IMG/VR virus record: IMGVR_UViG_3300029288_000063
Location: 64,001 to 128,000 of that record
Source: a virus
Lineage: Duplodnaviria > Caudoviricetes
DNA length: 64,000 bases
Strand: one strand, 5' to 3'
Part shown: piece by piece, positions 1 to 64,000 of the stretch
Layout: every line of letters starts with the position of its first letter
Position numbering within the stretch: the first letter of the stretch is position 1
Position numbers and translations under genes: made by a program
The notes under the pieces: model-generated
Told to the model about the DNA's origin: nothing
What the model saw: only the letters and a program-made list of their open reading frames with translations
The model's database searches: none

Positions 1-6
1 TTTTGT

Positions 7-921
7 TTGGTGCCGTCGAAAGAGCGTGGGAATGTTACACTTGTGAAGAGTGAAAAGGGTAAGTGGGTTCCGCAGGATGCCAATAAGGAATTGGGGCGGG
101 ACTTTGACGCTGAGGCGAAGTTGTGTTGGGATTCCCTTCCTGATATGTTGGGGGAGTATATTGTGATGAAACGTAAAGACTTTGAGAAGATGGCGAGCCG
201 GGTGGCGTCGGATCCTTCCGTGTTGTATATGAGTGTTCCGATGGTTGGTCGTCTGAATCTGAATCAAGAGGGCGGCTCGTATGGCATTTTGGAAATTTCG
301 GAAGACTTCAAGCGGTCTGTGTTTGAAGCCATTCGTGAGCCGGGTATGGAGTACGATGGTGAGTATAAAGCCCACATCTCTGTGTTCACAGAAGACGAGA
401 TGGGTCAGCTTGTTCATCCGATTGAGGAGAGCGGGAAGGCGTTCAGATTCTCGTTGCGCTCGATTGAGACGGTCGAGCCGGAAGGTTGGGACGAGATGGA
501 GCGGGTTTGGTTTGTCACGGTTGAATCACCTGAGTTGGAGGCGTTGCGTTTGAAGTATGGTTTTCCGGCGAAGCTGAATGGTGGGCACGAATTCCACATT
601 ACGGTTGCCGTGAAGCCGAATGTGCGTCCATGTCTTGAAAACAGAATAAGTGCGATGGTATTGCGTGTCGCGTCGTGGTCGGTAGCATCGTGCGATTTGA
701 TTCGTACTGCAAAACCTTTGATTTCCGATATTCGCGTGGACACCAAGAAATGGCAGTTCTCATCGGGGCGTAAAATCCCTAGCGGGCGTGGGGCGTGGGC
801 GTTCGAGATAGGTGGGGAAGAGGTTATGATTCCCGGCACCCTCCAATATGCTGATGCGAAAAAGAAGGCCGTTGAGATGGCGAAGGCGAAGGGTGTCAGG
901 TCTATCGTGTTATTGCCGTGA
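7..921 (+). CDS. 2H phosphoesterase-domain protein (may be 5'-truncated)
   Basis: Two Hx(S/T) motifs: AHISV and FHITV. Confidence 0.7.
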   Translation: MVPSKERGNVTLVKSEKGKWVPQDANKELGRDFDAEAKLCWDSLPDMLGEYIVMKRKDFEKMASRVASDPSVLYMSVPMVGRLNLNQEGGSYGILEISEDFKRSVFEAIREPGMEYDGEYKAHISVFTEDEMGQLVHPIEESGKAFRFSLRSIETVEPEGWDEMERVWFVTVESPELEALRLKYGFPAKLNGGHEFHITVAVKPNVRPCLENRISAMVLRVASWSVASCDLIRTAKPLISDIRVDTKKWQFSSGRKIPSGRGAWAFEIGGEEVMIPGTLQYADAKKKAVEMAKAKGVRSIVLLP

Positions 922-932
922 GGTGAGGTGAT

Positions 933-2615
933 ATGGGTGATGCGCCGAGAGTTGTGATTTTGTCGTTTATTCCCCAGTATGGGGAGTTGACGTTTTTCAT
1001 TGGTGACAAGAAGTATGTTGCCAGTGGTGTTTCACCGTTTCACAAGAAACAGGTTGAATATATGTTGAAGCACGGTGCGAATGGACGTGCCATTAACTAC
1101 CTGAAGAAATTCAACCCGGAAAGGCTTGGTCAGAAGTTGGCGAAAGAATTGGTTGGTGTTGCAAGGTTGTTGTTGGCGTCCAGTTCGGAGAAAGAGGTGG
1201 AGCGGTTGCTTCGTGTTGTTTTACGGGGCACACAATGGGCAGGAAAGGCGCACGCCGTTGGTGGCTATGTCCGGGACGAGTTCATGGGTTTGGACGCGAA
1301 AGACTTGGATATCGTCGTTTCTGTGCCGGGCGGGTCTGAGAAGTTGACGAGGTATTTGTTCGGGTTGTTTCCCGGCTCCATAACCAATCCGCACCAAATG
1401 GGCGCGTCATATCCAATTTGGCAGATAACGTTCAGGGATGATATTGTCTTGGACGGTGAGGTCTATAAGACAAAGGGTGCGGTGATTGAGTTTGCTGATA
1501 CCATGAAGGAGCAATTCCCTGATGATACGTCGCGTCAGCGGAGTGTGCAGCCGGGGACGCTTGAGGAAGATATCGAGCGTCGTGATTTCACGACGAATAT
1601 GCTTTTGAAGGACCTTTCGACCGGTGAGATTGTTGATCTTACCGGTGTGAGTAAGAACGACATCGAGAAGGGTATCCTGCGCGGGCACCCCCGTGTTTCG
1701 CTGGATAAGATTTTCAGTGACGACCCATTGCGGATGATTCGACTTGTTCGGTTTCAGTGCAAGTATGGGTGGTCTATTCCGAAATCGGTTTTGCGGACAG
1801 TTCAGCGTAATGCGAGGCGGATTGAGATTGTTTCGGCCGAGCGCATTATGGGTGAGCTGACAAAGGTTATGAAGATTGGTAAATTGTCACAAGCCATCCG
1901 CCTGATGAAAATCACCGGGCTGTTGCAGTACGTGTTGCCGGAGGTTCAGGCGATGGTCGGGGTCAAGCAGCAGAAGGAGTTTCACGCCGAGGGTGATGTG
2001 TTCCGTCACACGTTGGCTGTTTTGCGTAATGCCCCGGCGACGGTTGAAGGGCAGTTGGCGGCGTTGCTTCATGATGTTGGGAAACCGGCGTCGCAGGAGA
2101 TGGTTGGGGAGGCGATTCACTTCTATGGTCACGAAGAGGTTGGGGCTGAGATGGCCTCGGCAATCCTGTATCGCCTGAAGTTTGACGCGGCGACTATCAA
2201 GAAGGTTGTTTCTGTTGTTCGGAGCCACATGCGTCCGTATCACCTTGTGAAGTCGGATGGAAAGGCAATTCGGAAGTTCATTCGAGACCTTGGTGACGAG
2301 GTTGTTGATGCGGTTTTGGATCAAGCCGAGGCGGACGAAAAGGGCAGTTTGCCTGTTGGGGACGACGTGTCGGTTGTGCGGGAAAAGATTCGCAAGGTGC
2401 GTGAATCGCCTGTGCAGGTGAAGAAGTTGCCGGTTTTGAATGGTCGTGAGATTATGTCCATTCTTGGTATTGGTCAGAACGAAAGGGATAGGCTGCCCGA
2501 GATTGGTGAGGCGGGAAAGTTCCTTTTGGATTTGGCGGATGAATATGCGTCTCACGGTGAAGAGTTGAGTAAGGGAGATGCGGCGAAGGCTTTGAGGAAA
2601 AGGATGTCGTTATGA
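933..2615 (+). CDS. cca: CCA-adding tRNA nucleotidyltransferase with HD domain and short N-terminal extension
   Basis: VGGYVRD, KDLDIV, RRDFT, DDPLRMIR, SAERI, LLHDVGK motifs. Confidence 0.9.
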   Translation: MGDAPRVVILSFIPQYGELTFFIGDKKYVASGVSPFHKKQVEYMLKHGANGRAINYLKKFNPERLGQKLAKELVGVARLLLASSSEKEVERLLRVVLRGTQWAGKAHAVGGYVRDEFMGLDAKDLDIVVSVPGGSEKLTRYLFGLFPGSITNPHQMGASYPIWQITFRDDIVLDGEVYKTKGAVIEFADTMKEQFPDDTSRQRSVQPGTLEEDIERRDFTTNMLLKDLSTGEIVDLTGVSKNDIEKGILRGHPRVSLDKIFSDDPLRMIRLVRFQCKYGWSIPKSVLRTVQRNARRIEIVSAERIMGELTKVMKIGKLSQAIRLMKITGLLQYVLPEVQAMVGVKQQKEFHAEGDVFRHTLAVLRNAPATVEGQLAALLHDVGKPASQEMVGEAIHFYGHEEVGAEMASAILYRLKFDAATIKKVVSVVRSHMRPYHLVKSDGKAIRKFIRDLGDEVVDAVLDQAEADEKGSLPVGDDVSVVREKIRKVRESPVQVKKLPVLNGREIMSILGIGQNERDRLPEIGEAGKFLLDLADEYASHGEELSKGDAAKALRKRMSL

Positions 2616-3007
2616 GACCAGCTATAGCAATGCGTTTGTTGCGGTTGGCGAAGGAACTTGTTTCTGCCGACGTGTCGGAACAGGATGTTGCGAAGTTCCT
2701 TTTTGAAAATCCGAACCCGTCCGACAAGGCTGTTCATGATTGGGCGGAAGGTCAGGGTTTGAATGTCCACAAGGTGGAGGAGCATATCTACCGTTTGGCG
2801 ACGAAGTTTGCCCATATTCTGAATGGCGGGTTGGCTGCGAAGAAGGGTTTCAAGAAAGAGGATGCCGACCCGAAGGAATTGGCGATGGGTGTAAAGGTGG
2901 AAATGGAGCACACATCTGATAAAGATGTGGCTGAGGTTATTGCGTTGTCACATTTGGCGGAGTTGAAGAACTACTATTCGCGTCTGAAAAAGATGGAGGG
3001 TGAGTGA
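2612..3007 (+). CDS. DUF5661-like protein
   Basis: ELAMGVKVEMEHT...HLAE..NYYSRL signature. Confidence 0.6.
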   Translation: MRPAIAMRLLRLAKELVSADVSEQDVAKFLFENPNPSDKAVHDWAEGQGLNVHKVEEHIYRLATKFAHILNGGLAAKKGFKKEDADPKELAMGVKVEMEHTSDKDVAEVIALSHLAELKNYYSRLKKMEGE

Positions 3008-3216
3008 TGGACAGGATGATGGTTGCAGAGAAGTTGGTTCGTATGGCGAAGTCCCTTATGGGTCGTGAGTTGAGTGAGAAGCAGAAGGAGTATCAGGAAT
3101 ATTTCCTCGACATGCTCGACAAGTACGGTGTTGAGACACCCGCAGATATGGACGAAGAGACAAAGAAGAAGTTTTTCAGCGAAATCAGCAGTGGTTGGAA
3201 GGGTGGAAAATCATGA
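3004..3216 (+). CDS. hypothetical protein with shared N-terminal helix motif
   Basis: Overlaps neighbouring ORFs; VAEKLVRMAKSLMG. Confidence 0.7.
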   Translation: MMDRMMVAEKLVRMAKSLMGRELSEKQKEYQEYFLDMLDKYGVETPADMDEETKKKFFSEISSGWKGGKS

Positions 3217-3602
3217 AGAGGACTGCCGTGGTGAGGGAGATTATTGCCCTTGCGAAATCGTTGGTTGCCGCCCCGGTGGCTGCGAAGTTTTCTGCCCGTT
3301 ACAATCAGTGGTCCGGCGGGCGTCAGGCGAACATTTCCGTGGACGTTGAGTTGCGCTTTACCGATGCAGATGCGCGTGATTTGTCGAGTGCCATACTGAG
3401 TGCCGAGGCAAAGGTTGGGAAGATTGCAGAGGCTATTGGTGCGAAAAACAACGAGTGGTATCAGGACGAAGGTTGGTCGTCCGATAACGGGAGGCTGTTT
3501 TCGACGTATCAGATTGAGCCGCGTGACATAAAGGTCGAGTTGCTTCCCGACGTGTTCAAAAAGTTCAATGTTCCGTTGTTTGGGGATTTCATGGACGACT
3601 GA
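3213..3602 (+). CDS. hypothetical protein with shared N-terminal helix motif
   Basis: ATGA overlap with upstream stop; VVREIIALAKSLVAA. Confidence 0.7.
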   Translation: MKRTAVVREIIALAKSLVAAPVAAKFSARYNQWSGGRQANISVDVELRFTDADARDLSSAILSAEAKVGKIAEAIGAKNNEWYQDEGWSSDNGRLFSTYQIEPRDIKVELLPDVFKKFNVPLFGDFMDD

Positions 3603-3628
3603 AAGTTTTTATTTTTTTTCGTTTTTTA

Positions 3629-3657
3629 TTTGCCTGTGTTCGATGTTTGTGTATAGT
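3629..3657 (+). promoter_or_regulatory. sigma70-like promoter of the Y-like RNA/tRNA/Ro60 unit
   Basis: TTGCCT ... TGTGTATAGT after a T-rich tract; boxA-like GTTCTTTGACAA at 3722-3733. Confidence 0.55.
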
Positions 3658-3737
3658 CAGTTGATGCGGCGCGGTACGGTTTGATAGCAAACACTTCGAT
3701 TGGCAGTATGTCGACGCGCTTGTTCTTTGACAAATGA

Positions 3738-4010
3738 ACCCAACACGCTTACTGTCGGGGATACTTCATGACTCAGACAGAACAAGGGGGGCTTCGGTTC
3801 AAGTAGCCGAACGCTTTCGTTGAAATTCTTTACTTGTGACGGCGTGGAAAGCACACGCTAGTGAGCGGGGAAAGCCGCTCTGACTATCGGAAAATAAGAC
3901 CGATTGACCGTGGGGAAAGTCCCAATGACGGAGGTGAAAGGACCTCGACTGCCGTCCTTATATGAGGACATTGTGTGGCAGCTTGCCTCGGCAAACCATT
4001 GGTGTTGGGT
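3738..4010 (+). ncRNA. Y RNA-like ncRNA, long form
   Basis: Terminal stem ACCCAACAC/GTGTTGGGT, GCTTAC loop, second stem, ATACTTC; multi-hairpin insert; upstream of Ro60. Confidence 0.65.
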
Positions 4011-4020
4011 GAAGTTATTT

Positions 4021-4083
4021 TGTCCGCTCTTCAGTCAAGGGTTACTTCTGGATGAAAAGTCTCTTGGCGATTTTTGGCGGACA
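4021..4083 (+). ncRNA. Y RNA-like ncRNA, minimal form
   Basis: TGTCCGC-TCTTCA-GTCAAGGG-TTACTTC...CTCTTGGC-GATTTTTG-GCGGACA. Confidence 0.65.
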
Positions 4084-4124
4084 TTTTTTACGGCATTCTT
4101 CAGAAGATGGTGATTGGAGTAGTC

Positions 4125-4226
4125 ATGGCGAAGAAGGTTGTTGGTGCGGTTTCCAAGGTCAAGCCGAAGGTCAAGCGTGTTGTTGCCTCGAATGAGGCGA
4201 AGGTGACCAAGGGTCGCAAGAAATAA
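4125..4226 (+). CDS. 33-aa Lys-rich peptide
   Basis: GGAG SD; MAKKVVGAVSKVKPKVKRVVASNEAKVTKGRKK; below the ORF-track cutoff. Confidence 0.55.
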   Translation: MAKKVVGAVSKVKPKVKRVVASNEAKVTKGRKK

Positions 4227-4229
4227 CAT

Positions 4230-4321
4230 TGCGGGGTCGAGTAGTCTGGATATGCTCATCGGTCTCATAAGCCGGTAGGGGATGAAACCCCTCGAAGGTT
4301 CAAATCCTTCCCCCGCGTCCA
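4230..4321 (+). tRNA. tRNA-Met(CAT), fMet-like acceptor stem, long variable arm
   Basis: Cloverleaf, CT-CAT-AA loop, GGTTCAAATCC, CCA. Confidence 0.85.
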
Positions 4322-4507
4322 CTATAAAATGTTCCGCGCCATGCGCCGAGCATTATGGGGCTGCCTTCGGGCAGCCTTTTAAAACAATAAAAGCATTTTT
4401 TCGGTATCAAGCGATAACGAATAGAAACGTGCACTTGTGTCATTTGGCGGGACAACAATCCCGCCCTTCCGCGCCCCGATAAGGCGCGATAGAATGGAGG
4501 TAGTATT

Positions 4508-6235
4508 ATGGGTACGATGAAGGGTATTGTTAAGAAGGCTGTTGCGAAGGCGAAGCTCCCCTCGGAGTGTCCGGATGCGATGGTGAACCGTGCAGGCGGT
4601 GTTGCGTTTGACATTTCCGACCCCGCCACGAAGCTTCTGACTATGACCGGTGGCAGCTTTTTCGCGGAACCGCGTTACTACAGTGACTCGGCGTGCCGCC
4701 CGAAGCGTCTGGCGTCCGGCAAGTTCGGCAAGCTGGAAGAGCGTCTGCGTCTGGCGTCCGACAAGGCCGCGAAGTTCGTCAACTGTGAAGAGCTGGATGA
4801 TGTTGCGAAGGAAATCATCGCGACGGCTGTCGATGTGGCGAATGGTTCCAGTCCGCGTGACTTGCTTGCGCTGGCGAACTGGCTGCGCAACGAGGGCAAT
4901 ATCCGTCTGACGCCGCAGGTGTTCCTTGTGCTGGCGTCACGTATGGAAGGTTCGAAGCCGTACGTGAAGAAGTACGTCGAGAAGATTGTGAAGCGTCCGG
5001 ACGAAATCAAGACCGTTCTGATGCTGTACCGTTACTTCTTCGGCATGAAGTGTCTGCCGAACGCGCTGGCGACCGGTCTGTCCGACCGTCTGTCCAAGAT
5101 TGGCGAGTCCGCCTTGATGAAGTACGATGGGAAGGACTTCCCGACGTGGAAGGACGTTTTGTGCTGGCTGCCCCGTGAAAAGGGTTGGCCGCTGTCCGAT
5201 GACCTTTCTGTTTATTTCAAGAAGGGTGTCGTGACGGACAAGACCCCGATTGCTCGTGACCGTTCGCTTCTGGCGAAGTGTGGTGAGTTCGACGCCAAGG
5301 CGCGTGCTCTTGCGAAGTCGTCCAATGTTAACTGGGAGGTTCTGCTCTCGCAGTTCGGCACGAGCGACTCCGGCAAGAAGGCTGTGTGGGAGTTCCTGAT
5401 TGCGGAAGACCTCGTCGGTTACATGGCGATGCTCCGTAACCTGCGGAACCTCGTTCAGGCGGGTGTTGGCAAGGACACGCTGAAGAATGTGTACGACAAG
5501 CTGTCCAATGCCGAAGAGGTCAAGCGGTCGAAGCAGCTTCCGTTCCGGTTCCTCGCCGCGTACAACGAGTTGGAGCATGTCGGTGCGTCCGGAAACATCT
5601 CCAAGATTCTGGAGGCTATCGAGAACGCGACTGAGGTTGCCATCGAGAATTGCCCGAAGTTCCCCGGCAGCACCATCGTCGCCGTGGATGACTCCGGCTC
5701 TATGGGAGCCGGAATCTCGCGGATGTCCTCGATGACCGCCTTCGACGCGGCGTGTTCGCTCGGTGCCATCTGTGCGCGTCGTGGTGAGGATGTCAACCTG
5801 TGGGCGTTTTCGGATGGTGTCCGTGAGGTCAATATCACGAAGCACACGACCATGATGGGCATCGCCAAGAAGGTCGGTAATCACAGTGGTGGCACCAACA
5901 CGTACCTCGTGATTCAGAAGATGATTGACGAGAAGCTGTTCCCAGACCGTCTGTTCATTTTCAGCGACATGCAGGCTTGGAACTCGGGTTGGGGTTCCGC
6001 GAACTGTGCCGACCTGTGGGCGAAGTATCGGCGTATGGGCGCGGCGGCTGGCAAGACGTGGCTGCACAGCGTCAACATCATGGGCTACGGCGACACGCCG
6101 TTCTGTGAGGCTGACAAGCGTTTGAACCTCATCGGTGGCTTTAACGAGGCGGTTCTGTCGATGGCGCTCAAGGCTGAGGGTGTGAATGGGGAGGACAACA
6201 TTCCGCCCATGTCCTACATCCGCGATAATTTCTAG
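4508..6235 (+). CDS. rsr: Ro60/Rsr-like TROVE + vWA RNA-binding protein
   Basis: NRAGGVAF, YMAMLRNLRN, SKQLPFRF, vWA DDSGSM and FSDMQ. Confidence 0.9.
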   Translation: MGTMKGIVKKAVAKAKLPSECPDAMVNRAGGVAFDISDPATKLLTMTGGSFFAEPRYYSDSACRPKRLASGKFGKLEERLRLASDKAAKFVNCEELDDVAKEIIATAVDVANGSSPRDLLALANWLRNEGNIRLTPQVFLVLASRMEGSKPYVKKYVEKIVKRPDEIKTVLMLYRYFFGMKCLPNALATGLSDRLSKIGESALMKYDGKDFPTWKDVLCWLPREKGWPLSDDLSVYFKKGVVTDKTPIARDRSLLAKCGEFDAKARALAKSSNVNWEVLLSQFGTSDSGKKAVWEFLIAEDLVGYMAMLRNLRNLVQAGVGKDTLKNVYDKLSNAEEVKRSKQLPFRFLAAYNELEHVGASGNISKILEAIENATEVAIENCPKFPGSTIVAVDDSGSMGAGISRMSSMTAFDAACSLGAICARRGEDVNLWAFSDGVREVNITKHTTMMGIAKKVGNHSGGTNTYLVIQKMIDEKLFPDRLFIFSDMQAWNSGWGSANCADLWAKYRRMGAAAGKTWLHSVNIMGYGDTPFCEADKRLNLIGGFNEAVLSMALKAEGVNGEDNIPPMSYIRDNF

Positions 6236-6259
6236 ACGCGGTGAAACAACGTAAAGCCA

Positions 6260-6299
6260 ATGGGCGGATGTCTTTATGGCATCCGCCTATTTTATTTTA
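6260..6299 (+). terminator. intrinsic terminator
   Basis: GGGCGGATG/CATCCGCCT hairpin and T tract. Confidence 0.7.
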
Positions 6300-6339
6300 T
6301 AATCTCCGGACGTTAGATGACTATATTCAGGAGGCTGCT

Positions 6340-6990
6340 ATGGGTATATTGTCGGAGAATTCCCTTCAAGATATTCATGAGTATTGGGTGGATATTGACC
6401 GTCGTGAGATTTGGATTCACGGATTCGACACGAACATTCAGAGTGACTATGAGGGGAACGAACCCGGTGTAGACTACATGATGGCCAACAGGGTTATTAA
6501 GAACCTTCACATGTTGCGCTATGCGTCTGCCAAAAAGCCTGTTGTTGTTCACCTGCATACCTGTGGTGGTATATGGGAAGAGGGTATGGCTCTCTATGAC
6601 ACGATTCGTATGATGCCATACCCTGTTACGATGGTTTCCTACACCCATGCCCGGAGTATGTCGAGTATAATCTTGCAGGCGGCGGATACACGTCTGATGC
6701 TTCCGAATTCGTGTTTCATGTTTCATTATGGAACCCTCGCCGTTGGTGGACATGCCCCGACGGTTCACTCGAATGTCGATTTTGCCAGACAGAACGACCA
6801 GACTATGTTGTCGATTTATGTCGAGAGGTGTTTTGGTTCGAAGCACTTCAAAAAGAAATCGAGGGAAGAGGTGCGGGCCGAGTTGGCGATGATGATGGAC
6901 AAGAAGGGTGATGTTTTTTTGACTGCACAACAAGCTGTCGATTGGGGTTTTGCAGATGGTATTCTTGAAAACTGGTCGGACCTGAAATAG
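6340..6990 (+). CDS. ClpP-like serine protease
   Basis: ARSMSS (Ser), FMFH (His), DVFLTAQQAVDWGFADGI; AGGAGG SD. Confidence 0.85.
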   Translation: MGILSENSLQDIHEYWVDIDRREIWIHGFDTNIQSDYEGNEPGVDYMMANRVIKNLHMLRYASAKKPVVVHLHTCGGIWEEGMALYDTIRMMPYPVTMVSYTHARSMSSIILQAADTRLMLPNSCFMFHYGTLAVGGHAPTVHSNVDFARQNDQTMLSIYVERCFGSKHFKKKSREEVRAELAMMMDKKGDVFLTAQQAVDWGFADGILENWSDLK

Positions 6991-7000
6991 TGGAGGTTTA

Positions 7001-7252
7001 ATGGATGTGTTAATGGAGTTGGCGTTTTCGTGGAAGTGTCCGTTGTGCGGGAAAAGGAATTTTGTTCGTAGTGTTCCCGTCGAGTGGTCTGAGTCTGATT
7101 TGCGTTTGCAGTTGGGCTTGGAACCGTGGGAGGCGATTCCTGAAGATGCGATTGAAAACACGGAGTGTGTTGCCGCCCCGGTAAAGGTGTCGTGTGAGTG
7201 TGGTGGAAAGTTCGGCACGATTCACGCGGGCGACCAGTTGCCGGGTGAATGA
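7001..7252 (+). CDS. small Zn-ribbon protein
   Basis: CPLC and CECG; GGAGG SD. Confidence 0.6.
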   Translation: MDVLMELAFSWKCPLCGKRNFVRSVPVEWSESDLRLQLGLEPWEAIPEDAIENTECVAAPVKVSCECGGKFGTIHAGDQLPGE

Positions 7253-7545
7253 TTTTTCATCTTTTTTTAAGAATTCTTGTTGTCGATTCTGTTTGTTGTG
7301 ATATAGTGCTGGTGACTTGGTAGTGAGTCTTTTGAAAGACTTTGTTTGTGTGTAAGGAGAAAATCATGTAGATTCGATGAAGCCGGTCGCAGGCAGGATT
7401 GCGATATGAAAGGCGTGGCCACAGCCTAGAGTGGCATTTTCGGCAGTGTAAGCAGTGCGGGTGTTCCGCGTGTGTAAACTGCCCAAAGAACAGGGTAAAC
7501 TGCGTTGTCAGTGTAGCCTGTTCACAAGAGAGAGAGGAAAATACC

Positions 7546-8571
7546 ATGAATACCAATCCCACCAGTGTTTCTTTGTCTGCCAATGTTTCTGAAGCTGCCC
7601 GCCTGCTTATTTGTATCCCCGGCTTTGTTGATAGTGTTCCGTCCGTTGGCAGTACGTTGCCCGGCGCGATGGAAGAGTCTGACCAGCAGATTGCCGAGCG
7701 TTACATTTGGGATCGCCTTTCCAAGCTTGGTATCTACAACGATGATGTTTCGGCTGAATTGATTGCCTCCCCGGAATGCACCGAGGGTGATGCCCGCCAT
7801 GTGTTTTGTGAGAATGGTGAGCCGAACCTCCCCGTTGTTCGCTTCAAGAAGCTTTGGTCTATCATGAAGACAGGCGCAATGTTCTCGCCTGTCCCCGTTG
7901 AGCGTGAGGAAACGGATGTCGATCTTTCATCCTTGGCTGCCGACCTGAAGTCCGGTTTTGGTGCTATGAAGCCGATTGGTCAGTGGACGGATGCCGAGTT
8001 GATGGAGAAGTATGGTCCGGAGTGCGCCGACGACATTATCGACGAGTTGAGCAAACGGGCCAAGGGTCGCTCGTTTGTTGTGTTTGTTGACGAGGCTTCG
8101 TGCAAGGTTGATGTCGAGGCGTCGTTGCGCCTCCTTAAAGAAGCACGCAAGCGCGAGACTCCGGTGCATTACAAGACGAGTGATGTGCTGAAACGCCTCT
8201 TTCGTGCTGGTGACTTTCCCACTCAGGTCTACTTCGAGTGTCCCATCCATAAGGGCGTCCTCCTGTTGGACGGATACTGTGATGAGTGCGGGCACACTTG
8301 GGAAGGCATCCCCTACTCTGTTCGGCAGTTCGTGCGTGTCATCGCAAACGAGGGAGAGGCTCCTGATTCAGGCCCGTCAATCCGTCAGCTTATCGCGACT
8401 GCTCGGACATGCTCTGAGTCCGATGTCGACCCGCTTGCGGCAGATTACCCGAAGGTGCTCGGGGTGTTCCGTGAGTTGGCGGCTGAAGACAAGCTCCCGT
8501 CCCTGAAGTCGAGGACAGCGTCCTCCGACACAAAACGTGCCGACCCGTTCAATACGTCGCGCCGTTATTGA
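7546..8571 (+). CDS. hypothetical protein with CPxH...CxxCG Zn ribbon
   Basis: GAGG SD; CPIH..GYCDECGHTW. Confidence 0.7.
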   Translation: MNTNPTSVSLSANVSEAARLLICIPGFVDSVPSVGSTLPGAMEESDQQIAERYIWDRLSKLGIYNDDVSAELIASPECTEGDARHVFCENGEPNLPVVRFKKLWSIMKTGAMFSPVPVEREETDVDLSSLAADLKSGFGAMKPIGQWTDAELMEKYGPECADDIIDELSKRAKGRSFVVFVDEASCKVDVEASLRLLKEARKRETPVHYKTSDVLKRLFRAGDFPTQVYFECPIHKGVLLLDGYCDECGHTWEGIPYSVRQFVRVIANEGEAPDSGPSIRQLIATARTCSESDVDPLAADYPKVLGVFRELAAEDKLPSLKSRTASSDTKRADPFNTSRRY

Positions 8572-8640
8572 TTTTCCGCGTGGGGCACTCCACTTGTATA
8601 ATGGTGGAGTGCCCCGCATTTCAGTCTGGAGGATGATAGA

Positions 8641-9681
8641 ATGAAGTTTTTCGCAAAAGAGATTGCAAAGAGTGGGTATGTTTTCCGCATGGAACATGCC
8701 GGTTTTATGGCGTCGTTGATGTGTGCCCCTCGACTTGAAGATACGGGTCGTGCGTGCGATCTGCCGCCGGGTGAGCCTATCCCGGTTTTCCCATTGGCGG
8801 CGCTTCCCGGTGCCCCGGAGGGATGGGTGCGTGAGGTTGGTTCGTATGTTTGCCCTGTTGATGCGGATTGGGGGCTGTGGTTCGATTGGACGATGAATGA
8901 CAAGATGAACACTGCCGTTGTTCCGTCTGTAAAGGGTATGAATCCCATTACCGGTCAGAAGCTCGAAGGCTTGTCGCTCTCGGAGTATTCCGATAAGTGC
9001 CCGGTTCATGGTGAGCCGTTTACCCACGGGAACTTCTGCGAGAAGTGCGGGTATGATTGGCCACCTCAGAACTATATTTGTGCGCCGAACACTCTGTGGT
9101 GGGATGGGTTCCGTCAGCCTGATGGCAAGGTGCGTCAGTTCTTTTTCACAGCCGACGAATCGCGTGATGTTGCGTCCTTGGTGATTGGAAAAGAAAACAC
9201 CGTTCCTGCATTCGGGTTTGGTTTCTTCCGTCCGAAGAATCCGCGCACTGCACCAAAAACGACGTATCGTTCGTCTGTGATGGATTTCGGTGAGTCGTCA
9301 TTTGGAAGTTTCTGTAATGCCGGTGACGTTGTGTATGGGTGCTCCAACTCCACTCTCGATTATTCTGAGCCGGACGGTTTGTGCATGTCGTGTTTGGATG
9401 GTGCCGAGGTCGCATCGAAAGGAATCACCCGTGGATTTGTGAATTCCCAGTCTGTTCGCAAGCAGCCGGTTGCATCTGTGTCTGTTGGTGCCGGTGCTGA
9501 AATCAGTCAGGAACTCAATCGGGACTCTCTTGGCGTTGATGGTTGGCAGCCCGAAGCGGCAGCGACGATTCGTCTGTATTTCTGCTTCAGGGAACAGTTT
9601 ATGAGTATTGTGAACAACGGCGGAGTGAAGACGTTTTCATCTGACCCGGCAGGGTTTATGAAAAATGTGCCGGTTGGTTAG
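8641..9681 (+). CDS. uncharacterised conserved protein with Zn ribbon
   Basis: LPPG..FPL, QNYIC..WWDG..GKVRQF, GAGAEISQ; CPVH..CEKCGYDW. Confidence 0.7.
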   Translation: MKFFAKEIAKSGYVFRMEHAGFMASLMCAPRLEDTGRACDLPPGEPIPVFPLAALPGAPEGWVREVGSYVCPVDADWGLWFDWTMNDKMNTAVVPSVKGMNPITGQKLEGLSLSEYSDKCPVHGEPFTHGNFCEKCGYDWPPQNYICAPNTLWWDGFRQPDGKVRQFFFTADESRDVASLVIGKENTVPAFGFGFFRPKNPRTAPKTTYRSSVMDFGESSFGSFCNAGDVVYGCSNSTLDYSEPDGLCMSCLDGAEVASKGITRGFVNSQSVRKQPVASVSVGAGAEISQELNRDSLGVDGWQPEAAATIRLYFCFREQFMSIVNNGGVKTFSSDPAGFMKNVPVG

Positions 9682-9772
9682 ACGGGTTGGTTTCCATGAA
9701 GTCTATGGGTCAAGGGTTTAACCCTTGACCTTTTTTTTATATTCTTCCGTTATAGACAACATGGAGACTATT

Positions 9773-11302
9773 ATGGAATCGGAAGAGAAAACTAGGTATA
9801 AGGCGATTTTTGATAGCCTGATGATGGGTGTTGTAATTATTGGTCAGGACTTTCGTATCGCCGCCTACAATGAACAAATGCGTGCTTGGTTTCCCGAAGT
9901 TCGTGTGGGGATGTTTTGCCACGATATTCTTGGTTGTGGCTCCGAGTGCAACGGCGTTGGTTGCTTGGTGCATCAAACCTTTATTGATGGGTGTCGTCAC
10001 GAAAAAAAGTTCCGGGTTGTCAAGGACGACGAAGAAATTAAGGTTTACAGGATGGTTGTGTATCCGATGCGTCAACCGAGTGGTGAACAAACTATTGCGG
10101 CTGCAATTAGGGTTGTTGAGGACGTCACGGAGTGTGCCAATCGTGAGGCGACGGATATTCAGACGCTTCAGTTGGCCGCCGTTGGTCAGTTAGCTGCCGG
10201 TATTGCGCATGAGTTCAACAATATAAACTCTGTAGTAAAGGGTCATCTTGAGTTGTTATACCAAGATGACTCGTTATCACAGAAGAATCGTGATCAGATA
10301 AAGGTTATGTTGGAGGTTGTTCGTCAGGGGATAGATATTACCAAGAACATGTTGATGTTTGCCCGTGACAGGAAGGGTCGTGCAACTGGTACGTTTATTG
10401 CTGATATTGTTCGTGACGTGCTCTCTATTATTAGTAACGACCTAAGGTCGGAGGGCGTTGAGGTTATTGTTGACCATCAACCGAACGTGCGCGTGTTGGT
10501 GAACGTGTCTCAGATGGGTCAGGTGATCATCAACTTGCTGCTTAACGCCCGGCACGCGCTTACAGGTAGGAACATAAAGCGATTGACGATTCGTTCGTGG
10601 TGCGACTCAAAATCGGCGTACATCTCTGTTGAAGATACAGGGTGCGGTATTGCTGAGAAGAATATCAAGAAACTGTTTAGCCCGTTTTTTACAACCAAGG
10701 GTGAACACGCCGAATCCGGTTCGCAGATGTCATATGTAAAGGGTACGGGGCTTGGGTTGTCGATTTGTCATACTATTGTCGAGAAACACCACTCCGGCAA
10801 GATTCTTGTGGAAAGCAAAGAGGGTGTTGGGTCAAAGTTTACGGTTGTTTTGCCGTTGTTTGAAGGTCCGGTTGAGATTAAAAAGAGCAGCACTGTAATG
10901 ATGAAAGCTCTTACTCCGGGTAATGGTGAAAGGGTCTTGGTTGTAGATGATGAGCCAAAGATTTCAAGTGTTATAAAAATGGTGTTGACGAATCAGGGAT
11001 ATTCCGTTGTATGTTGCTCTGATAGTTTAAAGGCTTTGAAGCTTTATAATGAGAAACCGTTTGACGTAGTTATTTCGGATATTAAGATGCCGGGTATTAG
11101 TGGTCTTGAGATGGCTGAATACCTGTATGAGATGAAACCGCGCCCGGTGACGATTCTTATGACTGGTGCCTTGCAGGATGAGGCGTCGGTGAAGCCTCCT
11201 AAAGCAGATGCCATGCTGACTAAACCATTTGCGTTTGAGGATATGCTGGCAATTATTAGTTTAGGTCTTTTTGGTCGTAAATCAGCAAAAGATATTGCCT
11301 AA
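9773..11302 (+). CDS. hybrid sensor histidine kinase (PAS-HisKA-HATPase-REC)
   Basis: AHEFNN, N box LLNA, DTGCG, FFTTK, GTGLGL, VVDDE, SDIKMP. Confidence 0.92.
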   Translation: MESEEKTRYKAIFDSLMMGVVIIGQDFRIAAYNEQMRAWFPEVRVGMFCHDILGCGSECNGVGCLVHQTFIDGCRHEKKFRVVKDDEEIKVYRMVVYPMRQPSGEQTIAAAIRVVEDVTECANREATDIQTLQLAAVGQLAAGIAHEFNNINSVVKGHLELLYQDDSLSQKNRDQIKVMLEVVRQGIDITKNMLMFARDRKGRATGTFIADIVRDVLSIISNDLRSEGVEVIVDHQPNVRVLVNVSQMGQVIINLLLNARHALTGRNIKRLTIRSWCDSKSAYISVEDTGCGIAEKNIKKLFSPFFTTKGEHAESGSQMSYVKGTGLGLSICHTIVEKHHSGKILVESKEGVGSKFTVVLPLFEGPVEIKKSSTVMMKALTPGNGERVLVVDDEPKISSVIKMVLTNQGYSVVCCSDSLKALKLYNEKPFDVVISDIKMPGISGLEMAEYLYEMKPRPVTILMTGALQDEASVKPPKADAMLTKPFAFEDMLAIISLGLFGRKSAKDIA

Positions 11303-11328
11303 GTCCTTTTGTTTTAGGAGTATTGATT

Positions 11329-11910
11329 ATGGATGTTTTAAATAGCTCAAAGATGGCTGCCGCAGAACTGCGAGATAACGCTGCAAAAATGTTGGCAGAG
11401 GCCAATCGTGAAATGAGAAAGTTGTTTCGGTCATCAAGGAAAATCCAACTTACCAGTCGTTCCGGCGTTATTTTGTTAGTTGATGATATGCCTCAGCAAA
11501 AAACCGTTCTCGAAAACATGGTAACGCGTTATGCGTTACATATGGAAGTTAAAAATGTTGCAACGGCACGTGAGGCTCGTGCTTATATTGATTCCGAACA
11601 TAACAACATCCGATTGGTTGTTATAGATATCATGTTAGTTGGTTCTGCGGCGCATCCGGATGGGTCGCTGACAGAAGATGGTCTTTCTCTTGTGGATTGG
11701 TTGAAATTAAGATGTCCAGACCTTCCGTTTATTATTACAACGGGTCATGCGGAGCGTGCAGAAGAAGCGACTATAAGGTTTCCGGGTGTTGATGTTTTGC
11801 TAAAGGGTCAGACTGACATTGAGGAATACGCTGATGCTATTGGCTTGGCAGATTTGCCAAACTGTTGTTCCGGTATTGTTATTCCGCCGGATGATTCTGA
11901 AAATAGTTAG
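11329..11910 (+). CDS. response regulator receiver protein
   Basis: LLVDD, VIDIML, DGL, ITTG, K. Confidence 0.8.
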   Translation: MDVLNSSKMAAAELRDNAAKMLAEANREMRKLFRSSRKIQLTSRSGVILLVDDMPQQKTVLENMVTRYALHMEVKNVATAREARAYIDSEHNNIRLVVIDIMLVGSAAHPDGSLTEDGLSLVDWLKLRCPDLPFIITTGHAERAEEATIRFPGVDVLLKGQTDIEEYADAIGLADLPNCCSGIVIPPDDSENS

Positions 11911-11954
11911 TTTTTTGTCGTCCTCGTCGGTATATTATCACAGAGGACGAATTT

Positions 11955-12266
11955 ATGACTGAACGAAACTGTTCGCAAGATTGGGTAAATGTTCGTGGTT
12001 TTGAGTTCACGCACGAAGAGGCGCGTGACGCGGCCGACTTTAATGACGTGGTTTCATTCTTCTGTGTCCAACCGGAAATGTTGATTGATTTTGTAAATGA
12101 CCAAAAACTTTTGGTCGGTCACCGATTATATTTAGTAGAGAATCTCCCTGTTGATGACCTTGGTCCGGTCTTGATGGGTGAGGGTGATGACCGTGTTTGT
12201 GCTATAGCCAAAATTCGTTGTGATGAGGCGAATCGTGGTGATGGTGTGCTGTGGTTGCCGGAATGA
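11955..12266 (+). CDS. hypothetical protein
   Basis: GAGG SD and ORF. Confidence 0.55.
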   Translation: MTERNCSQDWVNVRGFEFTHEEARDAADFNDVVSFFCVQPEMLIDFVNDQKLLVGHRLYLVENLPVDDLGPVLMGEGDDRVCAIAKIRCDEANRGDGVLWLPE

Positions 12267-12300
12267 CATTTCCGAAAAGATGAATGGGGTTGTGATGGCG

Positions 12301-13518
12301 ATGAATGTGTCGGTAGAAAAAGCGATAATGATGTCGTCCGTCGAGTTGATTCGCAACAAGATGTTTTATGGACACATCGTTCAACAGTTGAGTAAGACCT
12401 ATATTGACGAAAGTGGACCTGTCCCAACCATCGGTGTTGGTAAGCGTAAAGGGGACCTGCTGGTTCGCCTTTTTGTGAACCCGAAGTTCATAGAGGGTCT
12501 TTTTGAAGACTCTGAAAAAAACCACAAGGGTTCCGCGAAGGCTTGGTGTTGGCTTGCTTCGTTGATGGAGCACGAGATTCTTCACATCGTGTTTGAGCAT
12601 TTGTCTATGGTTTTTGCCGACAAGATGCGTGGTGCCGTCGCAGTTGATCTTGCTGTTAATTCGTGTATTCCGAGGGAAAATCTTCCGCCGCATGGGTGTT
12701 TTGCCGAGGACTATGGGTTTGAACCCCACAAGTCTGCGTTGTGGTACTACCAGAACCTTCGGGATAACGAGAGGTTTCAATCGCAATGTAAGAACGGTGA
12801 CTTCGGTGCCGATGGTGCCCTCGGGGATTCTATTAAGTCTCACGAAGCGTGGGAAGCCGCGAAGTCTGATCCGGTATTTCAGGAGTTTGTAAAAGATATC
12901 GTCAGGAAAGCGAAAGACCTGTGTCAAGGTAAAGATTATGGTCGTATTCCCCAAGAGGTTATTGACCAGATTGACAGCATGCTTGAAAAGAAGCCTCAGA
13001 TTGTCCCGTGGCAGCGCATCCTTCGAAACTTCGTGTCGTCTGCTACCGAGTCTAACCTCGACTATACGATGAAACGCATCAGTAAACGTTTTGGCACGCG
13101 TCCCGGCATTCGCAAAGAGGACGTGTTGTCGATTGCTGTTGCGGTTGACACGAGCGGTTCAATATCGCAAGAACAGTTGGAGGTTTTCTTCAACGAGATT
13201 CGGTGGGTGTGGAAGAACGGTGCCATTATTACGATATACGAGGCGGATGCCGATATTGCGGCTGTGTATCCCTACAAGGGGAAATTCAGTGGTCAGGTGC
13301 ATGGTCGTGGTGGTACAGATTTGAATCCAGTTTTGCGTGAGGTTGAGGGGAAGTATGACGCGTTGATATACTTCACCGATTTCTATGCGCCGCAACTTGA
13401 GCGGCGTTTTAGAATTCCGACGTTGTGGGTGCTGCATTCTGAGATAGACCCGTCGGATTACCCGGCGGATTGGGGTCGCTATGTTCGTATAGAATCCGGT
13501 GTTGCAGAATCCGGTTGA
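12301..13518 (+). CDS. DUF2201-type metallopeptidase + vWA protein (start uncertain)
   Basis: HEILH, DLAVN, VDTSGS, GRGGTD, YFTD. Confidence 0.85.
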   Translation: MNVSVEKAIMMSSVELIRNKMFYGHIVQQLSKTYIDESGPVPTIGVGKRKGDLLVRLFVNPKFIEGLFEDSEKNHKGSAKAWCWLASLMEHEILHIVFEHLSMVFADKMRGAVAVDLAVNSCIPRENLPPHGCFAEDYGFEPHKSALWYYQNLRDNERFQSQCKNGDFGADGALGDSIKSHEAWEAAKSDPVFQEFVKDIVRKAKDLCQGKDYGRIPQEVIDQIDSMLEKKPQIVPWQRILRNFVSSATESNLDYTMKRISKRFGTRPGIRKEDVLSIAVAVDTSGSISQEQLEVFFNEIRWVWKNGAIITIYEADADIAAVYPYKGKFSGQVHGRGGTDLNPVLREVEGKYDALIYFTDFYAPQLERRFRIPTLWVLHSEIDPSDYPADWGRYVRIESGVAESG

Positions 13519-13547
13519 CGCGTATAATAGTTGGTCTGGAGGAAAAC

Positions 13548-13832
13548 ATGAAGTCGATTTTGATTACGGATGCTGTCGGTCGTGAACGTCATGTTGGTGA
13601 AGAGTTCGATGATTTTTTGCAGATTGATGGAGTGCCTGACGCGGAGTCTATCGACCTGTGGGCGGACAGGATTCGCCAGCACATACGGAAGCTGTGGAAT
13701 GAGGATGCCTCTACAAACAAGGAGGTAACTGTTGTTTTGGATGCTCCTATCCACTATCGTATTGTGGTTGACCACCTGCAAACCACGATGTTACGTGAAG
13801 AGAAGATCAAGTTTCTGTTGACTGGTATGTAA
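13548..13832 (+). CDS. hypothetical protein
   Basis: GGAGG SD. Confidence 0.6.
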   Translation: MKSILITDAVGRERHVGEEFDDFLQIDGVPDAESIDLWADRIRQHIRKLWNEDASTNKEVTVVLDAPIHYRIVVDHLQTTMLREEKIKFLLTGM

Positions 13833-13855
13833 TTTTTTTGTTTGGAGGGAAAATA

Positions 13856-14449
13856 ATGCCGAAGTTTACTGATTGCCACACCTCGACTGACGTATCTGAC
13901 ATCATGGAGGATATTATTGACAAGTTCCCAAGGGTGTTTCCGGGGTTCGATTTGAACCAGATTGGAATTATCCATTCCAACGGTAAGAAGTCGAAGAAAA
14001 ACCCCCTGAAGATTCGTTCTGTCCGTTATCCGTACGATGTGTGGATGAGTAAGGTTTACATTATCGAAGTTGCGGATGAAACGTGGTCTGAAATGTGTGA
14101 CAAAAAGAAGCACTTGTCGGTTTTTCACACCATGTGTGCTATGCCCGAGGGTGCGTTTGATGCTCAATCGGATAATTACGCCAAGATTCGGAAGCCGGAT
14201 TATGAGATGTATGCCGAGGAATTTGCGGTGACTGGTGGCATTCCAAACTGGATGGACAATGACGAAGCTCGCGACCCGATGGAGGTCAATGGTTCGGTTG
14301 TTGGAGGTGAGGAAAAAGACGAAAAGAAGGGCTTGAAGAAAGCGACAAAGCGTGTTCCCGTCACTGCGGAATCTCTTGTTTCTTCGGAAGAGGAAGAGGC
14401 TGAAGCTGAGGATGGAGATAAGGCTGTAGACAATTCAGATGAGGACTAA
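13856..14449 (+). CDS. phage metallopeptidase-like protein with degenerate HExxH
   Basis: YIIEV..TW...KK..VFHTMCAM..KPDYE; acidic tail. Confidence 0.5.
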   Translation: MPKFTDCHTSTDVSDIMEDIIDKFPRVFPGFDLNQIGIIHSNGKKSKKNPLKIRSVRYPYDVWMSKVYIIEVADETWSEMCDKKKHLSVFHTMCAMPEGAFDAQSDNYAKIRKPDYEMYAEEFAVTGGIPNWMDNDEARDPMEVNGSVVGGEEKDEKKGLKKATKRVPVTAESLVSSEEEEAEAEDGDKAVDNSDED

Positions 14450-14452
14450 CTG

Positions 14453-15100
14453 TTGAGTGGGTTCCCTCCTTATATTCAGAAAATCATCGGTCTGGACAAG
14501 AAGAAACGGCGGGCGAGTAATCTTTTCGCCCGCCGTGTTCGTGGCTCTTATGAGCGTCACGATAGGTTTACCAGAAAAGATTTAGTTGATTTTTTACGTG
14601 ACAACGGCATCTTTTCGACGTATAAATTAAAACAGGTATGGAAGCCCGGCAATCCTAAAGTATATAACTATTACAAGGAGTTCGGGTCGTGGGATAATGT
14701 TCGACTCGAAGTATGGGGTGATCTTGATGTTATTGGTGCTGGTCATTTGGATGACCCTGAATACCATATACGTGTTGTTAGGGATTGGGGACTATACTCT
14801 GCACGGGCATATAGGGCTGCCCGTGCCAAGTCTCCCGCTGTTATACCGTCCATGCGAAAGATATTGACTCATTGGGGTTATTTTTCCAACCTTATAGACG
14901 CATCTATAAGGACATCAACAAAAGGACAAGTTACTGCCCTGATAATGCTCTCTAACAAGATTGGTTGTATTCCAAGCGCAAAAGATTGTCGGGATGCGTT
15001 TATTGATTTGGATTTGATTTTGGAACAGTTTGGCTCTCGGGCTGCTCTTAAAAATTTCCTCGCTTTTGTTAGCTTAAACAAGCAGAGGGGCAAAAAATGA
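14453..15100 (+). CDS. protein with FGSW-type repeats (homing endonuclease-associated repeat-like)
   Basis: YKEFGSW, HWGYFS, QFGSR repeats. Confidence 0.45.
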   Translation: MSGFPPYIQKIIGLDKKKRRASNLFARRVRGSYERHDRFTRKDLVDFLRDNGIFSTYKLKQVWKPGNPKVYNYYKEFGSWDNVRLEVWGDLDVIGAGHLDDPEYHIRVVRDWGLYSARAYRAARAKSPAVIPSMRKILTHWGYFSNLIDASIRTSTKGQVTALIMLSNKIGCIPSAKDCRDAFIDLDLILEQFGSRAALKNFLAFVSLNKQRGKK

Positions 15101-15546
15101 GAACGGAAGAAGACGTTCTTCAGCGTTTTCGTGACGCGTATGACAAGGTGCTCCGCGAGAGACGCGAGAAGTTCTTATCGACAAGTTTTATGAACTGTCG
15201 ATTTAACGTGCGGCATCGTCTGAAGAAGCATGGCATGGTTGGTTTTTGTCAGAACTCTATTGTAACCGCGAAAGCCCGACACGGTGCCGCCATTTGCAAC
15301 GATGACTGTGTTGCGGCGGAATGCAGCATGTTTGAGTGTCGGCATTCGGAGGAATCTGTGCGGGAAGACCTGAATAACGTAATGAAGAATCCGAATCAAT
15401 GTGGGCAGGAATACCCGAAACTTGCGGTACTTTTGTGGTTTTTGCAGAAGGACAATCCCGGCTCGTCGCGAATGTCCCGTGCCTTTGGTTGTTTGGCGGA
15501 TGCTGTGAACTCATTTTGGGCTTTTGTTACATTGAGGTGGTGGTGA
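15097..15546 (+). CDS. Cys-rich hypothetical protein
   Basis: Translationally coupled ORF. Confidence 0.6.
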   Translation: MRTEEDVLQRFRDAYDKVLRERREKFLSTSFMNCRFNVRHRLKKHGMVGFCQNSIVTAKARHGAAICNDDCVAAECSMFECRHSEESVREDLNNVMKNPNQCGQEYPKLAVLLWFLQKDNPGSSRMSRAFGCLADAVNSFWAFVTLRWW

Positions 15547-16223
15547 TGGGTAGGTGGATTTGTGCCCATGTTGATTCGAAACTCATGAAGCGCGGGAACG
15601 CCCCGAAGCTTATTCGTGCTGATTTGGAAAAAATTTTTGGTCAAGACCTTCACGGGATTGTTGTTGTTGGCGGCAACCTAACACCCGATTATTTTGAGTC
15701 CGGCATAGAAGATTATGTTTTTGTAAAATGTTCTAATTATTTTGATCATATTGCGGGTTTAAGGCGAAGCAAAACGATTACGGGTGTTCTTGAAGACTTT
15801 GATCATCCAAATTTTTGTGACGAGGCGGAAATAGAAAAGTTTGCCCGATCTGTCGGGCCAATCGAGAGAGATTTCCAGTACGGAGATGTTGTTCTTGTCC
15901 GTGAGGGATATCTCAAGGGTTTGCGTGGTGTGGTTGTTCGGTTGGCTCGTCGGGGATTTTTCCAAGTCTTTTTCCGCTTGTATACCCGTTCGTTCATGGA
16001 AGTCCTGAACGCATCAAACCTTGTGTTTGAGTTGAACATCGTTGATAAGTTCAGGTTTCCGGTTACGGTAAAGGCGAAGAAAGTCTTGTCAACTGGGGAG
16101 ATCATCTTTCCAGAGGGTTCTATCAGTCCTGATGTAGCCAATCTTCTTTCTCGCGAAGCGGGGGTTTCTTATGAAGATTCGCTATGTCGGAGACGGAATA
16201 GAAAACGTCGCGTCAGAGAGTGA
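15546..16223 (+). CDS. NusG-family antitermination factor
   Basis: NGN-like DYVFV and KOW FQYGDVVLVREGYLKGLRGVV. Confidence 0.75.
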   Translation: MGRWICAHVDSKLMKRGNAPKLIRADLEKIFGQDLHGIVVVGGNLTPDYFESGIEDYVFVKCSNYFDHIAGLRRSKTITGVLEDFDHPNFCDEAEIEKFARSVGPIERDFQYGDVVLVREGYLKGLRGVVVRLARRGFFQVFFRLYTRSFMEVLNASNLVFELNIVDKFRFPVTVKAKKVLSTGEIIFPEGSISPDVANLLSREAGVSYEDSLCRRRNRKRRVRE

Positions 16224-16734
16224 TCGCGACGTTCGATTCGTACTGTCCCAAGAAGACATCAAAACGTTTGGCTCCGTTTTCGATTTTTTGAACGAAAAGG
16301 ACAGAGACATTTTGTATCTTATTTTCCTGTCCGGAAAATCGCAAAGTGCTGTCCAGAGGATACTTAACAGAAGCCAACCATCGTTGTGTTATGATATTCG
16401 TCGCATCAAAGAACGCTTGCGTTTTATTTGCTATCTGCATTCCGTATTCGATCTATTCGTAGAATTCCTCGAAAAACAATCCTCTCAGTATGAGATAGAA
16501 CTCATCGAAGTGTTGGTTTTGATGTTCTATACGACCTCCTATACTCATGCCGCTCGTGTTACAGGGCAAGAATACCTCAAGATTCGTTATCGCTTTGATA
16601 AAGCTATTCGTGAGTTGGAGCTTCAAAAGCAATGGGAAATATATGAGATTTTTGCGGCTATTCGTGAAAACTTGAACATTGTTAGGCGTTTTTGTCGGAC
16701 TCCGAAGGCCGTTCGTGAAGGTGCATGTTTGTGA
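16171..16734 (+). CDS. sigma70 region-4-like HTH protein
   Basis: LNEKDRDILYLIFLSGKSQSAVQRILNRSQPSL, followed by a second similar repeat. Confidence 0.6.
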   Translation: MKIRYVGDGIENVASESDRDVRFVLSQEDIKTFGSVFDFLNEKDRDILYLIFLSGKSQSAVQRILNRSQPSLCYDIRRIKERLRFICYLHSVFDLFVEFLEKQSSQYEIELIEVLVLMFYTTSYTHAARVTGQEYLKIRYRFDKAIRELELQKQWEIYEIFAAIRENLNIVRRFCRTPKAVREGACL

Positions 16735-16801
16735 TTTGTATATATTTTTTTTATTTACAATATCTCAATAGGACTTATAGTTTTTTCAAAAGGAGGAGTT
16801 T

Positions 16802-17056
16802 ATGGACATCTTTGACAAGTTTGAGTGGCATAGCTCGTGTCCTGTAGATAGTATCTTGGGTGTTTCACGTAAGGTTATACGTCGAATGGCGAACAACTCT
16901 GTCAATCGTTTGGCGTTTTATTCCGCCGGTGAACAATTTCTGATTCACAAGTCAAAACGAGCGCTTTGGAAAGTTTCAGAAGATGGTGTGTCAATTGAGC
17001 CAGTTTTTGCGTCTGATGTGTTGGATGAGTCCGACCTTGAAGGGGGCAAGTCATGA
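16802..17056 (+). CDS. hypothetical protein
   Basis: AGGAGG SD; first gene of the head operon. Confidence 0.65.
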   Translation: MDIFDKFEWHSSCPVDSILGVSRKVIRRMANNSVNRLAFYSAGEQFLIHKSKRALWKVSEDGVSIEPVFASDVLDESDLEGGKS

Positions 17057-18366
17057 ATTTGGACAAGATGTTAACGTCTGCCGTTCAAGACCTCTCTTGG
17101 CTGGAAGAGCCGGAAACTTATGATGTTTCCAAGCATCACAAAAAGAACGATATGCTTCGTGAGTTGGATCTTCAGTGGGGTAATGGTGCGACGAACCTTG
17201 CTGACGAACCGATTGATGTCGTGTCGCCGCGAGTTGTTGAGGATGAGTCACAGTTTGTTGTGTCGTCTGCCCGCAAGCTGATTGCGTCCGGTCGTTCGGG
17301 TTCTGATGTTGTTGCGTGCTTGCAGAAGAAATATGGTTCGAAGACTATCGAAGGGATGATTCCGAGTCTACGGGAAGCATTTGAACTTGACGGTGTCGCT
17401 GGTTGCTTCGCTGTGGATTGCGAAGGATTCGCGAATTGTCGTGAAGCTTTGCGTCACGCAAAGAAATCTCCGTTCGCTAGATTTATAGCCTTTGTTGTCA
17501 ATCATGACGAAGAGAAGGTGTGTCATCGTATTGGAAGGAAGACGACTGCTTCCGGTGGTGGCTCTGTTGATGGGTTGTTGTCTGATGAACGTCTGGTTGT
17601 TGGTTCCGACCGTGCGTATTGTCGCGAGCTTGGTTTGCCTGTACTGTCGTATGACGGTGTTGCCCCTGAGTTTGTCGACAAGACGGTTATAGACCTGTTG
17701 ACTCTTGGTCAGATTTCGGAAGATGACGCGGAATCTATTCGTTCGATGGAAGCATCATCGTTTGTGAAGCTTCGTGAGGCGTTCCGTGTTGCATCTCGCA
17801 ACATGAAGAAGTCGGGAAAGAAGTATTCTGGAAAAGTTGATGTGTCTGAATACAAGGTCAGTTCTGATTTGTCGTTTGACCTTAACGCCACCACAGATAT
17901 GAAGGCGCTTGAGGTTGATGATAGTGGTGGGGCGTTTGGGTTGTCTGTAGATGTTAACGACGAAGTTGGATTTGTTGCACAGGATGTTGATCGTGGTGTC
18001 AAGAAGGTATCAGATTTCGATGTTGACAAAGAGGTGTTCGACATTCCTATGGAGGATATGCATGGTATCCGTCCTCGTGTCGAATCTATAGATGTTGATT
18101 CTGTTGACTCTGTTGATGTTGATGCTGAAATTCCGTTGCTGTTTGATGTGCCTGTTAACAATGAGAGCGTTTTCACGAATCTGGATGTTGACGAGCGTGG
18201 AGTATCGCCAGAGGTTGATGTTGACGATGAGTTTGTTGGAATAGAAATAGACCCGTCAACGTTTGTTGAAGACGAGTTTGTTGGTTCTGATGAATTCGAG
18301 TTGATGCCGATTGCTCGTCGTGCTCGTAGGCTTGATGTTGATGGTCGTTCTGATTTCTCGTTCTGA
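17053..18366 (+). CDS. hypothetical protein with acidic (L/V)DVD-repeat C-terminus
   Basis: Long coupled ORF. Confidence 0.7.
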   Translation: MNLDKMLTSAVQDLSWLEEPETYDVSKHHKKNDMLRELDLQWGNGATNLADEPIDVVSPRVVEDESQFVVSSARKLIASGRSGSDVVACLQKKYGSKTIEGMIPSLREAFELDGVAGCFAVDCEGFANCREALRHAKKSPFARFIAFVVNHDEEKVCHRIGRKTTASGGGSVDGLLSDERLVVGSDRAYCRELGLPVLSYDGVAPEFVDKTVIDLLTLGQISEDDAESIRSMEASSFVKLREAFRVASRNMKKSGKKYSGKVDVSEYKVSSDLSFDLNATTDMKALEVDDSGGAFGLSVDVNDEVGFVAQDVDRGVKKVSDFDVDKEVFDIPMEDMHGIRPRVESIDVDSVDSVDVDAEIPLLFDVPVNNESVFTNLDVDERGVSPEVDVDDEFVGIEIDPSTFVEDEFVGSDEFELMPIARRARRLDVDGRSDFSF

Positions 18367-18378
18367 AACGAGGGTAAT

Positions 18379-18975
18379 ATGAGTGGTGAATTTTCAGTAG
18401 CAGATAAAGATGGAGATGTGAGTCTGCCGACCGTTGTCTCACAGTCTTCTGATTTGTCTCAGGTAGACAATGTTGAAGGTGTCATGAAGTTTCGTTCCGA
18501 ATTGGTGAAGAGTTACCATCAAGGCGCGGTTTCTCTTTTGGATCGAATGGAGCGGAACGGGTGCAATAGTACCGAGCAGTTGGTTATGGAGATGATTCGC
18601 GAGGTTATCCGTGAGACTGATAACCTTTTAGGCAACCAACTTATTGCAACTCAAAATGGCAACCTTCGTGATGCATCTATTATATCCAGTAAGCGTGCTG
18701 AGGTTTTTCAGTCTGCTATTAAAGCGATGCAAACGAAACAGGCGATGGAGAAGGACGGAAGTATAGGCCTAGATGTAAATTCTCCTTCCATGACTGTTGT
18801 TTTTCGATTTTTCATGTCGAAAGTCCGTTCTATACTTATGAGCATGAATTTTGATTCGGAACTTTCTGATACCTTTTTTCGCATGTTCAAAGACGTGATG
18901 AAAGATTGGCGAAAAGAGCTGACTGCCGAAATTGCGGCTAATTCTGGCGGTGTAAATATTCAAGGGGAATTATAA
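18379..18975 (+). CDS. candidate terminase small subunit
   Basis: Helical 198 aa ORF coupled directly to terL; positional inference. Confidence 0.4.
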   Translation: MSGEFSVADKDGDVSLPTVVSQSSDLSQVDNVEGVMKFRSELVKSYHQGAVSLLDRMERNGCNSTEQLVMEMIREVIRETDNLLGNQLIATQNGNLRDASIISSKRAEVFQSAIKAMQTKQAMEKDGSIGLDVNSPSMTVVFRFFMSKVRSILMSMNFDSELSDTFFRMFKDVMKDWRKELTAEIAANSGGVNIQGEL

Positions 18976-20807
18976 TGGGTCGTAAGCCAAAGCTTCCTGT
19001 CCGAGATTTTATGGAAGACCTTGCCAATTCATTTATCTCAGGGAATAATGGGGATGCTGTTGATATTATCACCTTTGTTCAAGCTCCTTGGGGTTTGAAT
19101 TTTGTTTTGCGTCCGGTTCAGATTTTCATTCTGAAGGCGTTGTATGGTCTGAAACTCAATGATACCGACAGGACGATTGAGGTTCCAGACGTTACAAACG
19201 ACAAGGTTCTCTATACGCTTTCGGAGACAGAGTTTCATCGCTGGCTGTTGGACGAAAAACGTTGCAACACGGCGGAGATTGGTGAGGGAAAATCGTTCCG
19301 AGAGTTGGTCTTAGTGATTGGAAGAAGAGGTGGCAAGTCGACCATTGCTTCGATTATTTCTGCATATGAGATGTATCGCCTTATCAAGCTTGGCGATCCG
19401 GCGAAGTATTATGGCCAGTTGCCGGACACTGTCATTTCGATTTGTAATGTTGCGCCGACAGACGATCAAGCGGATATCGTTTTCACGTCTATATTGAATA
19501 TGGCGTCCAAGTCTCTATGCATGCGAGATAGAGTTCTTAATCAGACCCAAACATATTTCAACTTAATGACTGATAAAGACGTGGCATCGTTTGGGAAAAA
19601 GAACGCCTCCATTGTTGTTGTCGCTGGTGGTTGTTCGTCTGGTGCGTTGCGTGGTCGAAGCAACATTGGTGTTATTATGGATGAGATGGCGTTCTTTCTC
19701 GACAACGGCGGACGTTTTGCCGGTGATGCTGTTTATAAGGCGTTAACGCCGTCTGTTGGCACATTTGGCAAAGACGGGAAAATCATTTGCATCTCGTCGC
19801 CGTATGCGAAATACGGTGCGTTCTACAATCGGTATGTGCAAAGCTTTGAGGAACAAGAAACAACGTTGATGCTTAAAATGTATACGTCGTTGGCCAACCC
19901 ATCCATTGACCCGGTGATTCTCAAGACAGAGCGTCGTCGTGATAAAATCAATTTTTTGTGTGAATTTGGCGGGGAGTTCTCCGACTCGGTCGTTGCGTGG
20001 ATTGACGATGAGACCACTTTCAAAAAGTGTGTTGTGCAGCGTCCGGCACCGACAAAGGGTGTTACAAACGAGCAATATTTTATGGGTGTAGACCTTTCGG
20101 CGAAGAACGACGGAACGGCAGTTGCCATTGTGCATCGGGACACCAAAACCAAGAAAATCATCCTCGATTACGCTGATGTTTGGTTTCCGGGCGAGTCCGA
20201 CGTGTGGGAGTCGAACGATTCCATATACAGAGAATGTACGCGTTATCAGAATTTGGAGTTTCTTCGTGTTGCTGATATAGCGCGTGATATTCAGGAGTTG
20301 AGTAAATGGTTCCCAATCAGGGATGGGTGGTTTGACTTGTGGTCTGGACATGCGTTGTTGGAACAACTGCATAACATCGGGATGAAACAGTTGCGCGTTG
20401 AGCAGGTAACGGACACATTGAACAGCAGTATTTATACGCTCCTGAAGTCTCTTTATATGGAGGGTATGGTTGAGCTGTTTGACCATCCTGTTTTGGTTCC
20501 TGAACTTCTGAGTTTGGAGGCGGAACACAAAGCGAAAAACAAGGTTAAGGTTCGTGCGCCGAACAAGCGTGGGGCGCATGATGATATCTCTGATGCGTAT
20601 GCCCGTGCAGTCTGGGCGTGCTTCAATTGGGACCAAGACCGCCAAGTAAACCGCACTGTTGTTGCTGGTGGTTTGTCGCCGGTTGATGTCAGTGGACAAT
20701 CGTTCAACATGCACCGTATTAGTAAGTTACGGAGTCATGGAATGGGTTCGCGAGATATGGCGTCAATGTCTATGAGTGGAAGAGCGTCCTTGAAGAGGGG
20801 TAGGTAA
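18975..20807 (+). CDS. terL: terminase large subunit
   Basis: Walker A GRRGGKS, Walker B VIMDE, coupling motif ISSP, nuclease GVDLS and HDDISDA. Confidence 0.9.
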   Translation: MGRKPKLPVRDFMEDLANSFISGNNGDAVDIITFVQAPWGLNFVLRPVQIFILKALYGLKLNDTDRTIEVPDVTNDKVLYTLSETEFHRWLLDEKRCNTAEIGEGKSFRELVLVIGRRGGKSTIASIISAYEMYRLIKLGDPAKYYGQLPDTVISICNVAPTDDQADIVFTSILNMASKSLCMRDRVLNQTQTYFNLMTDKDVASFGKKNASIVVVAGGCSSGALRGRSNIGVIMDEMAFFLDNGGRFAGDAVYKALTPSVGTFGKDGKIICISSPYAKYGAFYNRYVQSFEEQETTLMLKMYTSLANPSIDPVILKTERRRDKINFLCEFGGEFSDSVVAWIDDETTFKKCVVQRPAPTKGVTNEQYFMGVDLSAKNDGTAVAIVHRDTKTKKIILDYADVWFPGESDVWESNDSIYRECTRYQNLEFLRVADIARDIQELSKWFPIRDGWFDLWSGHALLEQLHNIGMKQLRVEQVTDTLNSSIYTLLKSLYMEGMVELFDHPVLVPELLSLEAEHKAKNKVKVRAPNKRGAHDDISDAYARAVWACFNWDQDRQVNRTVVAGGLSPVDVSGQSFNMHRISKLRSHGMGSRDMASMSMSGRASLKRGR

Positions 20808-21785
20808 ATGTTGCGTCGCGGACAGTTGTTGACGAACCCAATTCATGAAGTCAATCACGGAACGACGGCAATAGAACGTATCGTGTCGGGTGCGTTGTTT
20901 GATTTCATCGGTATGCTAACCACACTGGAAGAACCAATTGTTTTGAGTGAACGTCACAACCCGACCCGTTTGGTTGATATGTTGGTGGATTGGGCATATA
21001 ACAAACGTGGTCTGAACACCTTTGACGCGGACGTTTATGGGTGGCAGGACAAAATTCACGTCGCACATGAATTGGTACGTGTTGCGCGTATTTTGTCAGG
21101 TGAAGAGGAAGATGTCAAAGCCGAAAAAAAACGTGCGGAAAAGAAGGTCAGGGCTGTGAAGACTCTGGCTGAAAACATTACCCGTCTTCGTCACAACGTA
21201 ACCCGTGACTTACAGAGTGATGACGAACGTACCCGGATGACTGCCCTTGCTATCGCCCTGATGGATAAGACTGCGGAACGTGTTGGGAATGACGAGTCTG
21301 CACAGAACGGTCATGTGGGTGTGACTGGCTTCAAGAAGAAGCATATTTCTACAGATGGCAACCGGGTGCTTTTGAAGTATATTGGGAAGTCCGGTGTGGA
21401 ACATGAGAAGTCTTTTTCTGATAAGCGTATCTCGGACATAATTCGTGGTCGTCTTGAGCGTTGCACCCCGAATGACTTTTTGTTGTCGTGTTCTGATGGG
21501 TACAAGGTTCGTGCCGACCGAGTCAACCGGTACTTGGAAGACTTCGGAATTACAGCCAAGGACATTCGTGGGTATTCTGCCAATCGTCTGATGATTGAGG
21601 CTTTGCAGCGTCAGAGTGGCTCTCAAGAAGAGGATGAGCGAAAGAAGGTTTTTCTTTCCGTTCTGAAGCGTGTTGCCGAAGCGGTCGGACATGGTCCGCA
21701 GATGCTTCGTAATAGCTATTTGATTCCGTCTTTAGAGACGTCGTGGGTTAAGCAGGGGAAAATTATCAAGCTGACCGAAGAATAG
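20808..21785 (+). CDS. DNA topoisomerase IB with N-terminal extension
   Basis: ERVGN, YIGKSG, TAKDIR, VGH, catalytic SY. Confidence 0.85.
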   Translation: MLRRGQLLTNPIHEVNHGTTAIERIVSGALFDFIGMLTTLEEPIVLSERHNPTRLVDMLVDWAYNKRGLNTFDADVYGWQDKIHVAHELVRVARILSGEEEDVKAEKKRAEKKVRAVKTLAENITRLRHNVTRDLQSDDERTRMTALAIALMDKTAERVGNDESAQNGHVGVTGFKKKHISTDGNRVLLKYIGKSGVEHEKSFSDKRISDIIRGRLERCTPNDFLLSCSDGYKVRADRVNRYLEDFGITAKDIRGYSANRLMIEALQRQSGSQEEDERKKVFLSVLKRVAEAVGHGPQMLRNSYLIPSLETSWVKQGKIIKLTEE

Positions 21786-21796
21786 CGGGGTGATAT

Positions 21797-22417
21797 ATGG
21801 GTGATTCTGTTTATGTGATGGGTGGTCAGTTGAAGGTTCCTGTTGAACCTGTTGGTAGTTTAGCCGTTGAAGGTTGGCTGCCGGGAACATTTGTGAAACT
21901 GATTTCTTCGTCGGCGTCTGTCTACAGTGGTGCCATTGCGTGTGTTGACCGTTCTGACGGAACGGGAACCATAGCTGGATTGTTGATTACAGGTCCGCAG
22001 CACAATCAGCCTGTTGAAAAACTGAGCGACATGTGGACGACTGACACAAGGATGCGTCCCGGAGGAGAAACACGTTCTGACTGGACGGCTATTGATGCTT
22101 CCGCATCAATTCAAATTGACTCAGATAAAATGGTTGGGAGGATTGGCTCAGCCATTGTTACTATGGCTGGTGGTTCGGATGGTCTTTTCAAGACGTATGT
22201 GTATGAAAAGAAAGACCTTGCCGAGAGAACCACACCCGGAACTGGGTCTGTGTTGACGTATAATGCCGGTGACAACTTGTATGTGAGCAATCGTGGACTT
22301 TTGACGAAAGAGATTGAGTCACCAGACCATGTGTTTTTGGGGTATGCGGTTTACCGTGCCGGGCGTGACCAAGAAGGTGATTTTGTTATTTTCGGTACGG
22401 TTATGGCTTTTGGTTAA
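21797..22417 (+). CDS. decoration-protein paralog
   Basis: YNAGDNLYVSNRGLLTKE resembles YAVGQKLYASDAGLLTNE of 35913-36419. Confidence 0.55.
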   Translation: MGDSVYVMGGQLKVPVEPVGSLAVEGWLPGTFVKLISSSASVYSGAIACVDRSDGTGTIAGLLITGPQHNQPVEKLSDMWTTDTRMRPGGETRSDWTAIDASASIQIDSDKMVGRIGSAIVTMAGGSDGLFKTYVYEKKDLAERTTPGTGSVLTYNAGDNLYVSNRGLLTKEIESPDHVFLGYAVYRAGRDQEGDFVIFGTVMAFG

Positions 22418-22437
22418 CTTCCGGAAAGGGAGACAAT

Positions 22438-22953
22438 ATGGATGGTGATGTTAAAAGGTCCAAAAGGGTTGATATTCCTGCCTCGGCAATAGAGGCTATG
22501 AAAATGGCCTCGCGTCATATGGACGAGCAGGACAGGGAAAAAGAAGGTCTGCCGCCCGACCTTCCGAAAGGTCACCCGGCGATTCGTGCCATGATGTCAC
22601 AGCGTCATCGTGAGTCGATGGGTGCGTCTAAAGAAAAGCCACAAAAGAAACAACAGAAAAAGCAGGCATCTGTTGATGCCGGTCAAAAGGAAAAGGTCAA
22701 GAGGTGTGTTGACCTGATTGGTTCAATCTCTGAACGGTCTGTCGCTGTAGACAAGTCACTGCGTGAACTATATGAAGCCTCTGTTGAGGCTTCAGAGTTG
22801 ATGAGTGATAATCCATCCATGCGCGTGCGTCTTGGACGTCTTGGTCGGATGATATTTTCTTTTCACGCCGTTCTGCGGGATTGTTGTGGGCCGCTTCAGC
22901 ATGTTGCCCAGCAGATGCAACAGAATCCTGACAGTATGAAGTCGGAGGAATAA
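22438..22953 (+). CDS. hypothetical protein
   Basis: GGAG SD. Confidence 0.6.
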   Translation: MDGDVKRSKRVDIPASAIEAMKMASRHMDEQDREKEGLPPDLPKGHPAIRAMMSQRHRESMGASKEKPQKKQQKKQASVDAGQKEKVKRCVDLIGSISERSVAVDKSLRELYEASVEASELMSDNPSMRVRLGRLGRMIFSFHAVLRDCCGPLQHVAQQMQQNPDSMKSEE

Positions 22954-22956
22954 CAC

Positions 22957-25900
22957 ATGGCCAAGCGGAAAGTAAGCGCGAAATCCGAACCGGTTGTTGC
23001 CGCCTCGAAAGACGGCATTATACGTGTGCCAGTAACGAGTGCGTCGGCACGGACAGGTAAGGTTGACCCGGTGAAAACGAAGATTGCCGCGAAGCAGGAG
23101 CGGTTCCAGCGTATCGCGTCCGGCGTTGCAAATGGGATGTATCGTGAGGCAGGCATGATGATGTCCACCTCGCCGAATGCAACCGGCACGTGGGGTTCAG
23201 GTAGCCTTCCTGCGTTCCGAACGTCCTATGCGTCGGGAAACACGATGGTCGGAGGTGGAACGACAGATATTCCGCCGTACTTCCAAATCATGAACGACAA
23301 AAACGGCGGGTTGATTTACTGGCCGGTATCGTTGCGTGAGAAGTATGAGTGGTATCGATATTGGGCGAGGTGCTTCACAAACCCCAACGTCATGATTACA
23401 CGAGAAGATGGAACAGAAGCACCGCTGTGCTCTTTCAAAAAGGGTGATCGGGTTATCAACGGAATCGGCGGGGTTACTGAGGTTTCAGAGGTAACGACTC
23501 AAAAATATGAGGGTGCTGTTGTTCGCCTTGATGTCGAGGCTAATCGGTGGAACGATATTGAGACGACACCAGAACATCCATTTTTTGTTCTTCGTTCTGA
23601 GAATGTTTGTCGGCACCACAACCGGATTACAGACGAGGACGGTGTGGAGCATCGCAAGACGAGCGTTGAGATTAACTTTTTGCCGGAGTGGGTTGAGGCG
23701 AAGGATATTCGTGTTGGGGATATGTTGATTGTTCCTTCAACGAGTAAATCCTTCGAGTCAGTTATGTCTGTTGAGCGTGCGAGGCTTGTTGGTTATTATG
23801 CGGCAGAGGGCAATGTAAACTTTGATCGAAACGGAGAACCAGAAGCTGTCACGTGGAGCCTTGGGACTCACGAGGACGATTTGATCGAAGAGATAAAGAG
23901 CCTGTGCGTTACAGAGCTTGGTTGTGTTCCTTCCACTTACAATTACCCAGAACGTGAGTCTTGTACCTCTCTGAGGGTGTGGGATAGGGAATTTGCAAAA
24001 TGGGTCGTTGAAAACTGCGGGGTTGGTTCTCATTCCAAGAAGTTTTCTCGGCTCATTTTTGAGGCGGACGATGAGACTGTTCGCCATATTGTTGGCTGCT
24101 GGTTGAACGGTGATGGAAATCGGGACGATGCGGAGGCTGAAGGTCAGGTTGATGGGACAACCTGTTCGTTTGATATGGCAAACCAATTGTTCCTGATGAT
24201 GGTGCGAGTTGGACTTGCGCCAGCTAAAAGGGTGAAAGATGTGACGGTTTTTGGTTGCGGAGAGAAGTCTGGAAACAAGGCTTGTCGAATCTTTTTGCCT
24301 CCGATGTTTGCCAACAAGATCGTTGAGTACTTCAAGTGGGATGGGTGTGTGAAGTCTCATCGTCATCGAAAGTACAACCACGATGGGAACATGTTGTTGC
24401 CAGTTCGAGGGATAAAGCTTCGTGAGTTTTCTGGTGTTATTTGGAACCTCTCAACGAGTGGCTCTTCGTACGAAGAACGCACTTTCTTGGTTCACGGGAT
24501 GGTCACCCACAACACTGACGCCTTTATTGGGCGCGGGTTGGAGCTTCTGGCCGACCTTCCAATGTCACGCATCTCTTTAAACATGCCGAAGATGGAGAAG
24601 AAGCCCAAAAAGCTCCGCGATGAGATTTACGCCTTCTTCACGGGGATGTGCGAGAACATCGGGCTGTTTCGCAGGTTGCAGGAAAACCTGTGGGAGTACA
24701 ACCTGATTGGGAACGTGTACATCTATCACGAATGGAACAGCAAGCGCAAGATGTGGGAGCGCATCGTGACGTTGCCGCCTGAAGAGGTGAGTGTTTTTCA
24801 GTATCCTTTCCAAGACAACGCTCGCGTTGAATACCGTCCGGAGGCACTCATGCGGGTTGTTCAAGCCGCAGATGCTGGCAATATGGATGGTGATGATATC
24901 TCTCAAAGAATATTTGCCGGTATTCCGAAGGATGTCGCAGAGATGATTCGTGGGCAGGGATGCGTGATCTTTGATAGCTCACCTATTATTGATAGCAAGG
25001 TTGGGTCGTTTGTTTACCATATGGCAAGGCGTCGGTCGCCATATCTTGACCTCGGGGCTTCTGTGTTGGAGCGTGTTCTTGTTCCAATGCTGATGAAGGA
25101 GCACTTCCGCTATACCCAGCTTGGTTTGGCGTCGCGTAATATGACTCCGAAAAATAAGGTTTCCGCTCCGGGGTTGACACAGCCTGAGCTTGACGACCTT
25201 CGGATGCAGATGGATTTGTCCTATATGGACCCCGATTATTCCATCGTGACCAACTACGATTGGGACTGGGAACAGATTGGTGCCGACGGACGTTTGCTTG
25301 ATTTGCAGGGCGAATATGAAGCTATTGAAAATCAGGTGTTTTCGGCTATGGGTGTGACACGTGAATTGATGACGGGTGAAGGCTCGTGGTCAGGCAACCG
25401 CGTCACCATCGAGATTATCAACACAATGTTCCTCCTGACCCGTGAGATGCTTCGTGAGTATGTAGAGAACTTTTTGTTTCGCCCTGTAGCCATTGCACAT
25501 GGATGGTATGAAGAGGACAAGAATGGTGTCAGGGAATACTGGTATCCGAAGCTTGGGTTCAATCGCCTGTCAATTCGTGATAATTCGGAAGTTTTTGACA
25601 GTCTCTTCCAGCTCTACATGAAGGGTTCTGTCCCGGTCGATGTTATGTACGAGCTGTTCAACCTCGACCCGGAAGCCATGCATGAAAAAATGCACTCTGA
25701 TGTGTTTACGTTGAAAGATTCAACATTCAACCGGCTTCTGGAAGAGGTCAACTTTTCTGTTGGTCAAAAAATTGTTGAATCGACTGACGTTATGCAGAGG
25801 GTTGCTGATTACCTTGGTTTGAAGGTTTCGGACAATCCTCCTGCCAGTGATGAAGATGGTGGATTCGGCGGTGGTGGGTTTGATGGTGGCTTTGAATCCG

Positions 25901-26037
25901 GTGGGGGTGAAGAACAGCCGGAGACCCAAGAAGAATCCGCCCCCGAGGAAAGTGCGAGTGAGCCGGATGAGGAGTCTGTCGGTCTTGATGACTTGTCGAG
26001 CTTGTCGGATGTTTTGCTTGATAATAACGAGGAGTGA
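22957..26037 (+). CDS. portal protein containing an intein
   Basis: Lies between terL and protease; EYNLIGNVY, YH.AR.RSPY..G.S motifs; about 645 aa after splicing. Confidence 0.75.
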   Translation: MAKRKVSAKSEPVVAASKDGIIRVPVTSASARTGKVDPVKTKIAAKQERFQRIASGVANGMYREAGMMMSTSPNATGTWGSGSLPAFRTSYASGNTMVGGGTTDIPPYFQIMNDKNGGLIYWPVSLREKYEWYRYWARCFTNPNVMITREDGTEAPLCSFKKGDRVINGIGGVTEVSEVTTQKYEGAVVRLDVEANRWNDIETTPEHPFFVLRSENVCRHHNRITDEDGVEHRKTSVEINFLPEWVEAKDIRVGDMLIVPSTSKSFESVMSVERARLVGYYAAEGNVNFDRNGEPEAVTWSLGTHEDDLIEEIKSLCVTELGCVPSTYNYPERESCTSLRVWDREFAKWVVENCGVGSHSKKFSRLIFEADDETVRHIVGCWLNGDGNRDDAEAEGQVDGTTCSFDMANQLFLMMVRVGLAPAKRVKDVTVFGCGEKSGNKACRIFLPPMFANKIVEYFKWDGCVKSHRHRKYNHDGNMLLPVRGIKLREFSGVIWNLSTSGSSYEERTFLVHGMVTHNTDAFIGRGLELLADLPMSRISLNMPKMEKKPKKLRDEIYAFFTGMCENIGLFRRLQENLWEYNLIGNVYIYHEWNSKRKMWERIVTLPPEEVSVFQYPFQDNARVEYRPEALMRVVQAADAGNMDGDDISQRIFAGIPKDVAEMIRGQGCVIFDSSPIIDSKVGSFVYHMARRRSPYLDLGASVLERVLVPMLMKEHFRYTQLGLASRNMTPKNKVSAPGLTQPELDDLRMQMDLSYMDPDYSIVTNYDWDWEQIGADGRLLDLQGEYEAIENQVFSAMGVTRELMTGEGSWSGNRVTIEIINTMFLLTREMLREYVENFLFRPVAIAHGWYEEDKNGVREYWYPKLGFNRLSIRDNSEVFDSLFQLYMKGSVPVDVMYELFNLDPEAMHEKMHSDVFTLKDSTFNRLLEEVNFSVGQKIVESTDVMQRVADYLGLKVSDNPPASDEDGGFGGGGFDGGFESGGGEEQPETQEESAPEESASEPDEESVGLDDLSSLSDVLLDNNEE
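23371..24513 (+). mobile_element. intein with LAGLIDADG homing endonuclease (381 aa)
   Basis: Begins CFT, block B TPEHPF, LVGYYAAEG and IVGCWLNGDG, ends THN followed by Thr. Confidence 0.92.
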
Positions 26038-28004
26038 CAATGTTTAGCTCTGTGTCGGTTGACAGCATGATTCGTGCCGAGATTGAAGCGGTGCGAATTG
26101 CCCAAAACCCTTTCGCGGAAGGCGTCTTGATTGAGGCGCGTTCGGTTGTTGCGCAGGGTGGTGTTGACCTTGATACGGAAATCACTGAGGAAAACCTTGA
26201 CGACGTTATCAAGAAGATGACGGAGTTTGCCGGTAACGTGGACGTCGAGCTTTCAGAAGACGACGTATCAGACGAATCTGAGAAGCCAGAAAAACCCGCA
26301 AAGACCGAGAAATCCGAACCATCTCCAGAAGTAGAGAGTTCAGCCATTGACCCGCTGGATGTTGCAAGTCGAGCTGTGGATATGGTTTTGGAGATTCTGA
26401 AAACACCTTCCACCCGAGTGGCGTCTGCCGTTGCAGATGTTGTGTTGGCGACTGAGCTTATTGAGTCGAAATCGTCGGAGAAGTCAAAACAATGGTTCCG
26501 TAGTCTTTCGGATGAGGCACAGAAGAGTTTCTGTGAACGTTCCCCGGACTCTGAGTTGTGTGGAGGCAACGGAGCCGGGAAGAAGCAGAAGTCAGAAAAG
26601 CCATCAAAACAACAAAAAACTCCCGAGGAGCAACCTCAACAAGCTCCGGAACCCGTTTCACAAGACGGTATTCATCCAAGTCAGTTGGGTGATGGTCCGT
26701 TTGATTTTGAGTCCCGGAAGGAAAAGCCGCTCTCTGAAAAACAGCACAAGAAGATCATGGATGGTGGCGGCGTTGCTCTGATTCTGTCACAAATGAGAAA
26801 CGAATTCCAAAGGGCAGGTCAGGGTGCGATTTTTGACAAACGAATCGGACAGGGTGTTTTGTCGCAGGGTGACGTGACGTCCATTCAGAAGGCAGTCATG
26901 GATTCGTCGGAAGGTAATAAGTACGACCCTGAAAAGGCTTTGAAGGCTGTTACAGCCTATCTGTTTAAGCCCGCCGGTGATGCTCAAAAACCGACAAAGA
27001 AAAAACCTGTAAAGGAAGCTCCGGTCGAAAAGACGGAGACTCCGATTAAGGAATCACCGTCAGAGAAAACAGAAACCCCGACCGAGAAGGCTCCTGAAAA
27101 GAAAGAGGAGCCGAAAAAGACTGAGTCGCCATATGGTGACGCGAAGTCACAGGGACAACATGAACTTGTGTCCAAGGACAACCCCCTGAACTTTTCGGAT
27201 AAGGATGGGATGAAGTCTCGTGGTTTTCGTGAGCCGAAGCCGGGTAGTCCAAATTTATCGGACGAATCGGTACTCATCAATCCGAATTCCGGAGAAAAGT
27301 TCCGATTCGGTGACTTGCCGAAGCAGACTCAAGAAAAAATCCGGCAGATAGTCGAGAAAAAGGGCGCATGGCTTGCCCCCAAAAAGCAGTCTGAACCGAA
27401 GAAGGAAGAAAAGCCCGAGGAACCCAAAAGCGAGAAGCCGGAAGAAAAACCGGAATCTTCTGCCGGTGATGTTTTGTCAGAGACGAAGTCTAAGTCTGTC
27501 GGGAAGTCATTGGCCAAGTCTGTTGCGAAGTCGATTGGGAAGAACGTTGGTGGTTTTGCGAAGGCCGTCAAGAAGTTCATCAAAAAGACGGACGCCGCGT
27601 TTATCAAGAAATATGTCGGGACGAAGAAAACAGTGCGTGAACTTTTGCGGGATGTGATTGATAGTGCGAAAGAGTCATATGCCGATTCAGAGGCAAAGAC
27701 GTCGTCTGTTAAGACAGCCTCGGTTGTTGATGAGTTGGTTGTTGCAATGATTGCCGATAGGATTGTTTTGGCTGCCCGTGGGCTTCAGGTAAGGCGTAAG
27801 GACAAAGACCTGATGCGTGATACCGGCGGAACATCGAAGAACAGACCGAGACAGCCGTTGGACAAACCTCCGCGTGATGACCTCCGTAACCGTTTGTCGC
27901 CCAAACGGAAGCCGTCGTCCGACAAGGACAAAGATACAGATTTGAATCCGGATAAAAAGGCCGGAGAGGAAGATGACAACGAAGAAGCCATGATTTTGAT
28001 GTAG
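26034..28004 (+). CDS. large low-complexity K/E/P-rich protein (possible head-internal protein)
   Basis: 656 aa ORF in the head module. Confidence 0.65.
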   Translation: MTMFSSVSVDSMIRAEIEAVRIAQNPFAEGVLIEARSVVAQGGVDLDTEITEENLDDVIKKMTEFAGNVDVELSEDDVSDESEKPEKPAKTEKSEPSPEVESSAIDPLDVASRAVDMVLEILKTPSTRVASAVADVVLATELIESKSSEKSKQWFRSLSDEAQKSFCERSPDSELCGGNGAGKKQKSEKPSKQQKTPEEQPQQAPEPVSQDGIHPSQLGDGPFDFESRKEKPLSEKQHKKIMDGGGVALILSQMRNEFQRAGQGAIFDKRIGQGVLSQGDVTSIQKAVMDSSEGNKYDPEKALKAVTAYLFKPAGDAQKPTKKKPVKEAPVEKTETPIKESPSEKTETPTEKAPEKKEEPKKTESPYGDAKSQGQHELVSKDNPLNFSDKDGMKSRGFREPKPGSPNLSDESVLINPNSGEKFRFGDLPKQTQEKIRQIVEKKGAWLAPKKQSEPKKEEKPEEPKSEKPEEKPESSAGDVLSETKSKSVGKSLAKSVAKSIGKNVGGFAKAVKKFIKKTDAAFIKKYVGTKKTVRELLRDVIDSAKESYADSEAKTSSVKTASVVDELVVAMIADRIVLAARGLQVRRKDKDLMRDTGGTSKNRPRQPLDKPPRDDLRNRLSPKRKPSSDKDKDTDLNPDKKAGEEDDNEEAMILM

Positions 28005-28012
28005 GAGATTTT

Positions 28013-28291
28013 ATGAACTCAGAAAGGCTCGCTCACATGGTAGACAGGGTTGCGGGTTTGGAAGATGCCCCCGGTGGTACGAAAGATCCCGTGGAGGTTG
28101 TTGACGAATCTGTGGACAACATTATTGCCGCCATAGAGGCAATCGGCGAAGCCTTGCCTCAGGTTGACGTGTCATCTGCCGAGGAATCTGCGGCTGTTGA
28201 GAAAATAAAAGACCTGATGGAAACGGCAATCGCCCCGTATATGGTTGATGTTGCGAAGGCTATGGATGTGTTTGTTGGTAGCGAAGAGTAG
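28013..28291 (+). CDS. hypothetical acidic protein
   Basis: AGGAG SD. Confidence 0.65.
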   Translation: MNSERLAHMVDRVAGLEDAPGGTKDPVEVVDESVDNIIAAIEAIGEALPQVDVSSAEESAAVEKIKDLMETAIAPYMVDVAKAMDVFVGSEE

Positions 28292-28364
28292 CGGGTTTAA
28301 AATATTTTATATCTGCTAATAGTTATGTGGAGAATGTATCACCAACTACAAAAGGAGAGACAAG

Positions 28365-28586
28365 ATGGGTACTTATAGGAAAAATCCCGATTTGAAGTCT
28401 GACGAAGAACTCTTGGCATCACAAACTGCTGGTGGAATCCGTGTTTATGAAGGTCCAAGAGTCGTCGATATTCGCCGTGCGAATGGTGGTGGAGCGTATA
28501 AGGTTATTGGTCGTGCGTCTGCTAATACTGGTGTTGCCATGTCGCATCAGGATTCTGCGTTGATTCGGCGTAAGCCCGGAGAGTGA
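28365..28586 (+). CDS. hypothetical protein
   Basis: AGGAG SD after an AT-rich motif. Confidence 0.6.
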   Translation: MGTYRKNPDLKSDEELLASQTAGGIRVYEGPRVVDIRRANGGGAYKVIGRASANTGVAMSHQDSALIRRKPGE

Positions 28587-28656
28587 CTCCGGGCTACGGT
28601 ATGTTGTTGTTTTGTATCAAGATACAGTGTCCGCACAGATTATAAGGTAGAAAACC

Positions 28657-29451
28657 ATGAAACGTCGTGTTGCTAAAGAAATCCTTCGCATAGCGAAGTC
28701 CATCGTGTCTGGTGCATCTGAGTTTTCCGTGCTTATTCACGAGTCTGATGCCAAGAAGGCATTTGATAAGGCGGTTTCATATGCGCAGTACGATGCAGGT
28801 CATGGTGGGTATACCGGAACGATTGCAGAGAAGGCCGGGTATGGTTTCAAAATCGTATCTGAACCTGTGCCGCCCTCCGTTGCTAAATCAATAGCGCGTG
28901 AAAAGATGGACGACAACGACAAGTGGGGTCCTGCGTTTGCCATTCCGGTTACAGATGATTATGAGGTCAAGATTGTTCCTGTGAAGTTGAAAGTCGAGGC
29001 GGATTCATCTGAGGACGCCGTGAAGTTGGTCTTTCAGAAGATTCAAGAGAAGTATCGTAAGTTTGAAGTGTCGTGGAAAGAAAAACCACAAACCACTGTG
29101 TTGAAACCGACTCGTTGGGACATAAAGGTGACGAAGAAAACAGCACCCAAGTTGGTGCCAGAGTTTGGATTCACACTGGACCGGCCGTTTCGTGGTTCCA
29201 AAAACATGAGGACACCCAAGGAAGCAATTGATGGGGCGAAGCGCCTCATTGAAGAGTTGGTGAAGGGTGGTGGTGAGCTTCCGGAATCTGTGAAGTTTTT
29301 TGTGTCGGCTCGTCCTGTTGAGTTTATGCTTGGAGAGGTTTCCAACAAGGGCGGAAAGAAGTCAACCTTTGAGGTGGTGGGTAATGTTTCTGTCTTGTTG
29401 AAGTCGAATCTCGTGAAGAGCTATTTGTTCTTTGGTTTGGCCGCTGACTGA
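28657..29451 (+). CDS. hypothetical protein with shared helix motif
   Basis: VAKEILRIAKSIVSG; GHGGYTGTIAEK. Confidence 0.7.
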   Translation: MKRRVAKEILRIAKSIVSGASEFSVLIHESDAKKAFDKAVSYAQYDAGHGGYTGTIAEKAGYGFKIVSEPVPPSVAKSIAREKMDDNDKWGPAFAIPVTDDYEVKIVPVKLKVEADSSEDAVKLVFQKIQEKYRKFEVSWKEKPQTTVLKPTRWDIKVTKKTAPKLVPEFGFTLDRPFRGSKNMRTPKEAIDGAKRLIEELVKGGGELPESVKFFVSARPVEFMLGEVSNKGGKKSTFEVVGNVSVLLKSNLVKSYLFFGLAAD

Positions 29452-29458
29452 GGTTTGT

Positions 29459-29782
29459 ATGGCACTATCATTTCCATACCCTGTGTCCGGTGGTGAGGTG
29501 CGCGATGCCGGAAATGGCTGCATCGCGTCGTGTGTCCATCGTATGTATTGTCCGGCTTTTTATTGGTTGGCGCGTTATCAAAACCGGCAAGACATTCGGT
29601 CGTCATCGTTGGGAACGAATTGTGCGGCGTGGTCCGACAACCCGGCTGACCGCATAATTGGAAACACCCCGGATGATATTGCCCAAAACGAGCGTCTGAA
29701 TGACGATGGTATTTTGACAGAGACAGATACCGGTGGAATAATAGAGCCAGTAACCGGCGGGCGTTGGCGGGACGAATCGTGA
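29459..29782 (+). CDS. hypothetical Cys-containing protein
   Basis: GAGG SD; CxxCxH. Confidence 0.55.
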   Translation: MALSFPYPVSGGEVRDAGNGCIASCVHRMYCPAFYWLARYQNRQDIRSSSLGTNCAAWSDNPADRIIGNTPDDIAQNERLNDDGILTETDTGGIIEPVTGGRWRDES

Positions 29783-29988
29783 AGATTGCCTGTTCGTGCG
29801 GTATTGACGACGAGTTTCTCGAAAAACACACCCTGAGAAACGAGTCGCATGCTGGTGTCGAGTCGTTGGCGGACGCCGCGAAGGAGCTTTTGTCTGTAGC
29901 GGAGCTTCTGGTTGGTGAGCCTGTGATCGATTACTCCAAGTATTTGAATCATACACCGTCTATGGGTGGTGAGTATTATGCCTCGTGA
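29779..29988 (+). CDS. small protein with shared helix motif
   Basis: AAKELLSVAELLVG; GTGA overlap. Confidence 0.5.
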   Translation: MKIACSCGIDDEFLEKHTLRNESHAGVESLADAAKELLSVAELLVGEPVIDYSKYLNHTPSMGGEYYAS

Positions 29989-30427
29989 TGTGAAGTTTGA
30001 TAGGGCAGCATGGGTTGCGGCAATGGAGAAAAAGGCTCCAAAGCGTCGTGCTGTGAGAACTCGGGTCAAACCCGGTGAATTGCGTGGGACGCTTGGTGCG
30101 TCGCGGAATTTCCGCTTGGTTATTCGCGAATCAGCGTTGCGTCAGGTATTGGTTATGATTACCTACAAAAAAACTTCGACAGATGTGACTAATAAATACT
30201 TAGTTGAACCATATAGTTACCGTTCTAGGAAGTTAAAGGTCGGGCGCAGGAAAATGTTGTTTGCGTACGATACGCACAAATTGCCGAACCCGGACAGCAA
30301 CCGCTCAAAAGCGGAAGCGTTACGATCCAAAAAACCGTCTATCAAGGGTTTTGCAATGAGCAATATCAAAAAAGCCGTTATTACGGACACCAAGTTCCGC
30401 CCCCGGTGGCCGGTCGAGATTCGCTAA
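29978..30427 (+). CDS. WYL-like domain protein
   Basis: ITY...VEPYS...LFAYD...IKGF..SNI pattern. Confidence 0.55.
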   Translation: MPRDVKFDRAAWVAAMEKKAPKRRAVRTRVKPGELRGTLGASRNFRLVIRESALRQVLVMITYKKTSTDVTNKYLVEPYSYRSRKLKVGRRKMLFAYDTHKLPNPDSNRSKAEALRSKKPSIKGFAMSNIKKAVITDTKFRPRWPVEIR

Positions 30428-30513
30428 TTCAACTCTTGTATATTTTTTTTATACTGAACTTTTGTCTGAGGGACACCTTAAACAAATGTCCTTGATGTTT
30501 CGTTTTTTTTTGG

Positions 30514-31191
30514 ATGGATGGGTCGACCATGATGAGACGAGGGACGCTTGAAAGCTTGCTGTCTAATCCTTCAGTTTTAACTGACCGATTTTTGGAAATG
30601 ACCCGGATTTTTCGTCCGGGTGATGTCGTTGAAAGTGCCTTAACACCGGGATTGAATTATGGTGTGGTCGAGGATGTAAACGACAAAACTCGCAAAGTCA
30701 TGGTGGTGTGGAATAGCGGGATTCAAGACCAAGTTGACCAAAATGACATTCAGCTTGTTCCAAATATTCGTCCAGAGATTGAAGACCGCATTCGTGCCGC
30801 TCTCCTTCCGCTGAATGGACGTCGTATGGCGGGTGATCAAGAAGACGCAATTATTCCACCTAACTACATATCAGATCCAGACTTACACGGCATAACAGAA
30901 AGTCGTGGTGGTGGGTTCTCTATTATGCAAAACCTGCAAGAAGACCTCCACAAAGAGAGCATTGAAGACGCGAAGACGGGCAGCGTTGATGGGATGCGTT
31001 CCCGGCGTGCTGTTTACCACAAGCAACGTGGCAGGGTGTACCAGCGTTCCCGAGTTGAGGTTGAAAACGAAACCCTGAGGTGTCCTCGCTGCGGCGAGGA
31101 TGGTATGGAGAAAGAATCGTACACGAAGGGTATTTATATGTTTCGTTGTCCGTCTTGTGGTTGGAAAATCACTACAGACAAATTGTTGTAG
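30514..31191 (+). CDS. hypothetical protein with C-terminal Zn ribbon
   Basis: CPRC...CPSC. Confidence 0.65.
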   Translation: MDGSTMMRRGTLESLLSNPSVLTDRFLEMTRIFRPGDVVESALTPGLNYGVVEDVNDKTRKVMVVWNSGIQDQVDQNDIQLVPNIRPEIEDRIRAALLPLNGRRMAGDQEDAIIPPNYISDPDLHGITESRGGGFSIMQNLQEDLHKESIEDAKTGSVDGMRSRRAVYHKQRGRVYQRSRVEVENETLRCPRCGEDGMEKESYTKGIYMFRCPSCGWKITTDKLL

Positions 31192-31203
31192 GAGGGTGAA
31201 ACC

Positions 31204-31464
31204 ATGTGTGACAAGAGTGAATATGACCGGGATGTTTCAAGTGTCACATCCGGCGTGAAGGAAATCGTTGGAATCCTGAAGCCGTTTTTGGTCGCCGCTC
31301 TGATTATCGTTGCTGGTGTTTTGCAGTATAAGGGGTTAATCGACTCGGCGACGTTCAATTTGATTATCTCTGTTCTTGGTGGAGGTGTTGTGGCGTCTGT
31401 TCAGACTGCCCAGCGTCGTCTTGAACGGAAAACGGACAGGGCTATTCGGTCGCTTGGGAAGTGA
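31204..31464 (+). CDS. small two-TM membrane protein (holin-like)
   Basis: Two hydrophobic segments and a basic tail. Confidence 0.45.
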   Translation: MCDKSEYDRDVSSVTSGVKEIVGILKPFLVAALIIVAGVLQYKGLIDSATFNLIISVLGGGVVASVQTAQRRLERKTDRAIRSLGK

Positions 31465-31511
31465 ATCTGTTTGTGTTGGTTTTCGTTTAACGAAAAGAAG
31501 AGGGTAGGAAT

Positions 31512-32318
31512 ATGAATCGAGAGATGATTGCCAAGCAACTGGTTGTTCTTGCGAAAGAGTTGATGGGTTCAGGAGCCGATGCCGGTCGTGATATGATTCG
31601 TTCGGCGAAGAAGGTGTTGGAGCTGCGTGCACGTCGCGCCCAGATGGTTGTTGCGTCTGAAAAGGCGAGCTACAATCGCTATGCCGCCCGTCAGGTTCTT
31701 GCTTTCAACGTTCCACAGAAAGCCGAAACCCTCGCCAAGATGATGAAGGTTCACGGGTTCACCATCAACGACGATGGGAAGATTGCCTATTGGCCGTTTG
31801 GTGCCGGTGGGATGATTGATTACTCCAAGCAGCCGACCACTGTCGGTGGCGGCGTGTCATACAACGACTTTCCGACTGCGATTCGTCAGATGCAGCACAT
31901 GGTGACGGGTGCTGACGAAGAGATTGCCAAGATGCGCGAGCTATTGGATGCGACCGCACGTTTCCGGAAAGACATTCGCGAATCTGCCGGTACTCCGGAC
32001 GACGAGCTGAAGGAAATCTTTGACAAGCAGTTGTCGAAATCTGTGGCGGAGTTGTCTCGCGCCCGGATGCCTGCGAAGCTGGAAATCAAGAAGATTCTGG
32101 ATGAAACTCAGAAGCTTTGTGATGGTGGGAAGTTCAAGGAGGCTATTGCCAAGTCGAACGAGGTGGACGAGCACGTATTCAACCTTTTGAAGTCTTGGGA
32201 CTCTCGCAAGAAGGTTTATGCCGACCGCATCAAGATGTTCTATGGGCTGGACAATGCACGCCGCAAGCGCCCGGACACGTTCAACTCTGTTCTTTTGGAA
32301 ATCATGACCGGAAAGTGA
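31512..32318 (+). CDS. hypothetical protein with shared helix motif
   Basis: IAKQLVVLAKELMG. Confidence 0.7.
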   Translation: MNREMIAKQLVVLAKELMGSGADAGRDMIRSAKKVLELRARRAQMVVASEKASYNRYAARQVLAFNVPQKAETLAKMMKVHGFTINDDGKIAYWPFGAGGMIDYSKQPTTVGGGVSYNDFPTAIRQMQHMVTGADEEIAKMRELLDATARFRKDIRESAGTPDDELKEIFDKQLSKSVAELSRARMPAKLEIKKILDETQKLCDGGKFKEAIAKSNEVDEHVFNLLKSWDSRKKVYADRIKMFYGLDNARRKRPDTFNSVLLEIMTGK

Positions 32319-32331
32319 TCGGGGGTGTCTG

Positions 32332-33345
32332 ATGCGTCGTTGCACGTCTGACCATTGTCTTGTTGCCGCAGCCCGGAAGTCCAGACTTGTTGGTTTGGAC
32401 TTGCCGGTTGCCGGTATTCTGCACAGCCCGTCTAGGGATTGGAATGCCATCTCGAAACGCGGCAGCATACGGGTTGCGTCGGATAGGCGTGCGTTGGATG
32501 TTGACTGGAAGAAGTTCAACGTCAACGACTTTCTATTCTCGCACTGTACTATTGTGACGAGTGTGAAGACGGCGGATAACGGATTTTGGATTGAGCCGCC
32601 CTGTGAAGAGCTTGTGAATGCGAACGGGAACGCATGGACGACTCCGGTTTTGCTTGCGACTTTCAAGTCGTTTGGGAACGCGGAGAATTACTATGAACAC
32701 GTTCAGGTTCCCGAGCTTTCCAAGGGGAAGATTTTGGATGCCGTATTGCGCCCAGTGACCTATGTTGGGCAGACTGGTTTGAAGGCGGATGTTCTGTATT
32801 GTGACATCCTCGTGGCGACCAGCCGCACGCATGGGGAGTTGGTTGATAGGATTGAGCACGGCGAGCTGACGACCATGTCGATGGGTTGCTTGGCGCATGT
32901 CGTTCAATGCTCGAAGTGCGGCAAAGAAATCAAGGACGATGATGCCAACTGCGAACACCTTGACAACGAGTTGATGCAGGAGTTTGTTGACAAAAACGGC
33001 GTCCGTCGCATTGTTTCCGAGCTGTGTGGTCGGTCGTTTAAGAGGAATGGAGAGTGGGTTGGCGACCCGGAATCGCTTGAGTTCATTGAAGCGTCGTGGG
33101 TTGAAAAGCCTGCTTTCAAGGGTGCGGTTCTCAACCACATGATTAGCGAGGTTGATGCCGAAAAGCACGCGTCCATCCTGTCGTTGCCCTCCCGCAAATT
33201 GGCTGCTTTGTTTGATGACCTTCCGCACATTCGCGTTGCGGATGCGGAGGGGATGTTGGTGTTGCGTGTTGCCCGTGAGGAGTTGTTGCGGCGTCGTGAA
33301 GAACATTTGATTTCTCGTGTAGCGCGTTCCATTTGGTGCGCGTAG
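32332..33345 (+). CDS. prohead (maturation) protease with Zn insert
   Basis: YEH, TMSMGC, CSKC..CEH, FIEASWVEKPAF; upstream of capsid genes. Confidence 0.75.
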   Translation: MRRCTSDHCLVAAARKSRLVGLDLPVAGILHSPSRDWNAISKRGSIRVASDRRALDVDWKKFNVNDFLFSHCTIVTSVKTADNGFWIEPPCEELVNANGNAWTTPVLLATFKSFGNAENYYEHVQVPELSKGKILDAVLRPVTYVGQTGLKADVLYCDILVATSRTHGELVDRIEHGELTTMSMGCLAHVVQCSKCGKEIKDDDANCEHLDNELMQEFVDKNGVRRIVSELCGRSFKRNGEWVGDPESLEFIEASWVEKPAFKGAVLNHMISEVDAEKHASILSLPSRKLAALFDDLPHIRVADAEGMLVLRVAREELLRRREEHLISRVARSIWCA

Positions 33346-33390
33346 GAAATGGCGTATCGGCTGATAGATGTGTTGAGAAGGAGGAGTGCG

Positions 33391-33987
33391 ATGAGTAAGG
33401 CTCGTGAAGCCCTGTTGTTTCAGATTGATGAGATGGAAGCGCGTCTGGCTAGTGAATCAGACGAAGCGATTTCGCAGTGGGCTGATGAAATCGTTGAAGA
33501 AGAAGCGCAGGTGATTGAGGAAAGCACCGGTATTCCCGTTGAGGATGAGGCGGATTTCTCCGACCAGAACACCAAGATGTCCTCTGTTGCCGAATCGTTG
33601 GTTGCGATGGCTCAAGCTCTGATGGGTGAAGAATCCGAAGGAGACAAGCAGGTTGACCAGCAGTACGAAGAAGAGGTTAAGGAAGAGGATAAGGCTATTG
33701 GTGCATCTATGGAAAACCGTGTCGCATCCTCGCTCGTTCGTCTCGCCTCGATGTTGATGGCTGAAGATGACGAAGAGACCACGGAAGAGGAAGACAAGGA
33801 AGAAACCACGGCCAAGAAGGGTGCAGACAAGAAGGATCTGCCGCCGGAGTTCCTCGAAAACATCAAGAAGAAGGAAGATGACGCCAAAGCGAAGAAAGGT
33901 GCCGTTGCCGCTCGCAAGGCTGAAATCGAGAAGTTGGAAAAGGTGATTGCTTTTGCCAAGAAGAAGCTTTCGTCGATGCGTGGGTAG
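33391..33987 (+). CDS. acidic scaffold/core-like protein
   Basis: Two copies of the shared helix motif; AKKGA repeats. Confidence 0.6.
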   Translation: MSKAREALLFQIDEMEARLASESDEAISQWADEIVEEEAQVIEESTGIPVEDEADFSDQNTKMSSVAESLVAMAQALMGEESEGDKQVDQQYEEEVKEEDKAIGASMENRVASSLVRLASMLMAEDDEETTEEEDKEETTAKKGADKKDLPPEFLENIKKKEDDAKAKKGAVAARKAEIEKLEKVIAFAKKKLSSMRG

Positions 33988-34078
33988 CCTATCTCGTCCG
34001 AATGGGTTTTTAATATTTTTTTTATAGTTTCACAAGTGTTGAGACTATTGTTCGAAAAAAGTTTAGAGGAGATAGAAA

Positions 34079-34636
34079 ATGTCCCAGAAGAAAATTGGCA
34101 GGGAAGCAATTCTTGCTGAAATTGGCCGCCTCGAAGGGATGTTGAGCCTGCGTGGTGCCGAGCGGAAGTCGTCGGAAGACCTCGTTGAAGAGGTTGACCT
34201 GAATACCGACATGGGTGAGGGTGCCAAGGAAGCAGCGAGCCGTTGCGGCGACTTTGATGACATTGTTCCCCTCGATGTCGATTCCGACGAGGGGTTGTTG
34301 GAAGATGTTCTTGATGATGTCGACTTCGAAGGTGGTGCGGATGTTTTGGATGCCTGTGGTACTGTGGCGTCTGAGATGGAACCCGGCATCGAAGACGAAA
34401 TCACTCAAGACAGTTTCGACGAAGTTGAGGAAGAGCTTGGTGCGGATGATATTGCGACTGAAGACACCACGAAGGATGTTGTGGCGTCGGAATATGTCGG
34501 ACGTTTGTCCGAGGCGTCGAGTCGTCTTGACCGTGTTGCTTCCTATTTGGAAAAGAATGGTCAGGTAAAGTTGGCCTTCCGCATTGACCGTTTGGCGGAT
34601 GCCTTGGATGCGGAGAGGTCACGGCTGTCAAAATAA
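34079..34636 (+). CDS. acidic head-associated protein
   Basis: GAGGAG SD; position in head module. Confidence 0.6.
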   Translation: MSQKKIGREAILAEIGRLEGMLSLRGAERKSSEDLVEEVDLNTDMGEGAKEAASRCGDFDDIVPLDVDSDEGLLEDVLDDVDFEGGADVLDACGTVASEMEPGIEDEITQDSFDEVEEELGADDIATEDTTKDVVASEYVGRLSEASSRLDRVASYLEKNGQVKLAFRIDRLADALDAERSRLSK

Positions 34637-34676
34637 TGACGGGCTTTGACTACTTTTTGAGAAAGAAAAAGGAGAC

Positions 34677-35822
34677 ATGAAGATGGAAAAGCGTGTACGT
34701 CTTACAGCCCGTCGTCGCAGTGCCTCGGATGACATTCCGTATCCGGGAACGGTGAATCAGGAAGACCGCAAGTTTGTTGAACGTGACAAGTATGACACGT
34801 TCGAACAGACCATCAACCATGAGCTGCCGGATATGCGCACTGAGTGGCGCAACGATGCTCGTGACGAAATCGGTTTCCCGATTGCCGAAGACCATACCGA
34901 AATCACGGGTACGAAGGATGGGGGTATGACCGTCGCCAGCGTGCGTCAAGCTGCCAGCAAGGCTGTCAAGCTCTCTATGTTGCTGTTGGGCAACAAGGTC
35001 CCGGAGAAAATGATTGAGGGGCAGGCGAAGGATTTCATGCTTCTCGGTTCTGCCGGTCTTGACCGTGCCCTTTCCCGCTTCGCCAAGACCGAGACTTTGT
35101 ATGCTCGCAAGGCGGAAGATGAGGAGGAAGACGAGGAAGAGACTGTCGAAGCTAAGAAGAGTGCTGACGAAGCTCCTGCCGAGGAAAAGAAGGAAGAAAC
35201 CACAGCCAAGAAGTCTGCCGACGAAACGCCTGCCGAGGAGAAGAAGGAAGAAACCACGGCCAAGAAGGGCTCGGACGAGGAAGAGACCACGGCTGAGGAA
35301 GAAGCCCCGAAGGCGAAGAAGGGTGCTGATGAAGCCCCTGCCGCCGAAGAGAAGAAGGAAGAAGCCCCGAAGGCGAAGAAGGGTGCCGACGAGGAAGAGA
35401 CCAAGGCTGATGACGAAGCTCCTGCCGAGGAAACCAAGGCGAAGAAGGGTGCCGAGGAAGACGAGGAAGAGACTGTCGAAGCCAAGAAGGGTGCTGATGA
35501 GGAAGACGACGAGTCCAAGGTTGCCGAGTTGGATATCGAACTTTCTGCCGCAGAAGAGGAAGACACAGAGGAAGATGAGAAATCTGCATCTATTCTGTCC
35601 TCTCTCTATGAAGAGGTGAAGAAGCAGGAAGCTGCTCGTCGCGGTAAGACCTCTGAAGATGATACCGAAGAAGAGGTTGTTGAATCCAAGAAGAGTGCTT
35701 CTGTAAAAGCCCGTGGTGCCCAGAAGCTTGGTGGTCAGCCGCGTATCGCCAGCGACATGTCTGTGAAGGACATCTCTGAGATTTGGGGAGATGTTCCGGA
35801 TGTCAGTGGCGTGTTTAACTGA
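34677..35822 (+). CDS. scaffold-like protein with AKK(G/S)ADE repeats
   Basis: Highly acidic; between protease and capsid genes. Confidence 0.65.
   Translation: MKMEKRVRLTARRRSASDDIPYPGTVNQEDRKFVERDKYDTFEQTINHELPDMRTEWRNDARDEIGFPIAEDHTEITGTKDGGMTVASVRQAASKAVKLSMLLLGNKVPEKMIEGQAKDFMLLGSAGLDRALSRFAKTETLYARKAEDEEEDEEETVEAKKSADEAPAEEKKEETTAKKSADETPAEEKKEETTAKKGSDEEETTAEEEAPKAKKGADEAPAAEEKKEEAPKAKKGADEEETKADDEAPAEETKAKKGAEEDEEETVEAKKGADEEDDESKVAELDIELSAAEEEDTEEDEKSASILSSLYEEVKKQEAARRGKTSEDDTEEEVVESKKSASVKARGAQKLGGQPRIASDMSVKDISEIWGDVPDVSGVFN
35110..35520 (+). repeat. imperfect coding tandem repeats
   Basis: About 7 units of EE..AKK(G/S)(A/S)(D/E)E. Confidence 0.8.
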
Positions 35823-35912
35823 GGCTAACCCGGTGTGTGCCGGATTGGTTTGAAAAGCGGATGGGTTCACGGGTTGTGACCCTTTGTCGAAAACAGGATA
35901 GGAGGTTGTACG

Positions 35913-36419
35913 ATGAGTTTGACGATTTTGATTCGTGGACACCTCTCGTCGATTCCGAGTCTCGCCGATGTCTGCTTCACGCAGGACAATTATGGCGATG
36001 GCACGAACACGACGATGAGTGTGAACACCCCGCGTGGCGTGCTGGGTGGTTCTGTGGCGGCTGTGGCGGCTGCTCCGGATGGCGGTGACTATATTACCGT
36101 TCCGGGCACCCGTGCCTTGACTCCCCTTGGTCTTTTCGTGAATGACGCTGCGGGCGCAGCTTTTGAGAACGCCCCTGCTGTCGCGAGCGGCAAGGTCACG
36201 GTGATGAAGGCTATGGCGTCGGTTGAGGTCGATGTGTTTGAGACACAGACTCGCGCTGACCACGGCGTTGCACTGGTCTATGCGGTTGGTCAGAAGTTGT
36301 ATGCCTCGGATGCTGGTCTGTTGACCAACGAGGCGTCCACCGATGGGACCGTGATTGGTGTCGTCACAAAGATTCCGACGACTGCCAGCCCGACCCTCGG
36401 TTTGGACATGCGTATTTAG
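35913..36419 (+). CDS. head decoration/cement protein
   Basis: Beta-rich 168 aa ORF directly before the major capsid gene. Confidence 0.6.
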   Translation: MSLTILIRGHLSSIPSLADVCFTQDNYGDGTNTTMSVNTPRGVLGGSVAAVAAAPDGGDYITVPGTRALTPLGLFVNDAAGAAFENAPAVASGKVTVMKAMASVEVDVFETQTRADHGVALVYAVGQKLYASDAGLLTNEASTDGTVIGVVTKIPTTASPTLGLDMRI

Positions 36420-36500
36420 TAGTTGAAAATTGGAAACGACCCTGCCCGTATGTGGCGGGCAGGGTTAAAGTTGAAGGTGCCGTGAGAGGAGGAATTTCAA

Positions 36501-37361
36501 ATGGCTGTTGATAACCAGACCAAGAATGAAATCATCAGCGCTTTTATCAAGACGTCCGCCGGTCGGTCGCGTCTTGCCGCGTCGATGATTCAGCCTCTCA
36601 GAAAGCGCCGGGACTACGCTTCCGTGGGACGCCGTGCGTTCTTCGTGGAACAGCTTCCGGATGGTGCTCTCCCCATTTACGACAAGGACCCGAACGTTAC
36701 GGCCTATGTCGTTGGTGAGGAAGGCGAGAACATCGTGGCTGTCGCGAAGCCGAAGAGGGTGTTGTTTCCTCTCTTCGAAGTCGCATCGAACCCGGAAATT
36801 CAGCTCACTGAAATCAAGGCTCGTCGCTTTGATTTGATTGAGCGTAGCGTGGACCTCGCGAAGTCTGAGATTCAGGCTGAGGAAGACCGCAAGGTGTTTG
36901 CGGTTATGGATGCGTTGGCCGCTGACCCGACCAACCCGAACCCGGACATCCCGGTCACGACGAACCTGACGGCGAACGCTCTTGCTGACGCCTTCGCGAA
37001 CGTCGAGCGTTCGGACATGCGTGTTGCAAATGTGTTCTTGAATGCCAAGGACTACGCGGACCTGCGTAAGTGGGACCGTGATACCCTCGACATCGAGACT
37101 CAGGCCAAGTTGTTGAAGACCGGTCTGATGGCAACCCTCTGGGGTGCGAAGCTCATCACAAGCCGTATCGTTCCGGAAGGAACTGTTTACGTTTGTGGCG
37201 AACCAGAGTTCTTCGGACGTATCCCCGTCCGCACCGAGTTGACTGTCCTATCCGCCGACGACCCGAAGAACCGCCTGATTGGTTTCAGCATCTTCGAGAA
37301 CATTGGTATCGGGGCGTACAACCCGTATGCGCTCCAGCGCCTCCTGATCTCCCGCGCCTAA
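36501..37361 (+). CDS. major capsid protein (HK97-like)
   Basis: Strong SD and biased codons; EIQAEED, LWGAKLITSRIVPEG; follows protease, scaffold and decoration genes. Confidence 0.8.
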   Translation: MAVDNQTKNEIISAFIKTSAGRSRLAASMIQPLRKRRDYASVGRRAFFVEQLPDGALPIYDKDPNVTAYVVGEEGENIVAVAKPKRVLFPLFEVASNPEIQLTEIKARRFDLIERSVDLAKSEIQAEEDRKVFAVMDALAADPTNPNPDIPVTTNLTANALADAFANVERSDMRVANVFLNAKDYADLRKWDRDTLDIETQAKLLKTGLMATLWGAKLITSRIVPEGTVYVCGEPEFFGRIPVRTELTVLSADDPKNRLIGFSIFENIGIGAYNPYALQRLLISRA

Positions 37362-37398
37362 TCGCGCCTGAGTGAAGGTGGTGTAGGTCTCATCCGCT

Positions 37399-37436
37399 GC
37401 CGCCCCCAGTCTACGTGACTGGGGGCGGTTTTTTGG
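37399..37436 (+). terminator. intrinsic terminator after capsid gene
   Basis: GCCGCCCCCAGT/ACTGGGGGCGGT and T tract. Confidence 0.85.
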
Positions 37437-37523
37437 ATTTATTCCCATTTTTACACTCGTTTTTCTTTGGTGTTATCCCCGTTGTTTGTATAATGTGTTG
37501 GTTCTTTCTGAGGAGAAAAAACA

Positions 37524-39512
37524 ATGGGGACGCAAACGCACAAGAATCATGGGTTGAATAAAGATATGGTGGAGCAGTTATATCTTCGAGACGGGTTGAG
37601 TGATTCGGAGATTGGTTCGAGGTTTGGGTTGACTGGTGAGGGTGTTGCGTACTTCAGAAGAAAGTACGGCATCAAAACGATTTCTCAGTCTGATAGGATA
37701 TCTATCAGGGCAAGAAAGATCGGACTGATGGAGCTTTCTGTGGTTTCTGATGATGAGTTGATTCGGTTATATGATAAGCATGGGATGGTTACTCTTGGGA
37801 GGATGTTTGGGTGCAGCAAAATTCCAATCCGAGAAAAACTGCGCCGTCTAGGGGTTTGCATAAAAACGAAGCAAGATAGGACGGTAAGCGGGCATCCGGA
37901 CAGCCTGTCCCTGATGCAGCAGGAGGTGTTGATTGGGTCGCTGCTTGGAGATGGATGCCTCGTTGTGAACAACCTCGGGGATGCTGCCCATTTCCAAGAG
38001 ATGCATTCGGCAGCTCAGAGGCGATATCTGGAGTGGAAGCACGATGTGTTCATGCCTTTCTCCAAAAGGATTCACAAAGAGGATAAGGTGTTGGACGATG
38101 GGAGGGAATCGAAGGGTTTTGGTTTTAAGACATGTGTTCATCCGTTGTTTGTTCGGTTCTATGATATGTTTTATGGGGGAGCCAAAAAGCATCTTCCAGA
38201 TGGCTTGATGAGGAATATCTCGCCACTGAGTTTAGCGGTCTGGTATATGGACGATGGCTGTCTTTCTGATCAAAATAAGGACGGAGTATTCACGATAGCC
38301 TCTGGGTTTTGTAAAGAATCTGTTGAGGTTATTGCTGATTCGCTTAATGATCGGTTTCAGTTTGATATTGAAGTTCGCGAAGTAGATAGTGTGTCTGTTC
38401 TTGTTTTTCATAACAAGCAGAAATTCTTCGATGTTATTGGTAGGCACATTGTTCCGTCGATGGCATATAAGGTTCCTTTGAGTTTGAGGTTTTCCATGCC
38501 TCATATTCGGAATCCGAAGTTGTATGGGTTGCCAAACAAACTTTCTCCTGCGGAGGTTGCGAATCCATCTGAAGGACTGTTGGATGATCTTGTTGAGTTT
38601 TGGCAGGTTGCAGGGTTTCCTTTTCCAAGCGTTCCGAAGAAAGACAAGAGGTTGAGCGAGATAGAAGCGGTCAGAAATTCCAAGATAGAGCTTTCAGAAG
38701 TAGTTGGGTCTGGATTCTCTTCTGGCTGTGGGTTGTGTCTGTCGTTCTTCGAGAATGTTTGGTCGGTGAAACGGCATGGGCAAAAAAGCCCAGAGGATGT
38801 GTTTTACGATAAGGCTCTCTTGAGGCATGCTATCCGTGACTGCTTGAAGCATCGTGGTGGGTGTCGGGAGTCGGAATTGCGTTCTGAGCTTCGAACGTTT
38901 GGAGGGGTCCAAACGTTTCGTCCGGTTGTCGCAAGGGCAATTTATGATCGCTATTGCCCGGTTGGCGGGCGAGTTCTTGATCCCTGTTCTGGTTGGGGAG
39001 GGCGATTGCTTGGGTTCTATGCGTCCGTTGTGTCGGAGTATATCGGGGTTGATGCGAATCCAGATACCGTGAAGGGGCTGAAACATATGCGGTGTTTGTT
39101 GGGTCGGGATGTTGCGGGTAAGTCTGTTGATATTAAATATGCCGCTTTTGAGGACTTGAAACTTGATGGATCATTTGATGTCGTCTTTACGTCGCCTCCG
39201 TATTTCTGTAAAGAGTTGTACGGGGACGATGAGTTTCAGAGTTATGTCCGGTATGGCAAATACAACGATTGGCGGGATGGATTTTTGAAGCCTCTTGTTG
39301 AGAAGTCCGTTTCCGTTTTGAAGCGTGGAGGTTTTTTGATACTCAATGTTGCGGATGTTCGGGTTGGTGGTGATGTTTTCCCACTTGTCGAAGACACACG
39401 CTCGCTGATGAAGTCTGTTATAGGGCTGTTTGCGGAACACAACATGGAGTTTCTGAGTCCATATGGCGGGAAGACAAGGTTTGAACCAATTCTCGTTGGT
39501 CGGAAGGATTGA
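37524..39512 (+). CDS. HTH + LAGLIDADG endonuclease fused to an amino-DNA methyltransferase
   Basis: IGSLLGDG and AVWYMDDG; DPCSGWGGR and FTSPPY. Confidence 0.85.
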   Translation: MGTQTHKNHGLNKDMVEQLYLRDGLSDSEIGSRFGLTGEGVAYFRRKYGIKTISQSDRISIRARKIGLMELSVVSDDELIRLYDKHGMVTLGRMFGCSKIPIREKLRRLGVCIKTKQDRTVSGHPDSLSLMQQEVLIGSLLGDGCLVVNNLGDAAHFQEMHSAAQRRYLEWKHDVFMPFSKRIHKEDKVLDDGRESKGFGFKTCVHPLFVRFYDMFYGGAKKHLPDGLMRNISPLSLAVWYMDDGCLSDQNKDGVFTIASGFCKESVEVIADSLNDRFQFDIEVREVDSVSVLVFHNKQKFFDVIGRHIVPSMAYKVPLSLRFSMPHIRNPKLYGLPNKLSPAEVANPSEGLLDDLVEFWQVAGFPFPSVPKKDKRLSEIEAVRNSKIELSEVVGSGFSSGCGLCLSFFENVWSVKRHGQKSPEDVFYDKALLRHAIRDCLKHRGGCRESELRSELRTFGGVQTFRPVVARAIYDRYCPVGGRVLDPCSGWGGRLLGFYASVVSEYIGVDANPDTVKGLKHMRCLLGRDVAGKSVDIKYAAFEDLKLDGSFDVVFTSPPYFCKELYGDDEFQSYVRYGKYNDWRDGFLKPLVEKSVSVLKRGGFLILNVADVRVGGDVFPLVEDTRSLMKSVIGLFAEHNMEFLSPYGGKTRFEPILVGRKD

Positions 39513-39562
39513 GGAACACATGTTATACTTATTTTATATATTGATGAGTGTAGGAGGATATT

Positions 39563-40018
39563 ATGCCTGATTCGTTTCGCAAAGAAGTTGATGTAGCGTA
39601 TCGTCGTGTTCATGGTTTCGAGAGAGAAGACATGATGGCTCAACGTATTGCGTCTGAGTTGGTTCGTGTTGCCCGTGATGTGTCGGCTGTTCCTGCAACA
39701 GATATTCTTGTGACGAAAAACGCCCTTGTTGGGCGTTCGGAGCGTGTTGTTGCGGCTGTCAATCGCGAGAGTGTTTTGTTCAATCTCTCTATGCGGATGA
39801 ATCAAGTGTATAGTCGGAAAAACATGATGTTGATTACCTTTAGTCCTCGTTGGAAAGAGGATAAATTTATCAACAAGGAAGGACAGAGTTCTGAGGTTCC
39901 GGTGTCGGCAGTGTATCGTCGTTTTGTTGAGAAGGCGATATTGTCGAGCTTTGGAGACGATGTTCTTGTTCAGTGGAAAGATGATATTTGTTGGATTAAG
40001 GTTTCGTTTGAGGATTGA
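39563..40018 (+). CDS. hypothetical protein with shared helix motif
   Basis: IASELVRVARDVSA. Confidence 0.65.
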   Translation: MPDSFRKEVDVAYRRVHGFEREDMMAQRIASELVRVARDVSAVPATDILVTKNALVGRSERVVAAVNRESVLFNLSMRMNQVYSRKNMMLITFSPRWKEDKFINKEGQSSEVPVSAVYRRFVEKAILSSFGDDVLVQWKDDICWIKVSFED

Positions 40019-40037
40019 TGTTTTCTAGGGGTCTATC

Positions 40038-40691
40038 ATGGTTGACAATAATGTTGCTTTCGAGTTGATTCGTTTGGCAAAGACGCTTGTCGGTTTAGAT
40101 GTTGATGTGTATAAGAAGAAGGCTTTTATTATTGCTGACCAAATGTCTAAAAAGTCTAAAGTTATTCGTGTCAAGTCTGAGGTTGAGTTGAAGTCTGGTA
40201 AGGTAGTAATAGTGTTCAAAGCCAGCCTTATATTAAAAGACATATATATAAACACTGACGAAGGTAGTGGTTTGATTTTTACCATGTCTCGCGAATATAT
40301 GGAAGATTTAAGGAATTTGGTAAAAATTCACATCGGTTTGTTTGATGTTGATTTCTCGTCCGGTTCTGTTATGAGTTATGGTCGTTTGGCTCGGGTAGTT
40401 GTTCCTGTTGAGCGTTCCGTTGATAAGGTTCAGTATTTTAAACTATTTGATGATGGTGTTTTGTCAAGTAAGATTGAAAGTGTTTTAACACCTCCCAGTA
40501 GCTTACCAGTTGATTGGGATTTTGTTTTGATTCAATATTCAGATGGTTCTATGGCTTCTGGGCGTTCTTTTTCTAATGGTTGGCGTATGAATAATGAAAA
40601 CAACCTCAACCTGAAGTTTGTTGGTGAGAGTAAAAAGTTTTCATATGATGCTCGTCCTTTTAGCAAGTTCAAAAAACTTTTAACCAAGTGA
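40038..40691 (+). CDS. hypothetical protein with shared helix motif (AT-rich gene)
   Basis: VAFELIRLAKTLVG. Confidence 0.65.
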   Translation: MVDNNVAFELIRLAKTLVGLDVDVYKKKAFIIADQMSKKSKVIRVKSEVELKSGKVVIVFKASLILKDIYINTDEGSGLIFTMSREYMEDLRNLVKIHIGLFDVDFSSGSVMSYGRLARVVVPVERSVDKVQYFKLFDDGVLSSKIESVLTPPSSLPVDWDFVLIQYSDGSMASGRSFSNGWRMNNENNLNLKFVGESKKFSYDARPFSKFKKLLTK

Positions 40692-40735
40692 TGTGTTTTG
40701 TCTGGTTGTTCTTGTTTAATTTCAAAAGGAGAAAG

Positions 40736-40984
40736 ATGATGGATAGGCAGGTTGTGGCGGCAAAGCTTGTTCGTATGGCGAAGGTTCTGATGTCCGAAGA
40801 GAAACTCGAAACAACGAATAACCCGGAACTCAACACGGCCGTGAATGCGCTCGTGAAGGCGACCGGTGGTGACCTTGGTCAGATTCTTCAGGCTGTGTTC
40901 ATGGTGTTGCGTAAGACCGGCAATGCGTCGGCTGTGACGAAAATCAAGCCGTTGTTTCAGCAGGCGTTGAACAAGGTCGAGTAG
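40736..40984 (+). CDS. hypothetical protein with shared helix motif
   Basis: VAAKLVRMAKVLMS; AGGAG SD. Confidence 0.7.
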   Translation: MMDRQVVAAKLVRMAKVLMSEEKLETTNNPELNTAVNALVKATGGDLGQILQAVFMVLRKTGNASAVTKIKPLFQQALNKVE

Positions 40985-40988
40985 TCCT

Positions 40989-41780
40989 ATGAATGTGTCT
41001 GTTGAACTTGTTCGTGTCGCCCGGTTGTTGTGTGGCGAAAAGACTGTTGAGGTTGATGGTGGGAAAGATGTCCGCCATCAACTTCAGTCTATTCAGCGTG
41101 CCGGTGATGTTGCGACGTTTATGTACCAGAAGAAGGACGGAACGTCGCGCAAGGTCCACGTTAAACCGACGTCTGTATTTGGCGATAAGTTCAAAGCTGT
41201 TGACCTTGATGCGGCGGGTGCAGAGAAGTTGTTTTTGATGAGCGGCGTGCAGCCGTTGGCGTCGAGTCATGCACCGGCGGTTCCGGTTGTTCATGAGCCG
41301 AAGAAGTTCAAGTTTCAAGACAAGGTGCTTATGGACAATGATATTTCCCGGTCATTGCATGGACTGGTAAAAAAGGGCGGCGCGTGGGCGTCCGAGCGGC
41401 AGCGGGATTTCATTCTCGGGAAGATTGCTCGGGATGGTGATTCTGCAAGAAGGTTGTTGCCGCGAGGTGTGTTTGGTTTGATAGGGAGAGGTGGAGTTTT
41501 GAGCGGTTGGGAGTCGACAGGTGATGGGTTTTCGAGCTGCTGGTTGTTCCGGGTTGACGATGTTGGTGTTGTTGACAAGATTTTAATTTGGCAAAAAACA
41601 ACCCCGATGGACCGTGAGCAAGCGGCGTATGAGCAGGCGATGGAAGACCTGTATGATGATATGGGTGGTCGTCCGGACCGCTATATGGTTGAAGAGCTTA
41701 AGTCGCATTATTCCCAACATGCGCGGAGTTGGTCGGGTCAACAAAAAGGTGGTACGAAAGTAAAATGGAGTCGTATGTGA
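40989..41780 (+). CDS. hypothetical protein with shared helix motif
   Basis: VSVELVRVARLLCG. Confidence 0.65.
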   Translation: MNVSVELVRVARLLCGEKTVEVDGGKDVRHQLQSIQRAGDVATFMYQKKDGTSRKVHVKPTSVFGDKFKAVDLDAAGAEKLFLMSGVQPLASSHAPAVPVVHEPKKFKFQDKVLMDNDISRSLHGLVKKGGAWASERQRDFILGKIARDGDSARRLLPRGVFGLIGRGGVLSGWESTGDGFSSCWLFRVDDVGVVDKILIWQKTTPMDREQAAYEQAMEDLYDDMGGRPDRYMVEELKSHYSQHARSWSGQQKGGTKVKWSRM

Positions 41781-41827
41781 TTTTTTTTCCAGATTTTTGT
41801 TGCACCCTCGATGCTTGGTTGTATAAT
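41781..41827 (+). promoter_or_regulatory. promoter of RNA operon 1
   Basis: TTTTTTCCAGATTTTTG-TTGCAC-N16-TATAAT; near copy at 59691. Confidence 0.75.
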
Positions 41828-41877
41828 CTGTTTGAAATCGCCCATTGTGAGGGCGAACTTGTAGTGGAGAAAACAAA

Positions 41878-42073
41878 GTGCTTACTTTCCTGACCACCAC
41901 ATCATCGAACGGATTCTCGATGTCCCTCAACTGCGGTAATAAGCGCAGTCAGAGGCAAGGGCATATTACGTGCAAAATGCCCGGTGGTGGAAAGACGGAG
42001 ACCTGACGTAGTAGAGGGTTCTCATAAATGTCTTCCCGCCGCCGGAGCTTAAAAGTTCCGGCGGTTTTGTTTT
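41878..42073 (+). promoter_or_regulatory. leader ORF (41878-42006) with antiterminator/terminator attenuator
   Basis: GGAG SD; 41981-41996 is complementary to 42030-42045; hairpin 42038-42065 and T tract. Confidence 0.65.
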
Positions 42074-42084
42074 GGGGGTGTGTC

Positions 42085-42264
42085 ATGCGGGAGTATGTTT
42101 TCACTGTTCGGGTTCGCCTTGAGGCGTTTGATGATGTAGAGGTTCGTCAACGTCTTGAAGAAGTTCGTAAGGCGGCATCCGGCGAAGTGGTAGAGGGAAT
42201 GAGTAGCGAGGTGTCCTTGCAAGAGGTTTTCAAAAACAAGGCTCCGAGGAAGTTGGTTCTTTAG
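42085..42264 (+). CDS. small hypothetical protein
   Basis: GGGGGTG SD-like site. Confidence 0.5.
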   Translation: MREYVFTVRVRLEAFDDVEVRQRLEEVRKAASGEVVEGMSSEVSLQEVFKNKAPRKLVL

Positions 42265-42328
42265 TCGCGGTGAGGTTTGGTTCGGGTGGTTGCGGTCCGC
42301 GCAGCGATAACCGTCCGAAAGAAAACTA

Positions 42329-42366
42329 TACGGGCAAAGTTCCCGTGGATGGTCTTTGACAATCGA
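42329..42366 (+). promoter_or_regulatory. boxB/boxA-like antitermination site
   Basis: Hairpin ACGGG-CAAAGTT-CCCGT then GGTCTTTGACAATCGA; repeated at 59937-59974. Confidence 0.65.
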
Positions 42367-42454
42367 AGGAAAGTAGTGTACGCCGAAAAAAGCCCCCACG
42401 GGAAGGGGGCGTGATTGGCTATTCCCCCTTCCCGTGTTTTTTCTGTTTTGAACT

Positions 42455-42529
42455 GGGCCGGTAGCACAGTGGTAGTGCAGCGGATTCTTAATCCGAAGGT
42501 CGAGGGTTCAAATCCCTCCCAGCCCACCA
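42455..42529 (+). tRNA. tRNA-Lys(CTT)
   Basis: Cloverleaf, CCA. Confidence 0.9.
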
Positions 42530-42532
42530 AAC

Positions 42533-42608
42533 GGACGCGTAGCTCAGTAGGCAGAGCATCTGCCTTTTAAGCAGGTGGTCGTGGGTTCGATTCCCGCCGC
42601 GTCTACCA
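42533..42608 (+). tRNA. tRNA-Lys(TTT)
   Basis: Cloverleaf, CCA. Confidence 0.92.
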
Positions 42609-42611
42609 AAT

Positions 42612-42688
42612 GGGTATGTAGCTCAATTGCGTTGAGCATCCGGTTCTTACCCGGAAGGTTGGAGGTTCGAGTCCTCTCACACCTACCA
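42612..42688 (+). tRNA. tRNA-Lys(CTT), divergent
   Basis: TCCGG-TTCTTAC-CCGGA, CCA. Confidence 0.8.
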
Positions 42689-42689
42689 T

Positions 42690-42763
42690 TGGCGAGTCAT
42701 ATAATGGTATTATGCGCGGTTGTTACCCGCGTCATGGGGGTTCGACACCCTCCTCGCCAGCCA
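42690..42763 (+). tRNA. tRNA-Asn(GTT), divergent
   Basis: CGCGG-TTGTTAC-CCGCG, CCA. Confidence 0.8.
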
Positions 42764-42777
42764 TTTTTTTGACGCAT

Positions 42778-42854
42778 CCGGTGGTAGCTCAGTTGGTAGA
42801 GCATCTCTCTGATAAGGAGAAGGTTCGAAGGTTCAAGTCCTTCTCACCGGACCA
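42778..42854 (+). tRNA. tRNA-Ile(GAT)
   Basis: Cloverleaf, CCA. Confidence 0.9.
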
Positions 42855-42857
42855 AAT

Positions 42858-42933
42858 GTGCCCGTAGCACAACGGATAAGTGTATAAGGCTACGAACCTT
42901 AAGATGGGGGTTCAATTCCCTCCGGGCATACCA
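42858..42933 (+). tRNA. tRNA-Arg(ACG)
   Basis: Cloverleaf, CCA. Confidence 0.9.
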
Positions 42934-42985
42934 TTTTGAAAATCAAAGTCGCGAGACTTGTATAATAGTAACGATGGGTTTTTAT

Positions 42986-43094
42986 CAGCACGCTTCAGAC
43001 ATGGGTTACTTCTTTTCTCATACAAAAGACCTGACGGTTCGACTCCGTCGTTGGGTGGCCCCGGTAACGTCGCCTGTGTCGCTTTTTGGTGCTG
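42986..43094 (+). ncRNA. Y RNA-like ncRNA
   Basis: CAGCAC-GCTTCA-GACATGGG-TTACTTC ... T arm ... CCTGTGTC-GCTTTTTG-GTGCTG. Confidence 0.7.
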
Positions 43095-43106
43095 GTTTTT
43101 CGGTTT

Positions 43107-43247
43107 GCGTCACACTTCAGGATGGACATACTTCTGACGCTTAATAGCCGGCTGCGGGTTCGATTCCCGTCGGTCAACTTCGGTTGGCTGTTGCTCATGG
43201 TTGAGCCGTTTGTTCGGTTGAGCCGTTCGTTCGACTTTTGGTGACGC
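43107..43247 (+). ncRNA. Y RNA-like ncRNA with permuted tRNA domain
   Basis: Shared terminal module; T arm, UUCG-closed acceptor-like stem, D arm. Confidence 0.75.
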
Positions 43248-43258
43248 TTTTGTATTGC

Positions 43259-43332
43259 GACGGAGGAGTTGGGTTCGAGTCCCGACCGGAAGCCCATACG
43301 GGATTCCGTGGCGTAACAGGCAGCGTGCCGTC
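43259..43332 (+). ncRNA. stand-alone permuted tRNA-like element
   Basis: GACGG/CCGTC closing stem, T arm GGGTTCGAGTCCC, looped acceptor stem, D-like arm. Confidence 0.55.
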
Positions 43333-43345
43333 ATCTTGTTTTTTT

Positions 43346-43505
43346 CCACACGCTTCAGCGATGGGTTACTTCCATGCTAAGGACGAGGTCGCAGGTTCGA
43401 ATCCTGCTCCCCCAACCCTTGCCCCTGTGATTCTGCGGGGGTATGGGCTGGGGGATGGCTCAGCGGTAGAGCGCGTAAACTAGCCTGTTGCGACTTTTGG
43501 TGTGG
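43346..43505 (+). ncRNA. Y RNA-like ncRNA with permuted tRNA domain
   Basis: Shared module; GCAGGTTCGAATCCTGC precedes GGCTCAGCGGTAGAGC. Confidence 0.8.
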
Positions 43506-43508
43506 ATT

Positions 43509-43697
43509 TTATATTCTGTAGGCGATGTGGTGTCCGAGGCGTCGGAAGTATGATGCCATGCCGCAGACCGACTTTCTTGTGTCGAGGTCGAAGATTTCGG
43601 CGAGGAGGTCGAGGCTTTCGTTTGGAAACCATTCTGCGAAGATGGCGATTTCGTTTTGGTTCCATGTTGCGTGTTTGGTGCGTATTGCTGTTGCCAT
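43509..43697 (-). CDS. small hypothetical protein (possible HTH)
   Basis: AAGGAG SD on the minus strand; only convincing minus-strand gene. Confidence 0.55.
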   Translation of the reverse strand: MATAIRTKHATWNQNEIAIFAEWFPNESLDLLAEIFDLDTRKSVCGMASYFRRLGHHIAYRI

Positions 43698-43775
43698 GAT
43701 ATTCTCCTTGAAAGGTGTGAGTTTCAGTATTTTATCCTACCATGTGTGTTTTGTAAAATATCTTGCTAAAATAAT

Positions 43776-43990
43776 GCCTCGGTGGCCTAACGGATAAGAC
43801 ACGACCCTCATGTCCTCGTAGCACAACGGATAGTGCATGCGGCTCCGAACCGCAAAATCCATGTTCGATTCATGGCGAGGATACCATTTTGTGGTATGGT
43901 TTCACGGTAAAGGAGTTCTCGTGAGAAGTCGTCCGTCTAGTGCAACTGCTGTAGGTCGTCATGTAGGTTCGATTTCTATCCGGGGTCCCA
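43776..43990 (+). pseudogene. split tRNA-Arg relic (5' half 43776-43809, 3' half 43953-43990) enclosing tRNA-Arg(CCG)
   Basis: GCCTCGG/CCGGGGT acceptor and CGACC/GGTCG anticodon strands pair. Confidence 0.7.
43812..43886 (+). tRNA. tRNA-Arg(CCG), nested replacement
   Basis: Cloverleaf, CCA. Confidence 0.9.
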
Positions 43991-44581
43991 AAAAAAGATT
44001 CGAAGAAGGTTCCAGTTTTTTCAAATATCCTCGATAGTGTGGTGTAGAATAGAACGAAAGGATTTTGACAAGCTACTGCGGTGTAAGTGCCGCCTCGGGT
44101 TGTGAAAAGGTCGGTCCAATCAACCGACCCAAGCGAACGGTTCGAGTCCGTCCAAGTTGGCAAGTAAAGTCGGCTGATTACCGAAAACACTTGTCGGGTT
44201 GGGTTCCCTCGGGTGAGGGCGAAATCGCCAAACCGACTGTTTTGTTCTTTGAAAACCACCGACAATTCGCCTAATGGGTTACGTCATCGGTGCCACCATC
44301 ACTGATGTACGTGTAAAACGCATAAGGCATCCCTAGTGAGTTGTCAACCGAGTCTTGTATGGTCGGCCGTTATATGGGATAGGTGGGTTTCATCGTTGTC
44401 GGTATACGATGAATTTAAGATTGGTGCCTCGTGGGATGTACGTTTGGCGCAAAATCGGGGTCTGCGGTTCGAGTCCGCAGTCGAAGAACCCGGAAACGGG
44501 AAAGGAATACCCCGGTGGGTGTAGCGGAGACAAATAGCCGGTAGCCAGCGTGGCGAACAAGCATCCCGTTTTGAAGTTTTT

Positions 44582-44647
44582 TTCGCACGCTTCTGTTGTG
44601 GGTTACTTCCTTTTGACGAAAATACCCATAACAACTTTTGGTGCGAA
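44582..44647 (+). ncRNA. Y RNA-like ncRNA, minimal form
   Basis: TTCGCAC-GCTTC-TGTTGTGGGT-TACTTC...ACCCATAACA-ACTTTTG-GTGCGAA. Confidence 0.7.
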
Positions 44648-45071
44648 TGTTCTTTGAAAACCACCGATGCACGGAAATAGCGTGTAGGAGCGACTCGGTC
44701 GACCCCCGTCGATTATGTTGCTTTGCCCCCAGTACCCCAAGTTACATGCTGAGCTGTGCGTCAACCGTGTCCTTGGTGTTGCGTCCCGCCCTTCGTGACG
44801 CCAAATGATAGGTGGGGTTCCTCGGTGGTCGGTGTGCCGGGGAGTTTTTTTTGAGTTCTTTGAAATCTGCTCTTGGACTGTAGTAGGAAGAACCAGCGAC
44901 ATCAATGAGAGGTCAATGCCGAACATGTCGTGGTGTAATGTAGCATAGCCACCATTGGGTGGAAGGTTCTTGTCGAGTCTTGACGAACAACGGCTTCCGA
45001 AAACACAGGGACATATCGCGGTCGCATGCAACCGTTGATGTGCTTGCCAAGGGTAGATTTCAGGGAATTTT

Positions 45072-45136
45072 ATTCGCACTCTTCAGTGACGGGATACTTC
45101 TCATACAAGCGACCTGTTGCGATTCTTGGTGCGAAT
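45072..45136 (+). ncRNA. Y RNA-like ncRNA, minimal form
   Basis: ATTCGCAC-TCTTCA-GTGACGGG-ATACTTC...CCTGTTGC-GATTCTTG-GTGCGAAT. Confidence 0.7.
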
Positions 45137-45186
45137 TTTGATTTCCCACGCTGACGGGTTGGCGTCCAGTGGGGTTTTGCAAACAT

Positions 45187-45263
45187 ACGCCCGTAGCTCA
45201 GTTGGATAGAGCGTCGGTTTCCTAAACCGAAGGGCAGCAGTTCAAATCTGCTCGGGTGTACCA
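45187..45263 (+). tRNA. tRNA-Arg(CCT)
   Basis: Cloverleaf, CCA. Confidence 0.9.
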
Positions 45264-45272
45264 AAATTTAAT

Positions 45273-45300
45273 GCGCCAGTAGCTCAGTGGTAGAGCACAA
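45273..45300 (+). pseudogene. orphan tRNA 5' fragment (Gly-like)
   Basis: GCGCCAG-TA-GCTCAGTGGTAGAGC-ACAA, no T arm. Confidence 0.55.
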
Positions 45301-45326
45301 TAGAGGCGCTGTTTGGCTTAATAAAA

Positions 45327-45401
45327 GCGGGCATAGCCTAGTGGTCAGGCACCACCTTGCCAAGGTGGGTCACGCCGGTTCGACTCCGGTTGCCCGCTCC
45401 A
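45327..45401 (+). tRNA. tRNA-Gly(GCC)
   Basis: Cloverleaf, CCA. Confidence 0.92.
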
Positions 45402-45423
45402 ATATTGAAGTTTTTTGAAGCAT

Positions 45424-45496
45424 GGTGCATGAACCCAAATGGCGCGGGAACTGGCTGTGAACCAGTTGTTAGCGGGTTCGAATCCCGTCTTGCACC
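45424..45496 (+). tRNA. tRNA-His(GTG), CCA not fully encoded
   Basis: G-1:C73 pair, CT-GTG-AA loop, T arm. Confidence 0.8.
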
Positions 45497-45620
45497 CGGT
45501 CGACAAGGAGAAGCCTCCACGTGGCTCGGCTGGTAATCACCTAACGGTGAGCCAATGTCTCCTGATTTATTATGCCGGTTATACAATCGAGGAAAGGTTG
45601 TGACGTATTGCACCCCAAAT

Positions 45621-45696
45621 TCCCCTCTAGCTCAATCGGTAGAGCGTCTGGCTGTTAACCAGTAGGTTGCAGGTTCGAGTCCTGCGGGGGGAGCCA
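45621..45696 (+). tRNA. tRNA-Asn(GTT)
   Basis: Cloverleaf, CCA. Confidence 0.92.
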
Positions 45697-45699
45697 AAT

Positions 45700-45791
45700 G
45701 GAACGGTGGCAGAGAGGCTTATTGCACCGGTTTGCTAAATCGGAGGGCATCGTAAGGTGTCCCGTGGGTTCGAATCCCACCCGTTCCTCCA
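45700..45791 (+). tRNA. tRNA-Ser(GCT)
   Basis: Long variable arm, CCA. Confidence 0.92.
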
Positions 45792-45923
45792 TTCGATTCG
45801 GTGTATAATGAGTTGTCAGTCTCATGGAAACAAAAGACTCCAAGATAGTCTGTGATGCCGGGAGGAGTGCTTGGAGATGACAAAAACAAAGAAGCGAAAG
45901 TATGAAAGTTACCTTGAGTTTTT

Positions 45924-46013
45924 GGAGGGTTGGTCGAGTCTGGTTTATGGCACTGGTTTTGAAAACCAGAGACGTGAAAGCGTCCGGGGGTTCGAATCCC
46001 TCACCCTCCGCCA
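45924..46013 (+). tRNA. tRNA-Ser(TGA)
   Basis: Long variable arm, CCA. Confidence 0.92.
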
Positions 46014-46034
46014 AGTTTAAGGGGTTCTCAAACC

Positions 46035-46346
46035 ATGAGTGATAAAAAAGACCTTGGTGTTTTCGAAGACGGAGAGTTGGTTCCGATTCAGCCTGTTTGT
46101 AGTGGGCTGACAAGGTGTTGTCGGTGCAATGTGGAGTTGACGCCCGAGAACAATTCTGGTTGGGAGGTTTTTGTTTCGCCAACAAGAACAGCACCAGTTT
46201 GTAAAGAGTGCAATGTTGAGAGATGTAGCGTGTGCGGTGCCCCGATGACAAAAGAAAACTGGGGTGCCTTCTTGAAGGTCTCCGACGATACTCTTATGAT
46301 GTTTTGCAAGGGTTGCTACGAGGTTGAAAAAAGATTTAAGGGGTGA
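46035..46346 (+). CDS. double Zn-finger repeat protein
   Basis: Two CxxC..T.EN..W..CxxC units. Confidence 0.6.
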   Translation: MSDKKDLGVFEDGELVPIQPVCSGLTRCCRCNVELTPENNSGWEVFVSPTRTAPVCKECNVERCSVCGAPMTKENWGAFLKVSDDTLMMFCKGCYEVEKRFKG

Positions 46347-46433
46347 CCGTTGTTTTGGGGTTCGTTGTAACACCTCTCACAAAAAAAAAGAATCAAACCC
46401 CACTTTTAGGAGAACCAATGAGCGTAAATTGAA

Positions 46434-46509
46434 GGACCTATAGCTCAGTGGTCAGAGCGGGCGGCTCATAACCGTCTGGTCGAAGGTTCAATCCCTTCTG
46501 GGTCCACCA
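46434..46509 (+). tRNA. tRNA-Ile2/Met(CAT)
   Basis: Cloverleaf with Ile2-like body, CCA. Confidence 0.88.
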
Positions 46510-46529
46510 ATAATCAGAGAGGGTTTTTC

Positions 46530-46853
46530 GTGTGGTGGCATTATGCGTTGTGGGTTCCGACTGTCGTTGTGTATTACGTTGGCTATTCGTGGCTGAGTAA
46601 GCAAAACAACGATATAGGCGGCAAGTGGTTCTGGTTCATGTTCGCCTATGGCGCGGCTTGCCCGCTTTGGCTGATTGTTTCCCGCATATCGAAAAATCTT
46701 TTATTTGATGGCGTCTTATATGACAACCTGATGTTTTTGACGTATGTCGGGGCGATGATATTTCTCGGGGCGCATGCGAGGATGACCGCGCACCAGTGGG
46801 TTGGACTTGGGTTAGTGGTGTTGGGTTCGGTCTTGCTTCGCTGGGAATTGTGA
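46530..46853 (+). CDS. small four-TM DMT/SMR-like membrane protein
   Basis: Hydrophobic; QWVGLGLVVLG end. Confidence 0.6.
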   Translation: MWWHYALWVPTVVVYYVGYSWLSKQNNDIGGKWFWFMFAYGAACPLWLIVSRISKNLLFDGVLYDNLMFLTYVGAMIFLGAHARMTAHQWVGLGLVVLGSVLLRWEL

Positions 46854-46858
46854 AATCT

Positions 46859-46946
46859 GGAGACGTGTGATAATGGTATTCAGCCTGCCTCGAAAGCAGG
46901 TGCTCCAGCAATGGAGTTGGGGGTTCGAGTCCCTCCGTCTCCGCCA
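46859..46946 (+). tRNA. tRNA-Ser(CGA)
   Basis: Long variable arm, CCA. Confidence 0.88.
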
Positions 46947-46953
46947 AACACAA

Positions 46954-47042
46954 GGAGAGGTTGCCTAATTGGTAAGGCACCGCATTGGAAGTGCGGCGTG
47001 GTGATGAGTCATGTGCAGGTTCGAACCCTGTCCTCTCCGCCA
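46954..47042 (+). tRNA. tRNA-Ser(GGA)
   Basis: Long variable arm, CCA. Confidence 0.9.
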
Positions 47043-47202
47043 AATTTATAATCGCCTATGGTCGGGCGTTGGGGGTGCCATTAGAAACGCCAGCATATGG
47101 CTGTGCAAGCGTTTCTGACGGTGTCTCGGTTTGACAGTACCAAGCAGCCTCCCAGTGGCGTCAGACGGGCACGGTGCGAATCGTGGCGAATGCTTGGGAC
47201 CT

Positions 47203-47277
47203 GCCGACAAAGCATAGATGGCGATGCACCGGTTTCGTAAACCGGAGAGGTGGGTTCAAGTCCCTCTGTCGGCTCCA
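47203..47277 (+). tRNA. tRNA-Thr(CGT)
   Basis: Cloverleaf, CCA. Confidence 0.88.
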
Positions 47278-47329
47278 TATTTATGTAATAGTTGTTGTTG
47301 TATAGAGGTGGTTTTCAACGGTGAAAAAT

Positions 47330-47404
47330 GCCTCCGTAGCACAGCGGATAGTGCACCGGATTTCTAATCCGGCTACAGGGGTTCGATTCCCTTCGGGGGT
47401 GCCA
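47330..47404 (+). tRNA. tRNA-Arg(TCT)
   Basis: Cloverleaf, CCA. Confidence 0.92.
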
Positions 47405-47492
47405 AAAATGATTGATGCAACTTTGCGTCATTGGTTCTGTTCCTCCTTCATGTGCGCGGGCGGTGAGCGCCCGCCTTTGGAGGAGGCATACC

Positions 47493-47804
47493 ATGCAAGA
47501 GAAGGTGAAAGAAAAAAGTCGTCGTAGGCGGAATGATGTTGCTCGGATGAAAGAGCGTGCGCGTCGTGTTGTTTGTGGGAACGAACCGGCTCGTGGGTTT
47601 GTAATGTATAACCTCGATGGTTCGTTGGTTTCCCGCGAGGAGTGGGTTGAGGATTGTGCCGTTCGTTGCGCGAATAATATGGCAAAATGTTCGTGTGCAA
47701 TGTGTGGAAATCCTCGCCATCGGAAGTATAGTAAAGGGTCGGAACGTTTAACCATGCAGGAACGGCGACAACTACAAGACGGGGACTTATACGAGGAAGA
47801 ATGA
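47493..47804 (+). CDS. hypothetical protein with CSCxMCGNPR motif
   Basis: GGAGGAGG SD. Confidence 0.7.
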   Translation: MQEKVKEKSRRRRNDVARMKERARRVVCGNEPARGFVMYNLDGSLVSREEWVEDCAVRCANNMAKCSCAMCGNPRHRKYSKGSERLTMQERRQLQDGDLYEEE

Positions 47805-48025
47805 TGTCTACCGAAAAGAAAGATCGTCACGCCCCGCCGCCATTAGGGTTGATTGCGTTGGTCGTGTTGGTGCCGATTGTAATTCTTATCGGAATTGCAG
47901 GGTTTGTCGGGTGGCTGTCTGTCCGTCTTGGTTTTGTGGAATGGTATCTTGGTCCGGTTGTCGGTATCGCTGTGGATGCCATTCTGTTGGGGATTCTTTG
48001 GTTGATGAAAAAGATGCGGGCGTAG
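47801..48025 (+). CDS. small membrane protein
   Basis: Two hydrophobic segments. Confidence 0.55.
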   Translation: MMSTEKKDRHAPPPLGLIALVVLVPIVILIGIAGFVGWLSVRLGFVEWYLGPVVGIAVDAILLGILWLMKKMRA

Positions 48026-48089
48026 CTCAATGGCAGAGTGCCAGCTTCCCAAGCTGGTTATGAGGGTTCGATTCCCTTCGCCTGCTCCA
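48016..48089 (+). tRNA. tRNA-Gly(CCC)
   Basis: Cloverleaf, CCA. Confidence 0.92.
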
Positions 48090-48109
48090 AATTTGGCGGG
48101 GGGCGTATT

Positions 48110-48325
48110 ATGGATTCGATTCAAGCCGCTATTTCACGTTTGTTTGTTTTGGTAGAAAAAGCAGAATCCAACCAAGAAGACATTTCGGTAAGCCGATATG
48201 TATGTCGGTTGTGCGGTGAAAGTCGACAGTCACTTTGCGAGTGTATAGATCACATTGTTGGTCTGCATTCTGAAAGGCTGAATGAGGTTCGCAACGCTGT
48301 AGATGTGATATGTAAGCGGGTGTAG
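48110..48325 (+). CDS. small C2H2-like Zn-finger protein
   Basis: CRLC...HIVGLH. Confidence 0.45.
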   Translation: MDSIQAAISRLFVLVEKAESNQEDISVSRYVCRLCGESRQSLCECIDHIVGLHSERLNEVRNAVDVICKRV

Positions 48326-48373
48326 CTCAATGGTAGAGCGCCAGCCGTATTAGAAAGGATTTGGGATAGATTA

Positions 48374-48447
48374 GCGCCTATGGTGTAGTGGCCGCATCTT
48401 TGCCTTCCAAGCAAAGGGTCCGTGTTCAAATCACGGTAGGCGCTCCA
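48374..48447 (+). tRNA. tRNA-Gly(TCC), nested replacement
   Basis: TTTGC-CTTCCAA-GCAAA, CCA. Confidence 0.9.
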
Positions 48448-48522
48448 AACCAATAAATTCTTTATATTCGACCCGCTGTTTTGGAACCCGTAATTGGGTT
48501 CCAAAACAGGAGGGGGGTCGAC

Positions 48523-49185
48523 ATGAAGAGTGATGAACGACAAGAGGCAAGAAAACTCAGGGGACAGGGATTATCTGTCAAAGAAATAACAAGGAGAGTC
48601 GGAGTCGCAAAGTCGTCAGTGAGTCGCTGGGTCAGAGACATCGAGCTTACTGACGAACAAAAAATGAACCTCCGACCATGCACAGTTGCTTTTGGAATCA
48701 ATCGATTAAGGTATTTTTCTGAACTTCGGGACTCATACAGAGAAGTAGGGAGAGACCAAGCCAAGAAAAACAACCTTTTGCATGCAATGGGGTGCATGCT
48801 CTACTGGGCAGAAGGATGGCACACAAACAATCGGAACTGTATGAAGTTTTCAAACTCAAGTGTTCCGATGATGAAATTGTTTCTGAAGTTCCTGCGGAAT
48901 GAGATGTCTGTAAAAGATAATGATGTCATCATCAAGATACATTGTTATACAGACAAAAGGAGCGCAAGCGACATTGAATCGCACTGGCTTAACGAACTCG
49001 GTCTTCCGCAAAACTGTTTGAGGAAAACGGTGGCAGACAAAAGGCCGGGGTGTACGCAGAACAAACGCAACAACATTCTGGAATGGGGAACATGCCATCT
49101 GATTATACATGACGTGAGAGTCGTTCAAGGCATCTACGGCGCAATCGAGGAGTATGGGAAATTCAGGAATGGTGCATGGGATTGA
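48523..49185 (+). CDS. HTH + LAGLIDADG-like endonuclease
   Basis: GLSVKEITRRVGVAKSSVSRW; GCMLYWAEG, FSNS; A-rich composition. Confidence 0.7.
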   Translation: MKSDERQEARKLRGQGLSVKEITRRVGVAKSSVSRWVRDIELTDEQKMNLRPCTVAFGINRLRYFSELRDSYREVGRDQAKKNNLLHAMGCMLYWAEGWHTNNRNCMKFSNSSVPMMKLFLKFLRNEMSVKDNDVIIKIHCYTDKRSASDIESHWLNELGLPQNCLRKTVADKRPGCTQNKRNNILEWGTCHLIIHDVRVVQGIYGAIEEYGKFRNGAWD

Positions 49186-49247
49186 GCCAAGCTGGTTATG
49201 AGGGTTCGATTCCCTTCACCCGCTCCAAATTTGGAAGGTGGTGAGAC

Positions 49248-49475
49248 GTGGACAGGGAACACTTAAAATCTTTGATCGAATCACTGAAATCCATCAACCT
49301 CGACGAGTTTGACAGTATATCTGACGATGAGCTTCAAAAGAGGCTTGATAAGGCTCGTGCGTGTAATCCGGAAGGAATGGTGGCGTACGAGAAAATGTTG
49401 AGCGAAATTGACATTGATGAACTCGGACAGGACATCGGTTGTGAGTTGAGGGACGACGTGACAGATATGGTTTGA
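49248..49475 (+). CDS. hypothetical acidic protein
   Basis: GGAAGGTGG SD-like site. Confidence 0.5.
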   Translation: MDREHLKSLIESLKSINLDEFDSISDDELQKRLDKARACNPEGMVAYEKMLSEIDIDELGQDIGCELRDDVTDMV

Positions 49476-49708
49476 GTTTTTTTGGGGAAAGTGAGGGGGC
49501 AACAAGTGTCGGCACAGGAAGGTGTTTGTTGTGTTGTGGCGTTTCCGCATTCCGCAGAGTGTAAGGGTTGTGGGAAGTCGTTCAAAAAGAGAAGTCGTTT
49601 TCATCTTTATTGCAACAGATGTAATAAAAAGGTTTCACGAACGCCTCGGTTTGGATGTGGGACGTTTACAAGACGCCATTCTTGTCCTGATGAAGAAATT
49701 AAATAAAC

Positions 49709-49896
49709 GGCGGCAGAGCCTCGGTGGTCGGGGGACGGTGTGAAAAGAAGTCCAATATGGGAAATACAAAAAGAAAGTCTTGAAGAGATTATCTCTTTGT
49801 CGGCTTCCGTGTCAGAGGTTTTGCGGCGATTGGGGATGAAAACAACGTGCGGTGGAACATATCGAACGCTGATGCGAAGGATAAAAGAAGAAATAA
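49709..49896 (+). pseudogene. tRNA-Cys-like 5' half (49709-49739) and truncated HNH N-terminus (49740-49896)
   Basis: GGCGGCA-GA-GCCTCGGTGGTCGGGG-GACGG; peptide resembles the N-terminus of the 62073 HNH. Confidence 0.6.
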
Positions 49897-49972
49897 GGCG
49901 AGCGAACCCATGCGGCATGGGGACGGACTGCAAACCCGTTAAACTCTGGTTCGACTCCAGCGCTCGCTTCCA
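49897..49972 (+). tRNA. tRNA-Cys(GCA), divergent
   Basis: CT-GCA-AA loop, U73, CCA. Confidence 0.82.
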
Positions 49973-49985
49973 TAAAGGGACGGTA

Positions 49986-50531
49986 ATGTACCCTGAGCAT
50001 CTTTTACCAGTCTTGAAGGCGATGTTGGTCGAGTTGAATTCGACTCGGCTTGAGGTTTTGCTTGTACCTGCGGAAGACCAAAGGCATTGTGGTCATAAAG
50101 TGCGTGTGGTAGAATCGAACAACCCGTGGTGGTATCGGGAAATTTGTTCCCGGTATCCGTCGCGGTCAAAGTCGCATAGTCGTTGTCCGTGGAAGCACAC
50201 AAGGGTGAAAAGGCGAAGGATTTTGGAAGCCCTTGAAAAAATGTCTGCCGATATTTGCTCGAAAAGTTCCTTTGTGGACGATATCCTTGAGGTGGCGGAA
50301 GAAGAGTTGTGCCGATGGGAAGAGGAACGCATAGAGTGGGAGGAACGGTCTACACACTACACCGTGGCGCAATTGGTGGCGCACGACGCTCTGAACGTCG
50401 GGGTTGAAGGTTCGAGTCCTTCCGGTGTAACCATTACCCCGTCGTCTAACGGTAGGACACAAGACTTTGACTCTTGTAACGATGGTTCGAATCCATCCGG
50501 GGTAACCAAATTTGAAGGAGTTCCGTGGTGA
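49986..50531 (+). CDS. hypothetical protein (frame continues through two tRNA-Gln genes; true end uncertain)
   Basis: Start follows tRNA-Cys; protein-like up to about 50357. Confidence 0.4.
   Translation: MYPEHLLPVLKAMLVELNSTRLEVLLVPAEDQRHCGHKVRVVESNNPWWYREICSRYPSRSKSHSRCPWKHTRVKRRRILEALEKMSADICSKSSFVDDILEVAEEELCRWEEERIEWEERSTHYTVAQLVAHDALNVGVEGSSPSGVTITPSSNGRTQDFDSCNDGSNPSGVTKFEGVPW
50358..50433 (+). tRNA. tRNA-Gln(CTG)
   Basis: Cloverleaf, CCA. Confidence 0.9.
50435..50508 (+). tRNA. tRNA-Gln(TTG)
   Basis: Cloverleaf, CCA. Confidence 0.92.
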
Positions 50532-50830
50532 AGATGTATATTCTGATAAAAAATGACTTGGCTGTTGGTCATTCGGTGTTGGCTGCCGCGCACGCTTCGT
50601 TGGCGTGCTATCTGAAGTTCCAGAACGACGAAAGAATGCGCCAGTGGGTGTCAGGCGTGTTTTACAAGGTTGTCTGTGTGGTGTCGCCTGAAGAGTTTGA
50701 GAGGGCGAAGGAGGTCGAGGACAATGTCGTCATGACGGAGTCGTCCCTTGGTGGTGCGGAAGTTGCTGTTGCGTTTTGTCCGAGAGAAGAATGGCCGAAG
50801 ATGTTCAGGTTTCTTCGGCTTTTGAAATAG
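50525..50830 (+). CDS. Pth2-family peptidyl-tRNA hydrolase-like protein
   Basis: KMYILI..DL..G...AAHAS..W...YKVVC. Confidence 0.7.
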   Translation: MVKMYILIKNDLAVGHSVLAAAHASLACYLKFQNDERMRQWVSGVFYKVVCVVSPEEFERAKEVEDNVVMTESSLGGAEVAVAFCPREEWPKMFRFLRLLK

Positions 50831-50833
50831 AAT

Positions 50834-50910
50834 GGTGGTATAGCTTAGTTGGCCGAAAGCACCGGCTTCATAAGCCGGTATCGGTGGTTCGAATCCACCT
50901 ACCACTACCA
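50834..50910 (+). tRNA. tRNA-Met(CAT)
   Basis: Cloverleaf, CCA. Confidence 0.9.
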
Positions 50911-50916
50911 TAATTT

Positions 50917-51008
50917 TGCGGGGGAGTGAAACGGATTTCCCGAAAGGGAATAATCATTCAAGCCCCATAAGCTTGAGATAGTGGGTTCGACTCCCATCCC
51001 CGCGTCCA
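50917..51008 (+). tRNA. tRNA-Met(CAT), fMet-like, with a hairpin inserted in the D loop
   Basis: TGCGGGG/CCCCGCG, CC-CAT-AA loop, CCA. Confidence 0.8.
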
Positions 51009-51029
51009 AATTGCAACGGAGGTTGTATA

Positions 51030-51266
51030 ATGGGTCATATGACGAAGGCGTCTGATTGTATTTGTTGCGTTTGTCATAAGGAAAAGGCTGTTGCCTTTTG
51101 GCCTATGGTTGATATCGACATTCCTGCCCATCCGTATTGTAAGAAGTGTTTGGATGAGGCACAGTTGAAGGTGATGATTCAGTTGGCAGAAACGGACTTT
51201 TATGGGTTGCCGAAGAAAACAAATTCACCGAAGAAGGCGAAAGCAAAGAAAAAGCGAGGTGGTTGA
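51030..51266 (+). CDS. small Zn-finger protein
   Basis: CCVC..YCKKC; GGAGG SD. Confidence 0.6.
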   Translation: MGHMTKASDCICCVCHKEKAVAFWPMVDIDIPAHPYCKKCLDEAQLKVMIQLAETDFYGLPKKTNSPKKAKAKKKRGG

Positions 51267-51359
51267 TGAAGTGGCTATTTAATATTGTTTTCCCGTTTGG
51301 GATTCCGTATTGATATCGCCAGCATAGCTCAATTGGTAGAGCACCTGCTTTGTTGTAAC

Positions 51360-51433
51360 GCTGGCATAGTTCAATGATAGAATAGTTGTCTTGTAAGCAT
51401 CAGACGATGGTTTGATTCCATCTGCCAGCTCCA
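51360..51433 (+). tRNA. tRNA-Thr(TGT), nested divergent replacement
   Basis: CT-TGT-AA loop, A19:U56 compensatory pair, CCA; one anticodon-stem mismatch. Confidence 0.75.
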
Positions 51434-51506
51434 ACAAACAGAAACGCAGACCAAGTGACCAATTCTTTTATGGTCTCCATTCGAATAGCGTAGTCGGCTA
51501 TTTTGG

Positions 51507-52199
51507 ATGGAGGACAAGAGAATGTTCAAGTGCGAAAAGTGTGGTAAGGAGTTTGACAACGAGAGGTCGTTTAGTGGGCACAAAGGTGCCTGCGGGAAGA
51601 AAAAAGAGTGTCCTGTTTGTTGTCGGATGATAAGTGTTTCGAATTTTATTGCGCATGTGAAGTCGCATGAAAACGACAAGGCTTGTCCAGCGTGTGGTGG
51701 GGTGGTTCATGGTCGTGGACGCTTTTGCTCGAAAAGTTGTGCTGCCTCGGTGAACAATGTTGGTGTTGTTCGCAATGGGGTAAAAAAGAAAGACGCGTTT
51801 TGTTTAACGTGTGGAAAGATTTTGGTTCGACGTCAGGTTAAATATTGTTCAAATCATTGCCAACAAGAAAAGAAATATAGAGAATACATAGGTCGGTGGT
51901 TGATTGGAAAAGAAACAGGCAACATGGATGGTTGTATGAATATATCAAATTATGTTCGACGTTGGCTATACGAAACGAGGGGGAAAAGGTGTGAGGGGTG
52001 CGGGTGGGCGAGAAAACATTCGATGGACGGTTCGATTCCGATTCAAGTCGAGCACATTGATGGTAATGCTCAAAACACGACACCTGAAAACTTGAGGATA
52101 TTGTGTCCGAGTTGCCATAGTTTAACGTTGACCTTTGGAAACAGAAACAAGGGAAAGGGTCGATCAAAGAGGCGATCAAAGAGGTGTTCAAAAGAGTAA
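51507..52199 (+). CDS. Zn-finger HNH endonuclease
   Basis: EHIDGN..N..PENLRILCPSCH; several CxxC. Confidence 0.9.
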   Translation: MEDKRMFKCEKCGKEFDNERSFSGHKGACGKKKECPVCCRMISVSNFIAHVKSHENDKACPACGGVVHGRGRFCSKSCAASVNNVGVVRNGVKKKDAFCLTCGKILVRRQVKYCSNHCQQEKKYREYIGRWLIGKETGNMDGCMNISNYVRRWLYETRGKRCEGCGWARKHSMDGSIPIQVEHIDGNAQNTTPENLRILCPSCHSLTLTFGNRNKGKGRSKRRSKRCSKE

Positions 52200-52309
52200 G
52201 CAGGCGGTTGGGGGTTCGAGTCCCTCTGCTGGCTCCATAAAGAAGCTACTTTCCTTCATGAAAACGCCGATATGGCTCAGGAGGTACTCTACCTACTTGG
52301 ACAACAAAT

Positions 52310-52383
52310 GCTGGCATAGTTCAGTGGTAAAACAGATTCTTGGTAAGAATCAGACGAGGGTTCGATTCCCCCTGCCAGCTCCA
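52310..52383 (+). tRNA. tRNA-Thr(GGT)
   Basis: Cloverleaf, CCA; same family as 51360-51433. Confidence 0.88.
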
Positions 52384-52517
52384 AATTGGACTGTTATGAA
52401 AAGATTGCATCATGACCCGGAAAACGGTATAAGTAAAAGGCAGTCGTTGTATGCCAAGAAGACCAGAGCTTGGCTCAGGGGTGTGATGTGTGTTTTGAAA
52501 AAAAAAGGAGAAAATGA

Positions 52518-53021
52518 ATGAGGGTTATTGACGCTCCCGAGTCGTTGTCAGATTTACCGCGCCCGGCAGTGTTCTTGGCGGGCGGGATTACCGGGTGTCC
52601 GGATTGGCAAAATAAGGTTATCGCAGGTCTGTCGGACCTTGACTTTGGGTGTGTCCTGAACCCGCGTCGGGCGAATTTTCCGATTCACGACCCCAATGCG
52701 GCGCGGGAACAAATCACTTGGGAGTTCAACGCCTTGCATAAGGCTGATTTGTTCTCGATGTGGTTTTGCAACACGGAGTCAGACCTACCGATTTGTTTTT
52801 ACGAGTTGGGTCGGTATGTCGCGATTCGGCAGGTAAACGTGCAGCTTGACCGTGTTCTTATTGGTGTTGAGACGGGGTTTAAGCGGTCACAGGATGTGTA
52901 TATTCAAATGGAATTGGTAAACAAGGGAATTTCGGACAACATTTTCTCATCGTTGGACGATTATATAGTGGCGCTTCGTGAGTTGGTGTTGAACTTTGTC
53001 TCGAACACAGTGTTCGAGTAA
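52518..53021 (+). CDS. nucleoside 2-deoxyribosyltransferase-like protein
   Basis: VFLAGGI..CPDWQ, LNPRR, QITWE, YELG. Confidence 0.8.
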   Translation: MRVIDAPESLSDLPRPAVFLAGGITGCPDWQNKVIAGLSDLDFGCVLNPRRANFPIHDPNAAREQITWEFNALHKADLFSMWFCNTESDLPICFYELGRYVAIRQVNVQLDRVLIGVETGFKRSQDVYIQMELVNKGISDNIFSSLDDYIVALRELVLNFVSNTVFE

Positions 53022-53110
53022 ACTGGAGGGTTCTACCATGTTTAGCCTTTTGTGTTCGGAAGTCTTGGTGTTTCGGTGTTGAACTAAAACCAGAGAAAGG
53101 AGGATAACCG

Positions 53111-53620
53111 ATGAAGGTATTGCTTTTGAACCATTCGGAAGAAATTTTGGACGTGATCTCGTGGCAGCGTGCGGTGACGTTGTTGTTTTCGGGAAAGGCC
53201 CGGAAGCCGCATGGCTATGATGATGAGTACGAAATCAAGACCGTGTCCGGTGTTTTCCGGCTTCCGTCGGCTATTGTCCTCGTCTCGTATGTTCGGATTC
53301 CGTACAAGAAGGCGGCAGTCAACAAGGAAAACGTGTTGAAGCGTGACAAGTTCACCTGTCAATACTGTGGTAAGCATTTGACGATGTCATCCGGCACAAT
53401 CGACCACGTTCACCCGACATCTCGTGGCGGGCGGCATGAGTGGAAGAACGTTGTTGCTGCGTGCGCAAAGTGCAACAATAAGAAGGCGAATCAGCGTCCG
53501 GAAGAAGCCGGGATGGTTTTGTTGTCTCATCCGTCCGTGCCGACCCGCAACCTGATTGTTTTGACGGGTATAAATCCCCATACTCTTGGGACGTGGACGA
53601 GGTGGGTTGACCTTGGTTAA
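53111..53620 (+). CDS. HNH endonuclease (McrA-like)
   Basis: RDKFTCQYCG, TIDHVHP.SRGG..W.N..AC.KCN. Confidence 0.9.
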   Translation: MKVLLLNHSEEILDVISWQRAVTLLFSGKARKPHGYDDEYEIKTVSGVFRLPSAIVLVSYVRIPYKKAAVNKENVLKRDKFTCQYCGKHLTMSSGTIDHVHPTSRGGRHEWKNVVAACAKCNNKKANQRPEEAGMVLLSHPSVPTRNLIVLTGINPHTLGTWTRWVDLG

Positions 53621-53662
53621 CGTGTGTGTGGTTTCGTAGATCAATAACACCCGTCGTGCCGT

Positions 53663-54019
53663 GTGGCGACGGGTGTTGTTTTAGGAGCCATCATGATTTT
53701 TTCGTCTCCAATAACCTGTCCACCCGAAACGACTGGTTCGGTTTCATACACTGTTTATTCTGGAGGGACAACATCGACGACCGAAACGACGTTTGTGGCG
53801 AGCAGTGATTGTTCGTGTTCGGCGGGTTGTTCGCGTTGTGCGGATTCGCATGAATATGTTCTGACTGTCTTAATGCCAGTTGAGGGTTATGAGGTTCCAG
53901 TCTTACCGAAAACAAAACACGATTCGTATAAAGGTCATCGTGCGGGGCATCCACGTAAAGTGCGGTCGTGGAACAAGATACACAAGCCATTCGGTGGTTA
54001 TGGATTCTTCCGTGGTTAA
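53663..54019 (+). CDS. hypothetical protein (start uncertain)
   Basis: ORF only. Confidence 0.35.
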   Translation: MATGVVLGAIMIFSSPITCPPETTGSVSYTVYSGGTTSTTETTFVASSDCSCSAGCSRCADSHEYVLTVLMPVEGYEVPVLPKTKHDSYKGHRAGHPRKVRSWNKIHKPFGGYGFFRG

Positions 54020-54037
54020 ATGCGAAGAATCCATCTC

Positions 54038-54111
54038 GGGGCGTGCGTCCCGGTTGACCGGATGGGTCTTATAAACTCGTTGGCAGGGTTCAACTCCTTG
54101 ACGCCCTACCA
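54038..54111 (+). tRNA. tRNA-Ile(TAT)
   Basis: CT-TAT-AA loop, T arm, A73 and CCA; atypical D arm. Confidence 0.75.
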
Positions 54112-54187
54112 AAAAAACAGGCGGATAACCTCCGCCTTTTATTTTTTGAATTACTGACTCTCTGTAGAAACGTAATGGAGAGATCAG

Positions 54188-54649
54188 ATGACCATACAGG
54201 AAATCGGTGGTATATTTGGTATTTTGTCGATGGTTTTCAGTCTAGGTATTTGGCTTTTCAAACGAGGAGCCGATGTGGGTGCGTTTTCGGCTCGCTTCGG
54301 TCAGTTTGCGGAATCGTTGAACTCCTTGAGGCGGCGTCAAGATTCAGCGGAAAAAAGCATTAAACTGTTAGTGGAGGATAGCGTTGATGGTGGTGTTAAT
54401 TGGTCGGTTAAAAAGCTGAAAGAAGATGTCCGTGGTATAATTGAAGATAGTAGAAATATTTCTGACTCGGCAAAACAATCCGAAGTGTTGGCAAGGGAAG
54501 CCTTGGAGCAGATTAAAAAGTTAGACGAAGAGAATGACAAGGAACACGGTAAGAATCAAGCACAGATTATTTTGCTTGCAAAGCAGATTCGTGCAATCAT
54601 TGAACACCTTAATGAGAATGTGCGGAATCAGAAAACAAAACCACAGTAA
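54188..54649 (+). CDS. single-TM coiled-coil protein
   Basis: N-terminal hydrophobic helix; GGAG SD. Confidence 0.6.
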   Translation: MTIQEIGGIFGILSMVFSLGIWLFKRGADVGAFSARFGQFAESLNSLRRRQDSAEKSIKLLVEDSVDGGVNWSVKKLKEDVRGIIEDSRNISDSAKQSEVLAREALEQIKKLDEENDKEHGKNQAQIILLAKQIRAIIEHLNENVRNQKTKPQ

Positions 54650-54717
54650 AAAGTCGTTCCGGAACTATATAGTGTAATTGATTGGTGTTTTTTTGTATTT
54701 TTATAAGGGGTATGAGA

Positions 54718-55236
54718 ATGAAAACGTTTTCTGTATTTCTTGTCGTTGTGTTGTGCTCTGGGTGTGAATTTTCGACCTCTGGGTCATCCTCTGTGTTGCC
54801 TGTAAGTATGAATGTTCAACGTGCGGTGTTGCATTCCGGTGGTCAGGTTGCCACATCTGCCCTTTTAGACAGTTCGTCTATAGACAAGGTTGACCAGCGT
54901 ATTGCAGACACGAAGGTTATTGTCAATGAGATTCGGCAACTCCTTGATACAGGTAAGTTTGGGGCAATGACTTTGGTTGAGCTTCAGTCTGGATTGAACA
55001 AGATTGTTCCGGCTGAATATTCCATTTACTCATCTCAGATTGTATCGGCTGTGTCTGCGTTCGTAACTGTTCCTACCGATAAGCTTGGTGAAAACAACAT
55101 TCTTCGTATTAAGGAAGTTTTGGACGGCATCGAACTTCGCTGCGAACGCTACGACAAGACTGCCCGTCTGAGCGACCGCAGTCTGTCTGCTCCTGCGAAG
55201 ACTCCGAAGAGTGCTGTTCGCATTGTTGTTCAGTGA
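54718..55236 (+). CDS. putative lipoprotein
   Basis: Signal peptide with CSGC lipobox. Confidence 0.6.
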   Translation: MKTFSVFLVVVLCSGCEFSTSGSSSVLPVSMNVQRAVLHSGGQVATSALLDSSSIDKVDQRIADTKVIVNEIRQLLDTGKFGAMTLVELQSGLNKIVPAEYSIYSSQIVSAVSAFVTVPTDKLGENNILRIKEVLDGIELRCERYDKTARLSDRSLSAPAKTPKSAVRIVVQ

Positions 55237-55251
55237 TTCCGCGAGGAAAAT

Positions 55252-55473
55252 ATGATTGACAACCACACTGTTGGTTCTGTGAAACGCATTTCGCCGGTGT
55301 TGAATAGGAATGCTATTGTAAAGAGTGGTGGAGTCCTCCAACAGTCGGAGGAGGTTGGTTATGTTGTAAGGGAGAAAATCGGCGTTGGAGTATATAACCC
55401 ATCCGCGTTAAATCTGTTCTTAAAAAAAGAGTCTGAAGGGGCGTTGCCTGTTTATGATGAAGACCCGAATTGA
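55252..55473 (+). CDS. hypothetical protein
   Basis: GAGG SD. Confidence 0.45.
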   Translation: MIDNHTVGSVKRISPVLNRNAIVKSGGVLQQSEEVGYVVREKIGVGVYNPSALNLFLKKESEGALPVYDEDPN

Positions 55474-57641
55474 AATTCTGTTATGAACTTGATATAGGAA
55501 AGCTGAATATGATCAGGAGAGTTCTTTTTTCGATAGTAGTGGTTGCTGCTATTTGCACTGTTGTTTTAGTGACGATATCAATGACTGTCGTCAAAAATGG
55601 ATTCTCTTCTGTAGATGAGGATCGGGTGATTGAATCCTCACACCTTGTTCGTTCTATCGTTCAAAGAGAATTGCTCGGTTTGGCCAGCACTGTTGGGGAT
55701 TGGTCACGGTGGGATGATGCTTGGGAGTATGTTAATCAAGACGGCAAAGATAGGTCTTTTGTCGAACAAAATATTGATCTCGCTTCACTATTACAGTTGC
55801 GCGTGTTTTATGTCATGTTTCTTGGACGGGATGGACATCCTATTTCCGAATTTGTTGTTCGTGACGGGGACATCTATGAGGTTCCGAATTCCGAGCTGTC
55901 CTTGGCGTCTATAGATGGTTTTCAATCGGCATCTGAACGGTGCATGCGCGGCGAGGTTGTGCAGGGTTTGTCTTGGATAGGAGACAAGATGTCCTTGGTG
56001 GCAATGTCGTCTATCTCTAAGTCGGACGGTTCGTGTGTCGGAAACGGTATGTTGGTTTTCTGTCGTGATGCGTCCGGTATGGTTTCGGAAATTAACAAGA
56101 CGTTTGAGTCGTTTTCGATATCCGGTGATTGTTCAAGCGAGATAATGAACGACCTCGTTATCAATACCTCCGATTCGAGCGTGTCTGGGACTTTTCTTGT
56201 TCCCAGTGTTGAGGGAGGGAAAAACTATCTCGCAAGCCTATCTGTTCCGAGCTTTTCCGAGTTGCAGGGCAACCGCATTATCCTTGTTTTCGTTTTTGCG
56301 AGTATAGGGTTTGTTTTCGTTGTTTCGATTGCGCTGTGGAAGGTTGTTGATAGGATGGTATTATCGAGGCTTTCTGTCACAATGTCCGCTGTCAAAGAGA
56401 TTGGTCGTTCTGCCGATGTGACAAAGAAGCTGCCCGGTGGTGAATGTTCTGATGAGTTTGGCGTTTTCATTCACAACTTGAACGATATGCTTGAATCTAT
56501 TCGCGTGTCAGAAGAAAAGACAAAAGAATCAGAAAATGCTTTAAAACGTTCTGAGCGAGTAACACTTCTTGGCAAATTCGCGGAGGGTATTGCGCACGAC
56601 CTGAATAACCTTTTGGCAATTATTAAGGGCTATGCGGACTCGTTGAAGTTTGCCGGTTCACTTTCTGAATCTCTCGTGCTGTGTGACAACATAAGTTCCA
56701 CAGTCGGAGAATGTACGGCTTTGATTGGTAAGATTTTGTCGTTTTCGAGGCGTGGTAATATCAACTTTGTGCCGGTTGATCTGCACCCATTGTTGGGTGA
56801 TATATGTTCGATGTTTCATTACGCCATAGAGAAAAAGAGTGTATGTTTTGAATCGGTTATGGGGGCGGAGAACAGTGTGGTTCATGGGAACAAGTCTGAA
56901 ATTCAAAATGCCATATTGAGTCTGTTGGTTAATGCCCGAGAGGCTGTTTCTGATAATGGTCATATCTTTATCAAATCAAGAAACGTTATCGACCCTGACG
57001 GTTTGTCTTCTGGTGAATATGTGGAGGTGGAGGTGAGTGATGACGGTGTTGGAATTCCTCCGTCGATTATGAAAAATCTTTTTGTTCCATTTCAAACAAC
57101 AAAGGAATATGGAAAGGGTCTTGGACTTTCTTTTGTTCATGGGACGGCGGAAAGACACAAAGGAAGGGTAAGTGTTTCCAGTATTCCCGGTAAAACATCT
57201 GTGCTGCTCTTGATTCCGTGCTCTGAAAAAAAGGCTAGTGTTCCGGAGAAAAACAGCGTTATGAGACATAAGACTCCGTGTGTTGTGCATGTCGAAGATG
57301 AGGCGGCCATTCGTGAAATCGTTAAGTTGCAGCTTGAGGATGATGGGTTTTGTGTGAAATCTTTTGCGCATGGTGATGGTGCGATTAGTTATGTTCGTGA
57401 ACACAAGCAAGATGTTGACTTTGCGATTCTCGACTTCGCGGTTCCTCCTGTGGATGGTGTTTACATCTTTCATGAGATGAGAAAGATTATACCAACTCTT
57501 CCAGTTGCGTTTATGACTGGTTTTTGTGACGCTAGGGCTGAAGACTTGCGTGCCGAGGGGGCGGTCGGTGTTTTCGAGAAACCAATCAATTTCAAGTCAG
57601 TTCTTAGTCTTCTGAACGATATACTTGGAAAGCGTGGGTAG
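55470..57641 (+). CDS. membrane hybrid histidine kinase (CHASE4-HAMP-HisKA-HATPase-REC)
   Basis: DWSRWDD, two TMs, DEFG, AHDLNN, DDGVG, GLGL, VEDE. Confidence 0.9.
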   Translation: MKFCYELDIGKLNMIRRVLFSIVVVAAICTVVLVTISMTVVKNGFSSVDEDRVIESSHLVRSIVQRELLGLASTVGDWSRWDDAWEYVNQDGKDRSFVEQNIDLASLLQLRVFYVMFLGRDGHPISEFVVRDGDIYEVPNSELSLASIDGFQSASERCMRGEVVQGLSWIGDKMSLVAMSSISKSDGSCVGNGMLVFCRDASGMVSEINKTFESFSISGDCSSEIMNDLVINTSDSSVSGTFLVPSVEGGKNYLASLSVPSFSELQGNRIILVFVFASIGFVFVVSIALWKVVDRMVLSRLSVTMSAVKEIGRSADVTKKLPGGECSDEFGVFIHNLNDMLESIRVSEEKTKESENALKRSERVTLLGKFAEGIAHDLNNLLAIIKGYADSLKFAGSLSESLVLCDNISSTVGECTALIGKILSFSRRGNINFVPVDLHPLLGDICSMFHYAIEKKSVCFESVMGAENSVVHGNKSEIQNAILSLLVNAREAVSDNGHIFIKSRNVIDPDGLSSGEYVEVEVSDDGVGIPPSIMKNLFVPFQTTKEYGKGLGLSFVHGTAERHKGRVSVSSIPGKTSVLLLIPCSEKKASVPEKNSVMRHKTPCVVHVEDEAAIREIVKLQLEDDGFCVKSFAHGDGAISYVREHKQDVDFAILDFAVPPVDGVYIFHEMRKIIPTLPVAFMTGFCDARAEDLRAEGAVGVFEKPINFKSVLSLLNDILGKRG

Positions 57642-57706
57642 CTCAATGGCAGAGCGAGGGCTTCTAAAGCCCTGCGTTATGGGTTCGAGTCCCATCCTAC
57701 GCACCA
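57632..57706 (+). tRNA. amber suppressor tRNA (CTA)
   Basis: AGGGC-TT-CTA-AA-GCCCT, canonical D and T arms, CCA. Confidence 0.85.
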
Positions 57707-57835
57707 CAAATAGTGACGGGGTCGGAAATTCCGACCCCGTTTGGTTTGATATATTTTTTTTATACCGTGCGTACAGTGTGAAGTTGTTTTTTTTGAGATG
57801 GTTGGTTTCAAAAGACCAGAGTAGGAGGATTTGAC

Positions 57836-58060
57836 ATGGCATATCGCACGTTGGATGGAGCTGGACGTGACCGTGCCGAGGCCGTTCTTGAGGAAACCAC
57901 CTTCAAGGGTGGTATTCCGGTTCGTGCGGACGGAGCTGTCCGTGTGATCAGGAAGTATGGCCACGGTGTTGTTCGCACCTCGGGTGCAACGTCCCTGAGT
58001 GGCGCAAACGCTGGTGTTGTTCGCAACTACAATGACAACGGAAAGAACTTCGGGAACTAG
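57836..58060 (+). CDS. small hypothetical protein
   Basis: AGGAGG SD; followed by a terminator hairpin at about 58095-58130. Confidence 0.6.
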   Translation: MAYRTLDGAGRDRAEAVLEETTFKGGIPVRADGAVRVIRKYGHGVVRTSGATSLSGANAGVVRNYNDNGKNFGN

Positions 58061-58185
58061 GTTTTCCGTTTTCCGCCGCCGCGCCTGCAATTGGCACCCC
58101 CGTCTTTGGCGGGGGTGTTTTTATTTTTTTCTTATTGCAATACCTTTTCGCGTGTGTATAGTATTCGCAAATGGAGGATTTGACC

Positions 58186-58512
58186 ATGTTGTAGGTGTCG
58201 CCGAAAAACTTCGTTCTTGTTTGTTCTGACCTACCCCTTGCACATCAGATTGTTCAGGCTGCCCATGCGGCGTATGAAGCCGGAACCACATCCAATATAA
58301 AATCGCCTACCCAACAACGCCTTGTCCTGTGCACTGTCGCGGATGAGGCGTGTCTTTTTTTCGCCTGTGAAAAACTCGAACGGGCGGGAATCAATTTCGT
58401 TTTATTTCGTGAGCCAGACATGGGGAACCGTGCAACGGCTTTGTGTACCGAGGCGCTTAATGACAAGCGTGGTCGGGTGCTGTCGTCGTTTCGTTTGTGG
58501 AAGGAGGGATGA
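58186..58512 (+). CDS. Pth2-like protein with in-frame TAG at codon 3
   Basis: GGAGG-N8-ATG TTG TAG GTG; QIVQAAHAA, FREPDMG..TALC. Confidence 0.7.
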
Positions 58513-58781
58513 ATATGCGCCGGGTCAAGAATCCGTATGGAGACCGTCGCGCTCCTGATGGTGATTTTGCCCACGGGTGGAGGTGGGTGAGAAAAGGCGG
58601 AAGGGTTAAGGTTGCCGGTCTGTGGTATACCGCCCCAAAGCTGGGTGAGATTGTTGGTGAGTACGTCAAAGTCTCCATGAATGACTACTGGCGTTCTGAG
58701 GTGATTATTGAGCGTGGTGCGATTGGTTGTGTTGGTTTTTTCTGCTATGCGAAGCCGGAGAGCGAACATGACGACGAATGA
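58509..58781 (+). CDS. hypothetical protein
   Basis: Coupled ORF. Confidence 0.5.
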   Translation: MNMRRVKNPYGDRRAPDGDFAHGWRWVRKGGRVKVAGLWYTAPKLGEIVGEYVKVSMNDYWRSEVIIERGAIGCVGFFCYAKPESEHDDE

Positions 58782-59118
58782 GCTTATTGATGCGTTGCGG
58801 TCAGCCGACCAGTCAGGCAAGTTGCAGGTGGTTGTTGGTAATGTGCCGATATATACTGTTGACCGGCTTCCTGCGTATTATGACGGGCGGATGCAAGAGC
58901 TGATTCAAGACCACAGTCGTGACCCGTATTACAACATCGTTGGTTTTCGGGTGAAGAGAAGTGGTCAGAAAATCAACTTGTGCACGATAGATTTTGAGAC
59001 GGTACTCTGGGACAACCCGGACGCCGAGGTTGACCTGTCAGACCTGTCCGAAAGGGAACGGTTTGAATGGGAGGCGCGGGTTGCCGAGGTGATTGTTCAA
59101 GCGAAATCTGAGTCCTGA
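58768..59118 (+). CDS. hypothetical phage protein
   Basis: MTT.ELI..L...D.SG; PAYYDG. Confidence 0.6.
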   Translation: MTTNELIDALRSADQSGKLQVVVGNVPIYTVDRLPAYYDGRMQELIQDHSRDPYYNIVGFRVKRSGQKINLCTIDFETVLWDNPDAEVDLSDLSERERFEWEARVAEVIVQAKSES

Positions 59119-59231
59119 TTGTGTGAAAGGAGAAAGCCATGAAGTAGCTGTGTCCCGCGAAGCCTCCGTAATAGGTGTTTGTGTTCTGGTGCTTTTCTGT
59201 GAAACTACAAACCCTATTTTGGAGAAAAATC

Positions 59232-59558
59232 ATGAGCGCAATTGAGAATGTGGTGACTTTTGAAGAACTTCAACGTTCGAAGTGGTTGGAAAAGCGTGCT
59301 GAGTTTCGGGAGTTGATTAAGAGTCTGGCGGCAGAGCAGTCGGCTGAAAAGAAGCTGTTGCGTATGCCGCATGGGTCGATTCCCGAGCAGGAGTATCCGG
59401 CCTATGGTGGCGGGAAGATGACCCTGAAAGGGACTGCCCGCGCCTCGCGTCTGATGTATTCCTGTTGGAGTCGTGCTAGGTCGATTAGCGGATTGCTGGT
59501 TGATTATAAGAAGTTCCTTGGCAAGCCGTATGACATGCACGAAAGCAAAAAGAAGTGA
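59232..59558 (+). CDS. hypothetical protein
   Basis: GGAG SD; hairpin terminator follows. Confidence 0.6.
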   Translation: MSAIENVVTFEELQRSKWLEKRAEFRELIKSLAAEQSAEKKLLRMPHGSIPEQEYPAYGGGKMTLKGTARASRLMYSCWSRARSISGLLVDYKKFLGKPYDMHESKKK

Positions 59559-59690
59559 TTCGCCATGTACCCGCCCGTGAAAAGGCGGGTACATTTTTAT
59601 TATTGGCTTGTTGTTGGAAGAGAATGTCTCTTGGTGCACTTTGTTCGTTGGGAATAAATGCTGTTGTGATGTTTTCGAAAAAATATATTG

Positions 59691-59736
59691 ATTTTTTCCA
59701 GATTTTTGTTGCGCCTACGATGTTTGAATGTATAGT
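59691..59736 (+). promoter_or_regulatory. promoter of RNA operon 2
   Basis: TTTTTTCCAGATTTTTG-TTGCGC-N16-TATAGT. Confidence 0.75.
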
Positions 59737-59773
59737 GGGTCATGTGTGGTAAATTACTTTTATGGAGTCTGTC

Positions 59774-59929
59774 ATGAATAAGTTTGCATTGCTTCCAGTC
59801 CTGCCGGTGTTTGATGCGGCGGCCTATGAATGGCTGACGGCGGGTAGGGAGCTTTGCGGATAAAACAGATTTCAACAAATCCGTAAAACACCTGACCCCG
59901 CCGAGAAGTTCCGGCGGGTTTTTTGTTTT
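59774..59929 (+). promoter_or_regulatory. leader ORF (59774-59863) with antiterminator/terminator attenuator
   Basis: GGAG SD; CGGCGGGTAGG in the leader pairs with the terminator 5' arm CCTGACCCCGCCG. Confidence 0.7.
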
Positions 59930-59936
59930 GCGGTGA

Positions 59937-59974
59937 TGCGGGCATAGTTCCTGCAAGTGGTCTTTGACAATCGA
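59937..59974 (+). promoter_or_regulatory. boxB/boxA-like antitermination site
   Basis: TGCGGG-CATAGTT-CCTGCA then GGTCTTTGACAATCGA. Confidence 0.65.
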
Positions 59975-59996
59975 GTGGCCAAGAAAAGAATTATCC

Positions 59997-60081
59997 GGTG
60001 TGGGTGGCGCTTCGGAAGCGCGGCGGGCTGTAAACTCGTTCCCTTATGGGCAAAGAGGTTCGACTCCTCTCCACACCACCA
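59997..60081 (+). tRNA. tRNA-Tyr(GTA)
   Basis: CT-GTA-AA loop, long variable arm, CCA. Confidence 0.85.
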
Positions 60082-60084
60082 AAT

Positions 60085-60160
<76 letters not shown>

Positions 60161-60190
60161 AATTCAATCCGGGCGTGTGCCCGGTGGAAT

Positions 60191-60267
60191 AGGCGTTTAG
60201 CTCAGGAGGCTAGAGCGTGTGCGTCACAAGCACGAGGTCGCTGGTTCGAATCCAGCATCGCCTACCA
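60191..60267 (+). tRNA. tRNA-Val(CAC)
   Basis: Cloverleaf, CCA. Confidence 0.88.
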
Positions 60268-60278
60268 TAGTTTTTTTT

Positions 60279-60433
60279 GCAGCACTCTTCAGTATGGAGT
60301 TACTTCCTTTCAAACCGAAAATGTGGGTTCGATTCCCACACCTGATGCCGCAACACACGACGGTTCGCCGTCCAGTCGGGTTCGTCTAATGGTAGGACTC
60401 GGGCGCAAGTCTCCATGCGTTCTTTGGTGCTGT
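60279..60433 (+). ncRNA. Y RNA-like ncRNA with permuted Glu-like tRNA domain
   Basis: Shared module; CTTTCAA-ACCGA, T arm, then GTCTAATGGTAGGAC D arm. Confidence 0.8.
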
Positions 60434-60441
60434 TTTTTCAT

Positions 60442-60516
60442 GTCCCGCTCGTCTAGCGGCTAGGACGACAGCTTTTCAAGCTGTAAACCGGAGTTCGATT
60501 CTCCGGCGGGATGCCA
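60442..60516 (+). tRNA. tRNA-Glu(TTC)
   Basis: Cloverleaf, CCA. Confidence 0.92.
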
Positions 60517-60523
60517 AATTCAT

Positions 60524-60610
60524 GCGGGTATGCTGGAATGGCAGACAGGTTGCGTTGAGAGCGCAATGGACGAATTGTCCGTGAGGGTTCAAGTCCCTCT
60601 ATCCGCACCA
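60524..60610 (+). tRNA. tRNA-Leu(GAG)
   Basis: Long variable arm, CCA. Confidence 0.92.
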
Positions 60611-60615
60611 AATTT

Positions 60616-60814
60616 ACCAGTCGTCTGAGGAAGCTCGGGACTGCACCGCGAAAACGGAGGAGGATTGTATAATCTGATTGGACTCCGGAGGCAGCAACCC
60701 CAAATAGGCCCGGAGCGGGAGCGCGGCGTGTTGAAGGGCGGGTTGGGGGCTTAGACCAATGCACGGTTGAAAAACAGAATCCCGGCTACGTAGAACTGTG
60801 CGCGGTCGACTGGT
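60616..60814 (+). ncRNA. rnpB: RNase P RNA, minimal and circularly permuted
   Basis: GAGGAAGCTCGGGA, GCAGCAACCCCAAATAGG, GGGT, TAGACCAATG, ACAGAATCCCGGCTA conserved blocks. Confidence 0.85.
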
Positions 60815-60820
60815 TATTAT

Positions 60821-60897
60821 GTCTCGGTAGGCGAATGGTTGAAGCCGTCACCCCTTCAAGGTGAAAATTACGGGTTCGAATCCCGTCCGAGATACCA
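60821..60897 (+). tRNA. tRNA-Glu(TTC), C33 variant
   Basis: TCACC-CC-TTC-AA-GGTGA, CCA. Confidence 0.8.
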
Positions 60898-60985
60898 CAA
60901 GAAAAGGGAAAGCCCCCCTATGGGAACCATGAAGGCCAAATGGGTTCTCGCAGGCTTGACAACCGGAGAGTACGGTGCCAATGAT

Positions 60986-61061
60986 GTCCCGCTCGTCTAG
61001 TGGTCTAGGATGGCAGATTCTCAGTCTGCGGACAGGGGTTCGAATCCCCTGCGGGATACCA
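60986..61061 (+). tRNA. tRNA-Glu(CTC)
   Basis: Cloverleaf, CCA. Confidence 0.92.
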
Positions 61062-61125
61062 AGATTTCCCTTCGGGTTGACTGGAGGTTGTTCGTACCGC
61101 TGTCGAGGTATGGCGGCGGTAGTTT

Positions 61126-61201
61126 GGAAGGTTAGCCTACGTGGTCACGGCGTCTGCCTGAAGAGCAGAAGAAGTCGGTTCGATTCCGACACCTTCCACC
61201 A
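61126..61201 (+). tRNA. tRNA-Phe(GAA)
   Basis: Cloverleaf, CCA. Confidence 0.85.
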
Positions 61202-61204
61202 TAA

Positions 61205-61290
61205 GCGGGTGTGCTGAAATGGCATACAGGTCGCGCTCAGAACGCGATGCCCGTAAGGGCGTGTGGGTTCGACTCCCTCCATCCGCACCA
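61205..61290 (+). tRNA. tRNA-Leu(CAG)
   Basis: Long variable arm, CCA. Confidence 0.92.
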
Positions 61291-61298
61291 AAAACAAT

Positions 61299-61387
61299 GC
61301 GAGTGTGCTGGAACTGGCATACAGGTCTGTCTCAAAAGCAGATGGGTGAAAAATCCCGTGTGGGTTCGACTCCCACCGCTCGCACCA
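61299..61387 (+). tRNA. tRNA-Leu(CAA)
   Basis: Long variable arm, CCA. Confidence 0.92.
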
Positions 61388-61395
61388 AATATATG

Positions 61396-61544
61396 ATGAC
61401 GCGCTTCGGTAGGGAGATACTTCCATAAGGCTGGTGTCCCTCGGGACGTGTGGGTTCGAGTCCCACAGACTTAACGAAAGTTGGGCGATGGCGAAATGGC
61501 AGACGCACCGGAAAAAAGAAACTCCTTGCGACTTTTGGCGTCAT
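61396..61544 (+). ncRNA. Y RNA-like ncRNA with permuted Leu-like (class II) tRNA domain
   Basis: Shared module; variable arm and T arm precede GGCGAAATGGCAGACGC. Confidence 0.8.
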
Positions 61545-61555
61545 TTTTGAATTTT

Positions 61556-61718
61556 CGGCACGCTTCAGTGATGGGTTACTTCTCACCCAATGAGAGAGGT
61601 CGTAGGGTTCGAATCCCTACCCGCCCGGCCATGAAGGCTTTCGATGAGAGCCTTCATACTTCGGGCGGTAGCTCAGTGGTAGAGCGCTACAACTAGCCTG
61701 TTGCGACTTTTGGTGCCG
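61556..61718 (+). ncRNA. Y RNA-like ncRNA with permuted tRNA domain
   Basis: Shared module; T arm, extended closed acceptor stem, GCTCAGTGGTAGAGC. Confidence 0.8.
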
Positions 61719-61735
61719 TTTGTTGCGTTTTATGT

Positions 61736-61810
61736 AGTCTCGTCGTTCAAAGGCTAGGATTCGGGATTGTCTATCCTGAGATGCGGGTTCGAGTCCCGTC
61801 GAGACTGCCA
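61736..61810 (+). tRNA. tRNA-Asp(GTC), divergent
   Basis: Cloverleaf, CCA. Confidence 0.85.
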
Positions 61811-61813
61811 AAT

Positions 61814-61890
61814 GGACACGTAGCTCAGTTGGTTAGAGCGCTGCCCTGTCACGGCAGAGGTCACCGGTTCGAGTCCGGTCGTGTCCGCCA
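61814..61890 (+). tRNA. tRNA-Asp(GTC)
   Basis: Cloverleaf, CCA. Confidence 0.92.
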
Positions 61891-61898
61891 AAATTTAC

Positions 61899-61974
61899 TG
61901 TGTGGTAGCTCAGTTGGTAGAGCACGGCCCTGAAAAGGCCGGTGTCACCGGTTCGACCCCGGTTCCCACAACCA
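61899..61974 (+). tRNA. tRNA-Phe(GAA)
   Basis: Cloverleaf with one acceptor mismatch, CCA. Confidence 0.82.
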
Positions 61975-62072
61975 AATATAGGCGTATAGCTCAATTGGTA
62001 GAGCACCGGTTCCAAAAACCTTCGGTTTGATAAATAATTTTATAATCTCGTGTCTGTTGAATGGAGACAGAC

Positions 62073-62600
62073 ATGAGGAAGACAAAGTGGACAGATGAAG
62101 AATTGTCGTTGTATGTTGCCGAGTCGTTTGGTTTTTCTGACCTTTTGAGAAAGTTAAAACTTTCAGTATCTAGTGGAAATTACAAGACAATAAGAAGACG
62201 TATAGAAAGTCTTTGTTTGGATACTAGGCATTGGACTGGAAAGTCTCAATGTGGAGATCGAAACCCAAGTTTTCGTCACAGAATTCCGCTTGAACAGATT
62301 TTGGTAGAGAATGGGTTTTATAGGAATCTGCCAAGATTGAAACAGAGGTTGATTAAAGAGGGTTTGTTAGAAAACAAGTGTGCTATTTGCGGACTTAGTT
62401 CTGTGTGGAATAATAAGAAAATTGTTATGATTTTGGATCATGTAAATGGTGAATCATTTGATCATAGATTTGAAAATTTGAGACTTGTTTGTCCGAATTG
62501 TAATAGTCAGATTGATACTTTTGCTGGAAGAAACAAGAAGAAAAAACGAACGGATGCAGCAAGTGGGTGTTGCGGTCAGACTCCAAATCTGACGTCTTAG
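62073..62600 (+). CDS. HNH endonuclease
   Basis: CAICG, LDHVNG..DHRFENLRLVCPNCN; AT-rich. Confidence 0.9.
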   Translation: MRKTKWTDEELSLYVAESFGFSDLLRKLKLSVSSGNYKTIRRRIESLCLDTRHWTGKSQCGDRNPSFRHRIPLEQILVENGFYRNLPRLKQRLIKEGLLENKCAICGLSSVWNNKKIVMILDHVNGESFDHRFENLRLVCPNCNSQIDTFAGRNKKKKRTDAASGCCGQTPNLTS

Positions 62601-62627
62601 CGGGTTCGATTCCTGTCATCCGTGCCA
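62550..62627 (+). tRNA. tRNA-Trp(CCA), nested divergent replacement
   Basis: ACGGATG/CATCCGT, TCAGA-CTCCAAA-TCTGA, C8:G14, G73 and CCA. Confidence 0.85.
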
Positions 62628-62685
62628 ATCTTGTAATCCGTTCAAAACCGGCGGTTGGGGGTTCGAGTCCCTCTGCGCCTGCCAT

Positions 62686-62759
62686 AGTCGTGTCGCTTAA
62701 TGGTAAAGCGTCTCCTTGACGTGGAGAAGCTGAAGGTTCGATTCCTTCCATGACTACCA
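62686..62759 (+). tRNA. tRNA-Val(GAC)
   Basis: Cloverleaf, CCA. Confidence 0.88.
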
Positions 62760-62767
62760 TATTCAAA

Positions 62768-62846
62768 CGGGGCGTAGCTCAGCTTGGTTGAGAGCGCGTG
62801 TTTCGGGTACACGAGGTCGCAAGTTCAAATCTTGTCGCCCCGACCA
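62768..62846 (+). tRNA. tRNA-Pro(CGG)
   Basis: Cloverleaf, CCA. Confidence 0.9.
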
Positions 62847-62964
62847 AATTATGAACCCTATGCACATGACCGGACACTTGTGTGTAGGAGCAACGACGCC
62901 CATTATGGAGAGCGGTGGGTGTAGCCGAAAGGCAGTGCGGTAAAACGCCGAAGCTCCTGTGAAT

Positions 62965-63041
62965 CGGGGTGTGGCTCAGCTTGGTAGAGCGCCGCGTTCG
63001 GGACGCGGAGGTCGGAGGTTCAAATCCTCTCACCCCGACCA
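62965..63041 (+). tRNA. tRNA-Pro(CGG)
   Basis: Cloverleaf, CCA. Confidence 0.92.
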
Positions 63042-63102
63042 ATTTCAATGTATATCGGGTTTCCGGTATACTGTGGTATACATGGGTAGAAACGACTATA
63101 AT

Positions 63103-63179
63103 CGGACTGTGGCTCAGTTTGGTAGAGCGCGTGACTGGGGGTCACGAGGCCGCAGGTTCAAATCCTGTCAGTCCGACCA
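63103..63179 (+). tRNA. tRNA-Pro(GGG)
   Basis: Cloverleaf, CCA. Confidence 0.92.
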
Positions 63180-63248
63180 AAATTATTTCTTCGTTGAGCT
63201 TTTTCATGTCGCCGCGATAGGTTTGTAAGGTATTATATTGTAGGTGTT

Positions 63249-63956
63249 TTGAAAAGGACGAAGATTATGCCGCCTCCTGTTGTGAAATGTTGCATCTGTG
63301 GTGAAGAGGTTCTCAAGGCTCAAACCTATGCTATTGCAGGCGGTCGTGCCTGCAAGAAGCATGAAGGCGTTGTTGAGCAATCGCAGCAGATTCAACAGAA
63401 AGCAATCGACGATAAGTCGAGGCAGCGTGCCGCAGAAGACGAGCGTGAACGTCGGCGTGAAGAGCGAATGAACATGCCGCATGCTTCAATGGAAGCAAAC
63501 CTGTCGTTTGCGAGGGATAACTGTTGGTGCTGTGGTCGTGTTGGATTGGAACACAGCATGTTTATGCAGCTCCAGTTGGCTGCGATGGAAAAGGCTCAGA
63601 ATGAGAATATCAATGTGTTTGGTGAGCTTGTTGGAGACCACGCTTTCAAAAACATGTTGCTTGCCGTGTTAAAGCGGCTTGGTGCTGAGTGTGTTTTCAA
63701 AAGGTTTGACCTGAACGATGAGATGTTTGAGCGGTACGTTCAGTGGGAAGCGCGGATAGACCATCGAGTGCGGGATATTGTTCGCTTTGGTCGTGTAATT
63801 CAGCTTTGTGGTGATTGTCAAAACGGCACAGGTATCAAGTTTGACTTCGAATCCATCATTCCGAAGGTGCCGCTGCAAACGCTCTTATTGGTTGGTTCTG
63901 CTTATGAGAACAGTGACTTCCATAAGCATGTTCAAGAGATTGCGAAAAATATATAA
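63249..63956 (+). CDS. hypothetical protein with Zn-binding motifs
   Basis: CCIC..CKKH, CWCC..CGDC. Confidence 0.65.
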   Translation: MKRTKIMPPPVVKCCICGEEVLKAQTYAIAGGRACKKHEGVVEQSQQIQQKAIDDKSRQRAAEDERERRREERMNMPHASMEANLSFARDNCWCCGRVGLEHSMFMQLQLAAMEKAQNENINVFGELVGDHAFKNMLLAVLKRLGAECVFKRFDLNDEMFERYVQWEARIDHRVRDIVRFGRVIQLCGDCQNGTGIKFDFESIIPKVPLQTLLLVGSAYENSDFHKHVQEIAKNI

Positions 63957-63957
63957 C

Positions 63958-64000
63958 GGGCGCGTAGCATAGCTGGTCGAATGCGCTTGCTTTACAAGCA
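63958..64000 (+). tRNA. tRNA-Val(TAC), cut by the window end
   Basis: D arm and CTTGC-TT-TAC-AA-GCA. Confidence 0.75.

Follow-up and report, generated by a model that had tools for sequence, protein, structure and literature searches.

A tRNA-Trp gene in a viral genome record is split at its anticodon loop by a 629-nt insert that brings an HNH endonuclease gene and a second, complete tRNA-Trp(CCA), and the insert is likely to be a non-spliced homing-endonuclease cassette of a cut-and-replace kind. Unless stated otherwise, coordinates refer to the window, the whole 64,000-nt stretch that was analyzed (positions 64,001 to 128,000 of IMGVR_UViG_3300029288_000063). The resident gene survives as a 5′ half (tRNA positions 1–32; 61980–62011, + strand) and a 3′ half (positions 35–76, with G73 and the CCA end; 62643–62684, + strand), and these outer halves pair fully in the acceptor stem (7/7) and anticodon stem (5/5). 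Outer positions 8–31 and 35–58 are identical to those of an intact tRNA-Trp(CCA) of another phage (L006), which, together with discriminator base G73, identifies the broken gene as a tRNA-Trp. The space between the halves holds an AT-rich leader of 49 nt (31% GC), the HNH gene, which is the sole ORF of the insert, and a complete inner tRNA-Trp(CCA) called by ARAGORN (62550–62627, + strand). With pairing halves, an HNH ORF, and an inner tRNA-Trp(CCA) all found, the initial annotation's picture of a nuclease and a replacement tRNA within a broken tRNA-Trp gene is borne out.

Is the locus genuine, and which genetic code applies to it? The parent record is a linear viral sequence of 253,102 nt with a CheckV completeness of 75%, and it holds 57 tRNA genes (ARAGORN), one tmRNA (133990–134334), and an RtcB gene (22691–23920; both in G000 contig coordinates). 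A single unitig of the probable source run, a landfill metagenome, covers 61833–62672 with zero differences and a depth of 50, against 47 for the flanks; thus, the Trp locus is not an assembly chimera. Long ORFs in the record end in all three stop codons, and the DnaE (1318 aa) and RtcB frames are free of internal stops, so translation table 11 applies. A genome recoded at TGA or TAG was considered and dropped, TGA being the commonest stop of long plus-strand ORFs and DnaE and RtcB being uninterrupted. A search with the exact 5′-half pattern gave 0 matches to an uninserted allele of the present phage, and runs X2–X4 gave only short, low-depth pieces, with no joint across the Trp insert among the matches listed; these searches turned up no closely related strain either.

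Anticodon-loop-like strings had been noted at both junctions, as a possible degenerate duplication; both strings are present, and the duplication stands at the left junction and fails at the right. On the left, 62015–62027 is identical to 62644–62656 at 11 of 13 positions with an offset of exactly 629, so that the duplication covers tRNA positions 36–48 and is longer than earlier noted; about 2e-4 of genomic 20-mers match the native continuation equally well. On the right, no significant extra copy precedes C35, since 55–66% of random 13-mers score equally. The altered left copy (62012–62027, + strand; tRNA positions 33–48) differs from the native sequence at positions 33, 35, 42, and 43 and breaks off at position 48–50. 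Without these changes the copy would contain the complete anticodon arm, which is the presumed target, so selection against self-cutting (i.e., for immunity) may have left them as scars. In-register joins of the outer halves yield UCA, CCA with C33, or CAA with C33, and none combines U33 with CCA; no normal Trp tRNA can be obtained by joining the halves in register. Nor does the insert look like an attB/attP-type integrative element, as no recombinase gene was found and the resident tRNA-Trp is not restored.

The nuclease gene itself appears intact. Its ORF (62061–62600, + strand) terminates at a TAG (62598–62600), and translation probably begins at its second ATG (62073), which follows a GGAG (62063–62066) by 6 nt and gives 175 aa as in P0001 (179 aa from the ATG at 62061). 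Its GC content is 35.6%, compared with 48.9% for the window. The protein matches PHROG 10822 (E 1.8e-43) and retains the catalytic and zinc residues C107, C110, D126, H127, N139, C144, and C147, which include two CxxC motifs and are invariant in 50 homologs; the Pfam HNH score, 18.6 bits, falls under the 21.4-bit cut-off. A structure model (pLDDT 86.5) shows a nuclease domain and a three-helix N-terminal domain, the latter modelled at high confidence. Fold matches to HNH and helix-turn-helix (HTH) domains were all weak (best Z 5.4), those of the N-terminal domain to HTH/Myb domains reached only Z 3–3.7, and a sequence search returned no solved structure for the protein; as modelled, the N-terminal helical domain is DNA-binding-like. 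The gene lies within neither an intron nor an intein: it has its own start and stop, there is no group I match, and there is no room for a ribozyme core.

What kind of tRNA does the cassette supply? TrpRS recognizes its tRNA through the CCA anticodon, G73, and A1-U72, and the inner tRNA-Trp carries all of these, with a canonical anticodon loop (CU CCA AA). It is the only intact tRNA-Trp in the record according to ARAGORN and is identical to the outer tRNA at 43 of 78 positions. No TrpRS gene was found in the 75%-complete record, and charging by the host enzyme is therefore presumed. The C8:G14 combination reported for the inner tRNA in place of U8:A14 is confirmed (C8 at 62557, G14 at 62563), and the U8:A14 tertiary pair is absent. 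Pattern searches returned 10 viral loci and 2 matches in 185,579 species genomes, which together represent 9 distinct tRNA-Trp sequences of the same type. All 9 have G14, though the search pattern left position 14 free, and no U8 version of the class was found in these searches. In the class of 10, window copy included, 97.3% of stem cells are paired and 16 of 22 pairs show compensatory change, a count qualified by the fixed D stem of the search pattern; members share a 7-nt D loop and a six-position anticodon helix. Given the compensatory changes and the constancy of G14, the class is a conserved and probably working tRNA rather than a decayed gene. A literature search found no paper matching "C8-G14" with tRNA. 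That C8:G14 is a defect of the cassette can be ruled out, as it marks a covarying tRNA-Trp class that usually occurs without a PHROG 10822-type nuclease: the HNH family of the window overlaps none of the 9 other members (0/9). The class adjoins three unrelated nuclease families; at L173, for example, an unrelated PHROG 655 nuclease overlaps the C8:G14 tRNA by 31 nt and is preceded by a truncated piece that, judged by eye, resembles an ordinary tRNA-Trp. The near-identical arrays L173 (6313–7135) and L174 (4411–4484) hold the same C8:G14 tRNA-Trp with and without this tRNA-piece-plus-nuclease block, which is bounded by 8-nt repeats.

The HNH frame runs 51 nt into the inner tRNA-Trp, exactly as the initial annotation stated: the last 17 codons (TDAASGCCGQTPNLTS followed by the stop at 62598–62600) lie within the tRNA gene that begins at 62550. 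The further suggestion that this overlap links the two genes in a special physical way is not supported by comparison with other loci. The nuclease ORF ends inside a same-strand downstream tRNA at 37 of the 141 assessable family loci, the present one included, the 723-aa histidine kinase gene of the window likewise ends 10 nt inside a tRNA, and T4 segB is similar. The overlap is exactly 10 nt in 13 of those 37 loci, 11 of which stop on a TAG formed by the tRNA's own U8-A9-G10. In the present case, positions 8–10 are out of frame, so C8 can be excluded as the cause of the read-through into the tRNA. The overlapped peptide also falls outside the conserved part of the HNH family, and the arrangement reads as an ordinary run-on of the frame into a neighboring tRNA, with no lasting bond between the two. 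It may nonetheless affect expression, as RNase P cleavage at 62550 would likely truncate the nuclease mRNA. In T4, maturation of tRNA-Arg has been proposed to cut the segB mRNA just before its stop codon and so damp segB (PMC2330249).

How is the nuclease gene expressed? The initial annotation credited the insert with its own AT-rich site upstream of the ORF. The site exists, TTTTATAAT at 62038–62046 (+ strand) with TATAAT at 62041–62046, and as a promoter it is a candidate only: no sigma-70 −35/−10 pair was found there, the TATAAT being without a −35 partner. The site is one base off the motif TGTATAAT, which occurs 21 times on the plus strand and once on the minus strand of the G000 contig and, to judge from this distribution, is likely a phage promoter motif. 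With a single mismatch from so strand-biased a motif, an internal promoter at TTTTATAAT is plausible. Directly after the TATAAT, a 12-bp hairpin (62047–62077, + strand) covers part of the GGAG and the ATG at 62073; its folding energy is −18.1 kcal/mol when whole and −5.0 kcal/mol if the RNA starts at 62053, and the nearest homolog, at L005, has a similar hairpin (z = −3.3). The hairpin may thereby control translation of the nuclease. Such an arrangement has been reported for I-TevI-type nucleases, and for T4 segB it has been proposed that control is exerted by a hairpin covering the Shine-Dalgarno site together with the start codon (PMC2330249).

Do the nuclease and its inner tRNA move independently in other genomes, which would speak against the linkage that had been drawn between them? 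In part they do: the tRNA gene has been swapped, and the amino-acid type has been kept. The nearest homolog, L005, is 57% identical and sister to the window protein (support 98), and its nuclease overlaps a tRNA-Trp(CCA) by 91 nt; this partner has the canonical U8:A14 pair, and no nesting is visible there. Upstream of the L005 nuclease there may be an orphan D-arm, a weak candidate of no assignable tRNA type that 6 of 200 shuffles equal. The canonical partner of L005, together with the 9 C8:G14 sequences that lack the HNH family and the L173/L174 pair, in which the C8:G14 tRNA occurs with and without an unrelated nuclease, accounts for the independent part of the pattern. A tRNA lies within 300 nt at 134 of 148 family loci, and the type of the neighboring tRNA clusters on a FastTree phylogeny of the 148 members (158 columns), with 67 changes compared with 89.3 after shuffling (0/200 shuffles), although near-copies inflate this clustering. 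Groups for Gln, Leu, and Phe can be recognized on the tree, as can many switches. From this pattern, a nuclease lineage tends to keep its amino-acid type while the partner tRNA gene is swapped, as expected if that tRNA is the nuclease target.

Most family members simply adjoin an intact tRNA. The nested design is visible at 8 of the 148 other family loci, a lower bound as they were found partly by eye, and the inner tRNA type matches that suggested by the halves, outer types being inferred. These loci are L012, L019, and L173 (Leu), L153 (Phe), L128 (Gln), L115 (Trp), L086 (Tyr), and L122 (His); at L012, the nuclease is on the opposite strand. In two viral contigs, L018 (501–1359) and L036 (1323–2111), family HNH genes occupy the place of the canonical tRNA-Leu(UAA) intron. 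The two inserts share the ending GTGGTAAG, L036 has a weak Rfam group I match, and both are probably group I introns by these features. Taken with the nested loci, they indicate that the same HNH family seems to use both splicing and replacement. Orphan tRNA 5′ halves are stacked before the inner tRNA at L128 (1218–2162) and L159 (1318–1443), which suggests repeated invasions of one site.

The window holds two further cassettes of this design, and in all three the outer halves are fully paired. At 48316–49227, tRNA-Gly halves surround an inner tRNA-Gly(TCC) (48374–48447) and an ORF of 220–234 aa with an N-terminal HTH domain, for which the searches yielded no nuclease family; comparison with intact tRNA-Gly sequences in the samples shows a loss of two loop bases (TT) where the gene is broken. 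At 51318–52237, tRNA-Thr(TGT) halves surround an inner tRNA-Thr(TGT) and a 230-aa HNH protein gene (PHROG 1271), which takes its TAA stop codon from the outer anticodon loop; the left copy there has an extra TGT. Junctions thus range from a 2-nt loss (Gly) through short duplications (Thr and L012) to the 13 nt of the Trp cassette, and such case-to-case differences argue against any fixed insertion chemistry. The broken outer tRNA-Thr and tRNA-Trp share a near-identical body, as if one derived from the other; the runs in common measure 22 nt in the 5′ half and 27 nt in the 3′ half. A stub of the Trp-cassette HNH family (N-terminal 50 aa, PHROG 10822, E 1e-5) at 49740–49972 runs into an odd tRNA-Cys(GCA) and is probably a decayed cassette. 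Another HNH gene (PHROG 16726) lies in the tRNA array at 53111–53620 and is not nested.

How could a broken gene and its spare have come to sit together? Under the cut-and-replace reading that we favor, the HNH protein would nick or cut ordinary tRNA-Trp genes in co-infecting phages at the anticodon arm, a target predicted from the position of the insert alone. Repair would then have filled the break with the nuclease gene plus a diverged tRNA-Trp(CCA), leaving the two halves and the duplicated positions 36–48 that are seen at the locus. Since the spare tRNA serves the same codon, the insertion would be tolerated, and with its different anticodon arm the spare would escape cutting. The resident halves could serve as homology arms for further homing. 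Nuclease levels would be kept low in two ways: the ribosome-binding site would be hidden by the hairpin except where transcription starts from the putative promoter at 62041, and processing of the overlapped tRNA at its 5′ end would cut the mRNA 16 codons before the stop. Recurrence of the nested design at the Gly and Thr cassettes and at 8 other family loci supports this reading, as does the sister relationship of the window and L005 proteins, both of whose genes overlap a tRNA-Trp(CCA). Counting against it are the small number of nested loci (8/148), the irregular junctions, and the failure to find an uninserted allele of the present phage. A stronger version is more tentative, and we think it somewhat less probable than not: that the nested form itself spreads, acting on tRNA genes as a natural cut-and-rescue gene drive and offering a third route, besides introns and inteins, into an essential gene. 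Its rescue cargo would be taken from a class of phage tRNA-Trp that seems not to have been described before and whose core is rewired (C8:G14, short D loop, six-pair anticodon helix), and the four left-copy changes would mark the recognition site.

The nested form could instead be a passing scar, in which a free-standing, SegB-like nuclease beside a resistant tRNA-Trp had a donor fragment dropped into the resident gene by one illegitimate recombination, and the product, not itself spread by homing, is later trimmed away. This shares the cutting, replacement, and tolerance steps with cut-and-replace homing and would fit the 134 of 148 family loci that lie near a tRNA and yet are seldom nested, the un-nested L005, the L173/L174 difference between 8-nt repeats, and the irregular junctions. 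However, three cassettes with fully pairing halves in one genome fit recent or repeated homing better than three slow accidents, and the altered left copy is left unexplained; we regard the scar as unlikely. An RNA-level intron, either self-splicing or cut and then ligated by RtcB, with a U32/U33 join producing an opal-reading tRNA-Trp(UCA), appears far less probable still. The 5′ part does end in U (T62011) and the insert in G (G62640), a coincidence expected by chance about 1 time in 16; ARAGORN joins the perfect halves to an anticodon TCA, RtcB is encoded in the record, and L036, with its weak group I match, and L018 occupy a canonical intron site. Yet no RF00028 match was found at the locus (E<=1) or in the record, and a P3–P7 core would have to fit into the 49 nt that precede the ORF and the 13 nt that follow the inner tRNA, the only free stretches. 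An opal tRNA is also not needed where TGA is the commonest stop and DnaE and RtcB lack internal stops, the two anticodon-loop bases lost from the Gly cassette could not be restored by ligation, and the L012 nuclease is on the opposite strand. The least probable of these alternatives, to our mind, makes host defense the driving force: the C8:G14 tRNA-Trp would resist host anticodon nucleases or other attack on tRNA, with the nuclease as its spreading vehicle. In its favor, the class is nearly confined to viral contigs (10 loci vs. 2 matches in 185,579 species genomes), it adjoins three unrelated nuclease families, and SegB amplifies a tRNA gene against the Septu defense (PMC13096335); its anticodon loop, however, is canonical, and tRNA arrays are nuclease-rich anyway. 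Such a role would be compatible with the cut-and-replace reading.

How does the cassette compare with known elements in tRNA genes? Group I introns with homing endonucleases occur in tRNA anticodon loops, as at the tRNA-Leu(UAA) site. They share with the cassette a nuclease family (L036 and L018), the kind of target, and a U before the insert and a G at its end; the cassette, in contrast, has neither a ribozyme core nor room for one, and rescue would come from a spare gene rather than from splicing. When prophages and genomic islands integrate in a tRNA gene, an attP fragment restores it. The cassette resembles them in its tRNA-gene insertion, short duplication, and preserved function but has no integrase, measures 0.63 kb, and does not restore the resident gene. 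In setting and control, it is closest to T4 SegB, and in logic to fungal gene-hybrid elements. SegB of T4/T6 (PMC2330249; PMC13096335), a free-standing nuclease encoded in a phage tRNA array, makes its cuts inside tRNA genes, and hairpin and tRNA-processing control has been proposed for it; it is, however, a GIY-YIG enzyme that reads a T-loop motif and sits between genes, whereas the window nuclease is an HNH protein encoded inside a broken tRNA gene, at the anticodon arm, with a spare for the same amino acid. The mobile endonuclease ORFs of fungal mitochondria (Allomyces atp6; Glomus atp6, atp9, cox2, and nad3; PMC3630166) are likewise non-spliced and bring a replacing foreign sequence. What they carry, however, is just the 3′ end of a protein gene, which becomes fused to the 5′ part of the resident gene, whereas the cassette supplies a complete tRNA gene of its own and leaves neither resident half usable. 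The "tRNA within a tRNA intron" of Lak megaphages and jumbo phages (PMC6784885; PMC13037316) is also an interrupted tRNA gene whose insert holds a tRNA; the passages concerned call these enigmatic introns and give no nuclease or mechanism, whereas the present insert encodes a nuclease and none of the joins yields a normal Trp tRNA. Introns go unmentioned in the main text of PMC7162821. The titles and abstracts retrieved contained no description of nuclease-plus-replacement-tRNA cassettes, and published work shows only pieces of the design.

The cassette offers a testable mechanism for the giant-phage "tRNA inside a tRNA intron," whereby such loci would be broken genes with spares, not introns, and it would explain the fast turnover of phage tRNA arrays and their filling with divergent tRNAs. 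The locus holds its own substrates for a cleavage test, namely the predicted target, the presumably resistant spare, and the altered duplicate. It also points to a tRNA-Trp class without the near-universal U8:A14 pair; the in-register altered duplicate and this C8:G14 class are the parts most worth pursuing. Annotation carries a hazard here, as ARAGORN run with introns calls the locus a UGA-reading tRNA, which could be mistaken for recoding. Elsewhere in this table-11 genome, a tRNA with a CTA anticodon, possibly an amber suppressor (57632–57706), is overlapped by 10 nt by a CHASE4 hybrid histidine-kinase gene (55470–57641); if active, it could carry read-through of the HNH TAG to the TAA at 62634–62636. 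The window also contains orphan tRNA-like D arms and T arms, at 43449, 45273, and 61662 and at 43033–43420, 61450, and 61603, several of which share the motif TTGCGACTTTTGG.
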